Virus record (IMG/VR): IMGVR_UViG_3300035070_002626 | Coordinates: 124,001 to 188,000 of that record | Strand: one strand, 5' to 3' | Length of the DNA stretch: 64,000 nt | In this document: piece by piece, positions 1 to 64,000 of the stretch | Layout: every line of letters starts with the position of its first letter | Numbering within the stretch: the stretch's first letter is position 1 | Notes under the pieces: model-generated | The model's input: the letters and a program-made list of their open reading frames with translations, nothing else | Told to the model about the DNA's origin: nothing | Database searches by the model: none | Made by a program: the position numbers and the translations under genes

Positions 1-177
1 TTGAAATGTGCGCAGACCTTTTCCTCGAATCAATGCTCCATAGTTTTTAAGGAAACGGTTGCATTTTGCTTCAGTTGAGAAGCTCCTACTGTATACGTTA
101 ACGACTTCGTCGAGCTGTGCTCCGTCGGGTGCTGTAATAGAAAGACTAAACAACAACATGAATGTAGCGGTTGACAT
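1..177 (-). CDS. Hypothetical protein, 5' part only (runs off the window edge)
   Basis: Manual translation MSTATFMLLFSLSITAPDGAQLDEV...; AGGAGG RBS and a TTGACA promoter upstream. Confidence 0.7.
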   Translation of the reverse strand, partial: MSTATFMLLFSLSITAPDGAQLDEVVNVYSRSFSTEAKCNRFLKNYGALIRGKGLRTFQ

Positions 178-209
178 GATTACCTCCTGATTATATTAAC
201 TACACCACT

Positions 210-237
210 AATATAGCATATATCAAAATATTGTCAA
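210..237 (-). promoter_or_regulatory. Sigma70-type early promoter
   Basis: TTGACA-N16-TATATT with extended TG. Confidence 0.65.
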
Positions 238-309
238 CCGAATTATGTCTTATGGATGTTACTGAAAGGTATACGATAAATAATATAATAACAATATAGG
301 AGTTTTATT

Positions 310-1104
310 TTGAGTACCCCATCGAGTATTAATGCATTGCATTGCAAACAACGTAGTTTGTTAATGGCTAAGTTGTCTCGTATTTCTTACTTTGATGTAA
401 AAACAGCAACCAAGGAAGCAAGAAAATTGGGGTTTACTACAGTAGAGTTTTACGATAAAGACGGAGCACAAGCATATCGCTTTATGAATAAAACGGACCT
501 GGTTATTGCATGCCGAGGTACACAACCCAGCGAGTTTAATGATATCAAAGCAGACTTAAAAGCAATGCCGGTTCTTGCAGAAACAGTTAGCAGGGTGCAC
601 AGAGGATTTAAAAAGGAAGTCGACGACCTTTGGCCAATGATACAAGAAGATTTGTTGCGCAAAACAAATTTAGACAAAACTCTTTGGTTCTGTGGACATA
701 GTTTGGGAGCAGCAATGGCTACTATCATGGCTAGCCGTTGTGTGCACAATATAGAACTAAATGATCCAGCCGAACTACACACATTTGGTAGCCCGCGAGT
801 AGGCTGGCGCAAGTATGTTAAGAGTCTAGGTGTAGTACATCATCGCTGGAAGAACAATAATGACATTGTCACTACTGTTCCTCTTGCTATTATGGGATAT
901 GTGCATCATGGTAATCTATATTATCTCAATGCCTACGGACGAGTGCGTACACCCACTGGATGGCAATTAATCAAAGACAAATGGCGTGGCATTTGCATGG
1001 GTCTAAAACAAGGTAAAATAGACAACTTTAGTGATCATTCGATTGATGAGTACGTCAAATACATACAACGCCATATTGAATGGTTACCAAATAAAAATGA
1101 TTAA
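310..1104 (+). CDS. Class 3 lipase (alpha/beta hydrolase)
   Basis: CRGT, VHRGF, GHSLG nucleophile elbow, TFGSPRVG, DIV, DH motifs; true start may be ATG at 364. Confidence 0.9.
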   Translation: MSTPSSINALHCKQRSLLMAKLSRISYFDVKTATKEARKLGFTTVEFYDKDGAQAYRFMNKTDLVIACRGTQPSEFNDIKADLKAMPVLAETVSRVHRGFKKEVDDLWPMIQEDLLRKTNLDKTLWFCGHSLGAAMATIMASRCVHNIELNDPAELHTFGSPRVGWRKYVKSLGVVHHRWKNNNDIVTTVPLAIMGYVHHGNLYYLNAYGRVRTPTGWQLIKDKWRGICMGLKQGKIDNFSDHSIDEYVKYIQRHIEWLPNKND

Positions 1105-1280
1105 GATTCAGCTTTAACTGCTAACTTTGCAATTCTGTAACTCAGTCTAGCAGCATTACGGCGAGCAGATCGATATTCTTCTGCAGGACGGATACCACCT
1201 TTTGACCGTGCATACCCGTGCATAAAATCTCCTACTTTAGTAAATTTATCTTTGTGAATGTGTCCAGTACCTTTGTACAT
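1101..1280 (-). CDS. Small basic hypothetical protein (59 aa)
   Basis: Manual translation MYKGTGHIHKDKFTKVGDFMHGYARSKGG...KAES; AAAGGAGA RBS; below the ORF-track cutoff. Confidence 0.7.
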   Translation of the reverse strand: MYKGTGHIHKDKFTKVGDFMHGYARSKGGIRPAEEYRSARRNAARLSYRIAKLAVKAES

Positions 1281-1302
1281 GTTAGTCTCCTTTGATTAAA
1301 TT

Positions 1303-2343
1303 TTAAGCAACTAGTTTTTCTTCGTTGTTGCTGTAATAATGTTGTAACAACATTGCGCTTGCTAGATTTTTGCACTTTGCTTCTACCATAATGTCTGCCC
1401 AGTGCCAGTGTGACAATACATAATCATTCAATGCATCATTAGGAAGGTAATCACTATGTGCTCGTAGCTTACCTCGGGCAATACCACTTTCCATCAGTGC
1501 TGCACGATCAGGGCGTGTGTGGGTATCAAGTGGCAGTAAGATTTGTTCTTGGCTTTGGCTGTAATGCATGGCTGGTCGCTCGCCACGCCAGCTGTCTACA
1601 ATGCGTTTAATACGGTCATCGTTGGCTTCAATGTACGAACCTTCACGTACCCAATGGTGATGTACATCTAGCACCAAAGCGAGATCGTTTGCAAGCTCAA
1701 GACTGTCGTCGATTCCCCATCTGTTTTCGTCGTTTTCGATTGTAATAGTGTTTCTGGCTTCCGGCGTGAAGCGTTTAATTGCGTCTTTGATACCGGCTGG
1801 ACCTTGTCGGCCTGAGATGTGTACGTTGCACTTGAAGTCTTGGAACTTCTTGCCGTAACCCATCCACCGTATGAGAGTGGCGTGATATTCAAATTCTTCT
1901 ATGCTCCGTTCTACAATTTCAGGATTATCACTTGCAAGCACAACAAATTGTCCTGGGTGCATGGATAGTCTAACATCAAGTGCTCGTGCTGTGTCACCTA
2001 CCATGCCATAGTGTTTTTCACCGTATGCAATCACATCTGGACGTTGCCAGAAGTAGCGCCATTCTGGGTGAGTAGCACAAGGAAGCTGGTTACTACCAAT
2101 TCGTACCATGCGTAACTCTGCAGGGAGGCTACCAACATACTCAACCAATCGTTTTGCTGCGGCAGCATTGTGAATCATTATATCCCACAAACGCTCTTCT
2201 GCTACTTCACGTGTTTGTCTGCCTAACCAAGTAACTGTTGTGCTGCGCTCCGTTAACGGGCGTTGCAATTCTTCAAGGATCTTTTTCTTTTGTGTTTGAT
2301 CTTCGTGCAAATACTTGCAAGCAAAGCCTATACGAGCAACCAT
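1303..2343 (-). CDS. uvsE: UV DNA damage endonuclease UvsE/UVDE
   Basis: RIGFAC, RLSMHPGQF, TIENDE, LVLDVHHHW, HYSQ, AHSDY, DIMVEAK motifs; AGGAGG RBS. Confidence 0.93.
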   Translation of the reverse strand: MVARIGFACKYLHEDQTQKKKILEELQRPLTERSTTVTWLGRQTREVAEERLWDIMIHNAAAAKRLVEYVGSLPAELRMVRIGSNQLPCATHPEWRYFWQRPDVIAYGEKHYGMVGDTARALDVRLSMHPGQFVVLASDNPEIVERSIEEFEYHATLIRWMGYGKKFQDFKCNVHISGRQGPAGIKDAIKRFTPEARNTITIENDENRWGIDDSLELANDLALVLDVHHHWVREGSYIEANDDRIKRIVDSWRGERPAMHYSQSQEQILLPLDTHTRPDRAALMESGIARGKLRAHSDYLPNDALNDYVLSHWHWADIMVEAKCKNLASAMLLQHYYSNNEEKLVA

Positions 2344-2351
2344 GGAACCTC

Positions 2352-2915
2352 CTAGGTATCTATGTCTAAGTTACCTAATAATTGTAACACATTCTCGTAA
2401 GTATCGCAAGAGATATTTTCCATATTTGCAAAAGATTTAGCCAGATCTTCTAGATGATCAATCACAACCCAGGTAGTGTCTGCGTTGTTTTTAATTACTC
2501 CGCTGGCTGCCGCCTGGTAATTCTTTTTAAGATGTCTAGCAGTTGGATCAGTGTCTGTTATTTCTTGCAAGTCAAATCCTAGCAATAGCACCAAGTCGCT
2601 TTTGCTAACAAGATGCATAGCAACAATATCTTCTTGGTTGTCGAACTCTGTTGGAAATTTCCCATCAAACACATTTACACCAGGAGGTCTTTCTAATGCT
2701 GCATAACTCTGTTGTGGTATGTAAAAGTTACATACGCCATGGAAGGCACGTTTAATTAGCTCACGTGCCTTTTCGTCATTGGCGCACAATACATTAGCAG
2801 TATTGTATAACCGCCAGGTTTTCCAGCTTCCCCAGGTGTTGCCAATGGCTTTTAGCTGCTCTGGTTTTGCTTTGTCATCTTTGTATTCTGCTGATATTAC
2901 CCAACTAACTTGCAT
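2352..2915 (-). CDS. Hypothetical protein, possibly a Maf/sialyltransferase-like fold
   Basis: TAATG coupling to the upstream gene at 2915; LVLLLGFDL motif. Confidence 0.5.
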   Translation of the reverse strand: MQVSWVISAEYKDDKAKPEQLKAIGNTWGSWKTWRLYNTANVLCANDEKARELIKRAFHGVCNFYIPQQSYAALERPPGVNVFDGKFPTEFDNQEDIVAMHLVSKSDLVLLLGFDLQEITDTDPTARHLKKNYQAAASGVIKNNADTTWVVIDHLEDLAKSFANMENISCDTYENVLQLLGNLDIDT

Positions 2916-3937
2916 TATGCTGATTTCAACTCCGTCCATCTAAATGCACCCAAACATAACCAGGCGAACGGTGCGCCTTGTTTATAGTTAGCATTAAACA
3001 CTAGATCACCTTTTGCACCTTCGTACCCAGGAGTTTCCGGCGATGTAGAAATTTTATTGCGACCAATTTGTAATTGTTTGACCCAAGTTAGTCCATCTTT
3101 GTTGATTGTTAATTGCTGTTGATTGTTGGTTACCAGGCTTAGGTTATGTGGTTTTGCTGTACCAATCTGCCCAGTATTTGCACTGTGCTTGCCTACTTCG
3201 ATGTTTACTTCGTTGTCCCATATGCTTAGTGCACTGGTGGGATTTGGAGTGTTAATACCCACTCTATGGTTCTTTACACTAAGATAAGTGTTTACTTGCA
3301 AATCATCAAGTTTGCCAACTTCGGTAATGTTGGTACGTTTAACGTGCGAACTAAGAGTGCCGTTATCAACTAGCAACTCGCCGCCGACGCTTAGTTGTTG
3401 TAAATCAATGCCATTTTGCATGCGTTCAAAAAGTGTGTCACTCATAGTTTCAACAAAATCATGTTTAAGTTTGTCTAGCGCATTTTTTTCAATAGTTTCG
3501 GCAAGTTCTACAAAACTTCTGTTGTTTACGTTGATGCGACCCTTGATTGCTAAATCGCCATCAATTGTAAGTGACCCGTGCATGTATGCATCTTGGGCAA
3601 TATCTAGTTCGCCTACGTCAATGCTGTCTGCACTTAGATGTTTTCTTACAACAACTAAACCATCTTCGACTGTGAGCTCTCCGTTAATGTCTTTAGTAAG
3701 TATACCTGCATTTTCAATAACTACTTCACGCAATACATCTTTGATGTTTTCTTGTCGAATTGTTTTGGTAATTCGATCACTCATTTCACGAGCAATGTGT
3801 GTTTGGATTTTTGCTAACCATTGTTCATCGAACAACAAGTTTTCAATAGTGTCCTCAACTAATTGTTCAACTGCTTGGTCAACAGACTGCTTGAGTTGAA
3901 CTTCAATTAAACTGTTGATTGCATTTTGGTCAATCAT
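2915..3937 (-). CDS. Putative virion/fibre-like protein
   Basis: N-terminal helical region followed by beta-rich fibre-type motifs (RVGINTPNP, LSLVTNNQQQLTI, GAKGDLVFN). Confidence 0.55.
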   Translation of the reverse strand: MIDQNAINSLIEVQLKQSVDQAVEQLVEDTIENLLFDEQWLAKIQTHIAREMSDRITKTIRQENIKDVLREVVIENAGILTKDINGELTVEDGLVVVRKHLSADSIDVGELDIAQDAYMHGSLTIDGDLAIKGRINVNNRSFVELAETIEKNALDKLKHDFVETMSDTLFERMQNGIDLQQLSVGGELLVDNGTLSSHVKRTNITEVGKLDDLQVNTYLSVKNHRVGINTPNPTSALSIWDNEVNIEVGKHSANTGQIGTAKPHNLSLVTNNQQQLTINKDGLTWVKQLQIGRNKISTSPETPGYEGAKGDLVFNANYKQGAPFAWLCLGAFRWTELKSA

Positions 3938-4850
3938 TTTCTCTCCAAGTGTCTAGTGTCACACAATGATGTCCGCCGCCTAGTGTTCTACTGTGTCGTA
4001 GGGTATGTGGTATAACTGTGAACTTGTGTTTCTCTAATGTATTTATAAGTTCAGTCTGGGCAGCATCCATTATTACGGTATCGCTATTAACGGCCAACAT
4101 GTTAAGACCAATCCACTTGCTAGCATATGGATATTCATGAAAGCTTTGTGGAACCATGTCGTTGACCCAAATAATGTCCCAATTTCTGATACTTGGTGGC
4201 AAATTATCCTTTGACTTTATGCGAGGCTGATTGCAAACCACGAGTCCTTCACGCAGCGGAACAATAGTACTGTCGATGTGTACACCAGCGTAGAAATTAA
4301 CTTTTTCAATGTTGATGTGCGAAAAGCGATCACACAACCAATCGTATGCAGATCTATTACCTGACTCGCTTTCAAGGTAAATCCAGGTATCACCTAGCCT
4401 GCATATGTTTGCAGCATCTAATGTCATGCCTTCGTTCCTTGGCATGTGAACAACAGTGTTATCACTTAGCATCGGGAGGTAACATTGTTCCTCAAGATCT
4501 CTACAAGGGTACATCATTGCTGGATCGAGTATCTTGTCTCCAGCAATTAGAAATCTATCACGTGGGCAATAATTATACATACCCCCTATTTCTTGAAAAT
4601 CAAGATCAGTTGGGCGATTAACCTTTACACTCTCGCCTTCAAGTAATTTAGTAAGAGCATCCAAATCTTCGTTTGCTTCATCAATGATCCAGCCTGGTAC
4701 TGCTCCACCAGGAACTGGAGTTTCTTTCCATAGTGTTTTTTCACTTTCGTTGGCAAACACTGGATCATCACTGGGCCAGTTAGCATGTGTAGCCACACCA
4801 ACATAGATCTCTCTTAATTGATCCCACTCATTGTAACTGTGAATTTTCAT
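3930..4850 (-). CDS. L-arginine-dependent amidinotransferase (StrB1/glycine amidinotransferase family)
   Basis: SYNEWDQL, CPRD, DAAN, HIDST, TLGGGHHCVTLD; Asp-His-Cys triad intact. Confidence 0.92.
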   Translation of the reverse strand: MKIHSYNEWDQLREIYVGVATHANWPSDDPVFANESEKTLWKETPVPGGAVPGWIIDEANEDLDALTKLLEGESVKVNRPTDLDFQEIGGMYNYCPRDRFLIAGDKILDPAMMYPCRDLEEQCYLPMLSDNTVVHMPRNEGMTLDAANICRLGDTWIYLESESGNRSAYDWLCDRFSHINIEKVNFYAGVHIDSTIVPLREGLVVCNQPRIKSKDNLPPSIRNWDIIWVNDMVPQSFHEYPYASKWIGLNMLAVNSDTVIMDAAQTELINTLEKHKFTVIPHTLRHSRTLGGGHHCVTLDTWREND

Positions 4851-5374
4851 TCTATAACTCCAGTTATTTGCAAACTGTATCTGTGCGTTTTACCAACGTT
4901 AGCAGCTAGGTGTTCAGTGTCATTTTGCCATATAAAATAATCACCAGCGTGCCATTTTGTTTGTGGTTCACCATCTATTTCAAACACGTGTCCACTTTCC
5001 CAGTCTTTCATAAAGAAGATTGCTCTATGTATAGTATCAGCATCATTGATATTGTGATACTTGATAAAACGTGCATAAGTGTCACTGTGTGTAGGGAGAC
5101 AGCAACCAGGTCCCATGCGGTATACACTCCAAGAAAAGTGTTTCCATGGTAATACAGTTTGAATTTTATCCATCCATTTGGGTGCAGGATTACGCATGTC
5201 ATACATGTCGCCTGTAAACTTGGTTTGTGTATAACCTAACTCTCTCCACTCAGCCAAGCTTACAGGATCATTGAAAGGCTCGTTGCTATAAGGCAAGTCT
5301 TCAAATGCATTTTGCCAGACTGGTGCTGTGCTGCCCTGCCACCACTTTTTACTAGGCTTGTCTTGTGTTTCCAT
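4847..5374 (-). CDS. 2OG-Fe(II) oxygenase / cupin-fold protein
   Basis: HSD (HxD) plus distal H (EHLAANVG) and RYSLQITG. Confidence 0.75.
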   Translation of the reverse strand: METQDKPSKKWWQGSTAPVWQNAFEDLPYSNEPFNDPVSLAEWRELGYTQTKFTGDMYDMRNPAPKWMDKIQTVLPWKHFSWSVYRMGPGCCLPTHSDTYARFIKYHNINDADTIHRAIFFMKDWESGHVFEIDGEPQTKWHAGDYFIWQNDTEHLAANVGKTHRYSLQITGVIE

Positions 5375-6584
5375 AATGTACTACTTCTATATCTTTCATT
5401 GTTTTAGGCAAGCGTCTCCATGGATCAACCACTGTGCTTCCACTAGGAAGCGGGCAATAGAAACTGTCGTCGCGAACATCACCGGTATAGCCGTATGTAA
5501 TGAATCTATTGTGTGCCATAAGCACTACACTTGCTTCATCAATACTTTCAACTACGTTGGTTTGATCATCAGCAAGTGGGTCTAAGTAAACCACACTATG
5601 CCCGAGTTCTTCTACATACCATCCAATTAATGTGCTGTAACTGCCAATACAAAACGGAACATCGGGTTTATAAGCTTTACCGTGAATTACAATTGGGCGA
5701 CCTTTACTGTGTTCAACTAAAAAATGTGCTAGATTTTTTGCTTGTACTTCCCTGGCACCCATGATTGTGTTAAACATATCATACCCAACATCATACTCTT
5801 CGGCCAGCCAACGCAGTGCAATATTATCACGTGGATGACATGCACCTGCATCCCCCATGCCTGCTGTCATGTATTTAGGACCCATGATACGCATTGTACT
5901 TTGTGCCAGTGCATCAGTAACAACATCAACATCAATGTTGCCAATTTTCATTGCAAAGTCTTGAATCATGTTAACCAAGCCAACTTTTGCACTAATAAAT
6001 GTGTTGTAGAAGATTTTAATTGCTTCGCACTCGTCCCATGTGCCTGTAACATATCTTGGATTATTCAGCATAAGTGGGCGATACAAATTAATAAGATCTC
6101 TCATCTCACTTGGGTCACCTGTTTCGGTGCCAATCATAACCATTTCTGGATTAGCAAAATCCCACTTAACACTACCCATTGCAATCAGATATGGATTGTA
6201 CAAGAATTGGTGGTTGCTGTCCAGCAAACTATAAAACTCACGGCGTGTTGTGCCCGGTAGTACTGTCGAAATAAGAACAACACGTTTTGGTTCTGTAGCA
6301 TGCTCGTTTACTAAACGGATAGCATCTTTAACGGCATCGTGGCCAAAGTCTTTTGGCTCCATGTGTGCACTGGGCGTACTACCATCGTACCCTTCTGCAT
6401 GTGGAGTTTGTACAGCAATAAAAATCCAATCGCTGTTGGTAATCATTTCTTCAGGGGTATTACAAACTTTTACCCTGTCGCTTGTGCGTGGGTAAATATC
6501 ATAACCACACACGTTATACTTTTCTGCCATTACTTCCGCACAATCGAGCCCAAGTTTGCCGAGCCCAATAAATCCAATATTCAT
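5352..6584 (-). CDS. ugd: UDP-glucose/GDP-mannose dehydrogenase family
   Basis: GLGKLG Rossmann motif, AVQTP, STVLPGT, IKIFYN, GACHPRD catalytic Cys, GKAYKP. Confidence 0.92.
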   Translation of the reverse strand: MNIGFIGLGKLGLDCAEVMAEKYNVCGYDIYPRTSDRVKVCNTPEEMITNSDWIFIAVQTPHAEGYDGSTPSAHMEPKDFGHDAVKDAIRLVNEHATEPKRVVLISTVLPGTTRREFYSLLDSNHQFLYNPYLIAMGSVKWDFANPEMVMIGTETGDPSEMRDLINLYRPLMLNNPRYVTGTWDECEAIKIFYNTFISAKVGLVNMIQDFAMKIGNIDVDVVTDALAQSTMRIMGPKYMTAGMGDAGACHPRDNIALRWLAEEYDVGYDMFNTIMGAREVQAKNLAHFLVEHSKGRPIVIHGKAYKPDVPFCIGSYSTLIGWYVEELGHSVVYLDPLADDQTNVVESIDEASVVLMAHNRFITYGYTGDVRDDSFYCPLPSGSTVVDPWRRLPKTMKDIEVVHYGNTRQA

Positions 6585-6603
6585 AATTAAGGTACCTTCC
6601 TAG

Positions 6604-7806
6604 ATGTCTATCCCTACTAATAATTTATACGATTTTGTCCACCAGGTGTTAGAAAGTAAGTTCTTTCTTCGCTACTTTTATCCCTGGGGAGAAAAAGATA
6701 TAGAAAATATAATCGAACACCCTAACAACAAGTTCAGTGCAGATATTGCCAAGACACTAATTGCTGCTAATTTAAATCCTGTACGGTATAGCCCAGTGAT
6801 ATTATGCCACGACCAAGAGCCGTTAGACTTTGATTTATATAGTGATCATATGCTGAAACTACTAGAGGACGACGATATACAACCATTGGTTAAGTACGGG
6901 GTTAAAGATTTGAATCTAAGATGGCGTTTTCCAAGAAGTAGTACTAATACTTGGATATTATTACATAGCGAATTAAATAGCGATCAAGTACAAAAATATA
7001 ATTATACAGGATTATTTAAATGTGCATACTGGTGGAGTCATGCGTTAATTGCCCGAGATTGGTATAGATTTGCACAGCATGACCAACAGCTCAACCAAAT
7101 CTTACCTAAAATTGCTAACTGGCTAGTTTATGCCAGGGCTACATCTGGAAAACGTGAGTACCGACAAGGTTTTCTAGAAAAGCTCAAAACTGTAAAGAAT
7201 GTGCAGTTCGGCAGTATCGACACAAGTAAAGTAGTTAGTAGTAATAGCAGTGCCGAGTACGAATGGAAAGACTATACACAAACAAATTGCAGTATTATAT
7301 TGGAAACTGTGTACGACGATCGCATACACTTAACCGAAAAGACACTGCGGCCAATTGCTTGCGGGCACCCTTTTATGATTCTTAGCGGTCCAGGGACATT
7401 AGCGTATTTGCGCAAGATGGGATTTAATACGTTTAGCCCACTTATTGACGAAAGTTACGATCTCGAAACAGATCCAGCTAAACGTATGCAAATGGTACTA
7501 GAAGAAATGCATAGGATCAACAACCTAAGCGACAGGTATCAACGATATATCTGGAAAGAATGTCAGGCAATAACCACATACAACAAGAATTATTTCTTTA
7601 GTAAAAAGTTTCAACAGAAGGTGGTTGCCGAACTAACAGACAATGTAAAGGCTGTTGGCATGCCAGCAGTTGACTGGAAACTTGTACAAAAATATCATCT
7701 AATGAGGGATACTAAAGAACGGCGTACTGCACCTGATAGAGTACCAACTATAAAATTGATAAAGCATTTACGCAGTGGCGGCACGATTGACAATTTTGTT
7801 ATATAA
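6604..7806 (+). CDS. Glycosyltransferase-like protein (GT10/GT-B-type C-terminus)
   Basis: ILET...LTEKTLRPI..GHPF...LRKMGFNTF..IDESYD motif typical of phage GT10-like proteins. Confidence 0.6.
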   Translation: MSIPTNNLYDFVHQVLESKFFLRYFYPWGEKDIENIIEHPNNKFSADIAKTLIAANLNPVRYSPVILCHDQEPLDFDLYSDHMLKLLEDDDIQPLVKYGVKDLNLRWRFPRSSTNTWILLHSELNSDQVQKYNYTGLFKCAYWWSHALIARDWYRFAQHDQQLNQILPKIANWLVYARATSGKREYRQGFLEKLKTVKNVQFGSIDTSKVVSSNSSAEYEWKDYTQTNCSIILETVYDDRIHLTEKTLRPIACGHPFMILSGPGTLAYLRKMGFNTFSPLIDESYDLETDPAKRMQMVLEEMHRINNLSDRYQRYIWKECQAITTYNKNYFFSKKFQQKVVAELTDNVKAVGMPAVDWKLVQKYHLMRDTKERRTAPDRVPTIKLIKHLRSGGTIDNFVI

Positions 7807-8394
7807 TTTTACATCCTTGGCAAGATAGTTATGAATCCATGCTTCGTTTTTAGTAAACCAGGCGTTATACTGTTCAGTAAACTCATCTGTGTACTTGGTG
7901 CGATTTTCGTGCATCCAAGGCAGATCAACTCTGCTGATTGTACTAAGATGTCGATGTAGGTCTCGCATTTGCCCAGTATGATAGTAATGATCAACTTTAA
8001 CTGGTGCTCTTTTAATAAACACATGTTGAGGTACAAAATGAGTTAATAGCTCTTCGTGCCGCTTAACTGGATTTTGTTTTATCAACAATTCTCCTATACT
8101 ATCAACAGTGTGTTCATAATGGAAGCGTTGTCCTAGGCCGTACGCAAACGCACTTTTTAATCTGCCGTATGGGTCACGTAATACTGTAAACTTAAAAGGG
8201 TCTTGTATGCGATAACTTTGTTCTTGTGTTTTAATTTTTCGTGCCCAATGAAGAACTGTAGTACTAACATTTTTAGGAATATTAACAAAATAAAAGTTTT
8301 CAACTCTGGGATATTCAGGCCAGCAGTAATAATCTATCACTGTGGGTTGCCAGAATTTATCCTTAATAAATAGTTTTTTTATGCCACTGAACAT
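7768..8394 (-). CDS. Sulfotransferase family 2 protein
   Basis: FVNIPKNVSTT (5'-PSB), VLRDPYGRLKSAF (3'-PB), HFVPQ. Confidence 0.8.
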   Translation of the reverse strand: MFSGIKKLFIKDKFWQPTVIDYYCWPEYPRVENFYFVNIPKNVSTTVLHWARKIKTQEQSYRIQDPFKFTVLRDPYGRLKSAFAYGLGQRFHYEHTVDSIGELLIKQNPVKRHEELLTHFVPQHVFIKRAPVKVDHYYHTGQMRDLHRHLSTISRVDLPWMHENRTKYTDEFTEQYNAWFTKNEAWIHNYLAKDVKLYNKIVNRAATA

Positions 8395-8720
8395 TACTTT
8401 TTGCTAGTGCCAGTATACAACCCAAACCATGCAGCACCTGCGCCAACAACAATACTAATTAAACCTGATTGTTCCATACTTGGATCTGCTAGGTTCATGT
8501 ACCAAATAACACATTTGTATAGTAGAATAATATAAACAGTTAAGAACAAACGTGGGAAAATTCTCCAAGCATCAACTGCTTTTGCTAAATGAATAAGTTT
8601 GGCATATGGATTAGGGCCCATATCTCTTACACTTGTATCTACTTCTAAATCTAATCTGACTTTGCGTGTTGTGCTGTCTTCTGTAGCAACAACAGTATCA
8701 TTATATTCTTCCATTGGCAT
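8394..8720 (-). CDS. Small two-TM membrane protein, holin-like
   Basis: DAWRIFPR followed by two hydrophobic segments; GGAG RBS. Confidence 0.55.
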   Translation of the reverse strand: MPMEEYNDTVVATEDSTTRKVRLDLEVDTSVRDMGPNPYAKLIHLAKAVDAWRIFPRLFLTVYIILLYKCVIWYMNLADPSMEQSGLISIVVGAGAAWFGLYTGTSKK

Positions 8721-8779
8721 TCTCCTATAATAATATTTAGTTTATTAACGTACTAAATACTACCGTAAAGGGGCACACA

Positions 8780-9061
8780 ATGGATAGCATGTTTAAATTA
8801 ATACAAGATGTAGGCTTTCCGATTGCAGCGGCGGGCGCATCTGGGTACTTGGTTTTCCTTACAATTAAATTCATTCTCGACGGAGTTACTGGTAGTGTAC
8901 AAACATTAGCAAACATTATTAAGCAATTAGACAACCGTGTGCAAACAATGAACAACGATCTTGTCAAGATCGACGCACTGATGAGTCATACATTAGGAGT
9001 AAGACCTAATGTTGATAGAATTGCTGCCAACGAAGGTAAAGAAGATGCACGAAGGGATTAA
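8780..9061 (+). CDS. YvrJ-like TM/coiled-coil protein, paralog 1
   Basis: VGFPIAAA motif, TM segment and coiled coil. Confidence 0.65.
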   Translation: MDSMFKLIQDVGFPIAAAGASGYLVFLTIKFILDGVTGSVQTLANIIKQLDNRVQTMNNDLVKIDALMSHTLGVRPNVDRIAANEGKEDARRD

Positions 9062-9063
9062 TA

Positions 9064-9381
9064 ATGAACAATTTTGCTGATTGGGTCAACCAATATGGTT
9101 TTCCAATTGTTGCCGCAGTCGGGCTAGGCTATTTTATCTATTATATATGGGTGTGGGCAACCACAAAAGTTAAACCTGTAATAAGTGCAGCTATGGGAGA
9201 TTTGATTGCATTAGTTGATAGAATTAGAATGTTAGACAACGATATGATACGATTAAACAGCAAGTTGTCAATGGTGCTAGAACATCAAAGTAAAATAGAC
9301 AAAAAGCGTAGAGAAGAACTAGAAGAAATAGTAGCAAGATACCAGAGTAAAAGCGAATCATTTAACAGCACTGGCAAATAA
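9064..9381 (+). CDS. YvrJ-like TM/coiled-coil protein, paralog 2
   Basis: YGFPIVAA motif; aligns with the preceding ORF (DNRVQTMNNDLVKI vs VDRIRMLDNDMIRL). Confidence 0.65.
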   Translation: MNNFADWVNQYGFPIVAAVGLGYFIYYIWVWATTKVKPVISAAMGDLIALVDRIRMLDNDMIRLNSKLSMVLEHQSKIDKKRREELEEIVARYQSKSESFNSTGK

Positions 9382-9386
9382 TATAC

Positions 9387-9674
9387 ATGAGGTACTATTT
9401 AGGACAATGTGAATATAAATGGACTCATTCATTTACTCACATGGAAGAATACTGGATACGCAGTAAACTAGGTGACGAACTTTACGAAATTATAGAATTA
9501 AATAATTGGAAGTGGAGTTTAATACATTCAAGTAGTACACATCTACCTGGTGATACATATTGTCGTTGTGATATATATGTTGTCAGCGATGATGATGAAC
9601 GAGATACGTATTTTTTGTTAAGATATCCTGATGTAATATCAACACCACAAGAAGACTTTTTAATTAAAATCTAA
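9387..9674 (+). CDS. Hypothetical protein
   Basis: 95-aa ORF packed directly behind the YvrJ-like pair. Confidence 0.6.
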   Translation: MRYYLGQCEYKWTHSFTHMEEYWIRSKLGDELYEIIELNNWKWSLIHSSSTHLPGDTYCRCDIYVVSDDDERDTYFLLRYPDVISTPQEDFLIKI

Positions 9675-9680
9675 ACTGTG

Positions 9681-11720
9681 TTACTTTGTCTGTGCTATGA
9701 AAACGCCATTCCAGTCTGAAGGAAGGTCTTGTGTTTTCATATACTCGCATCTTTCAATCCACATGTCGTAATATTTTTCCATTTGATGATCAAAGTGGTC
9801 ATGTAACAAGCGACATTTATCAATAGCATCATCGAATCTCTGCGCACGATAATCTTCGTGCATTTGTATGTGTTTCTTCTGCGCATTACGCCATGCCGGG
9901 GCAGTATTGTCGAGAACTGTGTAGATAGTTAATCCAACTGATTTACCTTTTACTTGTAAATCATCTACTTTAAGATAGAAGAAGTCATCCTTTGTTGCTG
10001 CGTATGTTGTTTCGCCTACAAGTAACAGGCATCCGTATTCTTTACACTTGCTTTCTACTCTTGCTGCGGTGCTCACAGCGTCTCCAAGGACATCATATGA
10101 ATGACGTTTAGTACTTCCCATCTCACCAAGGTATCCCAACCCCGTGTTGATGCCAGCGCCCATACCAACAGCAGGACGGCCATCAGGTATAATAACTTCT
10201 TCATTAAACTTCTCCACTGCACGAAGCATGTCTAAGCCACACTGTACGGCGGTCTTAGCATGTTTAGCGTCATCTATAGGCGCATTATGTATGTGCATAC
10301 TAGCATCGCCGATGTATTTAATTATCATTCCGTCCGCATCAAGCACAGGTTGTGTAATGCTGTCCATGTAGCCGTTCATAATAGTTGTCAGACCTTTTAC
10401 ATCATCACCAAAACTTTCACCCAATGGAGTAAAGCCACGCAAGTCACTAAACACAATAGAGACTTCTTTCTTTTGCCCGTCTTTAATTAGACTTGGATTT
10501 TCTTGTAGCAGTTTAACCACTGTAGGCGATGCGTATCCAGCAAACTGTTTCTTGATTGCTTGTTTCTCTAAAAACTCTTGTACAAACTTAATGCCATATA
10601 CTTGCAATGCTATTATAATAAACACTATAACAGGTGCTGTAACGTCTAAAAGAAACTTATCAGTTGCGTATGCGTATATGCTGTAAGGTATAACTCCGAC
10701 TATCATTGTAACAGTTGTAGCAAGCCCAACCCACATCCAACGACTTAATAATATAAGCAATAATCCGCCTACTACTAGTGCAACAAGCTCTGCTGTTGGT
10801 GCCCAATTGGGACGTTGTATGTTTGTACCAGCAAACATAGTGCCTAGTACTGCGGCTTGTGTAGTGCCTGCATACTGCGCTCCCAGTGCCGTGGGAACAG
10901 GGTTAGCAATGCCTGCGGCAGTAACGTCTACAATAACTACTGCACCTCCTAGATCATTAGGTAAGTCTGCAACACTTACATTCTTGCTACGTTGACTCCA
11001 ATCAATCCACACTCTACCCTCGCTGTCTGTAGGAATAACACCAAACTTTGGTATGCGCATTTTTTCTATACCAAACTGATTTAGTTTAATTTGAAAGTTG
11101 GGATCACCTGCAATGACTCGTAATGTCTCGAGCGCCAAGCTTGGATATAATGTGCCGTTTACAACAGCAACAGTTGGCATACGACGAACCACACCATCTA
11201 TCTCTGGTTCAGTGCTTACAATACCTGCACCCACTGAATTGTTTTCAAGTTCTGATATATTAGCAATAATACCACCATATGGCAAGATACGATCTAAGTA
11301 CTGAGGTTGGATAATTGCTGCGCCCGGATTAATTGGTTCGTTTACAGTTTTGTTACTAGGACGGCTAGCAAGTATAACCGGATAGTCTAACATAGTATCA
11401 GCTAGGTATGCATCTCCACCTAGTCTATCCTCTTCAGGCATCATTACATTCCACACAACCAATCCAGCACCTCTGTCGTACAAGTCTACAATAATGTCTG
11501 CGTATATGTCTCGGGGGAAAGGATACTGTCCGTACAGTTCTAGTGCTGCTTCGTCTATCTCTGCAACATAGATATTATTCTCTACTGCTGGTTGATTTAC
11601 AATAAGCTGATCAAAATAATTTAATTTAATACTTTGTATAAAGTTATTAGGTACTGCAAATGCATACACTAATGCAGCCAGTGTAATCAATGCCCACCAA
11701 GGAGATAATAATCGTTTCAT
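9681..11720 (-). CDS. CHASE2-domain class III adenylate cyclase
   Basis: N-terminal TM; CHASE2 (EIDE..L..YGQYPFPR, DGVVRR, PSLAL); 3 TMs; cyclase motifs FSDLRGFT, KYIGDA, GINTG, YDVLGDAVSTAARVES, VKGK. Confidence 0.95.
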   Translation of the reverse strand: MKRLLSPWWALITLAALVYAFAVPNNFIQSIKLNYFDQLIVNQPAVENNIYVAEIDEAALELYGQYPFPRDIYADIIVDLYDRGAGLVVWNVMMPEEDRLGGDAYLADTMLDYPVILASRPSNKTVNEPINPGAAIIQPQYLDRILPYGGIIANISELENNSVGAGIVSTEPEIDGVVRRMPTVAVVNGTLYPSLALETLRVIAGDPNFQIKLNQFGIEKMRIPKFGVIPTDSEGRVWIDWSQRSKNVSVADLPNDLGGAVVIVDVTAAGIANPVPTALGAQYAGTTQAAVLGTMFAGTNIQRPNWAPTAELVALVVGGLLLILLSRWMWVGLATTVTMIVGVIPYSIYAYATDKFLLDVTAPVIVFIIIALQVYGIKFVQEFLEKQAIKKQFAGYASPTVVKLLQENPSLIKDGQKKEVSIVFSDLRGFTPLGESFGDDVKGLTTIMNGYMDSITQPVLDADGMIIKYIGDASMHIHNAPIDDAKHAKTAVQCGLDMLRAVEKFNEEVIIPDGRPAVGMGAGINTGLGYLGEMGSTKRHSYDVLGDAVSTAARVESKCKEYGCLLLVGETTYAATKDDFFYLKVDDLQVKGKSVGLTIYTVLDNTAPAWRNAQKKHIQMHEDYRAQRFDDAIDKCRLLHDHFDHQMEKYYDMWIERCEYMKTQDLPSDWNGVFIAQTK

Positions 11721-12064
11721 GTTTTCTTTCCCATTAGTTTTGCTCGCATTGCATCTAGCTCTGCATTTCGCTGTTGTTCTTCTACGCTGGTTTGATTGGA
11801 CGAGATTTGTACTCTGGGTTTGGTACGCCTGGTTTGTACTGTACTACTGGATTGTACTTTATTTTTTGTTTGTTGTTGAACCCGCGATGGCGATGAATTT
11901 CCAATTTCTTGTCGAAGTTGTTCAATTCGGTATTTGATGTCTTGGGTTGCACTTCCGTCATACTTTTTACTTGCTGAATTTCTAAGTTGCTGATCAACTA
12001 ATTGGTTGATATTCTTACTAAAGTATTTATTTAGGACCCATTTAATCATAGTGGTATTTAACAC
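11717..12064 (-). CDS. Hypothetical basic protein within the curli/cyclase operon
   Basis: Stop overlaps the cyclase start (ATGA); Q/K-rich. Confidence 0.6.
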   Translation of the reverse strand: MLNTTMIKWVLNKYFSKNINQLVDQQLRNSASKKYDGSATQDIKYRIEQLRQEIGNSSPSRVQQQTKNKVQSSSTVQTRRTKPRVQISSNQTSVEEQQRNAELDAMRAKLMGKKT

Positions 12065-12086
12065 TATTGTGACCTAATAGTGTATT

Positions 12087-13268
12087 TTAGTATTGCGATA
12101 CACTCATGCTGCATCCGCCTGGATTAACACATGTACTTGTTATTGAGTATGACTTTGCTGTACCACTGTATTGTTCTAAACTAAAGTTGTATGCTGGTCC
12201 GTTCACACTAGATAAATTTACAGTTGCACTGTGTCCGCCACTGCCATGTTGTAGTATATCAACCAAGTTACTGTCGCCTGTTAAGTCAAGGTCAAGGCTT
12301 ACAGTGTCACTGTTTCCTAGTTGCGCTGCTTCAACATTGTTATAGTCTCCGTCTACGTCAACATTCATTGTATGAGCACCGTTTTTACGTTGTGACAATT
12401 CTACATCATTATAGTCACCTTCAATGCTTGTGGTCATTTCATGTGATGCCCAACAACAGTTCTCGGCTTGGTCAGTTTGTGCTGAATGGTATGTGTTATT
12501 GTTGCCGGTAATAGTTACATATGCGTCGTGGTCACCGGCTTCTGTTGTATCAGTATAACCATCTAATTGTTTACCTTGCCATACTTTTATATTGTTGTCA
12601 TCACCGATTAATATTAGTCTACTGAAGTTGCTTTCGCCGTTGCCACCTTGATAACTATCCACTGTGTTGTCATTGCCCGTGATTGCTGCTTCTGTTTGTT
12701 CGTATTGTGATCCATTTTGTGTTACTGTGACTGTATTCCTGTCGCCAGTGATGGGTGTATCATTGTAGCCATACACCATATGATTATTACCGTCTTGATC
12801 TACAGTTATAGAGTTGCCATCACCGTCTGCTTTGACGTATGCTAGGTTGTTATCACCGTCTTGTGTAATGGTTGCAGTTTGATCAGTATCACCACCATCT
12901 CCTAGTCCTGCGTAGGCTAAATTAGAGTCGCCAGTTTGTGTAATATCAATTCTGCAGTTGCTACCATAACAATGTGAATACGCTTCGTTATCATCGCCTG
13001 TTTGTGTTGTGTTGTTTATTCCATTATCTGCGCTCATGTACACACCTATTAGATTGATATCTCCTGTTTGAGTGTATGTAGTGCTTGCATTGTTGCCACT
13101 AATAGTCGCTTTGCCATTGGTAGGCCATCCATCACTAACAACATTGTCAGTGCCATCTTGTGTAATAGTTAAGTCAGTGTTGTTGCCAACTTGGTTGATA
13201 TAGATTTCATTTGCATAACAGATTTGGCTAAAAAAACAAGTTATTATTGTTGCAATTATTAATTTCAT
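12087..13268 (-). CDS. Long curlin-repeat protein (CsgA/CsgB-like)
   Basis: Signal peptide, then about 15 repeats of N-x-A/x-x-I-x-Q-x-G-x-x-N. Confidence 0.88.
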   Translation of the reverse strand: MKLIIATIITCFFSQICYANEIYINQVGNNTDLTITQDGTDNVVSDGWPTNGKATISGNNASTTYTQTGDINLIGVYMSADNGINNTTQTGDDNEAYSHCYGSNCRIDITQTGDSNLAYAGLGDGGDTDQTATITQDGDNNLAYVKADGDGNSITVDQDGNNHMVYGYNDTPITGDRNTVTVTQNGSQYEQTEAAITGNDNTVDSYQGGNGESNFSRLILIGDDNNIKVWQGKQLDGYTDTTEAGDHDAYVTITGNNNTYHSAQTDQAENCCWASHEMTTSIEGDYNDVELSQRKNGAHTMNVDVDGDYNNVEAAQLGNSDTVSLDLDLTGDSNLVDILQHGSGGHSATVNLSSVNGPAYNFSLEQYSGTAKSYSITSTCVNPGGCSMSVSQY

Positions 13269-14395
13269 TATTGCCTCTGATTTATATCTATAGTGTTGTT
13301 ACCAGCACCTAATAGGTAATCATATACCACTTCGTCACCTTGTTGAATATTAATACGATACCCATATTCTTGCGATAACGTCAATCTCAAATAATTATTT
13401 ACATCTACACTGGTTCTTTGTACAACCCAATCATCATTTCCTATTTGTAGCGAGATTCGTGTTGTTTCGTCGTATCCGCCGAGCTGTTGTTCAAAAAACT
13501 GCGAGTTTTGTGTTTTAAGTTCGTCTCTAAACAATGCTGCAAGAGCTAAATTTAATTGATCTATCATGTCGACTAGTAGTTCACCTAAGTAATAGTCCAC
13601 ATTATGATCTAAATCTGTTATCCAAATATCTTTAATGCTTTCTACTAACACATCTTCGTCGAGTTCATCAAACTCTAGTGCATCGATGTCAAGAAACTCA
13701 AACATTTTTCGTGTACGTTTGCGTATTTGATCTTCTTCATCTGCTATAACTGTTCGCTTGCGTAGTATTAACAAGTTGTTGATTTGGTCTTCGTTTACAC
13801 TAATAATTACCGGCTTGCTTGGAAGTTTTCCACTGTGTGAAACTTGTGTTGCTTGAAATGCTTGATTCATTACAACAAAACCTTCGTCTGTTTCTACTTT
13901 GATTTCGCCTGTTACACAATAACCTGCACTATCACAGCTAGGCAATAGAGTAACCATTGAGCCACCAATTTCATCTACAACCATAATAAAGTCTGTACCA
14001 CGCACAGAGATAGTTGCACTTGGTGTGCGCACTCTTACGTTTTGTCTTGAGTTTTTAGCAATTTGTCCACTGGCATAACGAACAGTTCCTAAGGCAGCTC
14101 GCATGTCCAAACTGCCTTTGCCTGTGTTAGGGTCGTATACAAAGTCGTCAATTACTAGTATACTATTGTCAATAACATCTACTCTGGTATCGTCAATAAA
14201 ATCTAAACGCATTTTACCACGTTTGGTTCTGGCAGTATCCATTGATTCCAGCAGAGTGCCTTTTTCGCTGCCGACTACATTGCTCTCACGCACAATTTCG
14301 CCAGACCCATCAAGTTCAGTCACTGTGCCAATACTAGCACTCGTTTGCGAGACTGTAACTAAGAGGCTGATAATTGCAAAAGCGAATATTTTCAT
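13268..14395 (-). CDS. FecR-domain periplasmic protein
   Basis: Signal peptide; IGTVTELDG, IDDFVYDP, VRTPSATISVRGTDF, GEIKV motifs. Confidence 0.9.
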   Translation of the reverse strand: MKIFAFAIISLLVTVSQTSASIGTVTELDGSGEIVRESNVVGSEKGTLLESMDTARTKRGKMRLDFIDDTRVDVIDNSILVIDDFVYDPNTGKGSLDMRAALGTVRYASGQIAKNSRQNVRVRTPSATISVRGTDFIMVVDEIGGSMVTLLPSCDSAGYCVTGEIKVETDEGFVVMNQAFQATQVSHSGKLPSKPVIISVNEDQINNLLILRKRTVIADEEDQIRKRTRKMFEFLDIDALEFDELDEDVLVESIKDIWITDLDHNVDYYLGELLVDMIDQLNLALAALFRDELKTQNSQFFEQQLGGYDETTRISLQIGNDDWVVQRTSVDVNNYLRLTLSQEYGYRINIQQGDEVVYDYLLGAGNNTIDINQRQ

Positions 14396-14396
14396 A

Positions 14397-15116
14397 TTAA
14401 TCGCTTTGCGTTATATCTACGTCTTGACTGTCGCCGTTAAATGTTGCATCAATTGTGCTACCGTCCACACCACTTTGTGTGATGTTGTACGTGCTGCCGC
14501 CTCCGGTGATGTTCAAATTAACAGTATGCCCATCCAAGCTTGCACCGCCGCTGGTATTGATAGTAATTGCATTGCCTTCGTCGCTAGCAGCACTTGTAGT
14601 TGCCAATGACGATGAATTATCTGCGACTATCGAAATTCTACTGTCAACCCCGTTTACTGTTAAGTTAGTAATATTGTTATCACCGTCCATATCAAAAGTA
14701 ATAATGCCGCCGCTTGCGTCTGCTGATTCACCAATATTAAATGTATATGTGTTATCGTCGCCGTCACCATCAATATCTAATTTTACAGTTTCACAGTTAC
14801 CTGCACCTGCTGTTCCTAAACTAGCACAATTTAGTGTTACATCATTCGAGTCTCCAAAAAAGTCCCAAGTACCTGTGTAATTTGCTCCGTTGATTATAGC
14901 ATCAATGGTGTTAGTGTTACCTGTTTGGGTAATACTAAACGTCATATCGTCGCCGTTGATTGTAAAATTGGTCGCCTGTTGGCCAATTTCGTTGTCAGTG
15001 CCATCTTGTACCAAGTCTAGATCTAAGTTATCCCCAACTTGGGTAATGTAAATATCATTTGCCAGTGAGGTACTGGATATAAACAACAAAGATAATACAT
15101 ATAAAAGTTTTTTCAT
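14397..15116 (-). CDS. Curlin-repeat protein (CsgB/CsgA-like)
   Basis: Signal peptide (SLA-N), NDIYITQVG, repeated I-x-Q-x-G-x-x-N strands. Confidence 0.85.
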   Translation of the reverse strand: MKKLLYVLSLLFISSTSLANDIYITQVGDNLDLDLVQDGTDNEIGQQATNFTINGDDMTFSITQTGNTNTIDAIINGANYTGTWDFFGDSNDVTLNCASLGTAGAGNCETVKLDIDGDGDDNTYTFNIGESADASGGIITFDMDGDNNITNLTVNGVDSRISIVADNSSSLATTSAASDEGNAITINTSGGASLDGHTVNLNITGGGSTYNITQSGVDGSTIDATFNGDSQDVDITQSD

Positions 15117-15151
15117 GTTCTGTTTGCTCCTAAGGCTTTACGCCTTTATTT

Positions 15152-15967
15152 TTATTTTTTAAATTTCCACATATTGCGCTTCTTACCCTCGAAAACCATT
15201 TCAATCACACCTTGCTCTATTGCTGCTCTTACTGCATAGTTAACTGGCTCATTAACACTATAACCAGTTTCGGCTTCTACAAGTTTTGTTCCTAAGTCGA
15301 AAAACTTAAAAATATCTGCACCCGATCTATAGCTTGCAATAGTCTTCTCAGTTGCTATGCTCATTAATACTTTACCAGTGCTAACGCTAACTAAACGCAT
15401 TACAACAGTTACAGTGTCTACTCTGTATTCTGTTTGCACACCGATACCTAAGTATCTTGCTCCTGCGCCTCCTACTGCTGTGTTGCTGTCATACCCAACA
15501 ATTCCCCCTTCAAGTATAAGCCCTGCAAACAACATTGGCTTCAACGGTGTAGGGCCGTTTGGAAGTTCTTTTTCGTACACTTCCCTCGTACTACGAATAA
15601 GTTGACGTTCTTTAATCAAATTATCCATACCTACACGCTCTACCACTTCAAACCAAACGCCATTACCTACATCTTGGAGTGCTTTAATAACCCATACTTC
15701 TGATCCTTGGGTTACTGCGCTCGACAAGTTGGCGATATTATCCGCCGGCTTACGCTGTCCTGTTGCATCTCTGAAACCGTAAACAGCGATTGTAATCTTT
15801 GGTCCATCTATTGCGGGGACCGCCGCAAGCCTATCTTCAATTGGACTAACTTGTACTATAGGAGATGTTTTACTATCTTCTAGAACTTGAAGGCTTTTGT
15901 TAGTTGCGCAGCCTTGTAATATTAGTACACTAAATCCAATTAGTAAAAACGTTTTTATCAGTTTCAT
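15152..15967 (-). CDS. csgG: Curli secretion channel CsgG
   Basis: Lipobox LQGC; AVYGFRDATGQRKP, SSAVTQG, WFEVVER, LIKERQLIR, EGGIVGYDSN, GARYLGIG, NEPVNYAVRAAIE. Confidence 0.96.
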   Translation of the reverse strand: MKLIKTFLLIGFSVLILQGCATNKSLQVLEDSKTSPIVQVSPIEDRLAAVPAIDGPKITIAVYGFRDATGQRKPADNIANLSSAVTQGSEVWVIKALQDVGNGVWFEVVERVGMDNLIKERQLIRSTREVYEKELPNGPTPLKPMLFAGLILEGGIVGYDSNTAVGGAGARYLGIGVQTEYRVDTVTVVMRLVSVSTGKVLMSIATEKTIASYRSGADIFKFFDLGTKLVEAETGYSVNEPVNYAVRAAIEQGVIEMVFEGKKRNMWKFKK

Positions 15968-16425
15968 TAGAAGTTAAACTCCCCGCCGCCGGGTATGCTA
16001 ATTTCTGTAGTTGTACCATCGTCGTCGACAATTGTTAACGTGATAGTTCCTGTTGTTGCGTCTTTAACCCAGGTTATATTTGCTCCTTCAATATCTGCTG
16101 TGCCTGTATTTGCACATGAGTCTCCGCAATTAGCAAACATAGCGTCTACCATTTGCTTACTTAGGTTAGCGTAGATTCTTGATTCCACGTTTCTAAGAAA
16201 CTTGTTTAGTGTTGTATTTTCAAGCTCGCGCTCTAAACGTGATGCCTCTGCCTCTGCCTTCTTTCGCAAGTCTTCACTGCGATTATGTTGTAACTGTTCT
16301 ACACTTAATACATGCGTAGAATATCCGTTTCCAAAATGAAACGCTGGAGATTTAAACCCCCAAACAAGATCAGCATTTGCTGACCCTGCAATTAACAGTA
16401 ATAAAACAGTGTATAAATTTTTCAT
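15967..16425 (-). CDS. csgF: Curli assembly protein CsgF
   Basis: Signal peptide, DLVWGFKSPAF..GNG N-terminus, C-terminal ITLTIVD..GTTTEISIP; directly upstream of csgG. Confidence 0.88.
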   Translation of the reverse strand: MKNLYTVLLLLIAGSANADLVWGFKSPAFHFGNGYSTHVLSVEQLQHNRSEDLRKKAEAEASRLERELENTTLNKFLRNVESRIYANLSKQMVDAMFANCGDSCANTGTADIEGANITWVKDATTGTITLTIVDDDGTTTEISIPGGGEFNF

Positions 16426-16442
16426 GGTCACCCTCTTATATG

Positions 16443-16450
16443 TATTTATA
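16443..16450 (-). promoter_or_regulatory. T4-type late promoter for the csg operon
   Basis: Exact TATAAATA just upstream of csgF. Confidence 0.6.
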
Positions 16451-16499
16451 GGACCATTTAAAATCTTTAACTGTGTTACTAATTTATTTATTATGCCTA

Positions 16500-16517
16500 G
16501 TGTAAATATTTTTACAC
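16500..16517. promoter_or_regulatory. Palindromic operator between csgF and the Fis-like gene
   Basis: GTGTAAA-TATT-TTTACAC (TGT-N10-ACA). Confidence 0.55.
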
Positions 16518-16541
16518 CTATATAATAAAATAAATATTATT

Positions 16542-16769
16542 ATGACCGAGCAAGACGTATTTTTTAACACATTTGATGAGATGTGGACCGAGAAGGAAAT
16601 ACAACATGTTTATGCAGAAAATCTCAACGAACAGTTGGAAACTCTTGAACTAAATTGTATTGAAACTGCACTGCAAGCACACAACGGTAATCGCACAAAA
16701 GCGGCCCAGTTGTTAAACATAGGCCGCACTTGTCTGCTTGCTAAAATGAAAAAATATAATCTAGTCTAA
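16542..16769 (+). CDS. Fis-family helix-turn-helix protein (stand-alone HTH_8)
   Basis: LETLELNCIETALQAHNGNRTKAAQLLNIGRTCLLAKMKKY. Confidence 0.9.
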   Translation: MTEQDVFFNTFDEMWTEKEIQHVYAENLNEQLETLELNCIETALQAHNGNRTKAAQLLNIGRTCLLAKMKKYNLV

Positions 16770-17288
16770 ATGTTTCATTAATTCGTCAATGTTAACTGGT
16801 GTATAGTCAGTATGTTCTACGCACACACACCTATATGGCCCTTCCGGGCTTGGATTACTATGAATATGCCCGTGTATATTAAGTATAGACTGTTTGCTAA
16901 ATCTACTCTTTTGGGCTATTGTATCAGGATGCTGCGAAGTGTGCGATAGTAACAACTTAGGAAAGTTTACTTCCCACATCATAATATGTTCAAAATACGG
17001 TAAAAGAGTTTTAGGGTTGTCTCGATTGCCAATGACTAGACGTTTCTTTCCAGGTAACTTAGCAAAGTTAGCAGCTAGCCATTCAGACTGATTTTCGCCG
17101 CACACTACATCTCCCAGGTGGTATACAATGTCGTCGACTTTGACAGTATCGGCCCAGTTGTCCAACATTGCTTCGTTCATCTGCTTTACTGAATCAAAAG
17201 ACCTTATCAACGAACCAGAGGCATCAAAAAATCCTAGAAGAGGTTCGTCGTTAAAATGTGTATCACTGATTACCCATGTATCGGACAT
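16761..17288 (-). CDS. Calcineurin-like metallophosphoesterase
   Basis: SDTHF, HLGD, GNRD (canonical GNHD), SH, HGHIH. Confidence 0.88.
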   Translation of the reverse strand: MSDTWVISDTHFNDEPLLGFFDASGSLIRSFDSVKQMNEAMLDNWADTVKVDDIVYHLGDVVCGENQSEWLAANFAKLPGKKRLVIGNRDNPKTLLPYFEHIMMWEVNFPKLLLSHTSQHPDTIAQKSRFSKQSILNIHGHIHSNPSPEGPYRCVCVEHTDYTPVNIDELMKHLD

Positions 17289-17307
17289 ATAGCTTACTTT
17301 TCTAATT

Positions 17308-17391
17308 TGGTACTCGCACCCGGACTCGAACCGGGACGCCCTACGGCCACAGATTTTAAGTCTGTTATGTCTACCATTCCATCATGCGAGC
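17308..17391 (-). tRNA. tRNA-Leu (TAA)
   Basis: GCTCGCA/TGCGAGT acceptor stem, ACAGA-CTTAAAA-TCTGT anticodon arm, long variable arm, GGTTCGAGTCC, encoded CCA. Confidence 0.95.
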
Positions 17392-17393
17392 GT

Positions 17394-17470
17394 TGGTGCT
17401 CCCGGTAGGACTCGAACCTACGACCGACCCGTTATGAGCGGGGCGCTCTAACCAACTGAGCTACAGGAGC
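17394..17470 (-). tRNA. tRNA with CAT anticodon, probably tRNA-Ile2 (lysidine) rather than Met
   Basis: GCTCCTG..TAGCTCAGTTGGTTAGAGC..CCCG-CTCATAA-CGGG..GGTTCGAGTCC..ACCA; lacks the initiator C1:A72 mismatch and GGG:CCC anticodon stem. Confidence 0.9.
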
Positions 17471-17481
17471 GGTAATGTTTT

Positions 17482-17616
17482 TTATCGATAATCTTTGATG
17501 TTGTAGGCGTCTTTATATGCACGATCCATATCTTTGCCTCCATGATTATAACCAACAATATAACCGATAATAACACCGCAGATTGCAATGCACAATGAGA
17601 TCATAATAACTTCCAT
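17482..17616 (-). CDS. Small membrane protein (44 aa)
   Basis: Manual translation MEVIMISLCIAICGVIIGYIVGYNHGG...; GGAGG RBS. Confidence 0.65.
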   Translation of the reverse strand: MEVIMISLCIAICGVIIGYIVGYNHGGKDMDRAYKDAYNIKDYR

Positions 17617-17619
17617 GGC

Positions 17620-17886
17620 TTAAGCCTCCATTCCGTCAAACATTTCGTATTCACGTTCACTTGCTGCTTCTTCGCTGCGTTGAGCAATCATGTTTCCTAC
17701 GATTTCGTCAAACGCTTCGTAAAACAATTCTTCGCTTGCAAAATCGCCACGGCATGCAGTGTACGCATCAGCATCAACAAAGTTCCAATTGATGCTGTAA
17801 TCTTCATTGAGATTTTCGGCACGATCTGCTACAGCTTCGACTACATTACGGAGTGTGATATAATTTTGCATGTTGTACACTTTCAT
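17620..17886 (-). CDS. Acidic hypothetical early protein
   Basis: ORF directly behind a sigma70 promoter. Confidence 0.75.
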   Translation of the reverse strand: MKVYNMQNYITLRNVVEAVADRAENLNEDYSINWNFVDADAYTACRGDFASEELFYEAFDEIVGNMIAQRSEEAASEREYEMFDGMEA

Positions 17887-17905
17887 TGTTGCTTTCTATA
17901 CATAC

Positions 17906-17934
17906 TTTATAGCATATACAAATATAATTGTCAA
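17906..17934 (-). promoter_or_regulatory. Sigma70-type promoter driving the small ORFs and tRNAs
   Basis: TTGACA-N17-TATAAA. Confidence 0.7.
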
Positions 17935-17957
17935 CCGGAATATGTGTTTTATTCAAT

Positions 17958-18089
17958 TTATTTTTTTGTAAGTTCTACAAATCTATCTGCAATTTCACGC
18001 ATTTGTTTTGCATTCAAGTTTGCTGTACCCATCGATTCTACAGTACGAGCAATATCGTGTAATTTAATTGCAATTTCGCTGTCCGTCAT
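17958..18089 (-). CDS. Small hypothetical protein (43 aa)
   Basis: Manual translation MTDSEIAIKLHDIARTVESMG...LTKK; abuts the upstream gene. Confidence 0.6.
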   Translation of the reverse strand: MTDSEIAIKLHDIARTVESMGTANLNAKQMREIADRFVELTKK

Positions 18090-18090
18090 G

Positions 18091-18372
18091 CTACTTTTTC
18101 TTTTCTAATTTTTTAATACGTGTTTCTAGTTCGTCTATCTTTTTAGTTACATGTGGATACTTTTTACGCCATGCATCTTCGGGTTGTTGCAACCAAGTCC
18201 ATCCCCAACGGTGCACCAAATAATTTAATGTACGATTAAACCAACTGTATGCCCATAATCCAAGACGAGTGCCTTGGAAGTATGCTAAAAATGCAGCTCC
18301 AAATAAACTCCCTGCAAGTGCAGTGTAAATCCATAGCCTGTCGCTGGCCATTCTTTCTAACATTTCCCACAT
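18091..18372 (-). CDS. Hypothetical membrane protein
   Basis: TM segment plus C-terminal coiled coil. Confidence 0.7.
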   Translation of the reverse strand: MWEMLERMASDRLWIYTALAGSLFGAAFLAYFQGTRLGLWAYSWFNRTLNYLVHRWGWTWLQQPEDAWRKKYPHVTKKIDELETRIKKLEKKK

Positions 18373-18381
18373 TATAATTTC

Positions 18382-18729
18382 CTACTTGTAAACCACAGGG
18401 TCCCAGTCAGATACATCTGTGTCTTTGTATTTAACAATTCTGTCTAACATTACATCATAAAAACTATCCAACTGTTTGCCCCATTTACCTTTAAGGTGCT
18501 CGAGTGCTTGTTCACAAAAATTAAAGTCAGGCTTTTTGTAATTTTCAACTAGTTTGGTGTGTAAATTTGTCACACGTTCTAATTCTGCAATCTCAGTAAC
18601 CGGAATGTCTTCTATTACGCAATATGCAGTTACAACTGGTGAATCGCCTATTTTCATATCGTCAAGTGGTAAAATTGTATATTTGCTTTTCATATTGGTT
18701 GCAATTTCGTCGCCGAAAATAATGTGCAT
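18382..18729 (-). CDS. Stand-alone homolog of the adenylate cyclase C-terminal region (non-catalytic)
   Basis: AAGGAGA RBS before ATG 18729; aligns by eye with the last ~115 aa of the cyclase at 9681-11720. Confidence 0.7.
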   Translation of the reverse strand: MHIIFGDEIATNMKSKYTILPLDDMKIGDSPVVTAYCVIEDIPVTEIAELERVTNLHTKLVENYKKPDFNFCEQALEHLKGKWGKQLDSFYDVMLDRIVKYKDTDVSDWDPVVYK

Positions 18730-18758
18730 TGGTGTCTCCTTGTGTAAGTAATTATGCA

Positions 18759-19553
18759 ATGAAAATACACTTTGATTTAATTTCTGATCTTCACGTAGAT
18801 ACGTGGGAAGAACCGTTTAGTTGGGAAGGCAAAGCTACTAGCTTGTATGCTGTAGTTGCCGGTGATATTAGTAGAGAGCGCAGTGACATTAGACCTGTGC
18901 TCAAAGAGCTATCATCTCATTATAAACTTGTCATATTCGTCGACGGCAATGATGAACATAGATGGGAGTTAGAAAACCTAGGACAAAGTTACGAATCTCT
19001 ACGCCATGAAGTTGCTGGCATTGGTAATGTTGTTTGGTTGCAAGATAATTCTGTAGTAGTCGATGGTGTTGCATTTGTAGGCGTTAATGGCTGGACAGGT
19101 TTTGATTTTGATTGCGACCTTTCTTATCAAGACAGTAAACGCTGGTTAGAAGAAAGATACGGTGTTAGTATGTATGCTGGGCAACAAATCGAAGCACTAT
19201 CATTAAGTGATGCTGGATTCTTATGCAAAACAGTTAGTAAACTACAGACACACCACGATGTTAGAAAAATAGTATTAATTACACATTATGTACCCAATGT
19301 GCGGTTAATCGAACACGATGTTGAGCTAGAAGGTACTCATGCATTAAACTGCACTGGTAATAGCATGTTATCTCGTTGCCTTGACGAAGACCATGAAAAT
19401 AAAGTTCATACATGGTGTTTTGGACATTATCACAGTGATGTTGATACAACCATTGATAACATAAGATATGTAAATAATTGCAGAGGAAGCAATGGCACCA
19501 ATTGGTGCAAAGCCGTGTACTATCCCAAACGCATCGAAATTGATATCAGTTAG
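18759..19553 (+). CDS. Calcineurin-like metallophosphoesterase
   Basis: SDLH, AGD, GNDE, TH, FGHYH motifs. Confidence 0.88.
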   Translation: MKIHFDLISDLHVDTWEEPFSWEGKATSLYAVVAGDISRERSDIRPVLKELSSHYKLVIFVDGNDEHRWELENLGQSYESLRHEVAGIGNVVWLQDNSVVVDGVAFVGVNGWTGFDFDCDLSYQDSKRWLEERYGVSMYAGQQIEALSLSDAGFLCKTVSKLQTHHDVRKIVLITHYVPNVRLIEHDVELEGTHALNCTGNSMLSRCLDEDHENKVHTWCFGHYHSDVDTTIDNIRYVNNCRGSNGTNWCKAVYYPKRIEIDIS

Positions 19554-19554
19554 A

Positions 19555-19860
19555 TTAACTTTCGGGCTCGATTTTAACTTGCAACGGATATCCATTAGCA
19601 CGGGCAAGTAGAGTAACTTCAATTCCTTTTTGTTCAGCCATTTCGTACGGCATAACTGCTACCACAGCTGATCCCGTTTCGTGCACGTTGAGTGTTAAAT
19701 TTTCCGCAGTTGCTTCGGTATAATTGAAAATATCAACTAGTGTGTGGATAACAAACTCATGTGAAGTTTGGTTGTCGTTAATGTAGATCAACTTAAACAA
19801 CGTTGGTTCTTTAAGAAAAATGTTTGTTTGCACTTTATTTTTTGTTTCGGTTTGGCTCAT
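19555..19860 (-). CDS. clpS: ATP-dependent Clp protease adaptor ClpS
   Basis: EP..FKLIYIND..T..EFV..L..IF, VHETGSAVV, AEQK, GYPLQVKIE. Confidence 0.92.
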   Translation of the reverse strand: MSQTETKNKVQTNIFLKEPTLFKLIYINDNQTSHEFVIHTLVDIFNYTEATAENLTLNVHETGSAVVAVMPYEMAEQKGIEVTLLARANGYPLQVKIEPES

Positions 19861-19937
19861 AACAATCCTTATTCTTTTATAGTGTATGCAGAGCAATAGC
19901 CACTCTGCATACTATTTTTATATACTTATCTTAGGAG

Positions 19938-20381
19938 TTAGGTTTCAACTGTTATGTCGATAACTTTTGGCTTCATTACTTCTGGAATAAGTCGCTCAAG
20001 GTCAATCTTGAGAATTCCATCTTTCAATGTTGCTGCTTTAACTTCTACGTAGTCTGCTAAGTTGAATGTGCGTACAAAAGGTCTAGTACTAATGCCCTTG
20101 TGCAGGAATTCACACTCATCGTCAGAATCTGTTTTTCCTGTAACTGTTAGTACCCCTTCTTTCAGCTCAACATTGATGTCCGCCATTTGAAAACCAGCTA
20201 CTGCCAGTCTGATGCGATAAGTTTCTTCTCCTGTGCGAAGAATATCATATGGGGGATAATTTTGCACAGCACCATTGGCTGTTGCTCTGTCAATGTTGTT
20301 AGTGATACGATCAAAAAGTTGATCAAATCCAACTGCGTTGCGATAAAATGGGGTGAGGTCTAGTGAGGTAAGTCTTGTCAT
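19938..20381 (-). CDS. Small heat shock protein Hsp20 (IbpA-like)
   Basis: VGFDQLFD, NYPPYDI, LAVAGF, FLHKGIS.R.F.R.F.L, GILKIDL, PE..KP..I. Confidence 0.95.
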   Translation of the reverse strand: MTRLTSLDLTPFYRNAVGFDQLFDRITNNIDRATANGAVQNYPPYDILRTGEETYRIRLAVAGFQMADINVELKEGVLTVTGKTDSDDECEFLHKGISTRPFVRTFNLADYVEVKAATLKDGILKIDLERLIPEVMKPKVIDITVET

Positions 20382-20442
20382 TTTGTTTCTCCTTTATAAA
20401 AGCAAGATTTAAAATTGTAGGTCCTGTTTAGCAACCTACAAT
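20382..20442 (-). ncRNA. ROSE-like RNA thermometer in the hsp20 5'UTR
   Basis: AUCUUGCU-UUUAUA-AAGGAGA hairpin occludes the SD; preceded by an AUUGUAGGU/ACCUACAAU hairpin. Confidence 0.7.
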
Positions 20443-20444
20443 AT

Positions 20445-20475
20445 TATTTATACACGATACAACCAACAATGTCAA
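20445..20475 (-). promoter_or_regulatory. Composite early/late promoter of hsp20
   Basis: TTGACA-N17-TATAAA in which the -10 box is also TATAAATA. Confidence 0.7.
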
Positions 20476-20484
20476 TATATCAAT

Positions 20485-22872
20485 TTACCATTTAATGCTA
20501 TATGATACTTCGGCTACGTTATTGCCTGTTTGGCTCATTGCTGCACCTAGTGTTATGTCGCCATTGTTGTATGCAGTAGTGTATTCAATTCTAGCATATG
20601 CATTTATATCTGATGGCATACCAAATTGTTGCTGTGTGTACTGTGTTGTTCCGTTGCTGTCAATACTAGTAGGAATACTTGTGCTAACGTTACCGCTGAG
20701 TGCAACTGGGTGTATACCTGCAAACGCTTGTAACCCACCGTCAGTATAGCTTGCTTCGGCCCACACTCCTGTTTGTGTCGAAACATTTGTAACCAATCCA
20801 GGTGTGATGTCTGTGCTCACATGCATTACGCTACCTGTGAATGCAAACTTGTCTTTAGCATAACTTGCAACGTTGTCGATAACTGTGCTACTCTTAACAT
20901 CGCCCCAAACCCCATTAAAATCTAACCAAGGATTGTTTTTCATATTTGTTGCATAGACACTGTAATCAAAGTTACCTACACTATACATACTATGCCCAAG
21001 TGATATTTCATTGGAATCAAGATTGAATCTAATTGTTGTATCGCTGTTTCCAAACGATACACTGCCATTATTTTGTAATGTGTTGTACATTGTGGTATTA
21101 CTGTTTACTGTAGATTGACTTAGATCAACTGTATAGCCTCGACCAATGGTGTCAGTTGCTACGCCGGATACTTCGCCAATGTTTAGTCCAGTGATGTTGC
21201 CACTTAGTGACGATCCGTTTAGTGACAATCCTCCCAATGGATTAAATGCCGATTTGATGTCGATGATATTGCCGCCTGCATATGTTGTGCCACTGGCTAT
21301 TAGTGCTTGTGTTGCATCGGCATCACTTAAATAATTCCACTCATCTTGCAACATGCTTTTAGCTGTGCCTGCTGCAATGGTTGATCCATCTATTTGGCTC
21401 ATAAACACAGCCATTTGTCTATCTGATCCGTTCATAAATGGTATGTATGTTACAAGATAATCATTACCATCGTCGCCTTTAAACACATTAACTGTGTTAC
21501 CACTACTGTTAGCACTACCACCATATGTATTTGTTGAATCAGTGATAAAATTTGTTAATGTGTTCTGATGTGCAGCAACATATTTGTTGTCTGATGTTTT
21601 AATCAAGAACTGATGGCTGTCATTAGCTCCACCAAAGTCTCCGCCAGACACTAGAATATCTTCTTTTCCGTCGCCATTAATATCGAAAAATTTGGGCTGG
21701 TATGTACTGTGACTGTTAGTGTTATATCCACTTAGAATGCTACTCGTAACATCGCTAAAGTCCCCAGTGCCGTTGTTTTGTAAAAACTGTATGTCACTAA
21801 ATTCTCGGAACACATCTGATGAACGAGCAAACACCATAACATCGTCGATGTTATCTTCGTTGAAATCGTAGTTAACTACACGCACCTGGTGATCAGTTCC
21901 AGTTACATTTGAACTTGCTGGCAAGTCTTTAACAAATGTGTATTCTACAACAGCTTCACCCTCTCGCGCATCCCAACCTTGCGGATTAGTAAAATCTACA
22001 CTGTACATCTTGGTTAAATTAGCACTGCTACATCCAGCTACGTTAAGATACGACAATGGGCAAGAAGCATCAGTTATAATGATTTCGTTGTTGCCGCCAT
22101 CTCCTAAGAAATTACCAATAGTTACACCTGAACCACCACTGCGAAGATGTCCGCTGTTATTCCATGGATCTATATATGTAGTAAACCCATCAATTGTATT
22201 GTTAAGAGCAATTGTTGTGTTTGGTCCATAATCTGTCATGATAATATCATCGTATGTGTCGTTGTTCAAGTCGCCGACATCACTATCATGTGACCATATA
22301 CCTACAGTGGGAATTGAAATTTTGGCAAAATTACTACCGTCATTACGAAATACATTTGCTGGACCATACACAACATTGTTATCGGTGCTGTGGCTTACAA
22401 ACATGTCATTTCGGCCTGTCTTAAAAAAGTCTGTAAACTCAATATCAGGCTCAGTGCCTAAGATTATATTATCATCACCGGAAAACCATTGAGATGTTTT
22501 ATCAACCAAACTGCCGTTTTCAAAACTCATTATGTTTATTCGACTGCTCACCCAATTGTTATAATCATTTGTTGCTGTCTGTCTACCAGCAAACACAATA
22601 TCGTCACTAGCTCCGTCTCCATCCAAATCGCTGATGTAGGAGTCGTATACAGAATATACACTAGTAGCACCGCCTGCTAGTGGATCAATGGTTCCTTGGT
22701 ATGTTGGAAGAGCATACAACCAAGCAATTGGACTAGGCGAAGGACTGCCCGGATTACTAGGAGTTGCCCCTGCTTGTGTTGCAGGCTGTCCGCCTCCACC
22801 TCCACCACCACATGCACTAAGAGCAGTGGTTGCTAGCAGGGCTGCTACAAGTTTAGGTCTTGCGTGTTGCAT
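20485..22872 (-). CDS. Lipoprotein with FG-GAP/VCBS repeats and a probable C-terminal beta-barrel (autotransporter-like)
   Basis: Lipobox LSAC followed by poly-G; DLDGDG..DIV, GDLNND..DII, DFNED..DVM, DINGDG.EDILV repeats; ends VSYSIKW. Confidence 0.75.
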   Translation of the reverse strand: MQHARPKLVAALLATTALSACGGGGGGGQPATQAGATPSNPGSPSPSPIAWLYALPTYQGTIDPLAGGATSVYSVYDSYISDLDGDGASDDIVFAGRQTATNDYNNWVSSRINIMSFENGSLVDKTSQWFSGDDNIILGTEPDIEFTDFFKTGRNDMFVSHSTDNNVVYGPANVFRNDGSNFAKISIPTVGIWSHDSDVGDLNNDTYDDIIMTDYGPNTTIALNNTIDGFTTYIDPWNNSGHLRSGGSGVTIGNFLGDGGNNEIIITDASCPLSYLNVAGCSSANLTKMYSVDFTNPQGWDAREGEAVVEYTFVKDLPASSNVTGTDHQVRVVNYDFNEDNIDDVMVFARSSDVFREFSDIQFLQNNGTGDFSDVTSSILSGYNTNSHSTYQPKFFDINGDGKEDILVSGGDFGGANDSHQFLIKTSDNKYVAAHQNTLTNFITDSTNTYGGSANSSGNTVNVFKGDDGNDYLVTYIPFMNGSDRQMAVFMSQIDGSTIAAGTAKSMLQDEWNYLSDADATQALIASGTTYAGGNIIDIKSAFNPLGGLSLNGSSLSGNITGLNIGEVSGVATDTIGRGYTVDLSQSTVNSNTTMYNTLQNNGSVSFGNSDTTIRFNLDSNEISLGHSMYSVGNFDYSVYATNMKNNPWLDFNGVWGDVKSSTVIDNVASYAKDKFAFTGSVMHVSTDITPGLVTNVSTQTGVWAEASYTDGGLQAFAGIHPVALSGNVSTSIPTSIDSNGTTQYTQQQFGMPSDINAYARIEYTTAYNNGDITLGAAMSQTGNNVAEVSYSIKW

Positions 22873-22899
22873 TAATGTCTCTCCTTAACTATTACATTA

Positions 22900-22927
22900 A
22901 GTATAACATCTCGTGCAGCAAAGTCAA
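22900..22927 (-). promoter_or_regulatory. Sigma70-type promoter of the lipoprotein gene
   Basis: TTGACT-N16-TATACT with extended TG. Confidence 0.65.
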
Positions 22928-22940
22928 CCGTTTTCTAGTG

Positions 22941-24152
22941 TTAGGCTGCTATTTTTTGTGGATTGTTTACTAACTCGGGTGTAATTTCAACTTGAGTTAT
23001 TTTACTGTTAGCATACTCTTTAAGACTGTACATATGCGGCATTAGAATTCTTTCCAATTCAGCTTGCAAACTACGTGCACCTGTTTTGCGTTTATGTGCA
23101 TGTTGTGCAATCTCACGCAATGCATCTACACTAAATGTTAATGCAACACCATCAGTTTCAAACAAGTATGTGTATTGTGCTACTAAACTGTTGCGTATCT
23201 CTGTGAGTACATATACTAGCTGATCTTCGGTTAATTGCTCAAGAGCTACATTGGTCGGAAAACGTCCTACAAATTCCGGAATTAATCCAAATTTTACCAG
23301 ATCGTCGGGCTCAATATCTCCTAGGCTACCAGGTGTGTTGTCTTTGATTGTAACACCAAAGCCGATACCCGAGTCAGACGATGCTCTACGTTTTACTACA
23401 TCTTCGAGTCCAACAAACGCTCCGCCTGCAATAAACAATATATTTTTAGTGTCTATTTCGATCATTTCCGCTTGTGGGTTTTTCCTACCGACATTGCCAG
23501 CTGGTACACGACAAATTGTGCCTTCTACTAGTTTAAGCAATGCTTGCTGCACACCTTCGCCACTAACATCGCGAGTGATCGACGAACTTTCACTTTTACG
23601 TGATATCTTGTCAACTTCGTCTAAAAACACAATACCTCTTTGTGCTTTTTCAACATCCCCGTCTGCTGAGTTTAGCAACTTACCGATTAATGTTTCGACA
23701 TCGTCCCCAACATACCCAGCTTCGGTAATAGAAGTTGCATCCGCAATTGCAAATGGCACATCTAAAAATCGTGCTACACTTTTTGCTAACAATGTCTTAC
23801 CGCAGCCCGTTGGCCCAAGCAATAGTATATTGGCTTTGTCTAATTCTATCTCTGTTGATGTATTATTAATTCTTTTGTAATGATTAGCAACTGCTACCGA
23901 AAGCACAACTTTTGCCATTTCTTGACCAATCACGTATTTGTCAAGGAATTCTTTTAGCTCGACAGGGTCTATGTCATTGACATTATTTGCATGTACTGTA
24001 TTACTTGCTAGCTCTTGTAGTAAGTCTCCACATAGATCCACACATTCATTGCAGATAGCAACATTGTCGCCAACTATGAGCTTTGTTACACTGTTTTTAT
24101 CCTTATTACAAAAATTACATTTTTCGTATGCTAACATGGTATCCTCGGTCAT
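22941..24152 (-). CDS. clpX: ATP-dependent Clp protease ATP-binding subunit ClpX
   Basis: CNFC...CNEC zinc finger, GPTGCGKT, AGYVG, FLDEVDK, RDVSGEGVQQALLK, IGF loop, TGARSL. Confidence 0.96.
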   Translation of the reverse strand: MTEDTMLAYEKCNFCNKDKNSVTKLIVGDNVAICNECVDLCGDLLQELASNTVHANNVNDIDPVELKEFLDKYVIGQEMAKVVLSVAVANHYKRINNTSTEIELDKANILLLGPTGCGKTLLAKSVARFLDVPFAIADATSITEAGYVGDDVETLIGKLLNSADGDVEKAQRGIVFLDEVDKISRKSESSSITRDVSGEGVQQALLKLVEGTICRVPAGNVGRKNPQAEMIEIDTKNILFIAGGAFVGLEDVVKRRASSDSGIGFGVTIKDNTPGSLGDIEPDDLVKFGLIPEFVGRFPTNVALEQLTEDQLVYVLTEIRNSLVAQYTYLFETDGVALTFSVDALREIAQHAHKRKTGARSLQAELERILMPHMYSLKEYANSKITQVEITPELVNNPQKIAA

Positions 24153-26939
24153 TTAAATTCCCTGGTCTCTAAGTTGCTGTTCAAGTTGACTGCGTTCTAC
24201 GTCATTTAATAATTCTGGATCATATTCGCCAGAACCAAGTTTTTCAATCAAGTGCTTAATATATTCATCATTGTATGCGTATGTGTCTGAATTGTTTTTG
24301 TCAATTTCAATCCAGGTAGTGCCGTTCCATTTAAATACTTTAGTCGGGAGATAGTCAACCCTAATGTAAATATCGCCCTTGACTGCTCTGTCAGGAAACA
24401 CTGTACCAAATTCCACTGTGGTGTAGTTTGTTTCAATTTCATTGTCACTTAGTTCTAAGTACTGTGCCCAAGGTAATACGTCTATTTGTTTCTGAGAAAA
24501 TTTTTGTTCTTGCTCTTTAAGTGTTAAATCTGGATTAAGTCGTTTCCAGATACGTTTAGCCTGTTTTTCATCGTCATCGCCCTCAACTACTATAATGTCA
24601 TCAGTTCTTTCATCCTCATAGTCGGCTGCTTTATATCCTGCTATAGCCTCGTCTGGCAGAGGAGGTGGAGTGGGTAGTTCAAATTCTATTGTAGGCGGAA
24701 CATTATCAGCAACCAATTGGGCTCTTGCTGCTTCATAATCTTTGCGTTCTTCTTCTGCTAATTCGTCTGCGCTCACATCTTCAAATTTAAGTTCAACTTC
24801 TTCTTCCTTGTACTCAGGAAAAACAATGCGCTCAACGTGAACTGCTATTTTTTTAGGAGATTGATCAAGCGAATCACCTTCGTCTCTATTCTCTCCAGTC
24901 TCTCCTCTAACTGATTCAATTTGTACTGCAGAGTTGCCGCTGTGGGAGGTTTCTTTTGTATCTTTTTGCGATTCATCTTTTCTTTGAATTTTGATACTAT
25001 CTTCTGGCACGGTATTAGCCGTTTGTATTTCTTCATTTGCGGTGTTTTCCTTGGGTATTTCGTTGACAACTGGCAATGCAGTCAACCTGTCTTTTTGTCT
25101 CCAGCTAAAAGTTTCTGTTGCAGCTAACAACATCATAATTGCAAGTGGATCGAATACAAAAACAATTAAGATAATAACCCATCTAACAGCAGATTCTAAC
25201 ACATTACTATTAGTGTCCTCGCCGTAGATTAATTGTGCAATATACTTGATTGGTCCTACTTCTGCTTCTAGTTTGCGAACTTCAGATTCAAGTGCAAACT
25301 TGTTTTCAATTATAAAATCAATTTCACTGTTTGCAACTCTAATACGTTCTTGTTGTTCATCAATTAATGTGTCAAGATCAACATCATCGCCTACTTGTAT
25401 TTGCGCTCTTAAACGTTCAATAACAGCTTGGCTGTTTGCAATCTCTTCTTCTGCTACTGCACGTATTCTAGAAATCTCTGCTCTGGCAATTTCAATTCTA
25501 GGGTCTTCTTTATTGCGCAGTTCAGTGATGGTGTCCTGTGCTGTTTTACGTGCTACTCGATTGTCGGGAATCTCCACATTCAACACATTGTCAATTTTTT
25601 CTTGAATACTACTACGTTGAGATTCTAATCCAGCAACTGCATCTGTCCGTATACGGTCAATGGTGTCTAGCAATGCTTGCTTGCGCTGTTGTACGCTTTC
25701 GATTTGTGAGCCACGTATGTTGTTTACTAATTTAGTTAAACGATCACGTTCTGCTTCTACATTTGCCTGAGCAGCATTGCGTATTTCACTTGATTGTTCT
25801 TGCAAATTGTTGATAAGCTCGCTTAAACGTTCACGCTCTGTTGCTACTACTGTCTGTGCTTGCTCTTTGAAAGATGTTTCTTGTCCTTGAAGTTCGGCAA
25901 TACGAGAACGTTGAGACTCTACCCAAGATGCTAACGCTCTGCGTGTGTTACCGCCAAACAAGCCGTCACTGGTTACGCCGATAACTGCCTGACCTTCTTG
26001 TATTTTAGCACGTTCTGTACTTTGTAATTTGTTTGTAACTAATATTATTTGTTGTTCAACTGCGCTAATTTGTTCTTGCAGTGTATTTACAGCACTATAG
26101 TCAGGTGTCAGTTCAGCAATGCGAGTTTCTAATACAGAAATTTGTTCTTTTAAAGTTGATAATGCACTCAAATCTGGTACTAGTTTACCGATACGTGCTT
26201 CATAGTCTACTACTTGGTTGTTAAGTGTTGCTAAGTCTACATCTAGTTGTGTAATTTGCTCTAGGTAAGGTTGTATTTGTTGTTCAACACTTGCAACACT
26301 AGCACCTTCCAGTGAATTTCTAAAGTTACTAACTACATTGTTTAGTCGTGATAGTTCTGTATCTAAACTAATAATTTCATCTTCGTATACTGCTACACGA
26401 TTTAATAGTGTGTTTTCCTGTGCTGTAATAATAGCTTGTTGTTCGTCAATACTAGGTTGACGTCTAGTATATGCGCTGTTAATACGTTCCTGTTCTCTAT
26501 CAATCTTAGATTGAATGCCTAAATCTTGTTTGTCAGCATCAGTTTCGCCTTTGGCAATACGTGCTTCTGCTCTGGCAATAATGTCTTGTTGACGAATTAT
26601 TTCTTCGTCCATACGCACAAGTTGTGCCGCCTGTTCTTCTGCTGCACTGGTTTGTTCGATGTGTGCTTTGCTTAAAAAACCAAAAATGCCCATGCTTGTA
26701 ATAAACATAAGAACAAGGACAGCAGGTACCATATAAAATTTCATTATATAGCTAGCACGTTGCCAATTCTGGTGTAACCATACCGTAACTGTAAGTTTTG
26801 CAACCTCTAACACACTTCCCATCACAACAATAGGAATAATAGCAGATGCAAAGATTGCAGCCAAGCCGACGATACTGTAATAAGCAGCAATAGCACTTAA
26901 ACTAAGTGCAACGAAGAGAACTAAGAGAGCCATAAACAT
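24153..26939 (-). CDS. Membrane-anchored long coiled-coil protein with a central peptidoglycan-binding motif
   Basis: 3 N-terminal TMs, ~480 aa coiled coil, GVTSDGLFGGNTRRAL, EVGPIKYIA, TM ending VFDPLA, acidic tail. Confidence 0.75.
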   Translation of the reverse strand: MFMALLVLFVALSLSAIAAYYSIVGLAAIFASAIIPIVVMGSVLEVAKLTVTVWLHQNWQRASYIMKFYMVPAVLVLMFITSMGIFGFLSKAHIEQTSAAEEQAAQLVRMDEEIIRQQDIIARAEARIAKGETDADKQDLGIQSKIDREQERINSAYTRRQPSIDEQQAIITAQENTLLNRVAVYEDEIISLDTELSRLNNVVSNFRNSLEGASVASVEQQIQPYLEQITQLDVDLATLNNQVVDYEARIGKLVPDLSALSTLKEQISVLETRIAELTPDYSAVNTLQEQISAVEQQIILVTNKLQSTERAKIQEGQAVIGVTSDGLFGGNTRRALASWVESQRSRIAELQGQETSFKEQAQTVVATERERLSELINNLQEQSSEIRNAAQANVEAERDRLTKLVNNIRGSQIESVQQRKQALLDTIDRIRTDAVAGLESQRSSIQEKIDNVLNVEIPDNRVARKTAQDTITELRNKEDPRIEIARAEISRIRAVAEEEIANSQAVIERLRAQIQVGDDVDLDTLIDEQQERIRVANSEIDFIIENKFALESEVRKLEAEVGPIKYIAQLIYGEDTNSNVLESAVRWVIILIVFVFDPLAIMMLLAATETFSWRQKDRLTALPVVNEIPKENTANEEIQTANTVPEDSIKIQRKDESQKDTKETSHSGNSAVQIESVRGETGENRDEGDSLDQSPKKIAVHVERIVFPEYKEEEVELKFEDVSADELAEEERKDYEAARAQLVADNVPPTIEFELPTPPPLPDEAIAGYKAADYEDERTDDIIVVEGDDDEKQAKRIWKRLNPDLTLKEQEQKFSQKQIDVLPWAQYLELSDNEIETNYTTVEFGTVFPDRAVKGDIYIRVDYLPTKVFKWNGTTWIEIDKNNSDTYAYNDEYIKHLIEKLGSGEYDPELLNDVERSQLEQQLRDQGI

Positions 26940-26980
26940 AACGTATTACTTATACTTTTGTGCGAATGATATTGTATTTA

Positions 26981-27262
26981 CTATGTCTTTGTAAAGTATC
27001 GTTGATATATGTTTTCCAATCCTGCTTTATCTGGGTGTTTTCTTATCCACATACCAGTTGCTGGATCAAAATGTTTTTTAAAAAAGTTGTCCATTTTACG
27101 ATTGCCTGTGGCCACGCTGGTATCAACTGCATAAGACATTTCGTCAAACAACGCATCAGACATAATCGAATCATTCTTGTACTCGTATGCATACGCTGCA
27201 ACTGATAATCTTATGCGCCGTCTAATCTCAGCTTCTACTGTAGATCGATCAATCTGTTGCAT
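26981..27262 (-). CDS. Stand-alone NAD-dependent DNA ligase domain Ia-like protein
   Basis: AYAYEYKNDSIMSDALFD matches Y..Y....P.iSD..YD of LigA domain Ia. Confidence 0.65.
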   Translation of the reverse strand: MQQIDRSTVEAEIRRRIRLSVAAYAYEYKNDSIMSDALFDEMSYAVDTSVATGNRKMDNFFKKHFDPATGMWIRKHPDKAGLENIYQRYFTKT

Positions 27263-27389
27263 CGGCAACATTTGTAGCAATAGTATGTACTACGTGCTGA
27301 CTTGTATCTACTATATCTGTTATTGACGCACCTGTGTATAAACTATACCCAATAATGCCGCATACAACAAAAATTGCTGGTTTAATCAT
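27249..27389 (-). CDS. Small membrane protein
   Basis: MIKPAIFVVCGIIGYSLY...; sits behind a promoter and AAGGA RBS. Confidence 0.6.
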   Translation of the reverse strand: MIKPAIFVVCGIIGYSLYTGASITDIVDTSQHVVHTIATNVADATD

Positions 27390-27416
27390 AGTGATGATCC
27401 TTTTAAAACACAATAC

Positions 27417-27445
27417 AATATAACATTTATGTGTATTAATGTCAA
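27417..27445 (-). promoter_or_regulatory. Sigma70-type promoter
   Basis: TTGACA-N17-TATATT. Confidence 0.65.
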
Positions 27446-27448
27446 CCA

Positions 27449-29545
27449 CTATTTTACAATTATAGCACTTGCTTCGGCTTCGGTATATTGTGACGAACTG
27501 AGTGCACCCGGATTAGGCGGAGGTGTTAGATCTAGTGCGCCGTCTTGTTGCAAATGTGCCGCATCTAAGTTGTCGGTGTTGCGTGATTCTCTCATTGCTG
27601 CAATTGCAGCTTGCCCGCCAAGTGAATCAATGTTCATTATTCTTTCGAGGTACTCACTTGCGCCGCCGCTGGATGTATCTAATGCATACACTGGCAGACT
27701 GCTACTTAATGATATAGCATTGTTTTCACTTGGCACCAACGCCGAAACTGTCATATCCATTTTTGCACGAATTAACTTTTCTCGTGCTAATTGTTCTTGT
27801 ACACGCTTGAAATTTGCTTGTACCGTTTGTGCTGTTGTATTACCAGAATAAACACTTTGCATAAGTGACACAGCGGCAGTAATAACGGCTGTGTATGCAT
27901 CAGCAAATGAACTATACGTTCCAGCGCCATATACTCCTACTGGTATAACCCAATTTGGTCCACTAACATATGTGCCGTCTATTAAGTATTCAAGAACAAC
28001 CAACACTCCGGTAGTAGCACTGCTTGAACCATCGTCCTTGTAAAATACATCAAGATCACCGTTGGCGTTCATTGTGGTTAATAAGTCGTAATTTTGTTGC
28101 AACGGTGCTGCGCTATTATAACCCGCAGCATACCCAATACAGTCAGCAATTGTAAAATTAGCACTTGGCCCGGTTGCAAGTTGTATATTGCTTTGCACTC
28201 CGTAGTAGTCTTGCCAATACCCAGCAACACCTGCTGGCACATAAGTTGTTAAATTTTGTATGTCAGGTAAATCTTTCATAGTTTCAAGATTACTAGCAGC
28301 ATTAGTAAATGTAGCAATGCCTGATGCTTCAATGCCTTTAATCTGTCCTAGGCTCAACGACAATGCACCATTGGCAACTGCTATGTTGTCTGGAACCATT
28401 CCGCTCAACCTAGCGCCTAAATCATTAAACATAGGATTAACACTTCCGCCACTATCTACATAGATGGCCCTGGTACCAAGTTTGCCTGTGCGTACCGGTG
28501 CTGTTAATGTCTGAAAACTTGTTGGAAACAGTTTTGTAGGATCAAACAAATCACTACCAGCGACAACAGATGCTTGGGTGCATTGTAGGATAGCTTTAAC
28601 TTGAGATACATCAGCTATTGACAATGTTGCAAATGCTATATAGATTTGCTCTTGAATACCCTGTGGTAAGCCTGCACCAACTCTAGCAAGATTGTTTAAA
28701 TCAAGTCCAAGACTGCCTAACAATATGTTTGTTGTTGGAACTGGGCTTGCACCTAGTGTTGCAGCAAGCCTTGGGTTTAGTACTACTTTAGATAACTGTG
28801 CGTACATAGGTCCTAATGTACCTGCGTCCAGCATGTTGCTCAACATCTGCCCTGGGCTTCCCAAGTTTGGCAATGCTGCAAAGTTAATAACTGTACCAAG
28901 CAATGCACAATCAGCACCAAATGCTGTGCCAGCTAAATTGACTCCGCTTAGTGCACCACTTGCAACATTGTCCATTCCGGCAAACGTGCCGCCTGTAAAA
29001 GCATTTGCACTATTGTTAGCAGCATTAATGTATTGGTTGCTGTTTTGCACAAAAGAAATTGAACCAGTTAATGCTGTGGCAAACTTTCTAGCATCGCCTT
29101 CGATTTCACTGCCGTTGATTGCACCGCCTAGTACACTAGCACTTTCGGTGCGACCAAATGTTAACACACTATCAACACTATCGTCGGTGTGCATTACTGT
29201 ATACGCATTGCCGGAGTATAAATCAAAAGGTGCTGAAAACACGTTGTCGCCGAGGCCATTGGTCATACTACTAAATTCGTTTATATATGTATTGGCTAGG
29301 TTTGCCACCTTGGCTGTTACATCATACAATACGCTCTGAATGCTTTGTATTTGTACAGTGTAGTAATTCATACTATACAAAGTTGGATTGCCAGTTAAAC
29401 CTGTTGTACTATCAACTAAGTTTAACGTTACCCCGGCGTTACTAGCTATCGGCTTAGCACCAATAGTTGGATCACTGCCGTTAGCAAGCATACTCGCACC
29501 TGCTGTTAATGTCATTGAGGTAACTGTCATATCACATTGCGCCAA
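27449..29545 (-). CDS. Putative virion structural protein (baseplate/tail associated)
   Basis: 698 aa, A/G/S/T/N-rich, overlaps the PAAR gene. Confidence 0.6.
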   Translation of the reverse strand: MAQCDMTVTSMTLTAGASMLANGSDPTIGAKPIASNAGVTLNLVDSTTGLTGNPTLYSMNYYTVQIQSIQSVLYDVTAKVANLANTYINEFSSMTNGLGDNVFSAPFDLYSGNAYTVMHTDDSVDSVLTFGRTESASVLGGAINGSEIEGDARKFATALTGSISFVQNSNQYINAANNSANAFTGGTFAGMDNVASGALSGVNLAGTAFGADCALLGTVINFAALPNLGSPGQMLSNMLDAGTLGPMYAQLSKVVLNPRLAATLGASPVPTTNILLGSLGLDLNNLARVGAGLPQGIQEQIYIAFATLSIADVSQVKAILQCTQASVVAGSDLFDPTKLFPTSFQTLTAPVRTGKLGTRAIYVDSGGSVNPMFNDLGARLSGMVPDNIAVANGALSLSLGQIKGIEASGIATFTNAASNLETMKDLPDIQNLTTYVPAGVAGYWQDYYGVQSNIQLATGPSANFTIADCIGYAAGYNSAAPLQQNYDLLTTMNANGDLDVFYKDDGSSSATTGVLVVLEYLIDGTYVSGPNWVIPVGVYGAGTYSSFADAYTAVITAAVSLMQSVYSGNTTAQTVQANFKRVQEQLAREKLIRAKMDMTVSALVPSENNAISLSSSLPVYALDTSSGGASEYLERIMNIDSLGGQAAIAAMRESRNTDNLDAAHLQQDGALDLTPPPNPGALSSSQYTEAEASAIIVK

Positions 29546-29825
29546 TTATTACATCTGGACTACCCTGTGTACGAATATCAAAACACGTATCGATATTGCC
29601 AACAAAATTAATTGTTTGAAATTCTGCTAAAACACTGGGTGAGCCTAGTGAGGTTTTTGCAACACAATGTTTAGCACAAGGGCCAGGACCGCAGCATGGA
29701 TGCGGACTAACTGGTGTAAATTCAAGACACGCTGGTTGACCATTGATTAGTACACTCAGTGCACCTGGTCCTGTTGCAATGCCTCCCATGCTGTTTGCGT
29801 CACCTATTCTTACTGCCTGTGGCAT
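29532..29825 (-). CDS. PAAR-type spike tip protein (T4 gp5.4-like)
   Basis: QAVRIGD, SVLINGQPA, H..C, GSPSV, GSPDVIIG. Confidence 0.85.
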   Translation of the reverse strand: MPQAVRIGDANSMGGIATGPGALSVLINGQPACLEFTPVSPHPCCGPGPCAKHCVAKTSLGSPSVLAEFQTINFVGNIDTCFDIRTQGSPDVIIGAM

Positions 29826-29864
29826 ATTCATCCTCACTATTACAACAGTATTTATGGTGACTTT

Positions 29865-30155
29865 TTAGGCTGGTACAATACCCGAAGTGGTTGCCAAATA
29901 TTGTTTAGCAATATCTGCTTCTGTTTTTGCAACACAACTCACAGCATGTGCTTGCAATATAAACTTTCCTTCAGGATTTACGCCGAACATAAACGGTGCT
30001 AGTCCCAATCCTTGCTGTTGCGCAATCAAGCACATTGGCTTTTTTAAAGTGTAAGATGTAGCACTTTCGGCATCTAACCGTGCTACTAATTCTTCACCTG
30101 ATGATAACTTAAAAGAAACTGTGTCTCCAGTTTTATACGGTGTTTCGATGATCAT
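29865..30155 (-). CDS. Conserved phage protein, Sm-like fold suspected
   Basis: VSFKLSSGEELVARL...Y...TSGI pattern. Confidence 0.65.
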   Translation of the reverse strand: MIIETPYKTGDTVSFKLSSGEELVARLDAESATSYTLKKPMCLIAQQQGLGLAPFMFGVNPEGKFILQAHAVSCVAKTEADIAKQYLATTSGIVPA

Positions 30156-30241
30156 TTTTTTCTCGTTTTTCCAATTTTAGTTGCTTTTTTTGCAGCGGCT
30201 TTCATTTTAGTTTTAGTTGCTCGTGGTTTGCGTAATGCCAT
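30152..30241 (-). CDS. 29-aa highly basic peptide
   Basis: MALRKPRATKTKMKAAAKKATKIGKTRKK; TAATG overlap with grx and ATGA overlap with the next gene. Confidence 0.7.
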   Translation of the reverse strand: MALRKPRATKTKMKAAAKKATKIGKTRKK

Positions 30242-30495
30242 TATAACGAATGTTCTCCTGTGCCAGTATAATTTGTTTCTTCCAAATATTGCGGGAAGTC
30301 CGACCATCCGCCAATCTTTGTTCCGTTTACTTTAATTTGCGGAAAGGTGCGAGCTCCTGGAAACTTTTCGAGTACCTCGTCACGAGTAAAGTCTATATCT
30401 AGTTGATAGTACTTGTACTCAAGTTGTCGTTGTTCGCACAATGCCTTTGCTCTATCACAAAACGGGCATTGTGCTTTACCATATATTTCGATCAT
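30241..30495 (-). CDS. Glutaredoxin
   Basis: CPFC active site, TFPQI, IGG. Confidence 0.95.
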   Translation of the reverse strand: MIEIYGKAQCPFCDRAKALCEQRQLEYKYYQLDIDFTRDEVLEKFPGARTFPQIKVNGTKIGGWSDFPQYLEETNYTGTGEHSL

Positions 30496-31622
30496 AACGA
30501 GAACCCCTTAAAAGTGTCTGTACCAACGTCTTGTTTTGTACCGCCGCTTACATAACTTGTAATTTCAGTTTCTTGCGGTGCCACTTGTACTTCAGCACCG
30601 CTGATCCATTTTTGTGTCCACGGCAATGGATTTGCTTGTGGTGTTTGATATGGACTTTTTAGATTTACATTGGTCATTCGACGTGCACAAATCCATTCAA
30701 TGTATTCACCTAGTAGCTGTGCGTTAAGACCAATCATTGATCCATCTTTAAATAGATAATCAGCCCAAGCTTTTTCCTGATCCACAGCGTCAACAAACAT
30801 TTGAATACATGCTTCTTCTGTTTCTTCGGCAATTTTTACGTAATCAGGATCGTCTTTTTTGAGAATCTTTAGCAACATTTGTGTGCTTGCTAAATGCAAG
30901 TTTTCATCCCGTGCAATTAACTTGATAATCTTTGCATTGCCTTCCATTTGCTTCATTTCTGCAAATGCCCAGCTACATGCAAAGCTCACGTAGAAACGCA
31001 CACCTTCGAGGATGTTAACACTCATCAATGTAAGCCACAGTAGCTTCTTTAGTTCATAAAGATCAACTGTAATCTTCTTACCATTGACTGTATGCGTACC
31101 TTCGCCGAGCAACTTGTACCAACGTGTAGTTTCAATAAGGCCATCATAGTACTTAGAGATATCCCCAGCACAGTCTGCAATCTCTTCGATGTCCATCATC
31201 TCATCAAAGATTTTGCTAGGATTATTGTATACATTCCGAATAATATGTGTATAGCTGCGACTGTGGATAGTTTCACTGAATGTCCACGTTTGAATCCAGT
31301 TTTCAATCTCAGGTAAACTTACAATAGGAGCAAATGCTTCTACCGGAGCACGACCTTGTACACTGTCTAGTAGGATCTGACGCTTCAAGTTTGATGTAAA
31401 GATATGACGTTCGTGTTCACTAAGAGCTTTAAAGTCTTTGCTGTCTTTGGTTACATCAACTTCTTCAGGACGCCAAAAGAATCCTAATTGTTTGTCCGTA
31501 AGTCCATCAAAACTTTTGTACTTTAGCGTATCATAACGCTGAATCGTAGGCCCGCCTGTTGGATCTAGAAATGCTAATACTTTTGTATGGTCTGCTTTGT
31601 TCTCAGTGTTAAAAACGCTCAT
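30492..31622 (-). CDS. nrdB: Ribonucleotide reductase class Ia beta subunit
   Basis: FFWRPEEV, QILLDSVQ, ETIHSRSY, EGVRFYVSF, RDENLH, VAPQETE. Confidence 0.97.
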   Translation of the reverse strand: MSVFNTENKADHTKVLAFLDPTGGPTIQRYDTLKYKSFDGLTDKQLGFFWRPEEVDVTKDSKDFKALSEHERHIFTSNLKRQILLDSVQGRAPVEAFAPIVSLPEIENWIQTWTFSETIHSRSYTHIIRNVYNNPSKIFDEMMDIEEIADCAGDISKYYDGLIETTRWYKLLGEGTHTVNGKKITVDLYELKKLLWLTLMSVNILEGVRFYVSFACSWAFAEMKQMEGNAKIIKLIARDENLHLASTQMLLKILKKDDPDYVKIAEETEEACIQMFVDAVDQEKAWADYLFKDGSMIGLNAQLLGEYIEWICARRMTNVNLKSPYQTPQANPLPWTQKWISGAEVQVAPQETEITSYVSGGTKQDVGTDTFKGFSL

Positions 31623-31655
31623 ATAATTTTTACCTATTCATCGTGTGTGTGTATT

Positions 31656-31684
31656 AATATAACATGCTACAGATAGCATGTCAA
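31656..31684 (-). promoter_or_regulatory. Sigma70-type promoter of nrdB with a palindrome spanning the spacer
   Basis: TTGACA-N17-TATATT; ACATGCT-N6-AGCATGT. Confidence 0.65.
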
Positions 31685-31692
31685 GTATTAGA

Positions 31693-33990
31693 TTAGATGG
31701 TGCAGCTTTCGCAATCTTCGTCATCAACTTCTGCAATTGCAAGTTCGCCCATCATTTTGTCAACATCAACTTCGCCCTGTCCGTCATTGGTGTTAAAATA
31801 ATACAATTGCTTGCCACCATATTTGTAAAACATTAATAGATGCTGCAACATCAAGCTCATTGGGATCTTTTCGTCTTCAAAGTGCACAGGATTATAACTT
31901 GTGTTTACGCTAATGCCCTGGTCAATGTACTTCTGTAGTACTGCCATAATCTTTAGGTAACCTTCGGGTGACTGTTGATCCCAAAGCAAATCATATTTGT
32001 TTTTCAAACGCTTGAACTCTGGTACAACTTGCTTGAGAACGCCGTGCTTTGATTGCTTCACACTAATCAATGAGCGTGGAGGTTCAATCCCGTTAGTTGC
32101 GTTTGCAATCTGCGCACTTGTTTCACTTGGCATAAGTGCCATTAGTGTGCTGTTACGGATGCCTGTTGCTTTAAGTTGCTCACGCAGTCCTGTCCAGTCC
32201 ATACGCTCAACATGTGGTACTAGTTCATCTAAGTCCTTCTTGTATGTTTGGTTAGGCGTAATACCGTGTCCATACTTTGTTTCCATGTTGCCACTTGGTG
32301 CGCCGAACTCTGTTGCTAGATCAGCACTTGCTTTGATTAAGTAGTAGGACCAGGCTTCTGCCCATTCATCTACAAGTGCAAGTCCTTCCGGTGTAATGTT
32401 TTGGTATGATAAGTCATTCTTAGCCAACCAATATGCAAAGTTAATAATGCCAACGCCTAGTGGACGGCGCTTCTCTGTGCTCAACTGTGCAGCTAGAATA
32501 GGATAGTTTTGGTAGCTTAGTAGTGCATCTAGTCCACGTACTGCTAGACGACACACACGCTCAAAGTCTGCTGGAGTACGAATGTTGCCCCAGTTAATTG
32601 CACTGAGTGTACATAAGCTGATTTCACCTTCTGGATCGTTTAGATCTTTGAGCGGCTTAGTTGGTAGATCAATCTCTGCACACAGGTTGCTCTGTTTGAT
32701 AGGCGCAACGTCAGGAAGAAATGCACCATGCTCGTTGGCGTTGTCTACATTCTGCAAGTAAATACGTCCTGTGTTCTTGCGCTCTTCCATAAACGAACCA
32801 AACAACTCGCTTGCTGGCAAAGTTTTCTTGCGCAGTCTTGTATTGCGCTCAGCACGTTCATATAGGTCGCGAAACTTGGCTTGATCTGCAAAGAAAGCAT
32901 CATACAATCCTGGCACATCTGCAGGCGAGAACAAAGTTATGTTGCCGCCAGTGATTAATCGCTCGTACATCAATTTATTAAACTGTACACCATAGTCCAT
33001 GTGGCGCACACGGTTTTCTTCTGTGCCTTTGTTGTTCTTCAGCACCAACATTTCTTCTGCTTCTAGATGCCAAATTGGATAATAGATAGTTGCTGCTCCG
33101 CCACGCACACCACCTTGACTACAACTCTTTACTGCACTTTGAAAATGCTTGTAAAAAGGAATAATGCCTGTGTGATAAGCGTCACCTTTGCGGATTGGGG
33201 AACCAATTGCACGGATACTTCCTCCACCAATACCAATACCTGCTTTTTGACTTACATATTTAACCACACTAGCGGCGGTAGCGTTAATGCTATCCAAACT
33301 ATCGTCAGTCTCAATAAGAACGCAGCTTGAGAACTGTCTTTGCGGAGTTCGTACGCCAGCCATAACAGGAGTAGGCAAACTAATATCGTGTAAACTAATG
33401 GCATCATAGTACTCCTTTACCCATCTTAGTCGTGTGTCAGTAGGGTAGTCTTGGAATAAACTTGCTGCAATAAGAATATAACACATTTGTGGAGTTTCAA
33501 ATATTTCTCCAGTTACTCTGTTTTGACATAGATACTTGCCACGCAACTGTTCCATAGCAACATATGTTAGGTTTTCGTCACGTTCGTGCCTGATAAACGT
33601 GTTGATTTTATCCCAATCGTCATCGGTATACTTAGTAATAAGTTCTGAATCGTAAAACCCTGCTTGTGTATTTTTGATTACCAATTCTTTTACATGACAT
33701 GGATCAAATCCCCCATACACTTCTTTGCGTAGTGCATAGTTTACAAGTCTGCCGCCAACATATTGATAGTTAGGAGTCTGCTCATTGATGAGATCTGCTG
33801 CGGCCTTGATAAGTGTTTCTTGAATTTCTTTACTAGTAATACCATTATAAAATTGTATTTGGCTTTTAAGTTCTACCTCGCTAGGACTAACTCCGGTGAT
33901 ATCTTCACATGCATAAAACACAACCTTGTGTAGTTTATCAATGTCTAGAAATTCTTTAGTACCGTCACGTTTTAAAACTTGAATGCTCAT
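31693..33990 (-). CDS. nrdA: Ribonucleotide reductase class Ia alpha subunit
   Basis: ATP cone VLKRDG, QFSSCVL, SNLCAEI, MPSETS, LYY, C-terminal CESC. Confidence 0.97.
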   Translation of the reverse strand: MSIQVLKRDGTKEFLDIDKLHKVVFYACEDITGVSPSEVELKSQIQFYNGITSKEIQETLIKAAADLINEQTPNYQYVGGRLVNYALRKEVYGGFDPCHVKELVIKNTQAGFYDSELITKYTDDDWDKINTFIRHERDENLTYVAMEQLRGKYLCQNRVTGEIFETPQMCYILIAASLFQDYPTDTRLRWVKEYYDAISLHDISLPTPVMAGVRTPQRQFSSCVLIETDDSLDSINATAASVVKYVSQKAGIGIGGGSIRAIGSPIRKGDAYHTGIIPFYKHFQSAVKSCSQGGVRGGAATIYYPIWHLEAEEMLVLKNNKGTEENRVRHMDYGVQFNKLMYERLITGGNITLFSPADVPGLYDAFFADQAKFRDLYERAERNTRLRKKTLPASELFGSFMEERKNTGRIYLQNVDNANEHGAFLPDVAPIKQSNLCAEIDLPTKPLKDLNDPEGEISLCTLSAINWGNIRTPADFERVCRLAVRGLDALLSYQNYPILAAQLSTEKRRPLGVGIINFAYWLAKNDLSYQNITPEGLALVDEWAEAWSYYLIKASADLATEFGAPSGNMETKYGHGITPNQTYKKDLDELVPHVERMDWTGLREQLKATGIRNSTLMALMPSETSAQIANATNGIEPPRSLISVKQSKHGVLKQVVPEFKRLKNKYDLLWDQQSPEGYLKIMAVLQKYIDQGISVNTSYNPVHFEDEKIPMSLMLQHLLMFYKYGGKQLYYFNTNDGQGEVDVDKMMGELAIAEVDDEDCESCTI

Positions 33991-34003
33991 ATTAAATTTT
34001 TCC

Positions 34004-34438
34004 TTATCGTATGTTGTGTGCAAACATGGCAGAATCCATGCTACTGTGTATATTCGTTTGTTCTACTGAACTGATATTTAACACTCGAGACACATCCCAA
34101 TTCAATATATATTTCCCTTGGTTGACCGACACTATATAAGAACCATCTGTTGTTTCTTGTATGCACAAGTCATTGATATTCTTGTTGTCTAGCATTAGGA
34201 TAGTGTAACTGATGCCTAGACATTTTGCAAGTTCGCAGTATATATCATCAGCAAGCAAGTCCCAAGGATTTGGCCATTCTTGCGGCAATGTCCAATGTAA
34301 GTATCGTAATTTAGTTGGGCATTTCTGCCACCAAGTATGTATTAAAGAAATCACTATGTCGAGATTTTCTTCGTGTTTGCATTGTTCGCGGAGGAGATTC
34401 CATGCGATTAGTTGCTGCTCAGGACGGTGTTCCCACAT
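34004..34438 (-). CDS. Hypothetical protein (weak transglutaminase-like resemblance)
   Basis: WPNPWDLL....YC pattern; between the tailspike gene and nrdA. Confidence 0.6.
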   Translation of the reverse strand: MWEHRPEQQLIAWNLLREQCKHEENLDIVISLIHTWWQKCPTKLRYLHWTLPQEWPNPWDLLADDIYCELAKCLGISYTILMLDNKNINDLCIQETTDGSYIVSVNQGKYILNWDVSRVLNISSVEQTNIHSSMDSAMFAHNIR

Positions 34439-34443
34439 GTATT

Positions 34444-36024
34444 TTAAGTGCCAAGATGCTCGAGTGAATATTTAAATGTGCCAGAGGCAGTTGATGTGTA
34501 GCGTACACTAATTGTACTACCACTTTGTATTACGTCAAGCACAATCGCACTTGGATTGTCTTCGGTGTATTCGTCAACGTAACTTAGTGTGCCTGCGCTA
34601 TCGTCACTGTCTTGTGCTACAACTCTAAGAGAGCCAAAACGTATAACATTAGTCAGCGGGTCTTTGAATTGGTACATACAATCAAACGCAGCGGCATCTT
34701 CTGTGGTAACAGTAAAGATTACAGTTGGCGATCCTTGTACAGTAAGTTCTGTACTCACTCCGGCAAGCTTATGATATGTACCAAATTCAATCTCTTCGCC
34801 ATTAACAAGAGCATAACATGCTTTATTGTTTAAATCAATTCTTGCTTGTGTTAGTGCATCAGCATCACTGCGATCAAACATGTCACCGACACTAACGTTG
34901 TTATCACCATTGATATCAATAACAGTTGATGCTGGATTTCCTGCACCTAAAAAATCGTTAGCAACATCAAGAAAAATATTGTACGCACTAACGTTTTGAG
35001 ATACTGCACCAATGATAATACCTTCTTTAGCAACATCATCAAACAAGTTTTGCACAATTCGTACACCTTGCGGGCCACCATTTACTGGGGTACCGTCGCC
35101 AAGCAATACTCCTTGGTACAATGTGTTAAACCGCGAGTTTTGCACAGTTACACCTTGGATATTTTCGTCAGTGTTAAGCCCGTAAGTTAGCCCAGTGAAC
35201 TTACAATTGTTAAACTCGATTTGTTTTGTTGTATTTGCAACTGTGCCGTCGAAGCGCACGGCAGCAATGTTAGCACTTGCATTAGTTAATGTTGCTTGTA
35301 CCAATGGGCCAATAAAATTAACATTATTAAATGAAACTTGCTCTGCACGATCAACTAAAACTAGATCAACACTATCAACGCTCTTGAATGTCATTCCTGA
35401 AATTTCAATGTTACTCGGTGGTGTAGCACCGTTGTTGCCAATATTAACTCCAGTTTGTTGCAAACTATCAGCTGTGCGCATAACATAAGTGCTGCCGCCG
35501 TTCATCTCAATTGTTGAACTGTTGCTGCCTTCGCCGTACAATTGTGCAAATGGCGGAACATTAATTGTAGAGGTTACTTTGTAAGTGCCTGCTGGAAAAA
35601 ACAAACTGCGGCGCACTGTTGTGTTTGTTTCTCTACAAAACAATTGATATAACGCCCTATTAATAGCAGCGGTATCATCAGTTACACCGTCTCCAGTTGC
35701 ACCAAAGTCAAGCACACTTGCATAGTTGTCCAGTTTTGCTTGTATAGTTTGTGTTACTGCATCATCCGCACTGGCACCAGTTTGCACTGTGTATCCTGCA
35801 TGCTGACCTTTGTACACGTAGCTAGTTGCAAGGTTTAAAATATCACTGTACTGTGTGAGAATTTCAGTGTTACCGACTGTAGGAGCACCTTCAGCAACAG
35901 TGCCATTGCCAATATAAAGCTGGCGGCTATCAATTACCCAGCCAAACTCTGCGCCTGCTAATTGAGGTAAATTTTCACTAAGACCTTTACGGTTTGTAAT
36001 GCGTGATACTTGAACTATTGCCAT
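34444..36024 (-). CDS. Tailspike/fibre protein with a pectate-lyase-3-type beta-helix
   Basis: N-terminal LPQLAGAEFG..D..QLYIGNG adaptor; SVLDFGATGDGVTDDTAAI, FFPAGTY. Confidence 0.85.
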   Translation of the reverse strand: MAIVQVSRITNRKGLSENLPQLAGAEFGWVIDSRQLYIGNGTVAEGAPTVGNTEILTQYSDILNLATSYVYKGQHAGYTVQTGASADDAVTQTIQAKLDNYASVLDFGATGDGVTDDTAAINRALYQLFCRETNTTVRRSLFFPAGTYKVTSTINVPPFAQLYGEGSNSSTIEMNGGSTYVMRTADSLQQTGVNIGNNGATPPSNIEISGMTFKSVDSVDLVLVDRAEQVSFNNVNFIGPLVQATLTNASANIAAVRFDGTVANTTKQIEFNNCKFTGLTYGLNTDENIQGVTVQNSRFNTLYQGVLLGDGTPVNGGPQGVRIVQNLFDDVAKEGIIIGAVSQNVSAYNIFLDVANDFLGAGNPASTVIDINGDNNVSVGDMFDRSDADALTQARIDLNNKACYALVNGEEIEFGTYHKLAGVSTELTVQGSPTVIFTVTTEDAAAFDCMYQFKDPLTNVIRFGSLRVVAQDSDDSAGTLSYVDEYTEDNPSAIVLDVIQSGSTISVRYTSTASGTFKYSLEHLGT

Positions 36025-36063
36025 ATTGTGTTAAACTCCGGAATCTAAGTGTATTTACCTATA

Positions 36064-36768
36064 CTATGCATGTTTCTCGTAATATGCATATACCCTGTTG
36101 TACCATTCGTTGCGCCATTCATCATATTCATCTGGCCATACATCAAATTGCTGATATGTTTCGCCGCCTAAGATCATGCCGTCATCACCGCGACTACACA
36201 TAAAGATATGCCCTTCGCGAATGTTTGTGCCGTAAATTTCGTTGTGTGCTTCTGCGTATGCTACTAGCTGTAAGAAGTAGTTCTGTACATACTCTAGCTT
36301 TTTAGGTTTGTTGGTCTGTTTAAAGTCCATAATGCACGGCTGTCCTTTGTACTGGCCTACTAGGTCAGTTGTGCCTGCGTACATCTGCGGAACATAAAGT
36401 GCAACCTCGCTACCCCAAATTTCATCAACATCTACCAGAGCATTGTCACGTACTTGTGTTGCCATTGCATGTGCTTTTTTAGCAAACGGATTACTACCCG
36501 GAGTAGGCCATTCGCCAAACTCAACATAGTCCTCAAGATACTTGTGCATACGTGTGCCAACGCCAGCAGCTTCAGTTACAACTTCCTGTGCTTTCTTCTC
36601 GCCCACACGTTTTCGCCAGGCAACAAGACCAGACTTATCGCTTGTAGCATCAAGAATAGTCGTAACACTTGCAACAGCACCGCCATCAGGTGTCATGTAC
36701 TTGCGTTTACCATCTATCTGTTTACGGGAAATGGGTGTATAATCGTACTTGGGTTTAATTAATGTCAT
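36064..36768 (-). CDS. PD-(D/E)xK exonuclease
   Basis: SVTTIL, GTRMHKYLE, SE, AGTTD, DFKQ, QLVAYA. Confidence 0.9.
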   Translation of the reverse strand: MTLIKPKYDYTPISRKQIDGKRKYMTPDGGAVASVTTILDATSDKSGLVAWRKRVGEKKAQEVVTEAAGVGTRMHKYLEDYVEFGEWPTPGSNPFAKKAHAMATQVRDNALVDVDEIWGSEVALYVPQMYAGTTDLVGQYKGQPCIMDFKQTNKPKKLEYVQNYFLQLVAYAEAHNEIYGTNIREGHIFMCSRGDDGMILGGETYQQFDVWPDEYDEWRNEWYNRVYAYYEKHA

Positions 36769-36774
36769 ACTACT

Positions 36775-36803
36775 AATGTAGCATACTATTAATTGCTTGT
36801 CAA
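36775..36803 (-). promoter_or_regulatory. Sigma70-type promoter (leaderless transcript)
   Basis: TTGACA-N17-TACATT, 6 nt before ATG. Confidence 0.6.
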
Positions 36804-37144
36804 GTTAAATCGTTGGCCGAATCAGCCATATCTGCAACTGTGTCTCTTGCTTGATCAACTGTCATAGTATCGTCAACTTCTATGTTAGCACCGCCGCTGA
36901 GTATAACTTCATCGTCAGTTACATTAACGATAACATTTTTCAACGGATCATGCCCTGCCAAGTTGCGAAGTTGTTTATCGGTTATGGCTACACCCATGTT
37001 GTGTGCCATGCTTAAAAAAGCATCAATGGGCACTGCTTTTTCACTGTCAGCGTCATCAGTTCGTCCCAGCAAGTATTCAGCAAGTGCCATAAGTTCCTGG
37101 GGCGATGGGTGGTCAACTGATTCTCTGAACTCGCGAAATCGCAT
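36800..37144 (-). CDS. Hypothetical protein, putative internal head protein
   Basis: N-terminus MRFREFRES resembles T4 capsid-targeting sequences. Confidence 0.65.
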   Translation of the reverse strand: MRFREFRESVDHPSPQELMALAEYLLGRTDDADSEKAVPIDAFLSMAHNMGVAITDKQLRNLAGHDPLKNVIVNVTDDEVILSGGANIEVDDTMTVDQARDTVADMADSANDLT

Positions 37145-37145
37145 A

Positions 37146-38198
37146 TTATCTACGAGCTCTTCCTAGACTGCCCATTTCTGGTTCTTCAACATCAACGTCT
37201 ATGTCTACATCAACATCGTCAACTTCAGCATCTACATCCATATCTGCATCAAAGCCAACTTCTTCTTCGGCACCGGGGACTACTGGTTCTTGACCAGTAA
37301 GTGTGCCTTGTGCACTTTCAACACCAAGTTTAGCAGCTTGTACTGCATCAACTAGTGCAGCTAGTGCTGCACTGGCTTCGTTGTTAAATGCTTGTGCTTC
37401 ATTTGTACCAACTGTGCTTGCAATACTAGTGCTCAACGCAGGCAAATCTTTAAATTGCATAGCAGTCACATCTTCTAGCATGCTTTGCATTCTGTCGACC
37501 ATATCCTGTGCAGCTAAAACAACTTGAGCTTGCTGTACTTCGTCTTCAGTTAAGTAACGACCATCCATTGTTACTGTGGTTCCTTCGTTGCGTAGCTTGT
37601 TTAGCACGGCGCCAGCAACACGCTGTCCTGCTGCTTTTGATCCATACTTCTTAGCAGCATTTTTAGCAATTTTAGCAAAATTCTTACCTGGTTTACCAAT
37701 GTCTTTGCCAGCGGCTGCCTTTTTAGCAGAGTAGTCATCTTTGGCTTCGGTTGTAGCAAGCATGCCCGCTAGCTGATCAGCTACTGCCTTGTCTGGACCA
37801 GCAACGGCTGTGCCTGCTAGTGCTTTTGTTAGCGATTGAGGATTTGTATTAAGTTTTTTAGCAAGTGCATTTTGTTCTGCTGGACTGATTGTTTGTTGAC
37901 TTTTGATTTTATCTAAGCTTTGCTTGACCATTGGATCTGCCATAGTGTTTTCGTCCATTGACAATCTGGCACTAAGTCCACGTTCCATGACCAGTAGTTT
38001 TAAGTACCCGGCATCTTTTTCACTAGTGTGCAACTTGCTGGTATTACGGTGCTCGCTCATTAAACTGCGAACTTTTTTCAGCATGCCTTTGGCTTTTTCT
38101 GGAGCCAATGTAGTGAAGTCAACTTTGTTGTGAAAATAACTTTCCATAACTTTTTGTGACTGTTTAGTTTGTGACGATTCCAGGTCAAATAGTTTCAT
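37146..38198 (-). CDS. Putative prohead core/internal head protein
   Basis: Several L/hydrophobic-x-E sites, basic K/A-rich insert, acidic tail ending LGRARR. Confidence 0.6.
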   Translation of the reverse strand: MKLFDLESSQTKQSQKVMESYFHNKVDFTTLAPEKAKGMLKKVRSLMSEHRNTSKLHTSEKDAGYLKLLVMERGLSARLSMDENTMADPMVKQSLDKIKSQQTISPAEQNALAKKLNTNPQSLTKALAGTAVAGPDKAVADQLAGMLATTEAKDDYSAKKAAAGKDIGKPGKNFAKIAKNAAKKYGSKAAGQRVAGAVLNKLRNEGTTVTMDGRYLTEDEVQQAQVVLAAQDMVDRMQSMLEDVTAMQFKDLPALSTSIASTVGTNEAQAFNNEASAALAALVDAVQAAKLGVESAQGTLTGQEPVVPGAEEEVGFDADMDVDAEVDDVDVDIDVDVEEPEMGSLGRARR

Positions 38199-38679
38199 TA
38201 TCAAATCCTTTTTGCTGACAGTATTTAGCAATGTTTATATATTTATCAATGTATTTCTGTAATATGTGATAACGATTCTTAGTATCATCTAACCTGTCAA
38301 TTGTGATATTTCTTTGTGTTTCGGTGATTTTACTACTGTTGATAAAACAGCGATAGTGCATCATTTCGCTTTGACGTCTAACTAATTCGTTTTCATGTTT
38401 AATTAATTGCTGCGCATCTGTTAATTTGCAATTTTTATCGTAAATGCACCAGGCAAGTGCAATTCTACTCGAGCTCACTGTTGTGATCAATTGGTTCTTT
38501 TTATAAATGTTGTATGAATGATTTTCTGTTTTAACAATTTGATAGTACTTGAATGCAGAAATACTATCACCACTTCTGGTAATAGCATTGTTGTTTTCTA
38601 ATAAATTTTCTTTTAAAATATCTGTTAATTTATTAACAGCTTTAGTTATGTACCGATGACGTATGTTATCAATAACCAT
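38185..38679 (-). CDS. Hypothetical protein
   Basis: ORF in a tightly packed operon; start uncertain. Confidence 0.6.
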   Translation of the reverse strand: MVIDNIRHRYITKAVNKLTDILKENLLENNNAITRSGDSISAFKYYQIVKTENHSYNIYKKNQLITTVSSSRIALAWCIYDKNCKLTDAQQLIKHENELVRRQSEMMHYRCFINSSKITETQRNITIDRLDDTKNRYHILQKYIDKYINIAKYCQQKGFDNETI

Positions 38680-38912
38680 CCGACTACTCCAATGAGAGTT
38701 GCAATTATACCAGCTCCCCAGCTGATTAGTTGGTCATTGCGGCGTTGGGTCATCGCTGCTACCATATCGTGCACTTCCTTGATCAACATCTCGAGTTGAT
38801 CAACTTTACTATTTACCGAAATGATCTGATGAGACATTAATTTATATCTCTCAGCACATAAGTCGACGTGCGCTTCTAAGCTTTTCTTTTCAATGGGAGT
38901 AGTGTCATTCAT
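38646..38912 (-). CDS. Coiled-coil protein with C-terminal TM
   Basis: LEAHVDLCAERY, coiled coil, C-terminal hydrophobic helix. Confidence 0.7.
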   Translation of the reverse strand: MNDTTPIEKKSLEAHVDLCAERYKLMSHQIISVNSKVDQLEMLIKEVHDMVAAMTQRRNDQLISWGAGIIATLIGVVGWLLITYVIGT

Positions 38913-38957
38913 AGTAGCCTCTAATATATTTTGTTGTAAATATTTATCAATTACAAG

Positions 38958-39407
38958 TTATTTTAAAGTTACCACTTTGAATTTAATATTAGATTTAGCG
39001 CCGTGTGTAATCAAGTAAGGAAATAAAAATCCTTCTTTATAGTGTTCTGTAAGCCCTACTATCATTGGAACACCGTGCATGTCGTTTTTTAGTAAGCCAA
39101 GTTCATCTTCACCGTCGTCGAATATACCAAGTTGTTCAACACAAAACGAAAGTTTCCAGTATTTGCTTTTCCCTAGAGTGGTACAAACTGGATATGTGAT
39201 GTCAATTGCTTGTGTTTTTAGTCCAACACACTGCAATATGGTTTCCCAATTGCGTTGTTGATTTCTACTGAAATTCCACTCATCAATTGTACTAATAGAT
39301 GTACCGACTTTGTTTATAATAGGTGTATCTTGTAGTTTTCGATGACTTGTTGTGCCGGTGCAAGTGCAGTCAAATACTGTTACTATTTCAATTAATTGCA
39401 TGTCCAA
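38958..39407 (-). CDS. Hypothetical protein
   Basis: 149-aa ORF, RNQQRNWET motif. Confidence 0.7.
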   Translation of the reverse strand: MDMQLIEIVTVFDCTCTGTTSHRKLQDTPIINKVGTSISTIDEWNFSRNQQRNWETILQCVGLKTQAIDITYPVCTTLGKSKYWKLSFCVEQLGIFDDGEDELGLLKNDMHGVPMIVGLTEHYKEGFLFPYLITHGAKSNIKFKVVTLK

Positions 39408-39444
39408 AGTCCAATACTACAAGCTGGTAATATTACTTAGCCAC

Positions 39445-39476
39445 AAAAAAACCCTAGTTACAAAAACCAGGGTTTT
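39445..39476 (-). terminator. Rho-independent terminator
   Basis: AAAACCCT/AGGGTTTT stem with T-tract after the 39501 gene. Confidence 0.6.
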
Positions 39477-39500
39477 AATGAATAAACTTAAATTAAGTTA

Positions 39501-39758
39501 TTATGCAGATGGGTTAGCGAATGTTGCTACTAGTGAGATACCAGTGACTGCTTCTGCGCCACCCGGGCCGCCTTGTACAGCAACGTGGTTGCCGTCTGCA
39601 ACACCTTCAACAGCGGCAATTGTGCCACCATATGTTGTTGTGATTGCTGTGCAAGCGGCTGCTACTGTGATATCTCCAGTTGCTACTGCATAGATGTAAG
39701 TTGTTGGACCAAGACCTTGGCCTTGCTTAACTGTTGCGTTTGTTGAAATTTCAGCCAT
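39501..39758 (-). CDS. Small A/G/T-rich protein, possibly a capsid decoration protein
   Basis: AGGAGA RBS, TAAATA upstream, own terminator. Confidence 0.65.
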   Translation of the reverse strand: MAEISTNATVKQGQGLGPTTYIYAVATGDITVAAACTAITTTYGGTIAAVEGVADGNHVAVQGGPGGAEAVTGISLVATFANPSA

Positions 39759-39815
39759 TTTATTTCTCCTAAATAATGGTTGGAACAATACTGTCCCTAC
39801 TTTTATTTAGCACGT

Positions 39816-40748
39816 TTACGAGATATCGAGTGTTCTCAGTCTTTCATAGCTTTCGTTCTGAAATCCACGTTCACGCATTTGTAGCATGAGTCGATCTACA
39901 ATAACTTTCCTGTCCTGCGGCTTTGTACGATCCCAATTTCCAATTTGTCTACGCATTTGTATCAGTGGAGCTGGTAGATAATCTTGCATTTCTCGTTGTA
40001 ACATCAACATCAAATAATTATAATCGCCAGCATTATATTTGTTTTTTGCTATTGCTCTTAGATTACGCTTTAACCGCAACTCTGGCACACTCACTTGCAC
40101 ATCTTGTACAATTTGATCGTCGAAGCGGTCTGGGTCAACCATAATAGTTAACACATTGTAAAGGTCTGGCTGGCTGGTACGAAACCCATCAAAGTTTTGT
40201 AATCTCATAATTTGTGCAGCTTGTTGTGCTGCATAAGTAGGGTCGCTTTGTGCAAAAATCTGCAATGCCAATAACTGTTCGAACATCAGTTCAGCAACCT
40301 TGCTCATTTTAAGACCAGTTAGTTGCTTCATTTGTCGCCACATGCGACTTTCACTGAGCTCGTGAAATATGCTTGTCTGCTCAACTGCAAATTCTTTGTT
40401 AGGAGTCTTGAAATCTTTTTTACGCATCACAGTTTTAGCAATCAAATCTAGTTCTTGGTTTGCACTATCCCACACAAGTGCAAACGGCACATTAATATCC
40501 GATGATAAATCTTTCAGCACCGCTTGTGCATCTGGTCCTAGTTGTGCAATCGGCTTGGCATACTTTTGAAATTCTTTTTTAAATAGTATTGCCAGCTCTT
40601 GTATTGTGATTTGCCGCACGTTGCGTTCATCATTTACACGATCTAGAAAGTGTCTTGTAAACTCAACATCGATTCCTACTTGGGCAAACACTTTATCAAG
40701 TGCTTTTTCTAGTGCATCAAGTTGTATTTGTGTTACTGGCTGATCCAT
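39816..40748 (-). CDS. Two-domain protein with an N-terminal RegB/RelE(BECR)-like RNase domain
   Basis: VEFTRHFLDRVND resembles T4 RegB LKYSQHLLDRAI; KTVMRK at the domain end; LSE linker. Confidence 0.5.
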   Translation of the reverse strand: MDQPVTQIQLDALEKALDKVFAQVGIDVEFTRHFLDRVNDERNVRQITIQELAILFKKEFQKYAKPIAQLGPDAQAVLKDLSSDINVPFALVWDSANQELDLIAKTVMRKKDFKTPNKEFAVEQTSIFHELSESRMWRQMKQLTGLKMSKVAELMFEQLLALQIFAQSDPTYAAQQAAQIMRLQNFDGFRTSQPDLYNVLTIMVDPDRFDDQIVQDVQVSVPELRLKRNLRAIAKNKYNAGDYNYLMLMLQREMQDYLPAPLIQMRRQIGNWDRTKPQDRKVIVDRLMLQMRERGFQNESYERLRTLDIS

Positions 40749-42628
40749 TAGTTTTGCCCTGGATTATTTTGTGCAAAGTTAGCTTGCGAAAATCTCATAC
40801 GATCCACAAACTTCATTCCTGCCCCTACATATCCTTCATGACCGGGTTCGCCTGCAATGTCGGCTTTTACATCTTGGTCTTGTGCATCCAACTGTCGTAC
40901 CAAGTCATTTTTAAGTTGACTGATATTTAAAAATCCACTGAACAATGCCGCAACTGCGCTTTTATTTTGATTCATCCAGTCAATGATACGAGCTGCCTTG
41001 GTCGGCTGTTTTTGTTCAATCCAGGGACCAAAGTCTTTGATCATGTTTTTATAATTGCCGCTGCGCACTTTACTGTTGATATATTGCTTTATTAATGCTG
41101 GTGTGTTTGTTATCTTTCTGCTGCGCAGCTCACCTGGGGCAAAAAATGCATCAATTTCGGGTGCATAGTTGTTGTAAATATTTTCCACTTGTGCAATTAA
41201 ATCTGCATTTAATTCAATTTTACTACCAGTGTCTTTCATAGTTGGGTCGAGTATGAGAACACCCGGTGCTTTGTTTAATACTGCACTGGTAATAGGAGTT
41301 GCAGGACCGCCAGGGCCGTCAATTGATGTGTGTACTGCAACACCTGCTTCACTATTACCAACTGCCTTTCCAATTGGTGTGTTTGCACCAACACGATATG
41401 TAACAGTGTTAGGAGTAAAAACATACATACCATCTTCCAGTGGAGGAGTATCGCTGTACAACAAATCACCTTGCACATATCCGCGGAAGTCTTTGGGCAC
41501 TGTGCGACTTAGCAACGGAAACAATTTAGCATACACTGCAATTAGATCTGTTCTATCACCTTTGCGCATACTCATAATACGTTCAATATCTTTTGGAGAC
41601 TTGGCTAGGCCGTTGTAGCCTTTTGCAAGGAACCCTGACTTATCAGTAAGCACAAAGTCTCCTGTGCTGTCTCTACCAAATATAACTGCTGGCTTACCGT
41701 CCCATTTAATAGTGTTTGTTTTAGCAGGTTCTGCGGCAGCACGTTTGAGACCTGCAAGTGCTTGTGTAAGACCTTTACTACCGTAATCAAAGATTAAGTC
41801 TTCAGGGTGTTCAATTCGCACACCTTCGGTTAGTTTGTAAGGTGTGTATGGATTTTCAGTGATGACTTCCATGCCCTGATATACAATTCTATCACGCAAC
41901 CGTGCAAGCCAAGCAGTTCCAGATTCGTTTACTTCTTCAAAAGTAAACCCTTCTCGTTCAGCGTAGCCGCGGAAATCATCTAGTTTAGCATCACGTTGCT
42001 TGTCTGATTTAAGTTGAGCCATAATAGATTCTACACTAGCTAGGTCATCTCTGTTTGCATTTTTATTTAATAACAGTGTGGCAATTTTATCTGGGTCATC
42101 AGTTATAAATGCATTGTCTTCCCTGCGGTACAATCCCGAATTTTGATTAAGTTTAAGCCCTGCCGCTTTTGCAATACTATTAATGAGTACATTTCGTGTT
42201 GCACCCTTGTATTCACTGTTGGGATCACTGCGCAGTATAAACTTGCTAAACGCTGGCTTTTGCACAAACATAAAGTCAGTTTGCACATATCCGCGGTCTT
42301 CTCGTCCTGTGATAGGTGTTTTAAAATGCACACTAATGCCGCTTTTCTTTGTCCACTCTATTGGATCAAAACCGTGACTGGTTGCCCATTGTGTTAACCT
42401 GTTACTGAGTTCTTCTTTGCTCATAACTGTGCTGTCAACTGCAAGGTCTAAATCACCAGACGTTGGTTTTTGTCCTGTGCTTCCCAGCATGTTGTCCATG
42501 AGGGGCAGGCCAGTTAGTTGTTCAAGCCAGGCCACAGTTGACTTAACATCAGTTTGGTTAATGCGCTGTGTAGCACTTGCACCATCAGAATCTTTAAAAA
42601 CGTTGCCGCCTTCTTTGAGAAGTTTCAT
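40748..42628 (-). CDS. Fusion of a Pol-beta-type nucleotidyltransferase and an RNA-ligase-like domain (DUF6267-like)
   Basis: LGSTG.K..SGDLDL and VQTD; then IEHPED, KWDG, QGDL, EGYV, MKFVDR ligase-type motifs. Confidence 0.7.
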   Translation of the reverse strand: MKLLKEGGNVFKDSDGASATQRINQTDVKSTVAWLEQLTGLPLMDNMLGSTGQKPTSGDLDLAVDSTVMSKEELSNRLTQWATSHGFDPIEWTKKSGISVHFKTPITGREDRGYVQTDFMFVQKPAFSKFILRSDPNSEYKGATRNVLINSIAKAAGLKLNQNSGLYRREDNAFITDDPDKIATLLLNKNANRDDLASVESIMAQLKSDKQRDAKLDDFRGYAEREGFTFEEVNESGTAWLARLRDRIVYQGMEVITENPYTPYKLTEGVRIEHPEDLIFDYGSKGLTQALAGLKRAAAEPAKTNTIKWDGKPAVIFGRDSTGDFVLTDKSGFLAKGYNGLAKSPKDIERIMSMRKGDRTDLIAVYAKLFPLLSRTVPKDFRGYVQGDLLYSDTPPLEDGMYVFTPNTVTYRVGANTPIGKAVGNSEAGVAVHTSIDGPGGPATPITSAVLNKAPGVLILDPTMKDTGSKIELNADLIAQVENIYNNYAPEIDAFFAPGELRSRKITNTPALIKQYINSKVRSGNYKNMIKDFGPWIEQKQPTKAARIIDWMNQNKSAVAALFSGFLNISQLKNDLVRQLDAQDQDVKADIAGEPGHEGYVGAGMKFVDRMRFSQANFAQNNPGQN

Positions 42629-42637
42629 GCTTTTACC

Positions 42638-43180
42638 TTATTTGTTTTTTTCAGCCGCAGCAACTTTTGCTGCCAGTGCCGGATATCTCGGATCGGTTGG
42701 TAGTATTCCACCAATTGCAGGAAGCTTGGATTGCTTGGTTGCTTTGGCTTTTTGTCCCGGTACCGGTGTCGGGGCAACTGGTGTTGACTTTGCAATTCCT
42801 GTAGCAATGCTGCTAGGGCGTTTTTTCTTTTGTCTAGCAATGCTTTTTGCAATAGCAGCTTTTTCAACTTTTTCTTGGCGTGCTTTTTCTAACTTTTCTG
42901 GGTCCATGCCTTGTTTTTTCATTAGCTGCGATTTACGTGCTGCCTGTTCTATTTCTTTTTGGTTAGCATCCCATGTTGCTTGAGGATCAGCTGCTGATTT
43001 CTTTACACTAGGCTTAGATGGATCATAGTCTTGTATTTTTTTGCCAAGATTACTAAGTTTATCTAAACCTGTAGCAACACCAGAAACAGCTTTCCCGGCT
43101 TTTTTAAAAAATTCAATTTCAGATACTTTTTCAAGTTCTGCTAATAGATTTTCTTGTATTAGTTGTGCTTTACTTTTCAT
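42638..43180 (-). CDS. Lys/Ala-rich hypothetical protein, putative internal head protein
   Basis: LIQE/LLAE/VSE sites; low-complexity basic body. Confidence 0.6.
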   Translation of the reverse strand: MKSKAQLIQENLLAELEKVSEIEFFKKAGKAVSGVATGLDKLSNLGKKIQDYDPSKPSVKKSAADPQATWDANQKEIEQAARKSQLMKKQGMDPEKLEKARQEKVEKAAIAKSIARQKKKRPSSIATGIAKSTPVAPTPVPGQKAKATKQSKLPAIGGILPTDPRYPALAAKVAAAEKNK

Positions 43181-43430
43181 TTGTACGCCTTACCGATCTA
43201 GAAAACTTGCCAGGATCTCGTGCTCGGATGGCATTTAACAATTTGCGTTGTAAATTTTCAGCTTGCTCAGCAGTGTATAATTCTTCAATTTGTTCCATCA
43301 GGCGCACTGCGCTAGCAATAACATTACTAGCACGACTCTCGACAACATATTCACGTTCTTCGAGTTGTTTATAACGCTCATTGTAAATGCCATCTAGCTC
43401 TTCAAAGATGCTGCGAGTCTTTTTTTGCAT
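43170..43430 (-). CDS. Hypothetical protein
   Basis: AAGGA RBS, TAAATA upstream; first gene of a late operon. Confidence 0.7.
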   Translation of the reverse strand: MQKKTRSIFEELDGIYNERYKQLEEREYVVESRASNVIASAVRLMEQIEELYTAEQAENLQRKLLNAIRARDPGKFSRSVRRTNEK

Positions 43431-43454
43431 GACTTTGTTTGTCCTTTTTAGTAT

Positions 43455-44045
43455 TTATGTATATTTAAAAAGTTGTTGGTTTTCTGTTTCCCAGACTGCT
43501 TCGCTAAACCTTTTTAGTGTCCACATATTTTTTTCATACAGGTAACTGTTTTTTTCTTTCCAGATTTCCCATTGAGCATTATTTGTATCAAATAATTCGT
43601 GATCGCCTTCGATTAAATCAATTAATTCTATACTTTTGCACCCTGAGCGGGCTTTAATTATTTTTGGTATAGCATATGTTTTTGCTAATTCTCTTATTTT
43701 ATCTATCGATTCTGGTGTAGTATCTTCCGTCCAATTTGGATGTAGAAACTTATAACATCTTAAAAATATTATATACCGACTGTAGATGTTCTCTGTAGTA
43801 ATGATTAATTTTTCGTCAAAAAGATCAAGTGGCACGTCTTCGATGTGTGTATGATACCAAACGCCTGGTTTGGTTGTACGGTAGCCTTCGTGAAAAAGTT
43901 CAATGGTTTTAAGGTCTTGGTGCTCATAACTATCTACACTGCCGTCCAGTCTGGGGTTCCATTTGATTTGCTGATTGTTTAAAATAGTAGTAACAATTCC
44001 GCCGCATGCAAAATCAGTGGCTATTAAAATATTTGGTAATTTCAT
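43455..44045 (-). CDS. Hypothetical protein
   Basis: 196-aa ORF; N-terminal ACGG motif similar to 53500-54162. Confidence 0.65.
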   Translation of the reverse strand: MKLPNILIATDFACGGIVTTILNNQQIKWNPRLDGSVDSYEHQDLKTIELFHEGYRTTKPGVWYHTHIEDVPLDLFDEKLIITTENIYSRYIIFLRCYKFLHPNWTEDTTPESIDKIRELAKTYAIPKIIKARSGCKSIELIDLIEGDHELFDTNNAQWEIWKEKNSYLYEKNMWTLKRFSEAVWETENQQLFKYT

Positions 44046-45090
44046 GGAAGGTTGTATCCCATTGCAGATTTCGCCATTTGTCTAATGTGTTTGCCCAATT
44101 AATTGCTGATTCGTGCTCAGTATACGGATACTGACTTAACATGATGGATATTTCATGCTCACTTCCGTACCTTTCTTTTATCTTTTTTCGCAGTGCAGTT
44201 GGTGTTTTTTCAATTCCTATAGTACCGTGGCACGGGTGTATATTAAAATCACTAGGATCACCAAATCTATTTGTCGGCATTGTATCCCTGTGCCACTCTT
44301 TTATTTTATCATAGTAAAAGACGTTGAAAGGATTTAACGTATGTTCTATGCCAAACATAACATTTCCCGGACATTCCGCTACGGCTTTACTAACCAGCTT
44401 TTCAACTGTTGAAAATTTTGCTGGCCAACGCAAATATTCAAATTGTTTGCCTACTCCGTCGATACTACCAATCCATTTAACTAATTTAAAACGTTGCCAC
44501 TGTGCTAGTGTTTTATCCGAAGGATACAATGTGTAATTGCTGGTATACTGTATTGTGATGTCTTGTGGGTTGTTAACAAGTTCTAGTATTCGTAAATGAG
44601 TATTATTCATTAATGGTTCGCCGCCACCAAACTTGATATACCTAAGGTTTGTAGTATCCAGTGTTTCGAACCAACTTACTAGTTTGTCGTCGGTGTTTGT
44701 GCCTTTTCGATCCAACACTTTAATGTTCTCTACGCCATTTCGAACGTTTTCGTCTTGCCAGAAACTGCTACTATTGCTATCACAACTAGCACAAGCAAGA
44801 TTGCATTGCTTGGTAACTGCGATAGTGAGCATCTGCAACCCATCATTGTCTGTCATTAAATCAAAACCAGCTTGCCTGTAGCTGATTTGTTTTTGTTGTT
44901 CTTGATGTATGCAAAGACTGCAAGTTTTTGTTAAATCACCCGAGTTCCACTTTTCTCTCAACTGAGGCAAGGTTGAAAGATCGTGTACACTCTCATTGTG
45001 CGAGAAATAACAACACGGACTGACAGTAAAATCTCCGCCAAGGTTGTTGATTGCAAGTGCACTGCTCAGATGTCTACAAAATTGGGTCAT
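44014..45090 (-). CDS. Radical SAM protein with an N-terminal SPASM/twitch-like domain
   Basis: CNLACASC, GGEP, SIDG; N-terminal C..PCC..C..C. Confidence 0.9.
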   Translation of the reverse strand: MTQFCRHLSSALAINNLGGDFTVSPCCYFSHNESVHDLSTLPQLREKWNSGDLTKTCSLCIHQEQQKQISYRQAGFDLMTDNDGLQMLTIAVTKQCNLACASCDSNSSSFWQDENVRNGVENIKVLDRKGTNTDDKLVSWFETLDTTNLRYIKFGGGEPLMNNTHLRILELVNNPQDITIQYTSNYTLYPSDKTLAQWQRFKLVKWIGSIDGVGKQFEYLRWPAKFSTVEKLVSKAVAECPGNVMFGIEHTLNPFNVFYYDKIKEWHRDTMPTNRFGDPSDFNIHPCHGTIGIEKTPTALRKKIKERYGSEHEISIMLSQYPYTEHESAINWANTLDKWRNLQWDTTFHEITKYFNSH

Positions 45091-46493
45091 CCGTTTTGTT
45101 TAATTCCTGCCAGCATTTGTTTGAGCTTGCTGCTCTGTACATCGGCTACTACCTTGGGAGCATCCTGCGGCATGCTGTCAGTTACATCTTTTTGTACCAT
45201 TTGACTTTTAGCTTTAATGCCTGCTAATATAGTGCTGCCTTGTGTTCCTGCACCTGATGCTGCTTCATCATCATCCAATCCAGTGATCCTCAGACTTTCC
45301 ATGTCAAACTCCAAGTCAATCTTTTGCCCAACACCACTACTGCTTCTAGTTTTCATTGCTTGTATTTGATAGCGCCCACGTTCTTTCATTGCTCTACTTG
45401 TAAAAATACCAAACACATTGTCTGCTGTGTTAATCTTACTAATACCACCCGAAATATGCGAATGATCAAATTCAATTTCCTCAACAGCACTTCTGTTCAA
45501 CTGACTTGCTGTAACAAATAATATGTTTAATTCACGTGCCAAGTTGCGCAGTTCTTCACTTACATACTTGTCTTTCACAAACAAATCATTTGGACTAACT
45601 TTTGCACTCACTGGCATAAGCAAGTCCAGGTAGTCAACCAACATAAAGTCAATATCTTTGCCTTGTTTAATACTAAGTTCTTTTACAAATGCACGAATAT
45701 CGTTAACAGTGCTTTGTGCTGGCATGTATTTAATCTGCAGATTACCTGCTTTTTTGCCTGCCATCTTGACTTTCATTTCAACAGTGTCAATATCTTTAAA
45801 CAACTGTTTGCTGGGTGTTCCAGTTAACATACTATCAAGTCGCATGGCTGTCAAGCCCTCACTAAGCTCCAATGTAATGTAAGTCCCATTGAGCCCAGCT
45901 TCCATCCAATTAACTGCCAAGTTTTGCATAAACAAACTCTTGCCCGATCCTGATCCGCCTGCAAAAATTTGTAGTTCGCCTCTATTAAAGCCGCCATACA
46001 ACAGCTTGTCCAAGTTTTTCCAGCCTGTGCTGTTCTGTCCATTGTTGTCTTTAAGTGCCGACAGCCTGGCTTTGGGATCTTCAAAGTAATTTGTTCCCAA
46101 GTCTTTTGTTAAACTTATCTGCACAGCATCTTTGATTAGTTTTTCAACAGGCGAGTACTCGCCTTTTTCCAACAAGTCTGCACTTTGTAAAATTGCACGT
46201 TCAAGTTCTTGCCTGCGAGTAAAGCTTTCAAACTCGCCTAAAAACCAATCAGTGTGCCCACTGTTGAGATCGGGTATCTCCTGTAAATCAACACCGGTAA
46301 CTGCCTTTACTTGCATACGGTCCGGAAGTGTTTTGTGCTCATTTGCATGGTCATAGATAAACTCAGCAGCTTCACGCAGATCTTTATCAAAATTTTCTTT
46401 GTTGAAAATGTTTTGTACACGCAAGTAACTTTGTGCATCTTGCATTGCCATTTCTAAGAATAATTTTTGTACTTCATATGTATATTCAGTCAT
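45087..46493 (-). CDS. Replicative DNA helicase (T4 gp41/DnaB-like)
   Basis: GGSGSGKS, TLELSE, VDYLDL, TASQLNR, KTRSS. Confidence 0.93.
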   Translation of the reverse strand: MTEYTYEVQKLFLEMAMQDAQSYLRVQNIFNKENFDKDLREAAEFIYDHANEHKTLPDRMQVKAVTGVDLQEIPDLNSGHTDWFLGEFESFTRRQELERAILQSADLLEKGEYSPVEKLIKDAVQISLTKDLGTNYFEDPKARLSALKDNNGQNSTGWKNLDKLLYGGFNRGELQIFAGGSGSGKSLFMQNLAVNWMEAGLNGTYITLELSEGLTAMRLDSMLTGTPSKQLFKDIDTVEMKVKMAGKKAGNLQIKYMPAQSTVNDIRAFVKELSIKQGKDIDFMLVDYLDLLMPVSAKVSPNDLFVKDKYVSEELRNLARELNILFVTASQLNRSAVEEIEFDHSHISGGISKINTADNVFGIFTSRAMKERGRYQIQAMKTRSSSGVGQKIDLEFDMESLRITGLDDDEAASGAGTQGSTILAGIKAKSQMVQKDVTDSMPQDAPKVVADVQSSKLKQMLAGIKQNG

Positions 46494-47155
46494 ACTTTTA
46501 ATTTATTCCTTATTTGGTCAGCTACGTGTTTATGTGTTAGCGGCCCTGGATGTGATCCGTCCTCGGCTACGTCAAGTTTGTTTTTGTACATGCTATCCCA
46601 AGGATCGATCCACAAATCCCAATCTACCAATTCCATGTTGTTTTGCATTTGTTCAACAAATCTATCATGGTCACTGCTAGCATCCTGCACTAGTTTATTC
46701 ATCCAGTCTATGCTGTCGCTCCAGCTAATCAATCCGTTAACAAACAACAGTTTTACATTGTGACTGCTTGCTTGATCTTGTAATATACGGCAAAAGTCTA
46801 TTAGTTGCATTATATTACCATAATCGTGATTGAGCAACTGATATTGGACAATAAACTTGTCATTAGTTGATATTGCATCTTGAGTCGATCCAAAATAGAT
46901 ACCTCGGTCTGGTGCTGGGTAAACCCAATGCCGATGGACAGAACTCCATTGTACAATATATATATCAGCTAAGTTGTCAACAATTGCTTTGCTTGTGTGT
47001 AAAAATATTTTCAAGTTACTTGCGCCACCGCTAGCATCATTGATATGATCAGTTGCAATCAAGTTAGGATATATTCTAGCATCGGCTTTTTCGTTTGTAA
47101 AGCCAGCACCTTGGGTGATACTACATCCATTAAAATAGAACTTCATACTAGCCAT
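46490..47155 (-). CDS. SGNH/GDSL-like hydrolase
   Basis: FNGCSIT, GASN, VQWS..R, DGSHPG. Confidence 0.7.
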   Translation of the reverse strand: MASMKFYFNGCSITQGAGFTNEKADARIYPNLIATDHINDASGGASNLKIFLHTSKAIVDNLADIYIVQWSSVHRHWVYPAPDRGIYFGSTQDAISTNDKFIVQYQLLNHDYGNIMQLIDFCRILQDQASSHNVKLLFVNGLISWSDSIDWMNKLVQDASSDHDRFVEQMQNNMELVDWDLWIDPWDSMYKNKLDVAEDGSHPGPLTHKHVADQIRNKLKV

Positions 47156-47838
47156 CCTAGTTTTTGCATTGTAGGTTTTGCTGTAATATTAAAATAATGC
47201 TTGTTGCCAGCAGCACCATGATGCCCAAACCAGCCATATGTATCATAATCTACTGGTTCATTTATATGTAAGTTTACACTGTAGTATGTGTTTTTGCAAG
47301 TCTGAAATTGCGGTTTTTTTGTCTTTTTGATCAGAGTTTTTATTGTAGGCCAACTTGACTTTTCCATAAAAGGAGTAGACATAACACAAAACATAACTTT
47401 ATCTAATAGAACATCCAATAACAATAATTCTTTTAACGCAGTAGCTTCGGCCCAACTATTGTCCCATCTGTCGATATTTTCTTTTTCAGTTTGGTGCGTT
47501 GGTATTTGCAACAAGCCTGTGTGACACAACTCGGGCTGTGTGTACTGTTGTTGCATAGCATGATTGTAAACTGTATAATGCTGCATCTTACCGGCTTCTC
47601 CTGCAAAGTGTGTAATTCGTCCCATTGGTGGCACTGCAACAATAATAAAATCATCACGGCTGATATCAGTATGTAGAATTGTATGAGAAATACTTTCAAT
47701 GTTATTTCCGGGCCAACTATGGTTGTGTATTTCATCAACTGGCAACAACCCTGCGCAAAGAGCCCACCAACTATCTTGTGGATCAACACAAAAGTTGGGT
47801 GTAGTGTAGCTGTCACCAAACACATAAAGCTTACTCAT
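47143..47838 (-). CDS. SGNH/GDSL-like hydrolase
   Basis: VFGDSYT, PGNN, C-terminal GHHG. Confidence 0.65.
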   Translation of the reverse strand: MSKLYVFGDSYTTPNFCVDPQDSWWALCAGLLPVDEIHNHSWPGNNIESISHTILHTDISRDDFIIVAVPPMGRITHFAGEAGKMQHYTVYNHAMQQQYTQPELCHTGLLQIPTHQTEKENIDRWDNSWAEATALKELLLLDVLLDKVMFCVMSTPFMEKSSWPTIKTLIKKTKKPQFQTCKNTYYSVNLHINEPVDYDTYGWFGHHGAAGNKHYFNITAKPTMQKLGWLV

Positions 47839-48808
47839 TTAGTTTCCTTTGCAGTCTTTTCTTAAACATTTCAATTTTAATCTTGCTCGATTCGGCATGT
47901 TTGTGTATTTGTAGTAGTGTATTTACTACTCCATATTTCACAACTGCATCATTTACGTCTTTAACATCATCTGGCCATTCGGGTATGCTTACTTCAAACT
48001 TGTATTCAACTGCTGCGTCTATAATACTTAATCCTGCTTTGTCTTGGTCAGGAACAACAATGATCCTACGCTTCAGCTGTTTTAGTAATTGTGCTTGCTG
48101 TGGGCTAATAGTATCATGCATGACTGCCAAGCCACTAATGCTTAATGCATCAAAAATCCCTTCAGTGACAATTGCACTAGTCCAGTCTGCTTTTTGCAAG
48201 TCATACCCAAACACATACCCGGGTTGCTGGCTGTTAATAAACTTAGGTGTACGATTGTCCAAGTACCTCGAAGTATGTCCAACGATTCTATTTTTGTATG
48301 TGTATGGAACCACTATCCTATCTCGTATTCCACGTTTCTTGTCAACTAAAAACGGGTATTCTAACACTATTCTCCGACTTGCTAGATAGTCTGAATATCG
48401 TTGATGATCTGCATTGCCGGGATCAATTACTTCAACACCGTCCGGTACTTCAGTTTCATTGAACGCCACGTCTACATGGCGTATTTGATTGCGCTCTGCT
48501 GTTAAGTCTAGCAGACTCTTGCGTTTAAGACTTTCTAAATTAAGACGTTCAACATCAACACTGTCCACACCAAGCCATTCTAGAAAGCGTCTAGCTTTAT
48601 AACTCACCGGCCTACCTGGAGTAAAGCTAGCAGTAAATCCGCAATTAAAGCAATGATAACTCCATTCATCGTCCTGTTGCCGTAGCCCGCCACGACTTCG
48701 TCGATCCGTTGATTCACCGTTGTGAATGCAACACGGAGCATTAAAACTAATCCATCCAGAACTAGTTACTTTATGCTTTGTAGGCAGATAGCTGAGTATG
48801 TCTAACAT
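47831..48808 (-). CDS. DNA primase (T4 gp61-like, zinc finger plus TOPRIM)
   Basis: PCC...YHCFNCG, RIVVP, TEGIFDAL, PDQD, KDVND. Confidence 0.9.
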   Translation of the reverse strand: MLDILSYLPTKHKVTSSGWISFNAPCCIHNGESTDRRSRGGLRQQDDEWSYHCFNCGFTASFTPGRPVSYKARRFLEWLGVDSVDVERLNLESLKRKSLLDLTAERNQIRHVDVAFNETEVPDGVEVIDPGNADHQRYSDYLASRRIVLEYPFLVDKKRGIRDRIVVPYTYKNRIVGHTSRYLDNRTPKFINSQQPGYVFGYDLQKADWTSAIVTEGIFDALSISGLAVMHDTISPQQAQLLKQLKRRIIVVPDQDKAGLSIIDAAVEYKFEVSIPEWPDDVKDVNDAVVKYGVVNTLLQIHKHAESSKIKIEMFKKRLQRKLNE

Positions 48809-49551
48809 TATGCTATTATATTAGCATACTTTATGTGTTCGATCAAGTGTTTTGATATAATTTCATGCCCTTTTTCATTCGGGTGCCCTTTTGCAGCAAA
48901 AAGTCCAACTGATAATTCTTTCTGTTTAGATTGAAGGATCCCCCGCCAATTCATTCCAGGATAAAGTAACGTAGATGATTGTGTTTTCCAATTATTTTCC
49001 AGCACACTAAACTGTAATAATTTTGCACCAGATTTGTTAGCAAAATGATCAAACAAATTAATTGTTTGACGAAAATTGTATTCGCTCCAGCTTCGATGAT
49101 AGCTCATTCCTAGCCATAATTTTTGTAGCTTAAACCAGTTATCATCAATATCAGGATTGGGTTGTGTTAACCAAGTTCCGTGCATGTGACGATTCCATGG
49201 AGGATCTTTACTGCTCACTTCGTGCAACGGATTAAACCAACTTTGTCTGCTACTATCAGTTAATCCTACTAGCCACAACGAATCCTGTAGATCTTGGTTG
49301 TTATTATTTAACAACCAATCCACTGTCCAACGCATGCTTTCGAGGCTGCTACCAGGAAATGCTAGGTTTTCTAATTTAACACCGTAATGATTAGCAACAA
49401 GCCCGGCGTAACAATGATCTAACCGATATTTTGTATTTTCAGTATAATGATCAAGTATTCCTTTATCTGGATGTGCACTGAATTGCGGATCCAATAGTTC
49501 GTCACCATAAGTCCAGCTATCGCCAAATGCTATAATTCGTTTAATAGCCAT
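48808..49551 (-). CDS. SGNH/GDSL-like hydrolase
   Basis: AFGDSWTYG, PGSS, GHPNEKGH. Confidence 0.75.
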   Translation of the reverse strand: MAIKRIIAFGDSWTYGDELLDPQFSAHPDKGILDHYTENTKYRLDHCYAGLVANHYGVKLENLAFPGSSLESMRWTVDWLLNNNNQDLQDSLWLVGLTDSSRQSWFNPLHEVSSKDPPWNRHMHGTWLTQPNPDIDDNWFKLQKLWLGMSYHRSWSEYNFRQTINLFDHFANKSGAKLLQFSVLENNWKTQSSTLLYPGMNWRGILQSKQKELSVGLFAAKGHPNEKGHEIISKHLIEHIKYANIIA

Positions 49552-49561
49552 GTAGTACCTT

Positions 49562-50557
49562 TTATCTATAGAGAATTTGAGTAATTTTTCCGCTGTTTAA
49601 TTTTACTTCTGGTACTGTTATATATCCTTGCCCGGTGGTAACCAACGAAATACTTGATACTGCATTAGCTGCAACTGTAGCTGTAGCTGTTGCGCCTGTT
49701 CCTCGGCCACCTTCGATGTCAACATTAGGATTACCAGTACCATACCATTCAACACCGCCGCCATTTAATGAAATGTTACTAACACGCCCGTCAGCAACTT
49801 CTGCAACTGCACTTGCACTATACCCATATTGGTTAATTTCAAAACGCACCCAATTGTGTGTGCCATCAACGTTGATGTAATCACGTGTGTCTTGATTGCT
49901 GTACACTGTTTGTGATCCGATATCATACCACGGCCCGAGTTGCGAATCACTGCCTTGTGCTTTTACATTACCAGTAAAGTTGTCAAAGTCAAGTTGAAAA
50001 GTTGTCAATGTATTGTCTGCTGTGTATGCTATACTGCTATAATTTCTATCATTGTTTGCTGCTGGTGTATTTTGCTTCAATGGTGAAGGTACTTCGAGTA
50101 TTGCACTCTCTACATAGTTTGGATAAACACTGTCAACAATATCCACTTGTCCTCTACCACTAGAATACGCATCAGTAAAGACTGCTTCAAACAATTCGCC
50201 ACTTGCTCTTTCCAAACTCCAGCTAGCAGTCTGAGCTTCAATACTACTCAACAATTCGTGTGATAAAACCACTTTGGCACGACCATATGCTGCTGACAAT
50301 ATGTCCAAGTCCTTAACAGCCAGTAATTCCTCGCCGTCGGTGCTCATCATTCTGAATGTGATCGTGCTACCTGAAATGTTTACAGGCTTTTGATCTTGGT
50401 TGATAAATTCAAAAAGAATAACATTATCAACTCCTAGGTTCACTTTAAGTTTCTTTGCATACACCGGTTGCCATCTCCTTTGAAAATACGCACCACTGGT
50501 GTCGACTAATAACACCTGTTGCTTTTGTTGATATAAATACACAGTGGTAGAATACAT
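49562..50557 (-). CDS. Putative virion structural protein (BppU-like N-terminus)
   Basis: GVDN.I.FEF.NQDQKPVNI; GGRGTGATATATV...G.GY...P repeat seen in myovirus virion proteins. Confidence 0.65.
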   Translation of the reverse strand: MYSTTVYLYQQKQQVLLVDTSGAYFQRRWQPVYAKKLKVNLGVDNVILFEFINQDQKPVNISGSTITFRMMSTDGEELLAVKDLDILSAAYGRAKVVLSHELLSSIEAQTASWSLERASGELFEAVFTDAYSSGRGQVDIVDSVYPNYVESAILEVPSPLKQNTPAANNDRNYSSIAYTADNTLTTFQLDFDNFTGNVKAQGSDSQLGPWYDIGSQTVYSNQDTRDYINVDGTHNWVRFEINQYGYSASAVAEVADGRVSNISLNGGGVEWYGTGNPNVDIEGGRGTGATATATVAANAVSSISLVTTGQGYITVPEVKLNSGKITQILYR

Positions 50558-50584
50558 TAATTATAACTCCAATACAAGGTATTT

Positions 50585-50962
50585 ATGGGCGTAGAACTCT
50601 TCCAAAAGATCGCTGAGCGATATCCATTTATTACGTTTTGTACATATGCAAAGAACGAATATGTCGGCGTGGTTCAAAATCGAGATGATCAAGTTACAAC
50701 TATATACGATTTTGGTAGCATAGTAAACGATCAACAAAAACGAGATTTTATCGAACTAGCATCGCAGTGGTGGTGGGAAAGTAATCGCAGTATACCTATC
50801 AACATTTTTCTCAAAAATGATTGGGATCAATTTAGGCCTTATCTCAGAACATTTATCAACAAGGACTTGGATATATTGCTTGGGCCTGCAACAAGTTTAG
50901 CAGAACTGTCACGTAAGAAAATTAAACGCCGTAGTATTACTCTTGTTCGCAGAGTAGATTAA
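50585..50962 (+). CDS. Hypothetical protein
   Basis: 125-aa ORF, WWWESNRSIPINIFL. Confidence 0.75.
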   Translation: MGVELFQKIAERYPFITFCTYAKNEYVGVVQNRDDQVTTIYDFGSIVNDQQKRDFIELASQWWWESNRSIPINIFLKNDWDQFRPYLRTFINKDLDILLGPATSLAELSRKKIKRRSITLVRRVD

Positions 50963-51500
50963 GATGCAATGCTACTAGTGTTGCATAGCTAACAGCATGT
51001 GATTTCTTAAACACAAACCCATCACTACTATCACCATCCCACACACTAGCAAACACTTCATCCCATGGCTTGTTTTTCAGGTGTGCTTTACCGGGTCGAA
51101 TAATAGATATAAATGCAGCCATACGCTGTATGTTGTCTGGGCGCATTTCATTGAGTAGTTGTGTATAGTTACCTACATGCACTAGCTTTTGTGCAAGCTC
51201 GTTGTTAGTCCACATCAAGTCCCATTGGGGTTCTTTTGCTAACAATTCGTCATAGTGCTGCTGATCTCGTATTGATGTGTACACACTCATGTTAAGAAAG
51301 TCTAGTTTAAAGTATCCACGACTTTCAGCTTCGTCGTATGTTATACTAGCACAATTGTTTTTTGCATCATACGGAACAGGCGTAACATATACACCGGAGT
51401 TATGACGTCGACCTTGTTCGTTTTGCCTAGCAGAAGTACATTGAATTAAATCAATGATTGCTTGCCTGTCAGCAAAGTCAATGTCGACGTCTGCACTCAT
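50937..51500 (-). CDS. Minimal DNA polymerase III alpha (DnaE)-like catalytic core, 187 aa
   Basis: DVDIDF, HNSGVYV, GYFKLDFL, SIIRPG, FKKSHAVSYA in DnaE order; ATGA coupling at 51497-51500. Confidence 0.85.
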   Translation of the reverse strand: MSADVDIDFADRQAIIDLIQCTSARQNEQGRRHNSGVYVTPVPYDAKNNCASITYDEAESRGYFKLDFLNMSVYTSIRDQQHYDELLAKEPQWDLMWTNNELAQKLVHVGNYTQLLNEMRPDNIQRMAAFISIIRPGKAHLKNKPWDEVFASVWDGDSSDGFVFKKSHAVSYATLVALHLNLLCEQE

Positions 51501-51751
51501 ACTAAGTCGCGAATAAACGAAGTAATATTTGCCACCAAAAACAACCCTGCTGCATATGTAAACCATTGCCCAAGATTAACTGCTGGCAGCTCTGCAACAT
51601 AAATTGCTTCGCCGAGCACAACACCGCCGTTGTACAGTGCATAACATGCACCTAGATATGCAGCTACTTTTATTACACTAAGATAAAACTTTTTGTCTTT
51701 ATGCTTAGGTTTTACTTGAACTTGTGAAATCTTTGGTCGAGTTAGTCCCAT
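51497..51751 (-). CDS. Small two-TM membrane protein
   Basis: AAGGAGA RBS, promoter upstream. Confidence 0.7.
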   Translation of the reverse strand: MGLTRPKISQVQVKPKHKDKKFYLSVIKVAAYLGACYALYNGGVVLGEAIYVAELPAVNLGQWFTYAAGLFLVANITSFIRDLV

Positions 51752-51774
51752 TGGTATCTCCTTTTGTTGCTTTA

Positions 51775-51803
51775 CTTATAACACATGTAATACAACTTGT
51801 CAA
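51775..51803 (-). promoter_or_regulatory. Sigma70-type promoter
   Basis: TTGACA-N17-TATAAG. Confidence 0.65.
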
Positions 51804-51806
51804 CCT

Positions 51807-52508
51807 TTACCAGCCTGCTTTTTTAAGTATTTCTTCTGCATACGCTTTGTCATCTGGATAATCTTTAAACTTTTTCTGCCAGAAGTCTGGATCAATCCAA
51901 GGCCACACTATCTTAATCTGATCACCGTTCATGTTTTCAAGATAGTCTTGCCCAGACTTGCTGTTAAACAATAACCACGGACTAATGCGCCCAGTTGATA
52001 TTGCAAATGCTACAGTGTTTTCGTTTCCATATCGTAAAAAGTCGTGTGCTGGATTGCCAGTTTTGTCACTCCATTTCATGCTGTACTTGATACCACGCTC
52101 AAGTGCATCTTGAAGTGCTTCACGTTTTATATATTGTTGCAAGTATTCATCATACAATGCTTCTTTACACCAGTGATCTATCTTTTTATTATTTGAAAGC
52201 AACCAGTTTAAAAACTTGGGCACATTTATAGCATTAATGGCTTGGCAATATCTTCCCCATGTTACAAACGCTTTGTAGTACGGACTTTTAGCAAAATCTG
52301 CAAATGTTTTTATTTTAGCACTGCCTTGTGTTGTTTCATAGAAACGCAAATAGGCTTGTAAACCTATTTGTACACCTACTTCTTTTTCTTCTTGAAATCT
52401 CTTTTTTGGTTCACACAGATGAACAGACAAACTGTTTTCACGTTTGAACTCACGCTTGCAATATTTGCAAACATAGACTTCACTTTTTGTCTGCGGTGCC
52501 GCTGTCAC
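51807..52508 (-). CDS. Hypothetical protein with an N-terminal C2H2/C2HC zinc finger
   Basis: YVCKYCKREFKRENSLSVHLC. Confidence 0.75.
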   Translation of the reverse strand: MTAAPQTKSEVYVCKYCKREFKRENSLSVHLCEPKKRFQEEKEVGVQIGLQAYLRFYETTQGSAKIKTFADFAKSPYYKAFVTWGRYCQAINAINVPKFLNWLLSNNKKIDHWCKEALYDEYLQQYIKREALQDALERGIKYSMKWSDKTGNPAHDFLRYGNENTVAFAISTGRISPWLLFNSKSGQDYLENMNGDQIKIVWPWIDPDFWQKKFKDYPDDKAYAEEILKKAGW

Positions 52509-52929
52509 GCATGAATTCCTTTAGCTCTTTGTTGGTTATTAACTTACTTAGTAAGTCAATTTCATCTGCTTTCATTGCTGGATACAACTCCATCAGCGTT
52601 TTCTTTGCTATGTTGTTGCCTTTGTCTTTTTTCTTAGGTGCAATCCACTGATGCCTGTGATTTCCCATACCCGGACTAACACTTGTTGCACACAACCATT
52701 GTAGTTTTGGATGCTTGTTGATATCAAAGAAATGCTTGTTAAAACGCTCGTTGCAGGATATCAAATAATATTCTTGTAGTTCGCTGCTTCCTTGCACACT
52801 GCTTCCCCAGCGTATCATAAGATAGTTTGAAAACTTTTTACGCTCTTCGTCAGTGAGACTGTCATAAAAGTCTCGATCTTTACTATCAAAGCAACGCATT
52901 TCGTTTGCTATGTTAAGCTTGTCACTCAT
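52480..52929 (-). CDS. Putative clamp-loader small subunit (gp62-like)
   Basis: KFSNYLMIRW.S, N, HPKLQW, W..PKKK pattern; replication context. Confidence 0.5.
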   Translation of the reverse strand: MSDKLNIANEMRCFDSKDRDFYDSLTDEERKKFSNYLMIRWGSSVQGSSELQEYYLISCNERFNKHFFDINKHPKLQWLCATSVSPGMGNHRHQWIAPKKKDKGNNIAKKTLMELYPAMKADEIDLLSKLITNKELKEFMRDSGTADKK

Positions 52930-53429
52930 TAAAATGCCTGCGTGATGTCAACAATTTCACAGTTCCTAGAGATATCTTTAACAAAGTATACACAACGGGG
53001 ATTAGGGCTGTCGTCAATTGGCACTGCCAACATCTGTCCGTTCTTCAACTTTGGCACATACCAAGTTACATCTTGATACACATCAACAATCTCAATGTTT
53101 AGGTAAGTAGGAGCAAAACTAGTCAACGGATTAAATTCAAAGACCTTGAATCCCCTGTCGTTGATACTAGTAAGTGCTAACATTTCTAAGTCGCCCACAT
53201 CTGGCTCTCCAATCAACACTTGCCAGTCAATGGGCATTTTCATAGTAGTGTTACCAATTTTAAGCACTAGTGCTGGACTATTAAACGTTTCTAGGAAAAT
53301 CAACGGAATGTAAAAATGATCTGCGTTTGCTGGATCGCTGTTATCAAAGATTGCAAAACGCATATCGTCGATTTCTTCTGGCAATGCATCCAACTCGAAT
53401 ACAGTATTATCTAGTGTTAATATTTTCAT
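52929..53429 (-). CDS. Hypothetical beta-rich protein
   Basis: 166-aa ORF, TAATG-coupled to the next gene. Confidence 0.7.
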   Translation of the reverse strand: MKILTLDNTVFELDALPEEIDDMRFAIFDNSDPANADHFYIPLIFLETFNSPALVLKIGNTTMKMPIDWQVLIGEPDVGDLEMLALTSINDRGFKVFEFNPLTSFAPTYLNIEIVDVYQDVTWYVPKLKNGQMLAVPIDDSPNPRCVYFVKDISRNCEIVDITQAF

Positions 53430-53474
53430 AGTTTTTTACATTCTCTATTATTGGTATTTAAATTTTATGTTACT

Positions 53475-53503
53475 AGTATACACGGTGTTATTAACATTGT
53501 CAA
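53475..53503 (-). promoter_or_regulatory. Sigma70-type promoter
   Basis: TTGACA-N17-TATACT. Confidence 0.7.
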
Positions 53504-54162
53504 TCATCCCGGATGAATCCTAGTAGTTTTTTAAAAGAGTCCAAGTCCTTGTACTCAAGTGTTGTTTGCTTCCATTGTCCGTATAATGTCTTTATTGCAT
53601 TCAGTTCATCTATGCTCGGTGTACGGCCAATTATAGTGCATGTTTTTATGAATTCTACTTTAAAATCTTTCCAATCTCCTAAAAAGTTTTTTAATTGAAT
53701 TTTATGCACATCGGTGTTACGAAGCATTTCTTGCCCGTTTTGAAACCAGTTTGCCTGTAGCGAACTATCTTTGTATAGTGCATTCATATACGCCCATTCA
53801 AAGTGATCGCCTGTGTCTATGTAAAAATTGTAGACTTCATCATCTTTCCCTGCCAAATCGTATAGGTTTGTGTGCGAATGACTATTAGTTACAGGATGCC
53901 CAAATACAATGTATACAGCATCAGACAGCAAGGTAGGGTCATGCACTACACGATCTACAGAAAATTCAAAGTCGCACCAGTTTCGGGTATTAAAAGATTT
54001 ATTAATCACAGATGTATAATCTAAAATTTTAAGCTTGTTGCTAGCTGTTAACTCAATATCATCGGGCATTGAATAACAATGTGCATTATCTAATAGGTTC
54101 AAGCATCTAGAAAAAAAATTACCACAAGCCCCAGGCAAAAATGCTATCGACACATATTTCAT
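53500..54162 (-). CDS. Hypothetical protein (possible sulfotransferase/P-loop-like fold)
   Basis: N-terminal FLPGACGNFF motif. Confidence 0.6.
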   Translation of the reverse strand: MKYVSIAFLPGACGNFFSRCLNLLDNAHCYSMPDDIELTASNKLKILDYTSVINKSFNTRNWCDFEFSVDRVVHDPTLLSDAVYIVFGHPVTNSHSHTNLYDLAGKDDEVYNFYIDTGDHFEWAYMNALYKDSSLQANWFQNGQEMLRNTDVHKIQLKNFLGDWKDFKVEFIKTCTIIGRTPSIDELNAIKTLYGQWKQTTLEYKDLDSFKKLLGFIRDD

Positions 54163-54168
54163 TTGGCT

Positions 54169-55632
54169 TCACTCATTCCACTTTAACTTTTCTACAGTAA
54201 ATGGATAGTTTGCTTCTTTGTAAAATTGTTTACGTTTAGTTAAATGCCTTTTGGCAAATCTACAAGTTGACGTTATATCCCAAATTTGCACATGGTCTTT
54301 GTCTTCTGCTTTTCGAATACCACGGCCAATACTTTGTATAACCCTTACAAAACTTTTACCTGGCTCTAGTAGTACAAGATTAAAAATACGTGGTAAATTA
54401 ATACCCACAGCCGCAACACCGTATGTTGCAATAATAATTTTACCAGTTGATGTGGCTATTTCATCATACTCGTCTTGGCGTTCTTTGGATTTGGTTGCAC
54501 CACTTACAAATACAGCGTTGTCTCCTAGTCTGCTTAACAGTTCTTGTCCTGCTGATATTCTGTCTACTAGCACAAGAGTATTACCGGTTTTGTTTACTTC
54601 CAAAACTACTCCGGAGATTGTGTCTAGTCTGCCCTTGTCTTCAAACAGATATTTTAGTTCACTTTGATAGTTTGTAAACTCAGCATTGTCTACTAGCTGC
54701 ACCACATTCACGTGGCAGTTTGCAAGTACACCTTTTTCCTGTAGCTCACTGGCTGCAAGTTGATTGATCACTGGGCCCAGCCCAACGTGCAGTGCTTGAA
54801 ATTCAAATTGTTCTTTGGGCACTGTGCCTGTTAGTCCCCAGCGCAGCGGTATCTGGCTCATTACGCCGGTTAGCAGTGTTTTTAGTGCATCTGCTTTTGC
54901 CATGTGCACTTCGTCAACAATAACAGCCACAACGTCCTCTAAGAACTCGTGTATTGTAATATCTACTTTATGATTCTTGGTATTCTTTAGCAACACGTTT
55001 AAACTTTGCCATGTGCAAATTGTGTGCTTGTGTCCAAATTCTTTTCTGTCACCATAAAACACACCTACATCTAATTGCATGTTTATGTAATCTGCTTCAG
55101 TCTGTGTTACCAGACTTTTGTTTGGAACAATAATAATACTACGCCCGTAATTTTCAACACGTTCGCTCAGTGCCGCAGTCATGATAGTCTTGCCTGCACC
55201 TGTTGCAATTTCTTGTATGCACTGAGGATTTTCTAAAAATCGATTTACAATTTCAACTTGATAGTCACGCAGTTTAACTGACTGCCCAACTGCTGGATGA
55301 TTCTTTGGCCAAAGTATATCAGCATACGATTCTTCAGTTACTGGCTCGAACTTGAATGTGGTTTGATATTCTCTATTGTCTTGGACTTCGATGTCGTAGT
55401 TAAAGTCTTCGAGTATAGGAATAATGTCAGGTAGCAGGTTTAAATATGTACTGCCGCCCATTTGAAAGTATGCAACTTTGCCGTCCCAGCGGCCTAACCG
55501 AACTGCTGGCAAGTATCTTGCATGTGGCACATCATACTTAAAAGTATTAACCAGCTTCTTGCGAACATCCAGTTCTAAGCCAGTGATTTTTAAGTTAACT
55601 TCATCATTTATTACTAGTGTTGCTGTTCTCAT
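54169..55632 (-). CDS. uvsW: SF2 DNA helicase, UvsW-like
   Basis: WDGK, LRDYQ, ATGAGKT, DEVH, GLTGT, QSIGRGIR. Confidence 0.92.
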   Translation of the reverse strand: MRTATLVINDEVNLKITGLELDVRKKLVNTFKYDVPHARYLPAVRLGRWDGKVAYFQMGGSTYLNLLPDIIPILEDFNYDIEVQDNREYQTTFKFEPVTEESYADILWPKNHPAVGQSVKLRDYQVEIVNRFLENPQCIQEIATGAGKTIMTAALSERVENYGRSIIIVPNKSLVTQTEADYINMQLDVGVFYGDRKEFGHKHTICTWQSLNVLLKNTKNHKVDITIHEFLEDVVAVIVDEVHMAKADALKTLLTGVMSQIPLRWGLTGTVPKEQFEFQALHVGLGPVINQLAASELQEKGVLANCHVNVVQLVDNAEFTNYQSELKYLFEDKGRLDTISGVVLEVNKTGNTLVLVDRISAGQELLSRLGDNAVFVSGATKSKERQDEYDEIATSTGKIIIATYGVAAVGINLPRIFNLVLLEPGKSFVRVIQSIGRGIRKAEDKDHVQIWDITSTCRFAKRHLTKRKQFYKEANYPFTVEKLKWNE

Positions 55633-55637
55633 AATGT

Positions 55638-55666
55638 ATTATACCACATTTTTTCCATATAGTCAA
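55638..55666 (-). promoter_or_regulatory. Sigma70-type promoter (leaderless uvsW transcript)
   Basis: TTGACT-N17-TATAAT, 5 nt before ATG. Confidence 0.7.
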
Positions 55667-55676
55667 GATATATCGG

Positions 55677-56549
55677 TTAATAAACAAATACTGATTGTAT
55701 GTTGTTGTAGTTTTTTAAGTTGTCTAAAACTAATTGTTTGTCGTCATACCTTAACTGTGCTATTTTAATATGCCCAGTGGTTAGCTCAGGGTCGCCCCAA
55801 CGGTAGCCCTTATCATTGAAGTACGCTGCATTAGCATCATAAAATTCTTTACATTTATGAATAAAAAAGTTGTCAGTGTTATCATAAAAACCAACTTGAA
55901 AGTCTACGCTGTAGTGCAAATTTGGAACAAAATCATGATGGTGGTCGTCGTCATCAATTGCTAGTGCGTCCAAAGGCTTACCGACATCGGCATACAGAGT
56001 GTACATCCCGCCGAAGTCAACAGTGTTTACAAATAACTTATAATCCTCTTCAGTAAAACGTTCAGTCTTTGGCAAATCAAAGTACACCACTCTAAGTTTT
56101 GGATCAAGCCGTGCATGCCCTTCGCAACGATGTACAGTTTGATTGATGTGGCTGAGGCACTGTCGTAATTGATTTCCCTGTTCAGTCTGAAAAATAGGAT
56201 TAGTTTGCCAAGTATCTAATTGTCCATGATGCAACTCAAATACACTGTGCAGGTAATTCAAGGTATCTTGATCGTTAATGTCAGAAATATTTCTAGTAAA
56301 CATACCCGGGTGTATATTATTACAGGTGTTGATATTTTGATTTAAAAAATCAACTGTATACTGTGCATTCCATTGATCATTGAGATTGTACAATGCCCAA
56401 GGTTCACTGATGTTATCCTGGCGTTGTTGTGCATGTAAGAATCTATCAATCCATTTTGACAGAAAACTACTAGAGATTAAATCAAAGTTCAGATCATAAG
56501 TATCTTGATGATTGTCTTTTTTACTAAGTCTAACAGTTATGTTCTTCAT
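55677..56549 (-). CDS. Hypothetical protein
   Basis: QDTLNYLH..FE, IN..VHRCE, Y..VGK motifs. Confidence 0.7.
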   Translation of the reverse strand: MKNITVRLSKKDNHQDTYDLNFDLISSSFLSKWIDRFLHAQQRQDNISEPWALYNLNDQWNAQYTVDFLNQNINTCNNIHPGMFTRNISDINDQDTLNYLHSVFELHHGQLDTWQTNPIFQTEQGNQLRQCLSHINQTVHRCEGHARLDPKLRVVYFDLPKTERFTEEDYKLFVNTVDFGGMYTLYADVGKPLDALAIDDDDHHHDFVPNLHYSVDFQVGFYDNTDNFFIHKCKEFYDANAAYFNDKGYRWGDPELTTGHIKIAQLRYDDKQLVLDNLKNYNNIQSVFVY

Positions 56550-56567
56550 ATAATCTCGTTTTTCTTT

Positions 56568-56603
56568 TAAAAGGGCGGGCAGTGCATGATGCAACTGCCC
56601 GCC
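56568..56603 (-). terminator. Rho-independent terminator after the AAA ATPase gene
   Basis: GGCGGGCAG/CTGCCCGCC stem followed by TTTT on the minus strand. Confidence 0.7.
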
Positions 56604-56609
56604 AAGTGC

Positions 56610-56643
56610 TAGATCGCCTAGGAGCTAGATATCTGGCGATCTA
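56610..56643 (-). promoter_or_regulatory. 3'UTR hairpin whose loop is complementary to the RBS of the same gene
   Basis: TAGATCGCC/GGCGATCTA stem; loop UCUAGCUCCU pairs with AGGAGCUAGA at 57463-57472. Confidence 0.6.
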
Positions 56644-56645
56644 CT

Positions 56646-57461
56646 TCACCTACGGCGCATAACAGTGTTCTCTGCAAGTTCTTTCCAATTCGGAGATACC
56701 TTTGTAAGATCAGCTATTTTGAGTGCCATACGTAAACTCATTTCACGTAATGTTTCTTTTTTGTCGTTCATAAAGCCAAGTATTGCGTTTTCTTGTTCTT
56801 TAGATATATCGTACCCATTAAACAGTTCGCCTGTGTTGCAAATTTGTTTGATGCGCAGATATTTGTCACGCATTGTATCTAGTGTAAGATCTAGATAGTG
56901 GCAACGGCTTTGCAATGCTTCGAGGTGATCCTGCATTTTTTTGCTGCGAATGTTTTCAAACTTAACGTTGGTAATAAAAATAACACCGCCTTTGAATTCA
57001 AACTTGTTTGGAATACCTTCTGCACGAAGTTTTGCACTATCTGCATTCCAATGCAGTACACGCTTCTTACCACTGTCCAGTGCAGCTTTTAGGATGTTGA
57101 GACTGAGCTCATCCATTAGCACACTGTCACAGTCATCAAATACCAGCACATGATTCTTGTCTGCGTGTTCATATAATTTGGCATACAATCCTAGTGCAGT
57201 CATTGCACCTTTAACTACTTCATATTTGATACTGCGCCCAGCAATAGCATCCATCATCGAACTTTTGTCTAGTTCTTTTTCAACACCGTATGATTTACCC
57301 ACACCCGGAGGTCCAGTTACAATCATTGCACGAACATCGCCTGCGATAACCGCTTTGGTCATATCGTGTAAGATATCAAATCGAGTTTCGATGCGTTTCA
57401 TTACTGCATCATCAGATTCAAATTTAATTGTTTCTGCTTGTTTTTGCTTTAGTTTAGGCAT
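56646..57461 (-). CDS. AAA+ family ATPase (large-phage type)
   Basis: GPPGVGKS Walker A, LVFDDCD Walker B, FITN, ALQSR. Confidence 0.88.
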   Translation of the reverse strand: MPKLKQKQAETIKFESDDAVMKRIETRFDILHDMTKAVIAGDVRAMIVTGPPGVGKSYGVEKELDKSSMMDAIAGRSIKYEVVKGAMTALGLYAKLYEHADKNHVLVFDDCDSVLMDELSLNILKAALDSGKKRVLHWNADSAKLRAEGIPNKFEFKGGVIFITNVKFENIRSKKMQDHLEALQSRCHYLDLTLDTMRDKYLRIKQICNTGELFNGYDISKEQENAILGFMNDKKETLREMSLRMALKIADLTKVSPNWKELAENTVMRRR

Positions 57462-57504
57462 TTCTAGCTCCTTACAGTGTTTGCTTTTTTAGCTTATGTA
57501 TAAC

Positions 57505-57533
57505 ATTATAAGATAGTTTTATTGTGCTGTCAA
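57505..57533 (-). promoter_or_regulatory. Consensus sigma70 promoter of the AAA ATPase gene
   Basis: TTGACA-N17-TATAAT. Confidence 0.8.
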
Positions 57534-57537
57534 CCTT

Positions 57538-57633
57538 TTAGTTAACAATATAGCAAATAATTCCAACAAGTGCAATTAAAGACATAACATCGGAAGTAAA
57601 TTGAATTGCTAAATTTTTAAATAAACTCGTCAT
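57538..57633 (-). CDS. Small hydrophobic peptide (31 aa)
   Basis: MTSLFKNLAIQFTSDVMSLIALVGIICYIVN; ATGA coupling. Confidence 0.5.
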   Translation of the reverse strand: MTSLFKNLAIQFTSDVMSLIALVGIICYIVN

Positions 57634-57800
57634 TTTTTACCTTTAGGGCCAGGATTTGCTTTTGGCCGACCTCGCTTGCGTTGCCACGGATTTATCAAAA
57701 GTTCTTCAGTGCGAGCATTGGGTTCACACACTGTGATTTCGTTGCCCTTGGCTAGCCATTCGTCAATGACCTCTTGCGGAGTGGGTTCATGATTTGACAA
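57630..57800 (-). CDS. Small protein (56 aa) with a SutA-like motif and an AT-hook
   Basis: TTG start with AAAGGA RBS; IDEWLAKGNEITVC and RKRGRPK. Confidence 0.65.
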   Translation of the reverse strand: MSNHEPTPQEVIDEWLAKGNEITVCEPNARTEELLINPWQRKRGRPKANPGPKGKK

Positions 57801-57824
57801 TATATTTTCCTTTCTTTTTTTATC

Positions 57825-57917
57825 TTATACAATAATCATTGCTATTGCAATTATAGGAATTACAATAAATGCAACAGTTAGCGATATGTGTATGATTTGC
57901 CATATAACTTTATTCAT
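57825..57917 (-). CDS. Small hydrophobic peptide (30 aa)
   Basis: MNKVIWQIIHISLTVAFIVIPIIAIAMIIV. Confidence 0.45.
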   Translation of the reverse strand: MNKVIWQIIHISLTVAFIVIPIIAIAMIIV

Positions 57918-57922
57918 CTGTG

Positions 57923-58153
57923 TTAACTCTTTTTGCATTTCATAATCATGTCATGTGCATCAGTGTATGTACTCATATCATTGACTAGTGCATCAATACT
58001 GTCAAGTATAACCAACTCAACTAGTACAGCAACTTCGTCCCTTTGCTTAGGTGGTAATGTAACAACCCAATCAAGTAGATCGCTTTCTTTATCTACAGAC
58101 CAAATTTTATCTAGTAGATTTTTTTGATATTGTGATAATCCATCATTTAGCAT
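57923..58153 (-). CDS. Hypothetical protein
   Basis: MLNDGLSQYQKNLLDKIW...; AAGGA RBS. Confidence 0.7.
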   Translation of the reverse strand: MLNDGLSQYQKNLLDKIWSVDKESDLLDWVVTLPPKQRDEVAVLVELVILDSIDALVNDMSTYTDAHDMIMKCKKS

Positions 58154-58310
58154 TATTGCGTTCCTTGAACATACGCTTGAGTACATATTTGTGTTTGTTA
58201 AAGTAATAGGTGTCGTCGTAACAAACTAACTCGTTGGTCCAGTTGTAAATTTCATCTTTGTGTTCAAACCACTTGTCTTGACAAAATTTCCTAAACTTTG
58301 AAATTTGCAT
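58143..58310 (-). CDS. Small hypothetical protein (55 aa)
   Basis: MQISKFRKFCQDKWFEHKDE...; AGGAG RBS, promoter upstream. Confidence 0.7.
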   Translation of the reverse strand: MQISKFRKFCQDKWFEHKDEIYNWTNELVCYDDTYYFNKHKYVLKRMFKERNNAK

Positions 58311-58338
58311 ATTTGTACACTCCTGCGTTTATAGTAGT

Positions 58339-58367
58339 ATACTAGCACAGTGCAACAGCAATGTCAA
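58339..58367 (-). promoter_or_regulatory. Sigma70-type promoter
   Basis: TTGACA-N17-TAGTAT. Confidence 0.55.
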
Positions 58368-58368
58368 G

Positions 58369-58394
58369 AAAAAAGCACCCGCAAAGGTGCTTTT
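58369..58394. terminator. Bidirectional intrinsic terminator
   Basis: AAAAGCACC-CGCAAA-GGTGCTTTT. Confidence 0.75.
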
Positions 58395-58416
58395 AACTTA
58401 GTTTATGTGTTATTCT

Positions 58417-59004
58417 TTACCAAGCGGACCATTTTGCTGGGCATCTGGCTGAGCACGTAAATACATCGCCTGCTTCTAGCCCAAAGAACCAACCAAGGTA
58501 TGTTGGAGCATCGCTAGGTCCTGTTGGTATATACCCTTCTGCAATCACTGGGGCAGATCCATTAATTAAAATGTTGCTTCTATCTGCAAAGTAATCATTT
58601 GGATCATCATCAGAAGTAAGTGTAGCATAACCCGGCCATGGATACGGTTTTAAAAACCCTGCGCCTACTAGATTAAAGCTCTCAGTGATACCTTTACTGC
58701 CTAATGATGCATCTTCGCTGTTTACTCCATCTGTGCTAAACCACAATGATCCGAGATTTAACGAACCCGAATTAACTGTTACACTTAATGTGTGTTCATG
58801 TAACGCACCGTCATCGTCATCTTCAAATGTCCAGGTTCCGATTAACTCGAAGCCTTCCTCATCATCTGGGCCCGGGCCAGCCCATACGCCATCTCTGGTA
58901 ACCGGAGTCACTGCACCTGTTTGCACTTCTGCGCCGTCCCAGAGGATGGTTAAATCTGCTGTTGATACACTTGTACCTAACAATTTTACTGTTCTTAATG
59001 CCAT
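58417..59004 (-). CDS. Acidic beta-rich hypothetical protein (monocistronic late gene)
   Basis: AGGA RBS, own terminator, structured leader. Confidence 0.7.
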   Translation of the reverse strand: MALRTVKLLGTSVSTADLTILWDGAEVQTGAVTPVTRDGVWAGPGPDDEEGFELIGTWTFEDDDDGALHEHTLSVTVNSGSLNLGSLWFSTDGVNSEDASLGSKGITESFNLVGAGFLKPYPWPGYATLTSDDDPNDYFADRSNILINGSAPVIAEGYIPTGPSDAPTYLGWFFGLEAGDVFTCSARCPAKWSAW

Positions 59005-59024
59005 ATTTATTTCCTAAACTTGTT

Positions 59025-59117
59025 TTACCTAGCCCGCAGTATTAGGCAGGCCGCTGTAGTGCGTAGCCTTGCCCGGTAATTGTACTAACACTACCCAACT
59101 GCGGCCGTTGTAGTGTT
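59025..59117 (-). ncRNA. Candidate structured RNA leader with a pseudoknot
   Basis: GC-rich intergenic region; two stem-loops; CCGCAGT/ACTGCGG long-range complement; 13-nt near-direct repeat. Confidence 0.5.
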
Positions 59118-59136
59118 TGTGTTATTATAATTGTAT

Positions 59137-59892
59137 TTAGCACCAATGTTGAGATATTATATTATCTTTAACTTCATGCGGTTTTGGATTTCCGTGAAAT
59201 ATTAGCACACTTGCTTCTGGCGGCACAACACTTGCAGCACCAGGGTCCTTATGTTTTCTATATCGAAAATCATATCCACCTTGCATTACTTGCCATCGAT
59301 AACTGAGAATCTGATCAGAATTATAAAACGCAACATTGTTTTTTACTTTTTCAAAAATGTAGTCTTGGTCTCCGTGCCACGGGCATCTTGGATTATTAAT
59401 AATCGAGTTTGGATCGAATTCATTGTATACATGTGCATAGTCCTTTGGATCAAACCACATTACACTACTGTTGATTGCCCATTTGCTACTTTTCATAAGA
59501 TATTTAAAATCTCGTGCGGCCCAAAATTTATCTTTGTTAACTTGCCACAACCAATCGATATTCCCTACAATGACAGTATCAAGATCAAAGTACAGCATTT
59601 TTCCTTGATCTTTTAAACAGTTTTGTGTGTTAAAGAGTTGTATCTTGTACCACCAACTGCGCTTAGGCCCCCTAACACCATCCCATTCTTCTAGTGCATG
59701 CTTGATGTAAGGTGCAGGTACGTGACGTGTACTTTCTGTGTACACATGCATTCTAACACTGGGTGTTAGGTTGCGGCATAGACTATTATAAAGTCTATCT
59801 ACATATGTCCAGTCATACAGTGTGTCATGTATTAAACATGCACAATCTATCACATCATCCACTCCAGTGAGTCGCTTAATCTTTTTAGCCAT
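59137..59892 (-). CDS. GT-A glycosyltransferase (GT8-like)
   Basis: WWYKIQLF, YFDLD, NSSVM, GDQDYI, FHGNPKPH. Confidence 0.85.
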   Translation of the reverse strand: MAKKIKRLTGVDDVIDCACLIHDTLYDWTYVDRLYNSLCRNLTPSVRMHVYTESTRHVPAPYIKHALEEWDGVRGPKRSWWYKIQLFNTQNCLKDQGKMLYFDLDTVIVGNIDWLWQVNKDKFWAARDFKYLMKSSKWAINSSVMWFDPKDYAHVYNEFDPNSIINNPRCPWHGDQDYIFEKVKNNVAFYNSDQILSYRWQVMQGGYDFRYRKHKDPGAASVVPPEASVLIFHGNPKPHEVKDNIISQHWC

Positions 59893-60725
59893 AATCCTTG
59901 TTCTATTTCTGGCACAGTGTATTCAGTGTGGCATATTTCTACAAACCATTGTTCTCTGTCCACTGGCTTAGGGTGTTCAATATTCTCCAAGTGTGTACTA
60001 ACTGGATGTGCAAGACTGCTCGAATTGGTTAGCACATTTGCGCCAGCAATTGCTGCACTAATGCCAGGGCCGCTACAGTGATTTACTACTGCATGATATC
60101 CGTAGTCAATGTTGTATTTGTCATAAGTGTCGTCCACTCGTATAGGTTGTTCCATTGTGCAGTTAGCAAAGTTTTCCAACATAAATCGATGTGGGGGGAT
60201 AAATGCAGGACTGCGTGGATGCGGCCTAACTACTATTGGCCGGTCTGTATACTTGCGTAGATGGGCAATAGTCTCTCTAGTCCAAGTTGGAAGATCGGGC
60301 ATGTTTTCCCATTGCAAACTTTTACGATGCTGCAATGCTATCAAAATACCATCACTTTGTTGTGATAACTTGCTTAGTTTTAATCCCAGGGCAGCTGGCC
60401 TATCCCAGTCTAAATTTTGTTGATGTCCGTAATAGCCAGTGGCATTGATATTGTTAATTGCTATCTTCCATGTTACCTCACGATCGAGTGCCCCAACATC
60501 AATCACAATAACTGGTTTGTTTTGGCTGCGATAATGGTCGTATACTTGTTTGTTCTTTGCCATACGCCCATTCCACAGTACACTCCATATTACAACAGCA
60601 TCACAATCTAAACTATTTTCAACTGGCGTTATACCTGCTGCTCTACAACTACTGAGAAATGCTTCCAGCACTGTAGAGCTGTTCAGTGCACACTGTTCTG
60701 GATAATATGCTATGTTAATGATCAT
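59850..60725 (-). CDS. Capsule-biosynthesis-like (KpsC/KpsS-type) GT-B protein
   Basis: ILIALQ, RPIVVRPHP, S...I.A.I.G, Y...EI..G. Confidence 0.65.
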   Translation of the reverse strand: MIINIAYYPEQCALNSSTVLEAFLSSCRAAGITPVENSLDCDAVVIWSVLWNGRMAKNKQVYDHYRSQNKPVIVIDVGALDREVTWKIAINNINATGYYGHQQNLDWDRPAALGLKLSKLSQQSDGILIALQHRKSLQWENMPDLPTWTRETIAHLRKYTDRPIVVRPHPRSPAFIPPHRFMLENFANCTMEQPIRVDDTYDKYNIDYGYHAVVNHCSGPGISAAIAGANVLTNSSSLAHPVSTHLENIEHPKPVDREQWFVEICHTEYTVPEIEQGLWLKRLSDSLEWMM

Positions 60726-60741
60726 GGTTATAAATACTCGT

Positions 60742-61572
60742 ATGAAACGTTATACAGTAGTTACCACATTTCATCAGGAGGGCTTGGAATTGTACGGCCA
60801 GCGGATGATTGATTCATTTGAGCAGCATTGGCCCGACAGTGTCGATATGATTGTTTACACAGAAAATTGCACTCCAAGAATAACCAAGAAAAATATACGT
60901 TGTGTTGATCTACTTAGTGTTAGCAGCGAGTGCAAAAGTTTTGTTGAAAGACACAAAAACAACCCGGAAGCACACGGTGGATTAGGTCCTCACAATCAAG
61001 GGGAATGGAGTGAACGCAAGCACTTTAAATGGCAAGGTGTGAGATTTTGTTACAAAGTATTTGCAGTACACCACGCAGTAAACACGGTTGACAGCGATTG
61101 GATTATTTGGTTAGACGCAGACAGTCACACCCATAGCCCATTAAGTGTTGAATTTTTAGACAGCATTAGCCCAGATGATTTTATTGCAACCCACCTGGGA
61201 CGGACTGATAGATACCACAGCGAATGCGGATGGGTAGGGTACAATCGTCAACACCCATTGGGCATTGAGTTTGTTAATGACTTTGCCGGAATGTACATCA
61301 ACGACACCATGTTCAATGAACGTGAATGGCATGATAGTTACTTGTTTGATGTGCAGAGAAAACATTATCGAGATAGCAAAGGTGTAAGCTTTTATGATCT
61401 CAATCCCGAACCTGATACCAAGGGACTAGCAGGGCACCCGTTTATTAACAGCAAGCTAGGAATGTATTTGGATCACATGAAAGGTGATCGCAAACAACGT
61501 GGACACAGTAAAGCAAAAGAAGTTAGACTGCACAGCGACCACCCGTACTGGAAGAAGATTTTAAATGTATGA
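60742..61572 (+). CDS. GT-A glycosyltransferase
   Basis: RFCYKVFA, WLDAD, ECG, EWHDS, DHMKG.RK. Confidence 0.8.
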   Translation: MKRYTVVTTFHQEGLELYGQRMIDSFEQHWPDSVDMIVYTENCTPRITKKNIRCVDLLSVSSECKSFVERHKNNPEAHGGLGPHNQGEWSERKHFKWQGVRFCYKVFAVHHAVNTVDSDWIIWLDADSHTHSPLSVEFLDSISPDDFIATHLGRTDRYHSECGWVGYNRQHPLGIEFVNDFAGMYINDTMFNEREWHDSYLFDVQRKHYRDSKGVSFYDLNPEPDTKGLAGHPFINSKLGMYLDHMKGDRKQRGHSKAKEVRLHSDHPYWKKILNV

Positions 61573-62215
61573 AAAACACAGCTGGTGGTTTCCAGACCAA
61601 GATACACACTTTGTAGAAATGCTGGATAAGAATATACACAAAGGTTTTGAGCCAGTGTATCAAGAACCTGTGCGCAATAAAAGTTTACGATATGTAAAGC
61701 AAAAAAGTGTTGCACTTGATATTGGGGCAAACATTGGCTTGTGGAGTAGGGACCTTGCACTGCATTTTACAAAAGTTATTGCATTTGAACCAGTAAGCGA
61801 CTTTCGTGATTGTTTGATTAAAAATGTTGTTAACGGCAATATAGACATTCGACCTTATGCACTAGGGCCAGAAGACACAACCATTGACATGGTTGTTACC
61901 GAAGGTAACACTGGCCACAGTCATGTTGACAACAATACAATTGGCAGCGGATCCATTGACATGCGCAAGTTGGATAGTTTGAAATTTGATGCTGTTGATT
62001 ATATTAAAATTGACTGTGAAGGATATGAGCTATCCATACTACAAGGTGCAGAGCAAACTATTAAACATCATCAACCTGTGATTGTAGTTGAACAAAAACT
62101 ACACAAAGATACCGGCATAACCAAAGAAACACAATATGGCAGTGTTGAATTACTAAAAAGTTGGGGCATGATTGAACTGGCCAGAGTGAGAAACGACTGT
62201 ATACTAGGCTGGTAA
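61565..62215 (+). CDS. FkbM-family methyltransferase
   Basis: LDIGANIGLWS, AFEP, LDS, IKIDCEGYE. Confidence 0.92.
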   Translation: MYEKHSWWFPDQDTHFVEMLDKNIHKGFEPVYQEPVRNKSLRYVKQKSVALDIGANIGLWSRDLALHFTKVIAFEPVSDFRDCLIKNVVNGNIDIRPYALGPEDTTIDMVVTEGNTGHSHVDNNTIGSGSIDMRKLDSLKFDAVDYIKIDCEGYELSILQGAEQTIKHHQPVIVVEQKLHKDTGITKETQYGSVELLKSWGMIELARVRNDCILGW

Positions 62216-63139
62216 GTGCGGTTCAAAGTGTCGATATATTTCACCATTTTGACTTTGTGCAATAGTCCAATGTGCTTGACATAAATTATTCAACCACTGT
62301 TCTCTGTCCGGCATTTGAGGATTGTTAATATTTCTAGTATTATGATTTGCAACGTCCCAAGTAACTGCACTTTCTTCATTGATAAATGTTGGTACACCTT
62401 CCAATACACTCAATACACTGCTCGAGCTGTTGTAAAATACCGCAGCCCTGGCGCCCTTAACATCTTGTTGAAGTGTGCGCTTGGTACTATCAACAATGTC
62501 AACGTGTTGTTGTCGGCCGATTAATTCTGCCCATGGTTTGTCCATAGTACCTGGATGTGGGCGTATTTTAATAACAGTGCCAACTTGACTGCGTATAATT
62601 TTTAATGTTTTTTGTAGCCAAGCTATTTGGTCAAATCCTTTAGCATTCCAGCCGTTATCACGCTGCAAGCATAATAAAATATGATCACCATAATTTTTCC
62701 ACGGCTTTAATTCAAGTCCTAATGTATCACGCACCATATGCCAGTGATTATGATTGCTGTTACTGTTAGCATATTCACCTTCGTTGTAAAACACACTGTC
62801 AAGGCTGTAACGCAACCACATGTTTTCGTGCTCATTGTGAAACTTAAAGCAACTTCCATCAATGCTCATAACTCTGCCGCCAATTGCCTTTTGATGATTA
62901 ATAATAGCTTCTCTATGATAAATGTGCGGACCACTATAGCTCATACCGACCCACCCAATGATTACTGCTAGTTTTGCACGATGTAATTGCCGATCACGCA
63001 AATTTTCATCAACCAACACACGGGCACCACATTGTCTTGCGCCGTCTGCAAATGCTCGCATGATCTGTACTTTAATATTATGATTGCGAATCTTCGGAAG
63101 ACTGCTCAAGTACACAACAACATCATAATCCCACGTCAT
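62204..63139 (-). CDS. Capsule-biosynthesis-like GT-B protein
   Basis: HILLCLQ, IKIRPHP, YNSS..V..VLEGVP, DREQW, W...Q..G. Confidence 0.65.
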   Translation of the reverse strand: MTWDYDVVVYLSSLPKIRNHNIKVQIMRAFADGARQCGARVLVDENLRDRQLHRAKLAVIIGWVGMSYSGPHIYHREAIINHQKAIGGRVMSIDGSCFKFHNEHENMWLRYSLDSVFYNEGEYANSNSNHNHWHMVRDTLGLELKPWKNYGDHILLCLQRDNGWNAKGFDQIAWLQKTLKIIRSQVGTVIKIRPHPGTMDKPWAELIGRQQHVDIVDSTKRTLQQDVKGARAAVFYNSSSSVLSVLEGVPTFINEESAVTWDVANHNTRNINNPQMPDREQWLNNLCQAHWTIAQSQNGEIYRHFEPHLPA

Positions 63140-63990
63140 CTGCTGTAGTTCTCCTGCAAAATATGCCAGGCGGTGCCTTCCTGCATTTCTTTAGGTGTAA
63201 ATTGATTGTATGCTAAATTGCAACAAAGATTTCTAACTTCGGGTATAGACGGCATGTAAGGAGTTGCAATTTTCTTTAAGTCTGTGTTAGCCAATGGCTG
63301 CGCTGCATTTGGTCCCATTGTGAACACAGGCTTTCCAAATATCAATGCTTCTACCGCAGCAATACTGTTGTAAGTTACCAAACAGTGCACATCTTGAGAT
63401 AGTGCCATTTCCATTGTGTCCACATTAACACGAGCATGTCGGCTTTGTTTTTCCCTGACTACAATAGGCCTGTCAGTGTGCTGTTTAATTTCGTTGATTG
63501 TTGTTTCTACCCATTCTGTTAAATCTACACCCCAATAAGACAGTGCTTTTTGACTAGGAGGACACAGCAAGATATTTCTCCCTGGAAGATGTCTGTTAAT
63601 TGTAACACCTGTTTTGAGAAATCTATCATCTTGGCACTGTTGGTATAATGGTGCACTATATTGCAATGCATTTTTAGTAATTCGGTGATATTTTTTATGC
63701 TTGCCGTTGCCAAAATAGCCAGTGTCAATGTAATAAAAATCTCGCTTTTCTTCTAAGCATCTATGTATTACTTTCTTTTTAGCAATACCTCTTACTACAA
63801 CCGGCACTGACAAATCAGTTAATTCTACGTGCTTGCTTGCTCCAAACACTCCGTTGGACCCTAATAAAAAACTCTCTACTATTACATCCAACTTTGATTC
63901 TCCTTTTGGTTGAGTAACGCCAGCATCAACAATGCCCATACAGCCCGGGGTATTATGAGATTGTATTATACGTTCAATGATGTTGTCCAT
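63136..63990 (-). CDS. Capsule-biosynthesis-like GT-B protein
   Basis: YIDTGY, ILLCPPS, RPIVVREK, TYNSIAAVEA..GKP, NQF...EM..G; start may lie at or beyond the window edge. Confidence 0.65.
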   Translation of the reverse strand: MDNIIERIIQSHNTPGCMGIVDAGVTQPKGESKLDVIVESFLLGSNGVFGASKHVELTDLSVPVVVRGIAKKKVIHRCLEEKRDFYYIDTGYFGNGKHKKYHRITKNALQYSAPLYQQCQDDRFLKTGVTINRHLPGRNILLCPPSQKALSYWGVDLTEWVETTINEIKQHTDRPIVVREKQSRHARVNVDTMEMALSQDVHCLVTYNSIAAVEALIFGKPVFTMGPNAAQPLANTDLKKIATPYMPSIPEVRNLCCNLAYNQFTPKEMQEGTAWHILQENYSR

Positions 63991-64000
63991 ACTGTCTTCG

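What the first reader, a model, noticed from the sequence alone, without database searches (positions are those of the whole stretch)
16432..16769. Palindromic TGT-N10-ACA operator between the curli operon and a stand-alone Fis-type HTH gene
Seen: GTGTAAA-TATT-TTTACAC at 16500-16517 lies between divergent TAAATA-type promoters. Established: TGT-N10-ACA is the geometry bound by the Fis-type HTH of NifA and also matches CRP-family spacing (TGTGA-N6-TCACA; GTA-N8-TAC). Inference: either the adjacent Fis-like protein controls the locus, or host cAMP-CRP closes a feedback loop with the phage cyclase.
Basis: partly seen in the sequence, partly recalled or inferred. Interest (0 to 1): 0.6.

Follow-up and report, generated by a model that had tools for sequence, protein, structure and literature searches.

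The report
Phage regulator's operator beside curli genes
A small palindrome between a marine giant phage's curli genes and a tiny Fis-type DNA-binding gene is conserved and travels with that gene in related phages, so it is very probably the protein's own binding site for controlling the neighbouring surface-fibre genes.

Summary
The palindrome GTGTAAA-TATT-TTTACAC is at 16500-16517 as described. Alone it is near chance: TGT-N10-ACA occurs 200 times in the 300-kb T4-like phage genome against about 183 expected.

Comparison with related phages shows it is functional. In 44 related viral contigs with csgF, all 9 that carry the small Fis-type (HTH_8) gene keep the palindrome beside it. None of the 35 without the gene has it upstream of csgF. 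Across 21 clusters of the protein (70% identity), 20 keep it within 200 nt upstream of the gene. It follows the gene into three neighbourhoods, always facing a secreted-protein gene: csgF, a CsgB-like curlin, or a Ser/Thr/Asn-rich protein.

It lies between T4-type late promoter boxes (NATAAATA), 0-9 nt from a curli-directed box. The one clade lacking the palindrome also lacks that box.

Best reading: it is the operator of a dimeric stand-alone Fis/NtrC-type protein that controls the operator-proximal divergent late promoter and probably its own gene. Repression is more likely than activation. Binding is inferred, not shown.

The host cAMP-CRP reading is not supported. The phage curli cluster is already published; the regulator-operator pair appears not to be.

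The parts
16500..16517 (.). 18-bp dyad operator GTGTAAA-N4-TTTACAC, with core TGT-N10-ACA at 16501-16516
   Evidence: It is conserved in 28 distinct upstream regions and 16 distinct 18-mers. It holds 11 of the 24 invariant columns in an unanchored MAFFT alignment of nine intergenic regions.
16542..16769 (+). Gene for a 75-aa stand-alone Fis/NtrC-type HTH_8 DNA-binding protein, the proposed regulator
   Evidence: Pfam HTH_8 E 9e-14. AlphaFold2 pLDDT 88, five helices. Best structural matches are E. coli Fis and the NtrC4 DNA-binding domain. A family profile hits FleQ, Fis, ZraR and NtrC in the PDB. It is the only HTH_8 gene in the genome.
16529..16536 (+). Late-type promoter box AATAAATA for the Fis-type gene, 5 nt before its ATG (implies a leaderless or near-leaderless mRNA)
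   Evidence: A TAAATA box lies 4-5 nt before the ATG in 16 of the 18 relatives that have a plus-strand box; the others are at 8 and 26 nt.
16485..16492 (-). P2: operator-proximal late-type box AATAAATA pointing toward csgF, 7 nt from the operator edge
   Evidence: In relatives a box lies 0 or 6-9 nt from the operator in 26 of 27 regions. It is lost together with the operator in the one clade that lacks the operator.
16443..16450 (-). P1: late-type box TATAAATA, 17 nt upstream of the csgF ATG, followed by the ribosome-binding site GAGGGTG
   Evidence: An equivalent single box lies before csgF in Fis-less relatives.
15967..16425 (-). csgF; the ATG at 16425 is preferred over the GTG at 16431
   Evidence: Pfam CsgF E 1.6e-12. 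44 viral homologues at 57-82% identity.
15152..15967 (-). csgG
   Evidence: Pfam CsgG E 1e-49.
14397..15116 (-). 239-aa secreted curlin-like protein. In class-B relatives it is the gene that faces the operator.
   Evidence: No Pfam hit. It is syntenic with the HTVC008M gene annotated as curlin minor subunit CsgB. Class-B arrangement.
13268..14395 (-). FecR-domain protein of the cluster
   Evidence: Pfam FecR E 2.6e-7; phrog_37870 E 2e-98.
12087..13268 (-). 393-aa curlin-repeat protein
   Evidence: Pfam Curlin_rpt E 2.5e-25, three stretches.
9681..11720 (-). CHASE2-adenylate/guanylate cyclase that closes the cluster
   Evidence: Pfam CHASE2 and Guanylate_cyc. It holds the same position in HTVC008M.

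Best explanation
The palindrome is the cognate operator of the adjacent 75-aa stand-alone Fis/NtrC-type (HTH_8) protein. A symmetric dimer places one recognition helix on each GTGTAAA half-site across an A/T-only centre.

The site lies in the spacer between divergent T4-type late promoters, which are NATAAATA boxes read by the phage's gp55-type sigma factor. It sits 7 nt from the curli-directed box P2 and 11 nt from the regulator's own box.

Bound protein controls P2, the operator-proximal promoter of the divergent secreted-fibre operon (csgF-csgG-curlins-cyclase here), and probably feeds back on its own gene. The proximal promoter P1 stays unregulated.

The sign is not settled. Repression is favoured, because in some lineages the operator abuts or overlaps the box, and the operator-box distance does not keep helical phase.

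Shown here: the sequence, its conservation, its co-inheritance with the gene, the protein fold, and the promoter-motif statistics. Inferred: binding, dimerisation, the promoter assignment of individual boxes, and the sign of regulation.
For: (1) Co-occurrence. Of 44 csgF-bearing viral loci, 9 have the Fis-type gene and all 9 have TGTWAA-N4-TTWACA (up to 1 mismatch) next to it. The 35 without the gene have none within 400 nt upstream of csgF.

(2) Breadth. 20 of 21 clusters of the protein at 70% identity carry the site within 200 nt upstream. The background rate is 13 hits per 300 kb in the phage's own genome, and only this hit is intergenic.

(3) The site follows the gene, not csgF. It faces csgF in class A, a CsgB-like curlin in class B, and Ser/Thr/Asn-rich secreted proteins where no curli genes are near.

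(4) Footprint. An unanchored MAFFT alignment of nine intergenic regions (45% mean identity) leaves three conserved blocks: P1, P2 and the palindrome. Window and L078 share 22 identical bases across the site while their proteins are about 43% identical.

(5) Symmetry. Pairs +/-4 to +/-7 are complementary in all 28 distinct sites. A-T becomes T-A on both arms at +/-5 in three of them.

(6) Protein. HTH_8. The model matches Fis and the DNA-bound NtrC4 domain at about 1 A rmsd over 50 residues. Invariant R62 aligns with Fis R85. It is the only HTH_8 gene in the genome, and the palindrome is the only intergenic operator-like site there.

(7) Promoter context. ATAAATA is strand-specifically enriched upstream of genes. 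The genome has a Gp23 capsid protein and a gp55-type late sigma, phrog_12791 at E 1e-74. NATAAATA is the late promoter of marine T4-like phages (PMC2984593).

(8) Coupling to P2. The operator-to-P2 gap is 0 or 6-9 nt in 26 of 27 regions. The one clade without the operator has only one box.
Against: No binding or expression data exist. The sites are phylogenetically related, so the counts overstate independence. The anchored logo is partly ascertained by the search pattern.

Metatranscriptome contigs cover the palindrome contiguously with csgF in three of the four runs laid (X15-X17), so it could be transcribed. Contigs cannot show starts or strand, and DNA may be present in those libraries.

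I found no covariation between recognition-helix residues and operator variants (against 31). One clade of the protein has no operator, so the protein must have another site or role there. gp33 and gp45 homologues were not found in the 86%-complete record, so the T4 late-activation model may not transfer fully.
Confidence: 0.72

Rival explanations
1. RNA or single-strand DNA hairpin: the inverted repeat acts as a stem-loop in a transcript (a stability, processing or translation element) and not as a protein-binding duplex site.
For: The stretch folds as a 7-8-bp hairpin of about -7 kcal/mol, z about -3 against shuffles, on both strands. Metatranscriptome contigs span it. In class-B relatives a plus-strand TATAAATA box lies 12 nt upstream, so the site could be transcribed there. 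There is one both-sides change at +/-5 and G-T combinations at +/-8.
Against: The half-site sequence itself is near invariant, not just the pairing: +/-4, +/-6 and +/-7 each have a single pair type in 28 of 28. Pair +/-9 is broken in 13 of 28 and +/-3 in 3 of 28. The stem is weak and A/U-rich, with no T-run for termination. In class A it lies upstream of both flanking boxes. This model does not explain strict co-inheritance with a DNA-binding protein gene.
Confidence: 0.07
2. Back-to-back host sigma-70 -35 elements: each arm reads TTTACA (5 of 6 of TTGACA) on its own strand, so the palindrome is simply two divergent early-promoter -35 hexamers.
For: The promoter scan finds TTTACA-18 nt-TATTAT at 16511-16540 with 10 of 12 matches.
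Against: Promoter-like hits in the region are at shuffle level, 5 against 4.6. That promoter would start transcription downstream of the ATG at 16542. The distance from the arm to downstream boxes varies widely, 6-54 nt. On the csgF side no -10 lies at 16-18 nt. Conservation extends to the outer G/C beyond the hexamer, and the arm-to-arm spacing is fixed. Fis-less csgF loci lack it. A dual role is not excluded.
Confidence: 0.07
3. Architectural or recombination site: the protein binds the palindrome for a non-transcriptional purpose, for example as a Fis-like accessory site involved in moving the regulator cassette between genomic positions.
For: The gene plus site occupies three different neighbourhoods. 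Fis proper serves recombination and excision complexes (PDB titles).
Against: There is only one site per locus, with no second repeat bounding the cassette. The site is always tightly apposed to a promoter box and is lost together with it. The Fis N-terminal beta-hairpin arms used for invertase activation are absent from the model.
Confidence: 0.05
4. Host CRP/FNR-family site that couples curli expression to cAMP made by the phage CHASE2-cyclase.
For: TGT-N10-ACA is contained in the CRP consensus. A cyclase closes the cluster.
Against: The site has 2 mismatches at the G/C of each half-site, and that base is never G in 28 distinct operators. The site is absent upstream of csgF in all 35 Fis-less loci, including ones that carry the cyclase. 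It is present next to the Fis-type gene where there are no curli genes within the 3 kb fetched on each side.
Confidence: 0.02
5. Chance palindrome in A/T-rich spacer DNA.
For: Genome-wide frequencies of such shapes are near expectation. Sixteen inverted repeats of at least 7 nt occur in 221 nt around it.
Against: Conservation and co-inheritance across 20 of 21 protein clusters.
Confidence: 0.01

Closest known systems
NifA/NtrC-type upstream activator sequences bound by the C-terminal HTH_8 domain of bacterial enhancer-binding proteins (NifA UAS TGT-N10-ACA; own knowledge)
   Same: The DNA-binding fold is the same: HTH_8, about 1 A rmsd to the DNA-bound NtrC4 domain. The site has the same dyad geometry, TGT-N10-ACA.
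   Different: The protein is only the DNA-binding domain, 75 aa, with no AAA+ or receiver domain. No sigma-54 promoter core is nearby. The site is 0-9 nt from a gp55-type box, not about 100 bp upstream. The specified half-site is longer (GTGTAAA).
E. coli Fis (nucleoid-associated protein)
   Same: It is the best structural match. It is a small stand-alone HTH_8 protein. The invariant Arg aligns with Fis R85. The operator centre is A/T-only, as in good Fis sites (own knowledge).
   Different: The model has no N-terminal beta-hairpin arms. There is one well-defined 18-bp site per genome instead of many degenerate 15-bp sites. The conserved G and C are 13 steps apart, against 14 in the Fis core (own knowledge). 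The family was found only on phage-type contigs.
FleQ of Pseudomonas (HTH_8 regulator of biofilm-matrix genes)
   Same: It is the top PDB sequence match of the family profile, E 6e-10. From my own knowledge, FleQ binds palindromic boxes at non-sigma-54 promoters of matrix genes and can repress or activate.
   Different: FleQ is 490 aa with receiver-like and AAA+ domains and responds to c-di-GMP. The phage protein has no sensor domain.
csgD-csgBAC divergent regulatory region of enterobacterial curli (own knowledge)
   Same: A regulator gene is transcribed divergently from curli genes, with the control region between them.
   Different: CsgD is a LuxR-type response regulator, and that intergenic region is about 0.5 kb with many host inputs. 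Here the regulator is HTH_8, the spacer is about 115 bp, and the promoters are phage late-type.
Curli (type VIII secretion) cluster of pelagimyophages and Melnitz-like phages (PMC7029224, PMC9004378; HTVC008M NC_020484)
   Same: The gene order is the same: csgF-csgG-curlin-like-two further genes-cyclase.
   Different: HTVC008M has no Fis-type gene or operator upstream of csgF. Word searches of the two papers for 'Fis', 'regulator' and 'helix-turn-helix' found no regulator of the cluster, and PMC7029224 reports that late-promoter prediction failed in pelagimyophages.

Membership tests
HTH_8 (Fis/NtrC-type) DNA-binding domain | Pfam PF02954 match above the gathering score | tested here: met
   51.3 bits against 22, E 9.4e-14, residues 32-72; found again in the genome scan.
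HTH_8 (Fis/NtrC-type) DNA-binding domain | Helical fold with a long helix followed by a C-terminal helix-turn-helix, superposable on Fis/NtrC domains | tested here: met
   AlphaFold2 pLDDT 88 with helices 3-14, 17-24, 28-46, 51-57 and 62-71. Foldseek probability 1.0 to Fis (TM 0.62) and NtrC4 DBD (rmsd 0.9-1.0 A over 50 residues), though Foldseek E-values are only about 1e-2.
HTH_8 (Fis/NtrC-type) DNA-binding domain | Obligate homodimer that binds a dyad-symmetric site | not testable with these tools
   The dyad symmetry of the conserved site is indirect support only. It needs SEC-MALS, crosslinking or a protein-DNA structure.
Fis proper (nucleoid-associated Fis) | N-terminal beta-hairpin arms and a length of about 98 aa | tested here: not met
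   The protein is 75 aa and the model is all-helical with no strands.
Fis proper (nucleoid-associated Fis) | Many degenerate sites genome-wide | tested here: not met
   There is one intergenic operator-like site in 300 kb at up to 1 mismatch.
NifA-type enhancer system | TGT-N10-ACA site | tested here: met
   16501-16516. TGT and ACA are kept in 23 of 28 distinct operators; the other five read ACG.
NifA-type enhancer system | AAA+ sigma-54 interaction domain in the binding protein | tested here: not met
   Only HTH_8 (plus a weak HTH_50 hit) in 75 aa.
NifA-type enhancer system | Sigma-54 promoter (GG-N10-GC) downstream of the site | tested here: not met
   None on either strand in 16380-16560.
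CRP-family binding site | TGTGA-N6-TCACA, with G/C at the fourth base of each half-site | tested here: not met
   The window site has 2 mismatches, both at that base. The base is A (25) or T (3) in 28 distinct operators.
CRP-family binding site | The site is kept with the regulated gene, independent of any phage regulator | tested here: not met
   Absent upstream of csgF in 35 Fis-less loci.
T4-type late promoter (for the flanking boxes) | TATAAATA/NATAAATA box, strand-specific, upstream of genes | tested here: met
   Of 55 ATAAATA, 38 lie within 60 nt upstream of a same-strand start and 37 lie in the 6.6% intergenic DNA. Motif identity follows PMC2984593.
T4-type late promoter (for the flanking boxes) | gp55-type late sigma factor encoded by the phage | tested here: met
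   L135:1447-2361(-), phrog_12791 at E 1e-74.
T4-type late promoter (for the flanking boxes) | gp33 co-activator and gp45 sliding clamp | tested here: inconclusive
   No tblastn hit with the HTVC008M genes and no PF09116 hit. The record is 86% complete and its capsid protein is only 33% identical to that of HTVC008M.
T4-type late promoter (for the flanking boxes) | Transcription starts about 6 nt downstream of each box | not testable with these tools
   Only assembled metatranscriptome contigs were available, and they cannot show starts.

The most novel reading that the evidence does not exclude
The Fis-type dimer bound about 21-38 bp upstream of the start of a gp55-type late promoter is a site-specific activator. 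It would stand where T4 places the gp33/gp45 sliding-clamp co-activator and so switch on the secreted-fibre operon independently of replication. That would be the first sequence-specific activator of a T4-type late promoter. gp33 and gp45 homologues were not detected in this genome.
Probability: 0.15. Interest if true: 0.75.

Novelty: new variant of a known kind. Interest (0 to 1): 0.5.

Why it matters
Curli (CsgGF) clusters in abundant marine T4-like phages have been published since 2020, and their function and control were left open (PMC7029224, PMC9004378). This analysis adds three concrete handles.

1. A phage-restricted family of stand-alone Fis/NtrC-type DNA-binding proteins.
2. Its conserved 18-bp operator.
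3. A promoter map (P1, P2 and the regulator's own box) built on NATAAATA late boxes, in a phage group where late-promoter prediction was reported to fail.

Together these make the regulation of the phage fibre genes directly testable. They link the curli cluster to a second class of Ser/Thr/Asn-rich secreted proteins placed under the same regulator. They would also be a rare case of a sequence-specific protein acting next to a gp55-type late promoter.

Tried and rejected
- Homodimer prediction of the 75-aa protein (complex prediction) gave 'no answer'. It is not evidence for or against.
- Four metatranscriptome runs laid on 14000-18000 yielded only assembled contigs of a strain about 96-97% identical. 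They cover the region, including the palindrome, but cannot show starts, strand or level, so the question whether the palindrome is transcribed stays open.
- A search for further operator copies, which would indicate a regulon, found 13 hits at up to 1 mismatch in 300 kb. All but the window site lie in coding sequence by a crude gene call. I found no sign of a regulon.
- I looked for covariation between recognition-helix residues and operator variants (GTGTAAA against GTGTTAA). None was evident (against 31).
- The sigma-70 promoter and intrinsic-terminator scan was at shuffle level. No terminator overlaps the palindrome.
- gp33 and gp45 were not found.
- Pfam scans of the divergent secreted proteins in curli-less relatives found no family.
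- In the prokaryote genome collection, only two stand-alone homologues appeared, both on phage-like MAG contigs. The other 22 hits are C-termini of long proteins; the 18 whose open frame was resolved are 443-1051 aa.
- The big representative-protein search was not used, because the family and word searches had settled the protein.

Full report
**1. The observation**

Bases 16500-16517 read GTGTAAA-TATT-TTTACAC, a perfect 7+4+7 inverted repeat that contains TGT-N10-ACA at 16501-16516. It is the only match at up to 1 mismatch in the window and in the whole 299,910-bp virus record that holds the window (G000:C1:124001-188000, 86% complete).

- CsgF at 15967-16425(-)
- CsgG at 15152-15967(-)
- a FecR-domain protein at 13268-14395(-)
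- a Curlin_rpt protein at 12087-13268(-)
- a CHASE2-cyclase at 9681-11720(-)
- a 75-aa HTH_8 (Fis family) protein at 16542-16769(+)

As a shape, the palindrome is not beyond chance. The genome has 47 perfect 7-4-7 palindromes against 31 +/- 5 simulated. It has 336 with spacers of 0-8, and 200 TGT-N10-ACA against 183 +/- 12. The surrounding 221 nt of A/T-rich DNA holds 16 inverted repeats.

**2. What phage this is, and what the TAAATA boxes are**

The record encodes a Gp23-family major capsid protein. It also encodes a 304-aa gp55-type late sigma factor: phrog_12791 at E 1e-74, and a tblastn hit to the HTVC008M late sigma. It is therefore a large, distant T4-like phage.

The same curli-to-cyclase gene order is annotated in Pelagibacter phage HTVC008M and described for pelagimyophages and Melnitz-like phages (PMC7029224, PMC9004378).

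ATAAATA occurs 55 times in the genome. Of these, 37 lie in the 6.6% that is intergenic and 38 lie within 60 nt upstream of a same-strand start. The opposite orientation gives 2. This matches the NATAAATA late promoter of marine T4-like phages (PMC2984593).

Three boxes lie in the intergenic region:
- P1, TATAAATA at 16443-16450(-), 17 nt before the csgF ATG
- P2, AATAAATA at 16485-16492(-), 7 nt from the palindrome
- the regulator's own box, AATAAATA at 16529-16536(+), 11 nt from the palindrome and 5 nt before the ATG

**3. Conservation and co-inheritance**

A CsgF search returned 44 related viral contigs at 57-82% identity. Nine of them carry a small Fis-type gene. All nine have the palindrome (TGTWAA-N4-TTWACA, up to 1 mismatch) beside it. 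The 35 without the gene have no such site within 400 nt upstream of csgF.

A search with an alignment of the Fis-type proteins returned 59 more viral loci. Forty-six regions, the window's included (28 distinct 90-mers, 16 distinct 18-mers), keep the palindrome 24-97 nt before the ATG.

Clustered at 70% protein identity, 20 of 21 clusters carry it. The background rate is 13 hits per 300 kb, about 0.01 expected per 200-nt upstream region.

An unanchored MAFFT alignment of nine class-A intergenic regions (mean identity 45%) leaves three conserved blocks: P1, P2 and the palindrome. The palindrome holds 11 of the 24 invariant columns.

The site follows the regulator gene, not csgF:
- Class A (the window): it faces csgF.
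- Class B: the gene sits between csgG and a CsgB-like curlin, and the site faces that curlin.
- Several lineages, including an independent one fetched through P0013: no curli genes lie within the 3 kb fetched on each side. The site faces a signal-peptide-bearing Ser/Thr/Asn-rich protein with no Pfam family.

Pairs +/-4 to +/-7 are complementary in all 28 distinct sites. At +/-5, A-T becomes T-A on both arms in three of them.

**4. The protein**

The family has a conserved N-terminal EQDALW-like motif and a C-terminal GN(R/Q)TKAA-x3-(I/L)GR-x2-L-x-AKMKKY helix-turn-helix.

The AlphaFold2 model (pLDDT 88) is five helices. Its best matches are E. coli Fis and the NtrC4 DNA-binding domain bound to DNA, at about 1 A rmsd over 50 residues. 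The family profile hits FleQ, Fis, ZraR and NtrC in the PDB. Invariant R62 aligns with Fis R85.

No PHROG family fits beyond weak hits. In one genome per prokaryote species, the only stand-alone homologues sit on two phage-like MAG contigs. The other 22 hits are C-termini of long proteins; the 18 whose open frame was resolved are 443-1051 aa. It is the only HTH_8 gene in the genome.

**5. Mechanism**

The most economical reading is a dimeric regulator on its own operator between divergent late promoters.

The operator is tightly coupled to P2. The gap to the minus-strand TAAATA hexamer is 6-9 nt in class A and in the curli-less lineages. It is 0 nt in class B and in the L087-type clade. This holds in 26 of 27 regions. 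The one clade without the operator has only a single box before csgF, so P2 and the operator are lost together. Fis-less relatives also have only one box, or csgF follows an upstream same-strand gene with no box in between.

The distance to the regulator's own box varies from 6 to 54 nt. That box stays 4-5 nt from the ATG in 16 of the 18 regions that have one.

With the box centred near -10, the operator covers about -21 to -38 in class A and overlaps the box edge in class B. In T4 this is where RNA polymerase and the upstream sliding clamp sit; the clamp extends the footprint by 13 bp (PMC2988020).

Because the gap changes by about 7-8 bp between classes (not a helical turn), and because in class B the site abuts the box, I favour repression of P2 with autoregulation. 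Activation is not excluded. Binding, dimerisation, promoter use and the sign of regulation are all inferences.

**6. Rivals**

- CRP. The critical G of TGTGA is never present, and the site is absent wherever the Fis-type gene is absent, including in loci that have the cyclase.
- NifA-like enhancer. The geometry fits, but there is no AAA+ domain and no sigma-54 core promoter.
- RNA hairpin. The fold is weak, about -7 kcal/mol. The sequence is conserved, not merely the pairing. Metatranscriptome contigs do span the site, so this is not excluded.
- Sigma-70 -35 hexamers. TTTACA lies on both strands, but distances to any -10 vary and the scan is at shuffle level.
- Chance. Refuted by section 3.

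**7. Novelty**

The curli cluster is known. The regulator family, its operator and the promoter map appear not to be described. Word searches of the two curli-phage papers found no mention of such a regulator, and one of them reports failure to find late promoters. The logic (a divergent HTH regulator with a palindromic operator) is ordinary. A stand-alone, sequence-specific HTH_8 protein acting beside gp55-type late promoters in phages is a new variant.

**Scores:** interest 0.5; confidence in the operator reading 0.72.

Noticed in passing
window 16529-16544; genome-wide; relatives: TAAATA boxes sit 4-5 nt before an ATG unusually often: 15 cases genome-wide, and 16 of the 18 Fis-type genes that have a plus-strand box. 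If transcription starts about 6 nt after the box as in T4, these genes make leaderless or near-leaderless mRNAs with no ribosome-binding site.
   Followed up: partly
window 12087-13268(-) and 14397-15116(-): The cluster encodes a 393-aa protein with three Curlin_rpt matches (E 2.5e-25) and a 239-aa curlin-like secreted protein. The literature on pelagimyophage curli clusters states that csgA/csgB are missing (PMC7029224, PMC9004378). At least this phage carries a true curlin-repeat protein.
   Followed up: partly
L077:1958-2857(-), L085:1831-2796(-), L082:1665-2930(-), L066:1307-1870(-), L138:2005-2865(-): In relatives with no curli genes nearby, the regulator-operator pair faces a gene for a signal-peptide-bearing Ser/Thr/Asn-rich protein with no Pfam family. 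In four of the five lineages a second large secreted protein follows. This may be a second kind of phage surface fibre under the same regulator.
   Followed up: partly
L051, L052, L053, L054, L062, L109 (upstream of the Fis-type gene): One clade of the Fis-type protein has lost both the operator and the P2 box, and its gene has a normal ribosome-binding site instead of a box at the ATG. What the protein binds there is unknown.
   Followed up: partly
window 17308-17470(-): tRNA-Leu(TAA) and tRNA-Met(CAT) lie next to the metallophosphatase gene. Metatranscriptome contigs pile up here with summed depth of hundreds, but many run on into unrelated sequence, so most are probably other organisms' tRNAs.
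   Followed up: no
window 19555-19896(-), 19938-20381(-), 22941-24152(-), 20485-22872(-): The phage encodes ClpS, Hsp20 and a ClpX-type ATPase with a zinc finger close together (Pfam), plus a 795-aa lipoprotein-like FG-GAP repeat protein. ClpS lies downstream of the Fis-type gene in many relatives.
   Followed up: no
window 16408-16422 against 16499-16513: A 15-nt direct repeat (87% identical) places an operator-like half-site (AGTGTATAAAT) inside the first codons of csgF. It could be an auxiliary half-site or chance. I did not check it in relatives.
   Followed up: no
window 38623-38638: A second perfect match to the relaxed core pattern (TGTTAA-TTTA-TTAACA) lies inside a coding region by a crude gene call. 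It is probably chance.
   Followed up: no
window 14000-18000: Near-identical sequence is held by 20 public sequencing runs from 17 studies. These are mostly marine and seawater metagenomes (one is labelled wastewater) and include salt-marsh and marine metatranscriptomes, so this phage lineage is widespread.
   Followed up: no
28 distinct operators, positions +/-10: The base pair just outside the 18-mer is G...C in 12 distinct sites and A...T in 12, so the symmetry may extend to 20 bp. The split follows the gene-arrangement classes, so it may reflect the abutting TAAATA box and not recognition.
   Followed up: no

What the first reader, a model, noticed from the sequence alone, without database searches (positions are those of the whole stretch)
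18382..19553. Stand-alone non-catalytic copy of the cyclase C-terminus, head-to-head with a metallophosphoesterase
Seen: the 115-aa ORF aligns by eye along its length with the cyclase C-terminus: IIFGDEIATNMKSKYTILPLDDMKI vs LLVGETTYAATKDDFFYLKVDDLQV; TAYCVIE vs TIYTVLD; H..L.ENYKKPDF vs H..M.EDYRAQRF; QLDSFYDVMLDRI vs QMEKYYDMWIERC; SDWDPV vs SDWNGV. It lacks all metal-binding and substrate residues and lies ~30 nt from a divergent calcineurin-like phosphoesterase. Established: class III cyclases work as dimers, and CpdA-type cAMP phosphodiesterases are calcineurin-like. Inference: this is an off-switch module (a decoy/inhibitor of phage or host cyclases plus a cNMP phosphodiesterase), possibly also acting against cyclic-nucleotide immunity.
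Basis: partly seen in the sequence, partly recalled or inferred. Interest (0 to 1): 0.82.

Follow-up and report, generated by a model that had tools for sequence, protein, structure and literature searches.

The report
Stand-alone cyclase-tail protein in phage
A large marine phage carries a small, well-conserved gene that is a non-enzymatic copy of the last ~115 residues of its own class III nucleotide cyclase. The copy is real and widespread, but nothing beyond adjacency supports the idea that it forms a cyclic-nucleotide "off-switch" with the neighbouring phosphoesterase.

Summary
The 115-aa ORF (18385-18729, minus) is homologous along its whole length to residues 564-679 of the window's CHASE2 cyclase. 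Evidence: BLASTP E 6e-6; profile-profile probability 96.8%, E 3e-10; the family HMM hits 79 of 81 phage cyclase C-termini; Foldseek TM 0.70. It folds confidently on its own (pLDDT 94) as the last strand-helix-hairpin of the catalytic domain plus a helical tail. It lacks every catalytic residue. It belongs to a large, apparently phage-only family (611 clusters).

The neighbour 29 nt away is a metallophosphoesterase with all metal ligands intact. Its closest solved relative is PptH (TM 0.67-0.72), not the cAMP phosphodiesterase Rv0805 (0.40-0.42).

The three genes are separable:
- The small gene always follows Hsp20-ClpS.
- The esterase was lost at least three times while the small gene stayed.
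- A cyclase lies within 10 kb in only 14 of 48 loci.
- Melnitz-like phages have the cyclase but no copy.

Most likely the protein is a cyclase-derived binding module that mimics the cyclase C-terminal unit. The mechanism is inferred. The "decoy plus cNMP phosphodiesterase" reading is only partly supported.

The parts
18382..18729 (-). Small gene: 115 aa from the ATG at 18729, stop at 18382-18384. It is a stand-alone non-catalytic homologue of cyclase residues 564-679. Predicted fold: strand 2-5, helix 7-13, hairpin 18-26/33-39, then helices 44-47, 50-65, 69-79 and 88-101.
18730..18758 (.). 29-nt divergent spacer. It carries the small gene's ribosome-binding site (AAGGAGA, 18735-18741, minus strand). 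It also holds a conserved A/T-rich block next to the esterase start that loosely resembles a T4-type late promoter on the esterase strand. In relatives the spacer is 24-29 nt in 63 of 72 loci and its sequence is conserved.
   Evidence: the promoter reading is inference only
18759..19553 (+). Metallophosphoesterase, 264 aa. It is the only plus-strand gene in a long minus-strand run. Metal-ligand motifs are invariant in the family: D10-x-H12, G35-D36, G63-N64-D-E66-H67, H176 and G222-H223-Y224-H225. Its stop lies 1 nt from the ClpS stop (convergent).
19555..19860 (-). ClpS adaptor homologue. It is the invariable upstream neighbour of the small gene (80 of 80 loci). In loci without the esterase the small gene's start overlaps or abuts the ClpS stop.
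19938..20381 (-). Hsp20 homologue, first gene of the conserved Hsp20-ClpS-(esterase)-small block. An exact TATAAATA lies 64 nt upstream, at 20445-20452 (minus).
9681..11720 (-). CHASE2-class III cyclase, 679 aa, last gene of a CsgF-CsgG-curlin-FecR-curlin cassette shared with Methylophilales phage Melnitz.
9684..10031 (-). Cyclase residues 564-679, the unit copied in the small gene: the last strand-helix-hairpin of the catalytic domain plus an ~80-aa helical tail. It is the best-conserved part of the cyclase (81-98% identity in the top 120 relatives; 70% to Melnitz against 52.8% overall).

Best explanation
Shown: the small gene encodes a real phage protein family that descends from the 3' end of a tail-bearing class III cyclase gene. 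It keeps one structural unit: the final strand, helix and beta-hairpin of the catalytic domain, packed against a three-helix, TPR-like tail. It has lost everything needed for catalysis.

Inferred: it acts as a protein-binding module that mimics the C-terminal unit of such cyclases, those of the phage cassette or similar ones of the host. By occupying whatever that unit normally contacts (another tail, the rest of the catalytic domain, or a partner protein), it would modulate cyclic-nucleotide signalling in the infected cell.

Its function does not depend on the neighbouring metallophosphoesterase. That enzyme is an active-looking phosphodiesterase of unknown substrate, wedged in antisense between ClpS and the small gene. 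The descriptive part I hold at about 0.9. The competitor mechanism I hold at about 0.3.
For: Homology to the cyclase C-terminus is established by five routes.

The protein folds alone with high confidence (pLDDT 94.2, pTM 0.86).

Ten positions are near-invariant in both families: G6/569, L20/583, D23/586, Y36/600, H57/617, Y64/624, L79/639, Y91/651, R97/657 and W109/670. They span hairpin and tail, so the two were inherited as one packed unit.

The family is large and under purifying selection: 611 cluster representatives at E<=1e-3, the top 150 all 79-144 aa, with 12 invariant columns.

It appears phage-restricted: Atlas clusters are 88-100% viral, and the genome scan of 185,579 species, which used only two peptide patterns, found no relative.

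The same unit, by predicted structure, ends many bacterial class III cyclases of CHASE2, dCache, GAF and HAMP architectures (TM 0.74-0.80 over 109-115 residues). Host targets are therefore plausible.

The cyclase's own copy of the unit is its most conserved part, as expected for a contact surface.

The tail has TPR-like neighbours in the Atlas (a lead only).

Independence from the esterase rests on at least four changes of esterase presence on the ClpS+Hsp20 tree. Three of the esterase-less lineages are nested inside esterase-bearing clades.
Against: - No binding or activity has been tested.
- Co-occurrence with the phage cyclase is weak (14 of 48 loci). If a cyclase is the target, it must usually be a host one or lie elsewhere in the genome.
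- Identity to the cyclase unit is only 22-24%. The small family has its own invariant residues (M1, I3, I4, T18, C72), which may mean a new function unrelated to cyclases.
- Pfam finds no TPR in it.
- The invariable position after Hsp20-ClpS, and the esterase never being seen without it (79 of 79), fit other partnerships equally well.
Confidence: 0.35

Rival explanations
1. The small protein is a decoy or inhibitor of cyclases, the esterase is a cNMP phosphodiesterase, and together they switch off cyclic-nucleotide signalling or counter cyclic-nucleotide immunity.
For: - The pair is adjacent and divergent in 72 of 80 small-gene loci and 79 of 79 esterase loci, with a conserved 24-29-nt spacer.
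- The esterase active site is intact.
- MPPED2 and Rv0805, which act on cyclic nucleotides, are among its structural matches.
- One distant phage homologue is annotated as a cAMP phosphodiesterase.
Against: - All these loci belong to one phage lineage with conserved gene order, so adjacency is essentially one evolutionary event.
- The esterase was lost at least three times without loss of the small gene.
- L085 has a lysozyme-like gene in the esterase's place.
- Best structural match is PptH, not Rv0805.
- No CpdA family hit and no PADLOC hit.
- Cyclase, small gene and esterase occur in several other combinations: small+esterase without a nearby cyclase, small+cyclase without esterase, and cyclase alone.
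Confidence: 0.12
2. Enzyme-regulator pair. The small protein binds and controls (inhibits, activates or targets) the metallophosphoesterase, and its cyclase ancestry is only historical.
For: - The esterase subfamily was never found without the small gene (79 of 79 assessable loci), whereas the reverse occurs. This is the asymmetry expected if the enzyme needs its partner.
- The head-to-head spacer is fixed and its sequence conserved.
Against: - The 79 loci are the closest 80 of 295 relatives and are phylogenetically non-independent.
- Distant esterase homologues in Salmonella, Vibrio, Klebsiella and Sinorhizobium jumbo phages have no detectable small-gene homologue anywhere in the phage collection.
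- The small gene persists in four esterase-less lineages, so it has another role.
Confidence: 0.15
3. Member of the Hsp20-ClpS proteostasis operon. The small protein works with the phage ClpS, Hsp20 or ClpX, for example as a substrate selector or anti-adaptor.
For: - ClpS is the upstream neighbour in 80 of 80 loci and Hsp20 in 79 of 80.
- Where the esterase is absent, the small gene's ATG overlaps or lies within 12 nt of the ClpS stop, on the same strand, which suggests co-translation.
Against: - Synteny within one lineage is weak evidence.
- Melnitz-like phages have Hsp20-ClpS without the small gene.
- Nothing in the fold resembles known Clp adaptors.
Confidence: 0.12
4. Decaying remnant of a cyclase gene truncated by insertion, with no function.
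For: It corresponds exactly to a 3' gene fragment, and the locus is an insertion hot spot.
Against: - 611 clusters with 12 invariant columns.
- Its own start codon and ribosome-binding site.
- A confident autonomous fold.
- Kept intact across relatives only 40-50% identical.
Confidence: 0.01

Closest known systems
C-terminal unit of phage and bacterial CHASE2-type class III cyclases (window cyclase residues 564-679; Melnitz gp104, QZI94833.1)
   Same: Homologous over the full 115 residues. Same predicted fold, and ten shared near-invariant residues linking hairpin and tail.
   Different: Stand-alone, with no CHASE2, membrane or catalytic core. Only 22-24% identical. The VKGK lysines are lost. 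It has its own invariant residues (M1, I3, I4, T18, C72).
Class III cyclase catalytic domain (Pfam PF00211)
   Same: Its first ~40 residues match the last strand, helix and hairpin of the domain (37 columns, rmsd 2.3 A, to 5oyh).
   Different: Covers roughly the last fifth of the domain. No Pfam hit and no metal, substrate or transition-state residues. It is not a member.
Naturally truncated, dominant-negative cyclase isoforms (my knowledge, not tested here)
   Same: A non-catalytic piece of a dimeric cyclase that could interfere with the full-length enzyme.
   Different: Those isoforms keep the dimer interface. This fragment lacks the core elements that make the head-to-tail dimer, and it is a separate, anciently diverged gene.
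PptH (Rv2795c) phosphopantetheinyl hydrolase, PDB 6unc
   Same: Best structural match of the esterase (TM 0.67-0.72, E 8e-10). It is also the only metallophosphoesterase found by the profile search of PDB sequences (E 0.079).
   Different: 18% identity. The substrate of the phage enzyme is unknown.
Class III cNMP phosphodiesterases (CpdA/Icc, Rv0805) and MPPED2
   Same: Same superfamily and binuclear metal site.
   Different: Rv0805 reaches only TM 0.40-0.42. No CpdA family hit. Motif III is GNDEH instead of GNHD/E.
Phage metallophosphoesterase Gp48 of mycobacteriophage A10ZJ24 (PMC12287305)
   Same: A phage-encoded metallophosphoesterase with a role in infection.
   Different: Gp48 is reported to damage host DNA. 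This shows that phage enzymes of this fold need not act on cyclic nucleotides. No sequence comparison was made here.

Membership tests
Class III nucleotidyl cyclase catalytic domain (PF00211) | Match to the whole ~180-residue domain model | tested here: not met
   No Pfam hit for the small protein or for any of 29 homologues. Homology starts at cyclase residue 564, while the domain spans 416-595.
Class III nucleotidyl cyclase catalytic domain (PF00211) | Two metal-binding Asp, substrate-specifying residues, transition-state Asn/Arg | tested here: not met
   The corresponding cyclase residues (D426, K468, D472, S550/R554) all lie N-terminal of the copied part.
Cyclase C-terminal unit (hairpin plus helical tail) of tail-bearing CHASE2 cyclases | Full-length sequence and fold homology to cyclase residues 564-679 | tested here: met
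   hhalign probability 96.8%, E 3e-10. The HMM hits 79 of 81 cyclases. Foldseek TM 0.70 over 114 columns.
TPR / Sel1-like repeats | Match to a TPR family model | tested here: not met
   No TPR family among the Pfam hits up to E 5. Only Atlas feature and structure neighbours (0.91; TM 0.59-0.67) suggest it, which is a lead, not a test.
Calcineurin-like metallophosphoesterase superfamily | Five metal-ligand motifs and the fold | tested here: met
   DxH, GD, GN, H and GHxH are invariant in 31 sequences. phrog_1649 E 1.9e-29. Foldseek probability 1.0 to many such structures. Pfam Metallophos_2 only E 0.0028, below its cut-off.
Class III cNMP phosphodiesterase (CpdA/Icc/Rv0805) | Family-level sequence match and GNH[D/E] motif | tested here: not met
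   No CpdA model among the NCBIfam hits up to E 0.1; the best is TIGR03729, below its cut-off. Motif III is GNDEH. Rv0805 TM 0.40-0.42 against PptH 0.67-0.72.
Class III cNMP phosphodiesterase (CpdA/Icc/Rv0805) | Hydrolysis of 3',5'-cAMP/cGMP | not testable with these tools
   Needs an enzyme assay.
Two-gene functional module (small protein + esterase) | Association that recurs independently of shared ancestry | tested here: inconclusive
   Adjacent in 72 of 80 and 79 of 79 loci, but all in one lineage. The esterase was lost at least three times, a different gene sits at that position in L085, and the two genes are divergently transcribed.
Known anti-CBASS / anti-Pycsar enzymes (Acb1, Apyc1) | Sequence or fold membership | not tested
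   No library of anti-defence proteins was at hand. From my knowledge those enzymes have other folds. PADLOC (defence systems) gave no hit.

The most novel reading that the evidence does not exclude
Phages of this lineage have turned the C-terminal unit of a class III cyclase into a trans-acting capping protein. It binds tail-bearing cyclases of the host (or of the phage's own curli-cyclase cassette) and silences them. The adjacent PptH-like phosphodiesterase removes the product. Together they would be a dedicated viral shut-off of cyclic-nucleotide signalling, built from a fragment of the enzyme it targets.
Probability: 0.12. Interest if true: 0.75.

Novelty: new variant of a known kind. Interest (0 to 1): 0.45.

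Why it matters
It shows that a piece cut across a domain boundary can become an autonomous, strongly conserved protein. The piece is the last quarter of a cyclase catalytic domain plus its tail, and the resulting family is common in abundant marine phages.

It also marks the C-terminal helical tail of many class III cyclases as a discrete, unstudied unit. No solved structure contains it, and it is the most conserved part of the phage enzyme.

If the stand-alone copy does bind cyclases, it would be a simple natural tool for probing or blocking bacterial cAMP/cGMP signalling, and a new kind of phage host-takeover factor. If it does not, it is a clean example of exaptation.

Either way, the finding corrects an attractive but under-supported "off-switch module" reading.

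Tried and rejected
- **Sequence libraries for the small protein.** Pfam, PHROGs, NCBIfam, PADLOC and PDB sequence searches gave nothing meaningful.
- **Fold search for the small protein.** Foldseek against PDB gave no whole-domain match.
- **Cultured phages.** tblastn of the small protein against 50,697 phage records found no match. megablast of the region also found none.
- **PDB searches for the esterase.** Sequence and profile searches returned only a marginal hit to 6unc.
- **Promoter and terminator scan of 17200-20600.** Fewer promoter-like sites than in shuffles and no terminators. TATAAATA is not enriched in the window.
- **Bacterial genomes.** The first scan could not be run with A1. 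With A4 it found no relative.
- **Genome-wide cyclase check.** I looked for a cyclase elsewhere in the long small-gene contigs using a degenerate DNA motif.
- **Metatranscriptomes.** Contigs of four RNA libraries cover the whole 4.6-kb stretch evenly and carry no strand information. Transcription is not shown.
- **Literature.** The Melnitz and pelagimyophage papers do not mention the cyclase, ClpS or the esterase. No paper on phage CHASE2 cyclases was found.
- **Pseudogene reading.** Rejected on conservation.

Full report
**What is there**

The finding's coordinates hold two genes.
- On the minus strand, an ORF runs from 18759 to 18382. An alignment of 29 homologues shows that translation starts at the ATG at 18729, giving 115 residues beginning MHIIFG. 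An AAGGAGA ribosome-binding site lies 5 nt upstream.
- On the plus strand, 29 nt away and divergent, a 264-residue ORF starts at 18759 and stops at 19553. Its stop is 1 nt from the stop of the convergent ClpS gene.
It has a CHASE2 domain (14-322) and a class III catalytic domain (416-595).

**Is the resemblance real?**

Yes, by five routes.
- A profile of the small family against the cyclase gives probability 95.4%, E 1.8e-8.
- The same profile against an alignment of cyclase tails gives probability 96.8%, E 3e-10.
- An HMM of the small family, run over every ORF of 81 cyclase loci fetched from IMG/VR and from phage Melnitz, hits the C-terminus of 79 cyclases over its whole length. E-values run from 9e-14 to 4e-5, median 3e-9. 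The two misses are a variant cyclase that has no tail.
- The AlphaFold model (pLDDT 94.2, pTM 0.86) superimposes on the last 114 residues of a 671-residue phage CHASE2 cyclase at TM 0.70.

All catalytic residues of the cyclase lie N-terminal of residue 564, and the two lysines of the VKGK hairpin turn are not kept. "Non-catalytic copy of the C-terminus" is therefore correct.

**What the copied unit is**

The model has a strand (2-5), a helix (7-13), a hairpin (18-26, 33-39) and then helices at 44-47, 50-65, 69-79 and 88-101.
- The first ~40 residues are the end of the cyclase catalytic domain. The only relevant PDB match is 37 columns at 2.3 A to that part of a rhodopsin-guanylyl cyclase core, 5oyh.
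- No solved structure contains the helical tail.
- Ten positions are near-invariant in both families and spread over hairpin and tail: G6/569, L20/583, D23/586, Y36/600, H57/617, Y64/624, L79/639, Y91/651, R97/657 and W109/670. I read this as a packing network that holds the two parts together (inference).
- In the cyclase this unit is the best-conserved part. The top 120 of 3319 relatives are 81-98% identical over residues 560-679. Melnitz is 70% identical over the last 140 residues against 52.8% overall.
- The ESM Atlas structure search aligns 109-115 residues at TM 0.74-0.80 with the C-termini of bacterial class III cyclases of CHASE2/Sel1, dCache, GAF and HAMP architectures.
- The tail alone has TPR-like neighbours in the Atlas. 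Pfam finds no TPR, so that remains a lead.

**How widespread**

- The small family has 611 cluster representatives at E<=1e-3 among 1.84 billion. The best 150 are all 79-144 residues, that is, stand-alone.
- Atlas clusters are 88-100% viral.
- A pattern scan of 185,579 bacterial and archaeal species genomes found no relative.
- No cultured phage in the collection has it.
- It sits on IMG/VR contigs of up to 346-353 kb, so the carrier is probably a jumbo phage.
- The window is identical over these genes to a 299,910-bp contig.
- The stretch is found in marine, seawater and estuary metagenomes from many studies.
- The nearest cultured relatives of the cyclase cassette are Methylophilales phage Melnitz and Pelagibacter phage HTVC008M. 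Melnitz carries the same CsgF-CsgG-curlin-FecR-curlin-cyclase order as the window.

**The phosphoesterase**

- Its family (1606 proteins, about 263 residues) keeps every metal ligand of the calcineurin-like fold: D10-x-H12, G35-D36, G63-N64, H176 and G222-H223-Y224-H225. Motif III reads GNDEH rather than GNH[D/E].
- It matches phrog_1649 (E 1.9e-29). It matches Pfam Metallophos_2 and NCBIfam TIGR03729 only weakly, both below cut-off. No CpdA model is hit.
- Its model (pLDDT 93.1) is closest to PptH of M. tuberculosis (TM 0.67-0.72, E 8e-10). MPPED2 follows at 0.56 and Dbr1 at about 0.5. The cAMP phosphodiesterase Rv0805 reaches 0.40-0.42.
- It looks active, but nothing singles out cyclic nucleotides as substrate.
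- A published phage enzyme of this fold acts on host DNA (PMC12287305), so function within the fold is open.

**Are the genes a module?**

Three censuses and a tree.
- *Anchored on the small gene (80 loci).* ClpS is the upstream neighbour in 80, Hsp20 in 79, and the esterase is divergent and adjacent in 72. A cyclase lies within 10 kb in 14 of the 48 loci that have at least 9 kb of downstream sequence, always with CsgG.
- *Anchored on the cyclase (80 loci).* A stand-alone small gene is nearby in only two: the window's own contig and L143, which has no esterase. Melnitz-like contigs have Hsp20-ClpS and the cyclase but no copy.
- *Anchored on the esterase (the closest 80 of 295).* The small gene is adjacent in 79 of 79 assessable loci.
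- *Spacer.* It is 24-29 nt in 63 of 72 loci and its sequence is conserved. Part of this is the small gene's ribosome-binding site. The rest is an A/T-rich block next to the esterase start.
- *ClpS+Hsp20 tree rooted on the phages without the small gene.* Small-gene carriers form one side of a branch (support 90). Esterase-less lineages need at least four changes, and three of them are nested inside esterase-bearing clades. That is most simply at least three losses.
- *Esterase-less loci.* The small gene's start overlaps or lies within 12 nt of the ClpS stop on the same strand.
- *L085, the most basal carrier.* A lysozyme-like gene, not the esterase, lies head-to-head with the small gene.
- *L077-L079.* A NUMOD3 homing-endonuclease-like gene is inserted between the pair.

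The slot between ClpS and the small gene therefore accepts antisense insertions. The esterase is an old but dispensable occupant, and the small gene is the constant. Because all these loci belong to one lineage with conserved gene order, adjacency counts as roughly one event, not many.

**Best reading**

The small protein is a cyclase-derived, non-catalytic binding domain.
- The most economical mechanism is mimicry of the C-terminal unit of tail-bearing cyclases, competing for whatever that unit contacts.
- Such units end many bacterial cyclases, and most carriers show no cyclase within the 10 kb examined. The usual target, if it is a cyclase, would therefore be a host enzyme.
- This step is inference. 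I put it at about 0.3 and the descriptive part at about 0.9.
- The fragment lacks the parts of the catalytic domain that form the head-to-tail dimer (my knowledge of the fold). Decoy action through ordinary catalytic-domain dimerisation therefore seems unlikely.

**Expression**

Contigs from four metatranscriptomic libraries cover the whole 4.6-kb stretch at even depth, from strains 90-99% identical. Contigs carry no strand, and DNA carry-over cannot be excluded, so transcription is not shown.

**Verdict**

- The protein family is uncharacterised, and the copied unit has no solved structure.
- I rate it a new variant of a known kind, of moderate interest.

Noticed in passing
window 17308-17470 (minus): Two adjacent tRNA genes, tRNA-Leu(taa) and tRNA-Met(cat), lie between the small-gene block and the curli-cyclase cassette. 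In the RNA libraries this stretch has 20-40 times the depth of its surroundings, probably from related tRNAs of other organisms.
   Followed up: partly
window 16761-17288 (minus): A second, unrelated metallophosphoesterase of 175 aa (Pfam Metallophos E 5e-7; phrog_547 E 7e-39) lies 1.1 kb from the small gene. It is present near the small gene in only 2 of 80 relatives.
   Followed up: partly
window 9681-16431 (minus): The cassette is CsgF, CsgG, a 239-aa protein with no Pfam hit, a FecR-domain protein, a curlin-repeat protein, a 115-aa ORF and the CHASE2 cyclase. It is syntenic with phage Melnitz. In the jumbo lineage it is a variable insert downstream of the small gene, sometimes inverted (L034, L041, L062).
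   Followed up: partly
window cyclase residues 546-556 (about 10053-10085, minus): The usual GDxVNxAxR motif reads GDAVSTAAR. The transition-state Asn is Ser, and this is invariant in all eight aligned phage cyclases. The enzyme may have unusual catalytic properties.
   Followed up: no
L148 10001-11827; L149 7423-9282: A 619-aa variant cyclase has a similar CHASE2 part (61% identity) but a divergent catalytic domain and no C-terminal tail. HTVC008M likewise matches only to residue 600.
   Followed up: partly
L077 9321-9938 (also L078, L079; a ~620-nt insert in L037, L038): A 205-aa NUMOD3-motif protein of homing-endonuclease type is inserted between the esterase and the small gene. The small gene there seems to start at a GTG.
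   Followed up: partly
L085 8208-10027: In the most basal small-gene carrier, the slot between ClpS and the small gene holds a 264-aa protein and an antisense 326-aa lysozyme-like protein instead of the esterase (function judged from the sequence by eye, not tested).
   Followed up: no
window 19543-19565: One metatranscriptome contig (X15) carries 2,033 extra letters exactly at the esterase/ClpS convergent junction, so this junction is another insertion point in a related strain.
   Followed up: no
window 16443-16450 and 20445-20452 (minus): Exact TATAAATA, the T4 late-promoter consensus (my knowledge), lies 12 nt upstream of the CsgF start and 64 nt upstream of the Hsp20 start. The motif is not enriched in the window overall: 5 found, 5.9 expected.
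   Followed up: partly
window 16542-16769 (plus): A 75-aa Fis-type helix-turn-helix protein (HTH_8, E 9e-14) is encoded on the opposite strand, between the second phosphoesterase and CsgF.
   Followed up: no
window 20485-22872 (minus): A 795-aa protein with a lipoprotein-like N-terminus and FG-GAP repeats (E 6e-11) lies between ClpX and Hsp20. Its length varies among relatives, judging by the ClpX-Hsp20 spacing.
   Followed up: no
L037 6904-7098; L038 4021-4215: Only a 65-residue match to the cyclase N-terminus (45% identity) lies about 0.9 kb downstream of the small gene. It may be a remnant or a divergent gene.
   Followed up: no

What the first reader, a model, noticed from the sequence alone, without database searches (positions are those of the whole stretch)
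24153..26939. Periplasm-spanning coiled-coil hairpin with a peptidoglycan-binding tip and symmetric arm duplications
Seen: TMs on both sides of a ~480-aa coiled coil, with GVTSDGLFGGNTRRAL (PG_binding_1-like DGxFGxxT) near its midpoint (~25922-25980). There is a tandem repeat just before it (RIGKLVPDLSALSTLKEQIS / RIAELTPDYSAVNTLQEQIS) and another just after (QAQTVVATERERLSELINNL / AAQANVEAERDRLTKLVNNI). Inference: both arms of an antiparallel hairpin were lengthened together, like a molecular ruler reaching the cell wall. It may act in lysis control, in envelope anchoring of assembly, or with the adjacent ClpX via the acidic cytoplasmic tail.
Basis: partly seen in the sequence, partly recalled or inferred. 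Interest (0 to 1): 0.6.

Follow-up and report, generated by a model that had tools for sequence, protein, structure and literature searches.

The report
Phage membrane hairpin touching the cell wall
A jumbo phage encodes an inner-membrane protein that probably pushes a roughly 35-nm two-stranded helical hairpin into the periplasm, with a cell-wall-binding-type motif at its tip; it belongs to a very large, undescribed family whose two arms always change length together, and whose biological role is still unknown.

Summary
ORF 24153-26939(-) encodes 928 aa: three N-terminal TM helices, about 480 helical residues, a fourth TM, an acidic linker and a folded C-terminal domain.

- **Fold:** AlphaFold2 (pLDDT 84.6) and structure alignments give an intramolecular antiparallel hairpin that turns at residue ~325, exactly at the DG..G..T motif.
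- **Tip:** the window's own tip is below Pfam thresholds. Family-wide, 66 of 93 tips hit PG_binding_3 and 55 of 93 hit PG_binding_1, and a tip profile finds only peptidoglycan-binding domains in the PDB. It is one half-repeat, not a full domain.
- **Repeats:** both tandem repeats are real (periods 24 and 29 aa) and lie opposite each other across the hairpin.
- **Arm lengths:** in 239 tip-bearing relatives the arms run from 113 to 236 aa but differ from each other by only 0-17 aa (r = 0.996). No one-arm variant was seen.
- **Origin of the long tip:** this gene is a mosaic. Its long tip segment resembles another lineage, so both repeats probably arrived together by recombination.
- **Family:** 4,150 clusters, almost all from large phages, plus a short tip-less branch in Bdellovibrionales.

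Function is not established. ClpX or a cell-wall hydrolase is a frequent neighbour. My best guess is a wall-to-membrane tether acting in envelope or lysis control.

The parts
24153..26939 (-). Whole gene, 928 aa (P0001)
   Evidence: Single open frame. Full-length relatives of 660-930 aa are numerous in metagenomes.
26664..26939 (-). Membrane module, aa 1-92: three TM helices. It is the most conserved part, with invariant F30, M40, K48, W54, W59, M78, S82, G84, G87, L89, S90.
   Evidence: Hydropathy and AF2 helices 2-24, 34-57, 64-83; invariant columns in 150 sequences. The TM2-TM3 loop has net charge +2.3, indicating the cytoplasmic side.
25980..26663 (-). Ascending arm of the hairpin, aa 93-320
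   Evidence: AF2 helices 85-138, 140-212, 216-252, 258-276, 282-305, 310-320. Hydrophobic period is 3.4-3.55.
26520..26534 (-). Hinge on arm 1, aa 136-140 (pLDDT below 50)
   Evidence: It is mirrored by the break at aa 514-519. Gly131/141 and Gly517 lie at -194/-184 and +192 from D325. The hinge coincides with the edge of the part kept in the short-loop relatives.
26124..26195 (-). 24-aa block, aa 249-272: first copy of repeat 1, absent from the 212/207 class
   Evidence: Self-match at offset 24. Deleted in P0009, P0037 and others.
25905..26012 (-). Tip helix-loop-helix, aa 310-345, with Q317, G321, D325, G326, G329, T332. It is one PG_binding_1/3-type repeat unit.
   Evidence: Q, D, G, G, T are invariant in 93 tips. 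66/93 hit PG_binding_3 (best E 1.7e-5) and 55/93 hit PG_binding_1 (best E 4e-7). The PDB profile hits are all peptidoglycan-binding domains: 7dnp 2.4e-5, 1lbu, 4lpq, 3bkh, 6tci.
25755..25841 (-). 29-aa block, aa 367-395, of repeat 2, absent from the 212/207 class. It lies opposite the 24-aa block.
   Evidence: Self-match at offset 29; paired deletion in relatives. Distances from D325 are 53-76 on arm 1 and 42-70 on arm 2.
25260..25952 (-). Descending arm, aa 330-560
   Evidence: AF2 helices 330-476, 480-512, 520-560. Hydrophobic period is 3.65, with power 3.0 against a shuffled maximum of 1.44.
25383..25400 (-). Hinge on arm 2, aa 514-519 (pLDDT below 50)
25620..26219 (-). Tip segment, aa ~241-440, of different ancestry from the rest of the gene
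   Evidence: Identity to P0009 is 90-100% outside this stretch but 38-72% inside it, where P0019 is closer at 70-85%.
25077..25259 (-). Interfacial helix (EVGPIKY) and TM4, aa 561-621, with invariant G562, P563, F596, D597, P598, A600
   Evidence: The region before TM4 has net charge -1.8.
24570..25034 (-). Acidic, probably disordered cytoplasmic linker, aa 636-790
   Evidence: 45 D+E against 17 K+R in 155 aa. pLDDT is below 50 from aa 628. Length and sequence vary between relatives.
24156..24623 (-). Folded C-terminal domain, aa 773-928: helices, a four-stranded sheet, then helices
   Evidence: AF2 pLDDT 89.6, pTM 0.75. Present in 50 of 151 representatives across all arm-length classes. It matches the C-terminal part of phrog_11591 'virion structural protein' at E 1e-7. 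No solved analogue was found.
22941..24152 (-). ClpX homologue; it starts on the base next to the target's stop codon
   Evidence: phrog_4339 E 6e-102; coordinates. A ClpX gene lies 1-3 genes downstream in 31 of 75 related loci, and also in Salicola phage SCTP-2.

Best explanation
The gene encodes a phage inner-membrane protein with four TM helices.

**Shown or strongly supported.** The ~480 residues between TM3 and TM4 form an intramolecular antiparallel coiled-coil hairpin. Each arm has 236 aa, about 35 nm if straight, with a hinge about 45 residues above the membrane. The turn is a helix-loop-helix homologous to one repeat unit of PG_binding_1/PG_binding_3. The hairpin can only be lengthened or shortened by matched blocks on both arms. 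Because the distal part of a hairpin is one contiguous piece of sequence, a single recombination can swap a longer or shorter tip, and that is how this gene got its two repeats.

**Inferred.** The hairpin projects into the periplasm. The tip contacts peptidoglycan, so the protein ties the cell wall to a strongly conserved membrane module (E45, K48 and D597 lie inside the bilayer) and, through an acidic linker, to a cytoplasmic domain related to part of a virion structural protein.

**Best guess at the role.** It acts as a wall-to-membrane tether or strut used by large phages to control or sense the state of the host envelope, such as lysis timing or envelope integrity. Arm length would be matched to the envelope geometry of the host.

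The confidence given (0.55) is for the architecture plus wall contact taken together. The hairpin architecture alone I put at about 0.85, and the envelope or lysis role alone at about 0.3.
For: Hairpin:
- AF2 on a 150-sequence alignment gives pLDDT 84.6, all helical.
- The top Foldseek hits are Rad50, SMC arms, dynein stalks, chemoreceptors and PrgA.
- VIA alignments to single-chain hairpins cover model ranges symmetric about residue ~325: 139-514 (2ch7, Z 10.4), 210-437 (3g67), 178-474 (5xg2), 214-431 (5gox).

Paired arms:
- There are 34 distinct arm-length pairs in 239 proteins, r = 0.996. Arms range 113-236 and 106-236 aa, and differ by 0-17 aa.
- Indels are nested and mirrored about the tip: 249-272/367-395, 202-241/431-474, 201-302/364-479 and 151-311/351-529.
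- Arm class changes at least 21 times on the membrane-module tree.

Tip.

Topology: positive-inside charge pattern, plus a periplasmic-type motif at the tip.

Mosaic origin.

Envelope or lysis context:
- A Hydrolase_2 gene lies within 8 kb in 24 of 75 loci, including all 13 with loops of 300 aa or more.
- A glucosaminidase sits directly upstream in Pelagibacter phage Mosig.
- A GH19 chitinase and a holin lie 5-6 genes upstream in Flavobacterium phage immuto.
Against: - No experiment bears on any of this.
- The window's own tip is sub-threshold in Pfam, and it is only half of a PG_binding_1 domain.
- About a third of relatives, including every cultured-phage homologue and the Bdellovibrionales branch, lack the tip motif. 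Wall binding therefore cannot be the family's core function.
- A 31-35 nm rod is longer than the usual membrane-to-wall distance (my own knowledge, not measured here).
- In this genome the only Hydrolase_2 gene is 41 kb away.
- In XacN1, RsoM2USA and SCTP-2 the neighbours are replication genes or ClpX.
- Gene-neighbourhood counts come from related phages and are not independent.
Confidence: 0.55

Rival explanations
1. It is a ClpX-linked membrane factor. The protein would recruit the phage ClpX to the membrane, or be its timed substrate, through the cytoplasmic tail. The hairpin would only fix it in place.
For: - ClpX starts at the base next to the target's stop codon.
- ClpX lies 1-3 genes downstream in 31 of 75 related loci.
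- The order target-ClpX-ClpS recurs in the distant Salicola phage SCTP-2, which shares ~34% identity over the N-terminus only.
- Presence of the C-terminal domain co-occurs with ClpX adjacency: counts 20/8/11/36, odds ratio ~8.
Against: - Tails are highly variable.
- 44 of 75 loci, XacN1, Mosig and immuto have no adjacent ClpX.
- The co-occurrence is confounded by shared ancestry.
- The complex prediction gave no answer, which counts neither for nor against.
Confidence: 0.15
2. It is a membrane anchor for virion assembly. The cytoplasmic C-terminal domain would bind a neck- or tail-proximal virion part and hold assembly at a wall-fixed site.
For: - The C-terminal domain matches phrog_11591 'virion structural protein'.
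- A paralogue of the domain ends a 441-aa phrog_11591 protein encoded directly upstream of a tail-sheath / sheath-stabiliser-like gene in the same genome.
- BFVD gives a PA5oct structural protein at E 1.6e-3.
- The domain is present in about a third of the family, across all arm classes.
Against: - Two thirds of relatives carry other tails.
- The similarity covers only ~50-70 residues.
- No partner has been identified.
Confidence: 0.15
3. The tip motif is only a structural turn. The helix-loop-helix would be borrowed or convergent and would not bind peptidoglycan. The hairpin would then act as a spacer, an oligomerisation rod, or a binder of a protein partner.
For: - There is only one repeat unit, where PG_binding_1 has two.
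- The window's own match is sub-threshold.
- Some relatives of similar arm length have unrelated tips.
Against: - Q, D, G, G and T are invariant across tips that are otherwise 12-30% identical.
- Every significant PDB hit is a peptidoglycan-binding domain.
- The motif is absent from the short hairpins with ~50-aa arms. From general knowledge of periplasm width, such arms would probably be too short to reach the wall.
Confidence: 0.15
4. The topology is reversed. The coiled coil would be cytoplasmic, like SMC or EzrA, and the tail periplasmic.
For: Only the fold resemblance to cytoplasmic hairpins such as SMC, Rad50 and chemoreceptors.
Against: - The TM2-TM3 loop has net charge +2.3.
- The flanks of the hairpin are net negative.
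- The tip carries a motif known from extracytoplasmic wall-binding domains.
- There is no ATPase head.
Confidence: 0.05
5. It is a virion-borne ejection or tape-measure-like protein that inserts into the host envelope at infection.
For: - It is a long helical protein with hydrophobic segments and a wall-directed motif.
- The tail domain is shared with structural proteins.
Against: - Mirrored paired indels fit a hairpin, not an extended tape measure.
- The four-TM module is the most conserved part and also occurs as a chromosomal, non-phage gene in Bdellovibrionales.
- The gene lies among replication, nucleotide-metabolism and proteostasis genes.
Confidence: 0.05

Closest known systems
PG_binding_1 (PF01471) and PG_binding_3 (PF09374) peptidoglycan-binding domains
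   Same: The tip carries the pattern Q-x3-G-x3-D-G-x2-G-x2-T followed by a helix. Profile and member-level matches are significant.
   Different: There is one repeat unit, where PG_binding_1 has two. It forms the turn of a coiled-coil hairpin rather than part of a three-helix bundle attached to an enzyme. The window's own sequence is below the gathering threshold.
Antiparallel coiled-coil hairpins with a working tip: Rad50 hook, SMC hinge arms, dynein stalk, chemoreceptor signalling domain
   Same: The fold is the same, with an elbow-like hinge, and the functional element sits at the turn. Arms must stay matched in length.
   Different: This one is predicted to be periplasmic. Both ends enter the membrane, and there is no ATPase or kinase-control module.
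Phage i-spanin (Rz type)
   Same: It is phage-encoded, anchored in the inner membrane, has a periplasmic coiled coil, and lies near wall hydrolase genes in several relatives.
   Different: It has 3+1 TM helices, so both ends are anchored. No outer-membrane lipoprotein partner was found beside it. It has a wall-type tip and a long cytoplasmic tail.
Periplasmic alpha-hairpins of membrane fusion proteins (HlyD/AcrA/EmrA) and the EnvC / RipC-type coiled-coil hairpins
   Same: These are periplasmic helical hairpins of variable length that reach a partner in the envelope. Cg1735 appears among the structural hits, with model range 220-429.
   Different: No lipoyl, beta-barrel or peptidase domain was detected. 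No Pfam match to those families.
Inner-membrane wall contacts and envelope rulers: MotB, TolR, TolA, ExeA(GspA), Lpp
   Same: The design idea is the same: a membrane anchor plus a reach to the cell wall, with length that matters. This comparison is from my own knowledge.
   Different: No sequence or domain relationship was detected.
Tetraspanin topology
   Same: Four TM helices with the large loop between TM3 and TM4. Weak recurrent Pfam matches at E 8e-4 to 0.2.
   Different: All matches are below the cut-off and are probably compositional. There is no cysteine-rich loop.

Membership tests
PG_binding_1 / PG_binding_3 | Match to the family HMM above the curated cut-off | tested here: not met
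   For P0001, PG_binding_3 gives E 0.1-0.14 and 13 bits against a cut-off of 24.6; there is no PG_binding_1 hit. Across the family, 66 and 55 of 93 tips match at E<=1, with best values 1.7e-5 and 4e-7.
PG_binding_1 / PG_binding_3 | Conserved D-G-x-x-G-x-x-T loop between two helices | tested here: met
   D325, G326, G329 and T332 are invariant in 93 tips. AF2 gives helix 310-320, loop 321-329, helix from 330. The PDB profile aligns it to the same loop in 7dnp, 1lbu and 4lpq.
PG_binding_1 | Two tandem repeat units forming a three-helix bundle | tested here: not met
   Only one unit is present. In 1lbu and 4lpq the tip profile aligns separately to both of their units.
PG_binding_1 / PG_binding_3 | Binds peptidoglycan | not testable with these tools
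   Needs a sacculus pull-down or muropeptide binding assay.
i-spanin | Single N-terminal TM with a free periplasmic C-terminus | tested here: not met
   Three N-terminal TM helices and a fourth after the hairpin.
i-spanin | Adjacent, overlapping or embedded outer-membrane lipoprotein (o-spanin) gene | tested here: not met
   The direct neighbours are a 99-aa Nlig-Ia protein and ClpX. The lipoprotein two genes downstream is 795 aa with FG-GAP repeats, which is unlike an o-spanin.
i-spanin | Position in a lysis cassette | tested here: inconclusive
   Not so in this genome, where Hydrolase_2 is 41 kb away. It does hold, or nearly, in Mosig, immuto and 24 of 75 related loci.
SMC / Rad50-type proteins | ABC-type ATPase head halves at both ends of the hairpin | tested here: not met
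   No such domains were found by Pfam or NCBIfam. The ends are TM helices.
Membrane fusion protein (HlyD family) | Lipoyl and beta-barrel domains flanking the hairpin | tested here: not met
   The model is all helical, and there are no Pfam hits.
Tail tape measure protein | Extended helical protein in the tail gene block whose length scales with the tail | tested here: not met
   Indels are mirrored, as expected for a hairpin. The gene sits among metabolism and proteostasis genes. Virion presence was not tested.

The most novel reading that the evidence does not exclude
This is a new class of phage envelope device: a length-adjustable periplasmic strut that mechanically couples the host cell wall to a conserved four-helix membrane module and a cytoplasmic domain resembling a virion protein. 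Large phages would use it to read or set envelope state, for example to time lysis, to sense wall damage by superinfecting phages, or to fix assembly or ClpX at wall-anchored sites. Tip segments would be swapped by recombination to fit different host envelopes.
Probability: 0.25. Interest if true: 0.85.

Novelty: new variant of a known kind. Interest (0 to 1): 0.65.

Why it matters
The family is very large: 4,150 clusters at 50% identity, 1,163 of them at E<=1e-30. It is concentrated in phages of 140-735 kb, and no Pfam, NCBIfam, PHROG or PADLOC model describes its core.

Nature has already done the length-variation experiment. Arms come in steps of roughly 120, 170, 210 and 236 residues and are always matched. 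That gives a clean handle for asking what sets distances inside the Gram-negative envelope and how phages exploit them.

If the tip binds the wall, this would be a minimal, single-repeat form of a common wall-binding domain, presented on a rigid rod. Lysis and envelope control in marine and jumbo phages are poorly understood, and this gene is a concrete candidate to test.

Tried and rejected
- **Whole-protein family scans** (Pfam, NCBIfam, PADLOC) gave only sub-threshold coiled-coil or compositional hits: DUF3502, Tetraspanin and DUF4407 at E 0.0035 in one relative.
- **PF27984.1**, a label precomputed on some relatives, is not in the local Pfam copy, so I could not read what it is.
- **Complex prediction** of ClpX with P0001 residues 760-928 gave no answer (score 0.00). 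It is evidence neither way. The acidic linker itself was not included.
- **C-terminal domain fold searches:** nothing in PDB by Foldseek (best E 0.8) or by VIA wide (best Z 4.0). The Atlas returned only unnamed viral clusters.
- **T4-type late promoter** TATAAATA: 5 matches in the window against 5.9 expected, none upstream of the gene.
- **Literature:** no paper found on this architecture, and the DUF4407 papers were irrelevant. The main text of the XacN1 paper does not mention ORF242; its supplements were not read.
- **Two homologue contig look-ups** were too short or had no DNA.
- **** was a script that returned nothing and was rerun.
Full report
**Setting.** The window is bases 124001-188000 of a 299,910-bp virus record that is 86% complete by CheckV, so it is a jumbo phage. 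The gene lies on the minus strand among ribonucleotide reductase, glutaredoxin, a PAAR protein, helicases, and a ClpX / Hsp20 / ClpS group.

**The observation.** ORF 24153-26939(-) is intact and encodes 928 aa. Hydropathy and AlphaFold2 give three helices in aa 1-92 and one at ~579-621, with ~480 helical residues between them. It lies 236 residues from the landmark at the end of TM3 and 236 from the landmark before TM4.

Both tandem repeats are real:
- Offset 24 aa: 21/43 identical, score 97.
- Offset 29 aa: 18/58 identical, score 72.
- Shuffled sequence gave a maximum of 41.6 +/- 5.9, largest 58.
- At DNA level the copies are 58% and 54% identical, well above shuffles. They are old and about equally diverged.

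**It is an antiparallel hairpin.** AlphaFold2 on a 150-sequence alignment gives an all-helical model with mean pLDDT 84.6. Confidence drops only at aa 136-140 and 514-519. Foldseek's best matches are Rad50, SMC, MukB and JetC arms, dynein stalks, chemoreceptor signalling domains and PrgA.

VIA alignments to single-chain hairpins cover model ranges that are symmetric about residue ~325: 139-514 (2ch7, Z 10.4), 210-437 (3g67), 178-474 (5xg2), 214-431 (5gox) and 147-508 (5nug). Residues equidistant from the DG motif therefore pair. The hydrophobic period is 3.4-3.55 on arm 1 and 3.65 on arm 2. I could not read the model's coordinates, so this is indirect evidence.

**The arms co-vary.** This evidence is independent of AlphaFold.
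- The exhaustive search found 4,150 clusters at 50% identity with E<=1e-3, and 1,163 with E<=1e-30.
- Among 346 family proteins in hand, 239 carry the tip motif. They show 34 distinct arm-length pairs.
- Arm 1 ranges 113-236 aa and arm 2 ranges 106-236 aa. The difference stays between 0 and 17, and r = 0.996.
- The main classes are about 124/117, 172/163, 212/207 and 236/236.
- Relative to the window protein, the missing blocks in shorter relatives are paired and nested about the tip: 249-272 with 367-395, 202-241 with 431-474, 201-302 with 364-479, and 151-311 with 351-529.
- On a tree of the membrane module alone, arm class changes at least 21 times. The pairing therefore does not stem from one ancestral event.
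- No relative with only one arm changed was seen.

**How this gene got its repeats.** Its closest relatives (84% identity, same tail) are in the 212/207 class and lack both repeats. In 40-residue windows, identity to one of them (P0009) is 90-100% over aa 1-240, 88-100% over 441-600 and 80% over 601-640. It falls to 38-72% in aa 241-440, where a 236/236-class protein with a different tail (P0019) is closer at 70-85%.

The simplest reading is that one recombination replaced the distal hairpin, tip and both repeats together. This works because the far end of a hairpin is one contiguous stretch of sequence.

**The tip.**
- The window's own tip is sub-threshold in Pfam.
- Across 93 tips that are otherwise 12-30% identical to it, Q317, D325, G326, G329 and T332 are invariant.
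- 66 tips hit PG_binding_3 (best E 1.7e-5) and 55 hit PG_binding_1 (best E 4e-7).
- A profile of the tips finds, in the PDB, essentially only peptidoglycan-binding domains (15 of 16 hits, and every one at E below 0.1). Examples are 7dnp (2.4e-5), 1lbu, 4lpq, 4nso, 7rum, the phiKZ gp144 transglycosylase, SleB and YcbB.
- In 1lbu and 4lpq the profile aligns to each of their two internal repeats.

The tip is therefore a single repeat unit, that is, half a PG_binding_1 domain. Whether one unit binds the wall, or two tips must pair, is not known.

**Topology.** Across 150 sequences the TM2-TM3 loop has net charge +2.3. The stretches after TM3 and before TM4 are net negative, at -0.7 and -1.8. Together with the wall-type tip, this puts the hairpin in the periplasm and the N-terminus and tail in the cytoplasm. 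No dedicated topology predictor was available.

**Geometry.** A straight coiled coil of 120, 170, 210 or 236 residues is about 18, 25, 31 or 35 nm. From general knowledge, the longer classes exceed the usual distance from inner membrane to wall. The predicted hinge, at mirrored glycines, coincides with the boundary of the ~50-residue hairpin kept in the shortest relatives. The long arms thus look like an extension grafted beyond an ancestral short hairpin, and they may tilt.

**Membrane module and tail.** The TM module is the most conserved part. Invariant residues include K48, W54, W59, S82, G84, G87 and S90 in the N-terminal module and G562, P563, F596, D597, P598 and A600 around TM4.

The tail is acidic (45 D+E against 17 K+R over aa 636-790) and modular. 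The last ~155 residues fold confidently (pLDDT 89.6) and occur in 50 of 151 representatives across all arm classes. This domain has no solved analogue. It matches the C-terminal part of phrog_11591 'virion structural protein'. A paralogue of it ends a 441-aa protein encoded next to a tail-sheath-stabiliser-like gene at about 223-225 kb in this genome.

**Distribution.**
- Only 15 of 50,697 phage records carry the family, all with genomes of 141-735 kb.
- All cultured members have short loops and no tip motif: XacN1, Xoo-sp13, RsoM2USA, CM1/RAS14, SCTP-2, Mosig, immuto and Mel-JY01. The loops of XacN1, RsoM2USA, SCTP-2, Mosig, immuto and Mel-JY01 were read through; those of Xoo-sp13 and CM1/RAS14 were not.
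- The Atlas clusters are 94-100% viral.
- There is nevertheless a cellular branch. A 261-aa homologue sits in non-phage chromosomal context in Bdellovibrio. It was found in 29 of 151 sampled genomes of that order. Another is in Polynucleobacter.

**Neighbours.**
- In 75 related viral loci, ClpX lies 1-3 genes downstream in 31.
- A Hydrolase_2 wall hydrolase lies within 8 kb in 24, including all 13 with loops of 300 aa or more.
- The two patterns almost exclude each other.
- SCTP-2 keeps the order target-ClpX-ClpS.
- Mosig has a glucosaminidase directly upstream.
- Immuto has a chitinase and a holin 5-6 genes upstream.
- In this genome ClpX is adjacent and the hydrolase is 41 kb away.

These counts come from related phages and are only suggestive.

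**Verdict.** The architecture is well supported. The periplasmic location and the wall contact are reasonable inferences. The biological role is open, and I favour envelope or lysis control over a ClpX link or an assembly anchor. The family is undescribed in the libraries and papers I could search.

Noticed in passing
L133:5001-5786 (Bdellovibrio sp. HCB274 chromosome); L118:5004-6035 (Polynucleobacter alcilacus): A cellular branch of this otherwise viral family. It is a 261-aa protein with the same four-TM core and a short tip-less hairpin, in non-phage context (PutA, rhomboid, RDD, S41 peptidase). A 268-aa membrane protein follows it, its start codon overlapping the homologue's stop. It was found in 29 of 151 sampled genomes of that order.
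   Followed up: partly
window 20485-22872 (-): A phage-encoded 795-aa protein with a lipoprotein signal (LSAC lipobox, then a glycine run) and FG-GAP repeats, two genes downstream of the target. It has no PHROG or PADLOC match. It may be another envelope-directed protein.
   Followed up: partly
window 19555-24152 (-): A proteostasis gene group in a phage: ClpX (22941-24152, with zinc finger and a GIGFG loop), Hsp20 (19938-20381) and ClpS (19555-19896). No search for ClpP or ClpA in the genome was made.
   Followed up: partly
window 26981-27280 (-): A stand-alone 99-aa protein matching only the N-terminal Ia domain of NAD-dependent DNA ligase (Nlig-Ia, E 2.7e-14), directly upstream of the target.
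   Followed up: no
window 27249-27449 (-) and 27449-29545 (-): A 66-aa protein with one hydrophobic helix, and a 698-aa Ala/Gly/Ser-rich protein with no family match. The 698-aa gene sits immediately downstream of (and overlaps) a PAAR-like gene (29532-29837), and the 66-aa gene follows it. The PAAR plus large-protein pair is syntenic in a related phage (L005).
   Followed up: no
G000:C1:~223272-225947 (L004:472-3146), outside the window: A 441-aa phrog_11591 'virion structural protein' and the next gene, which is like a tail sheath or sheath stabiliser. Both end in the small beta motif also found in the target's C-terminal domain.
   Followed up: partly
L005:6408-7996 and 13 related loci: In the long-armed relatives the genes just upstream are a Hydrolase_2 wall hydrolase, a Zeta-toxin/AAA_33-like kinase and a staphylococcal-nuclease homologue. 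Zeta toxins are known to act on a cell-wall precursor, so this could be a wall-directed gene set.
   Followed up: no
P0001 aa 330-490 (window ~25470-25952): The descending arm shows self-similarity at offsets of 22, 44 and 88 residues and a 3.65-residue hydrophobic period. This indicates 11-residue (hendecad) repeats, whereas the ascending arm is closer to heptads.
   Followed up: partly
relatives P0005, P0037 and others: Some relatives carry a precomputed label PF27984.1, and one carries PF25994.1. Neither could be resolved with the local Pfam copy. A recent Pfam release may already hold a model touching this family.
   Followed up: partly
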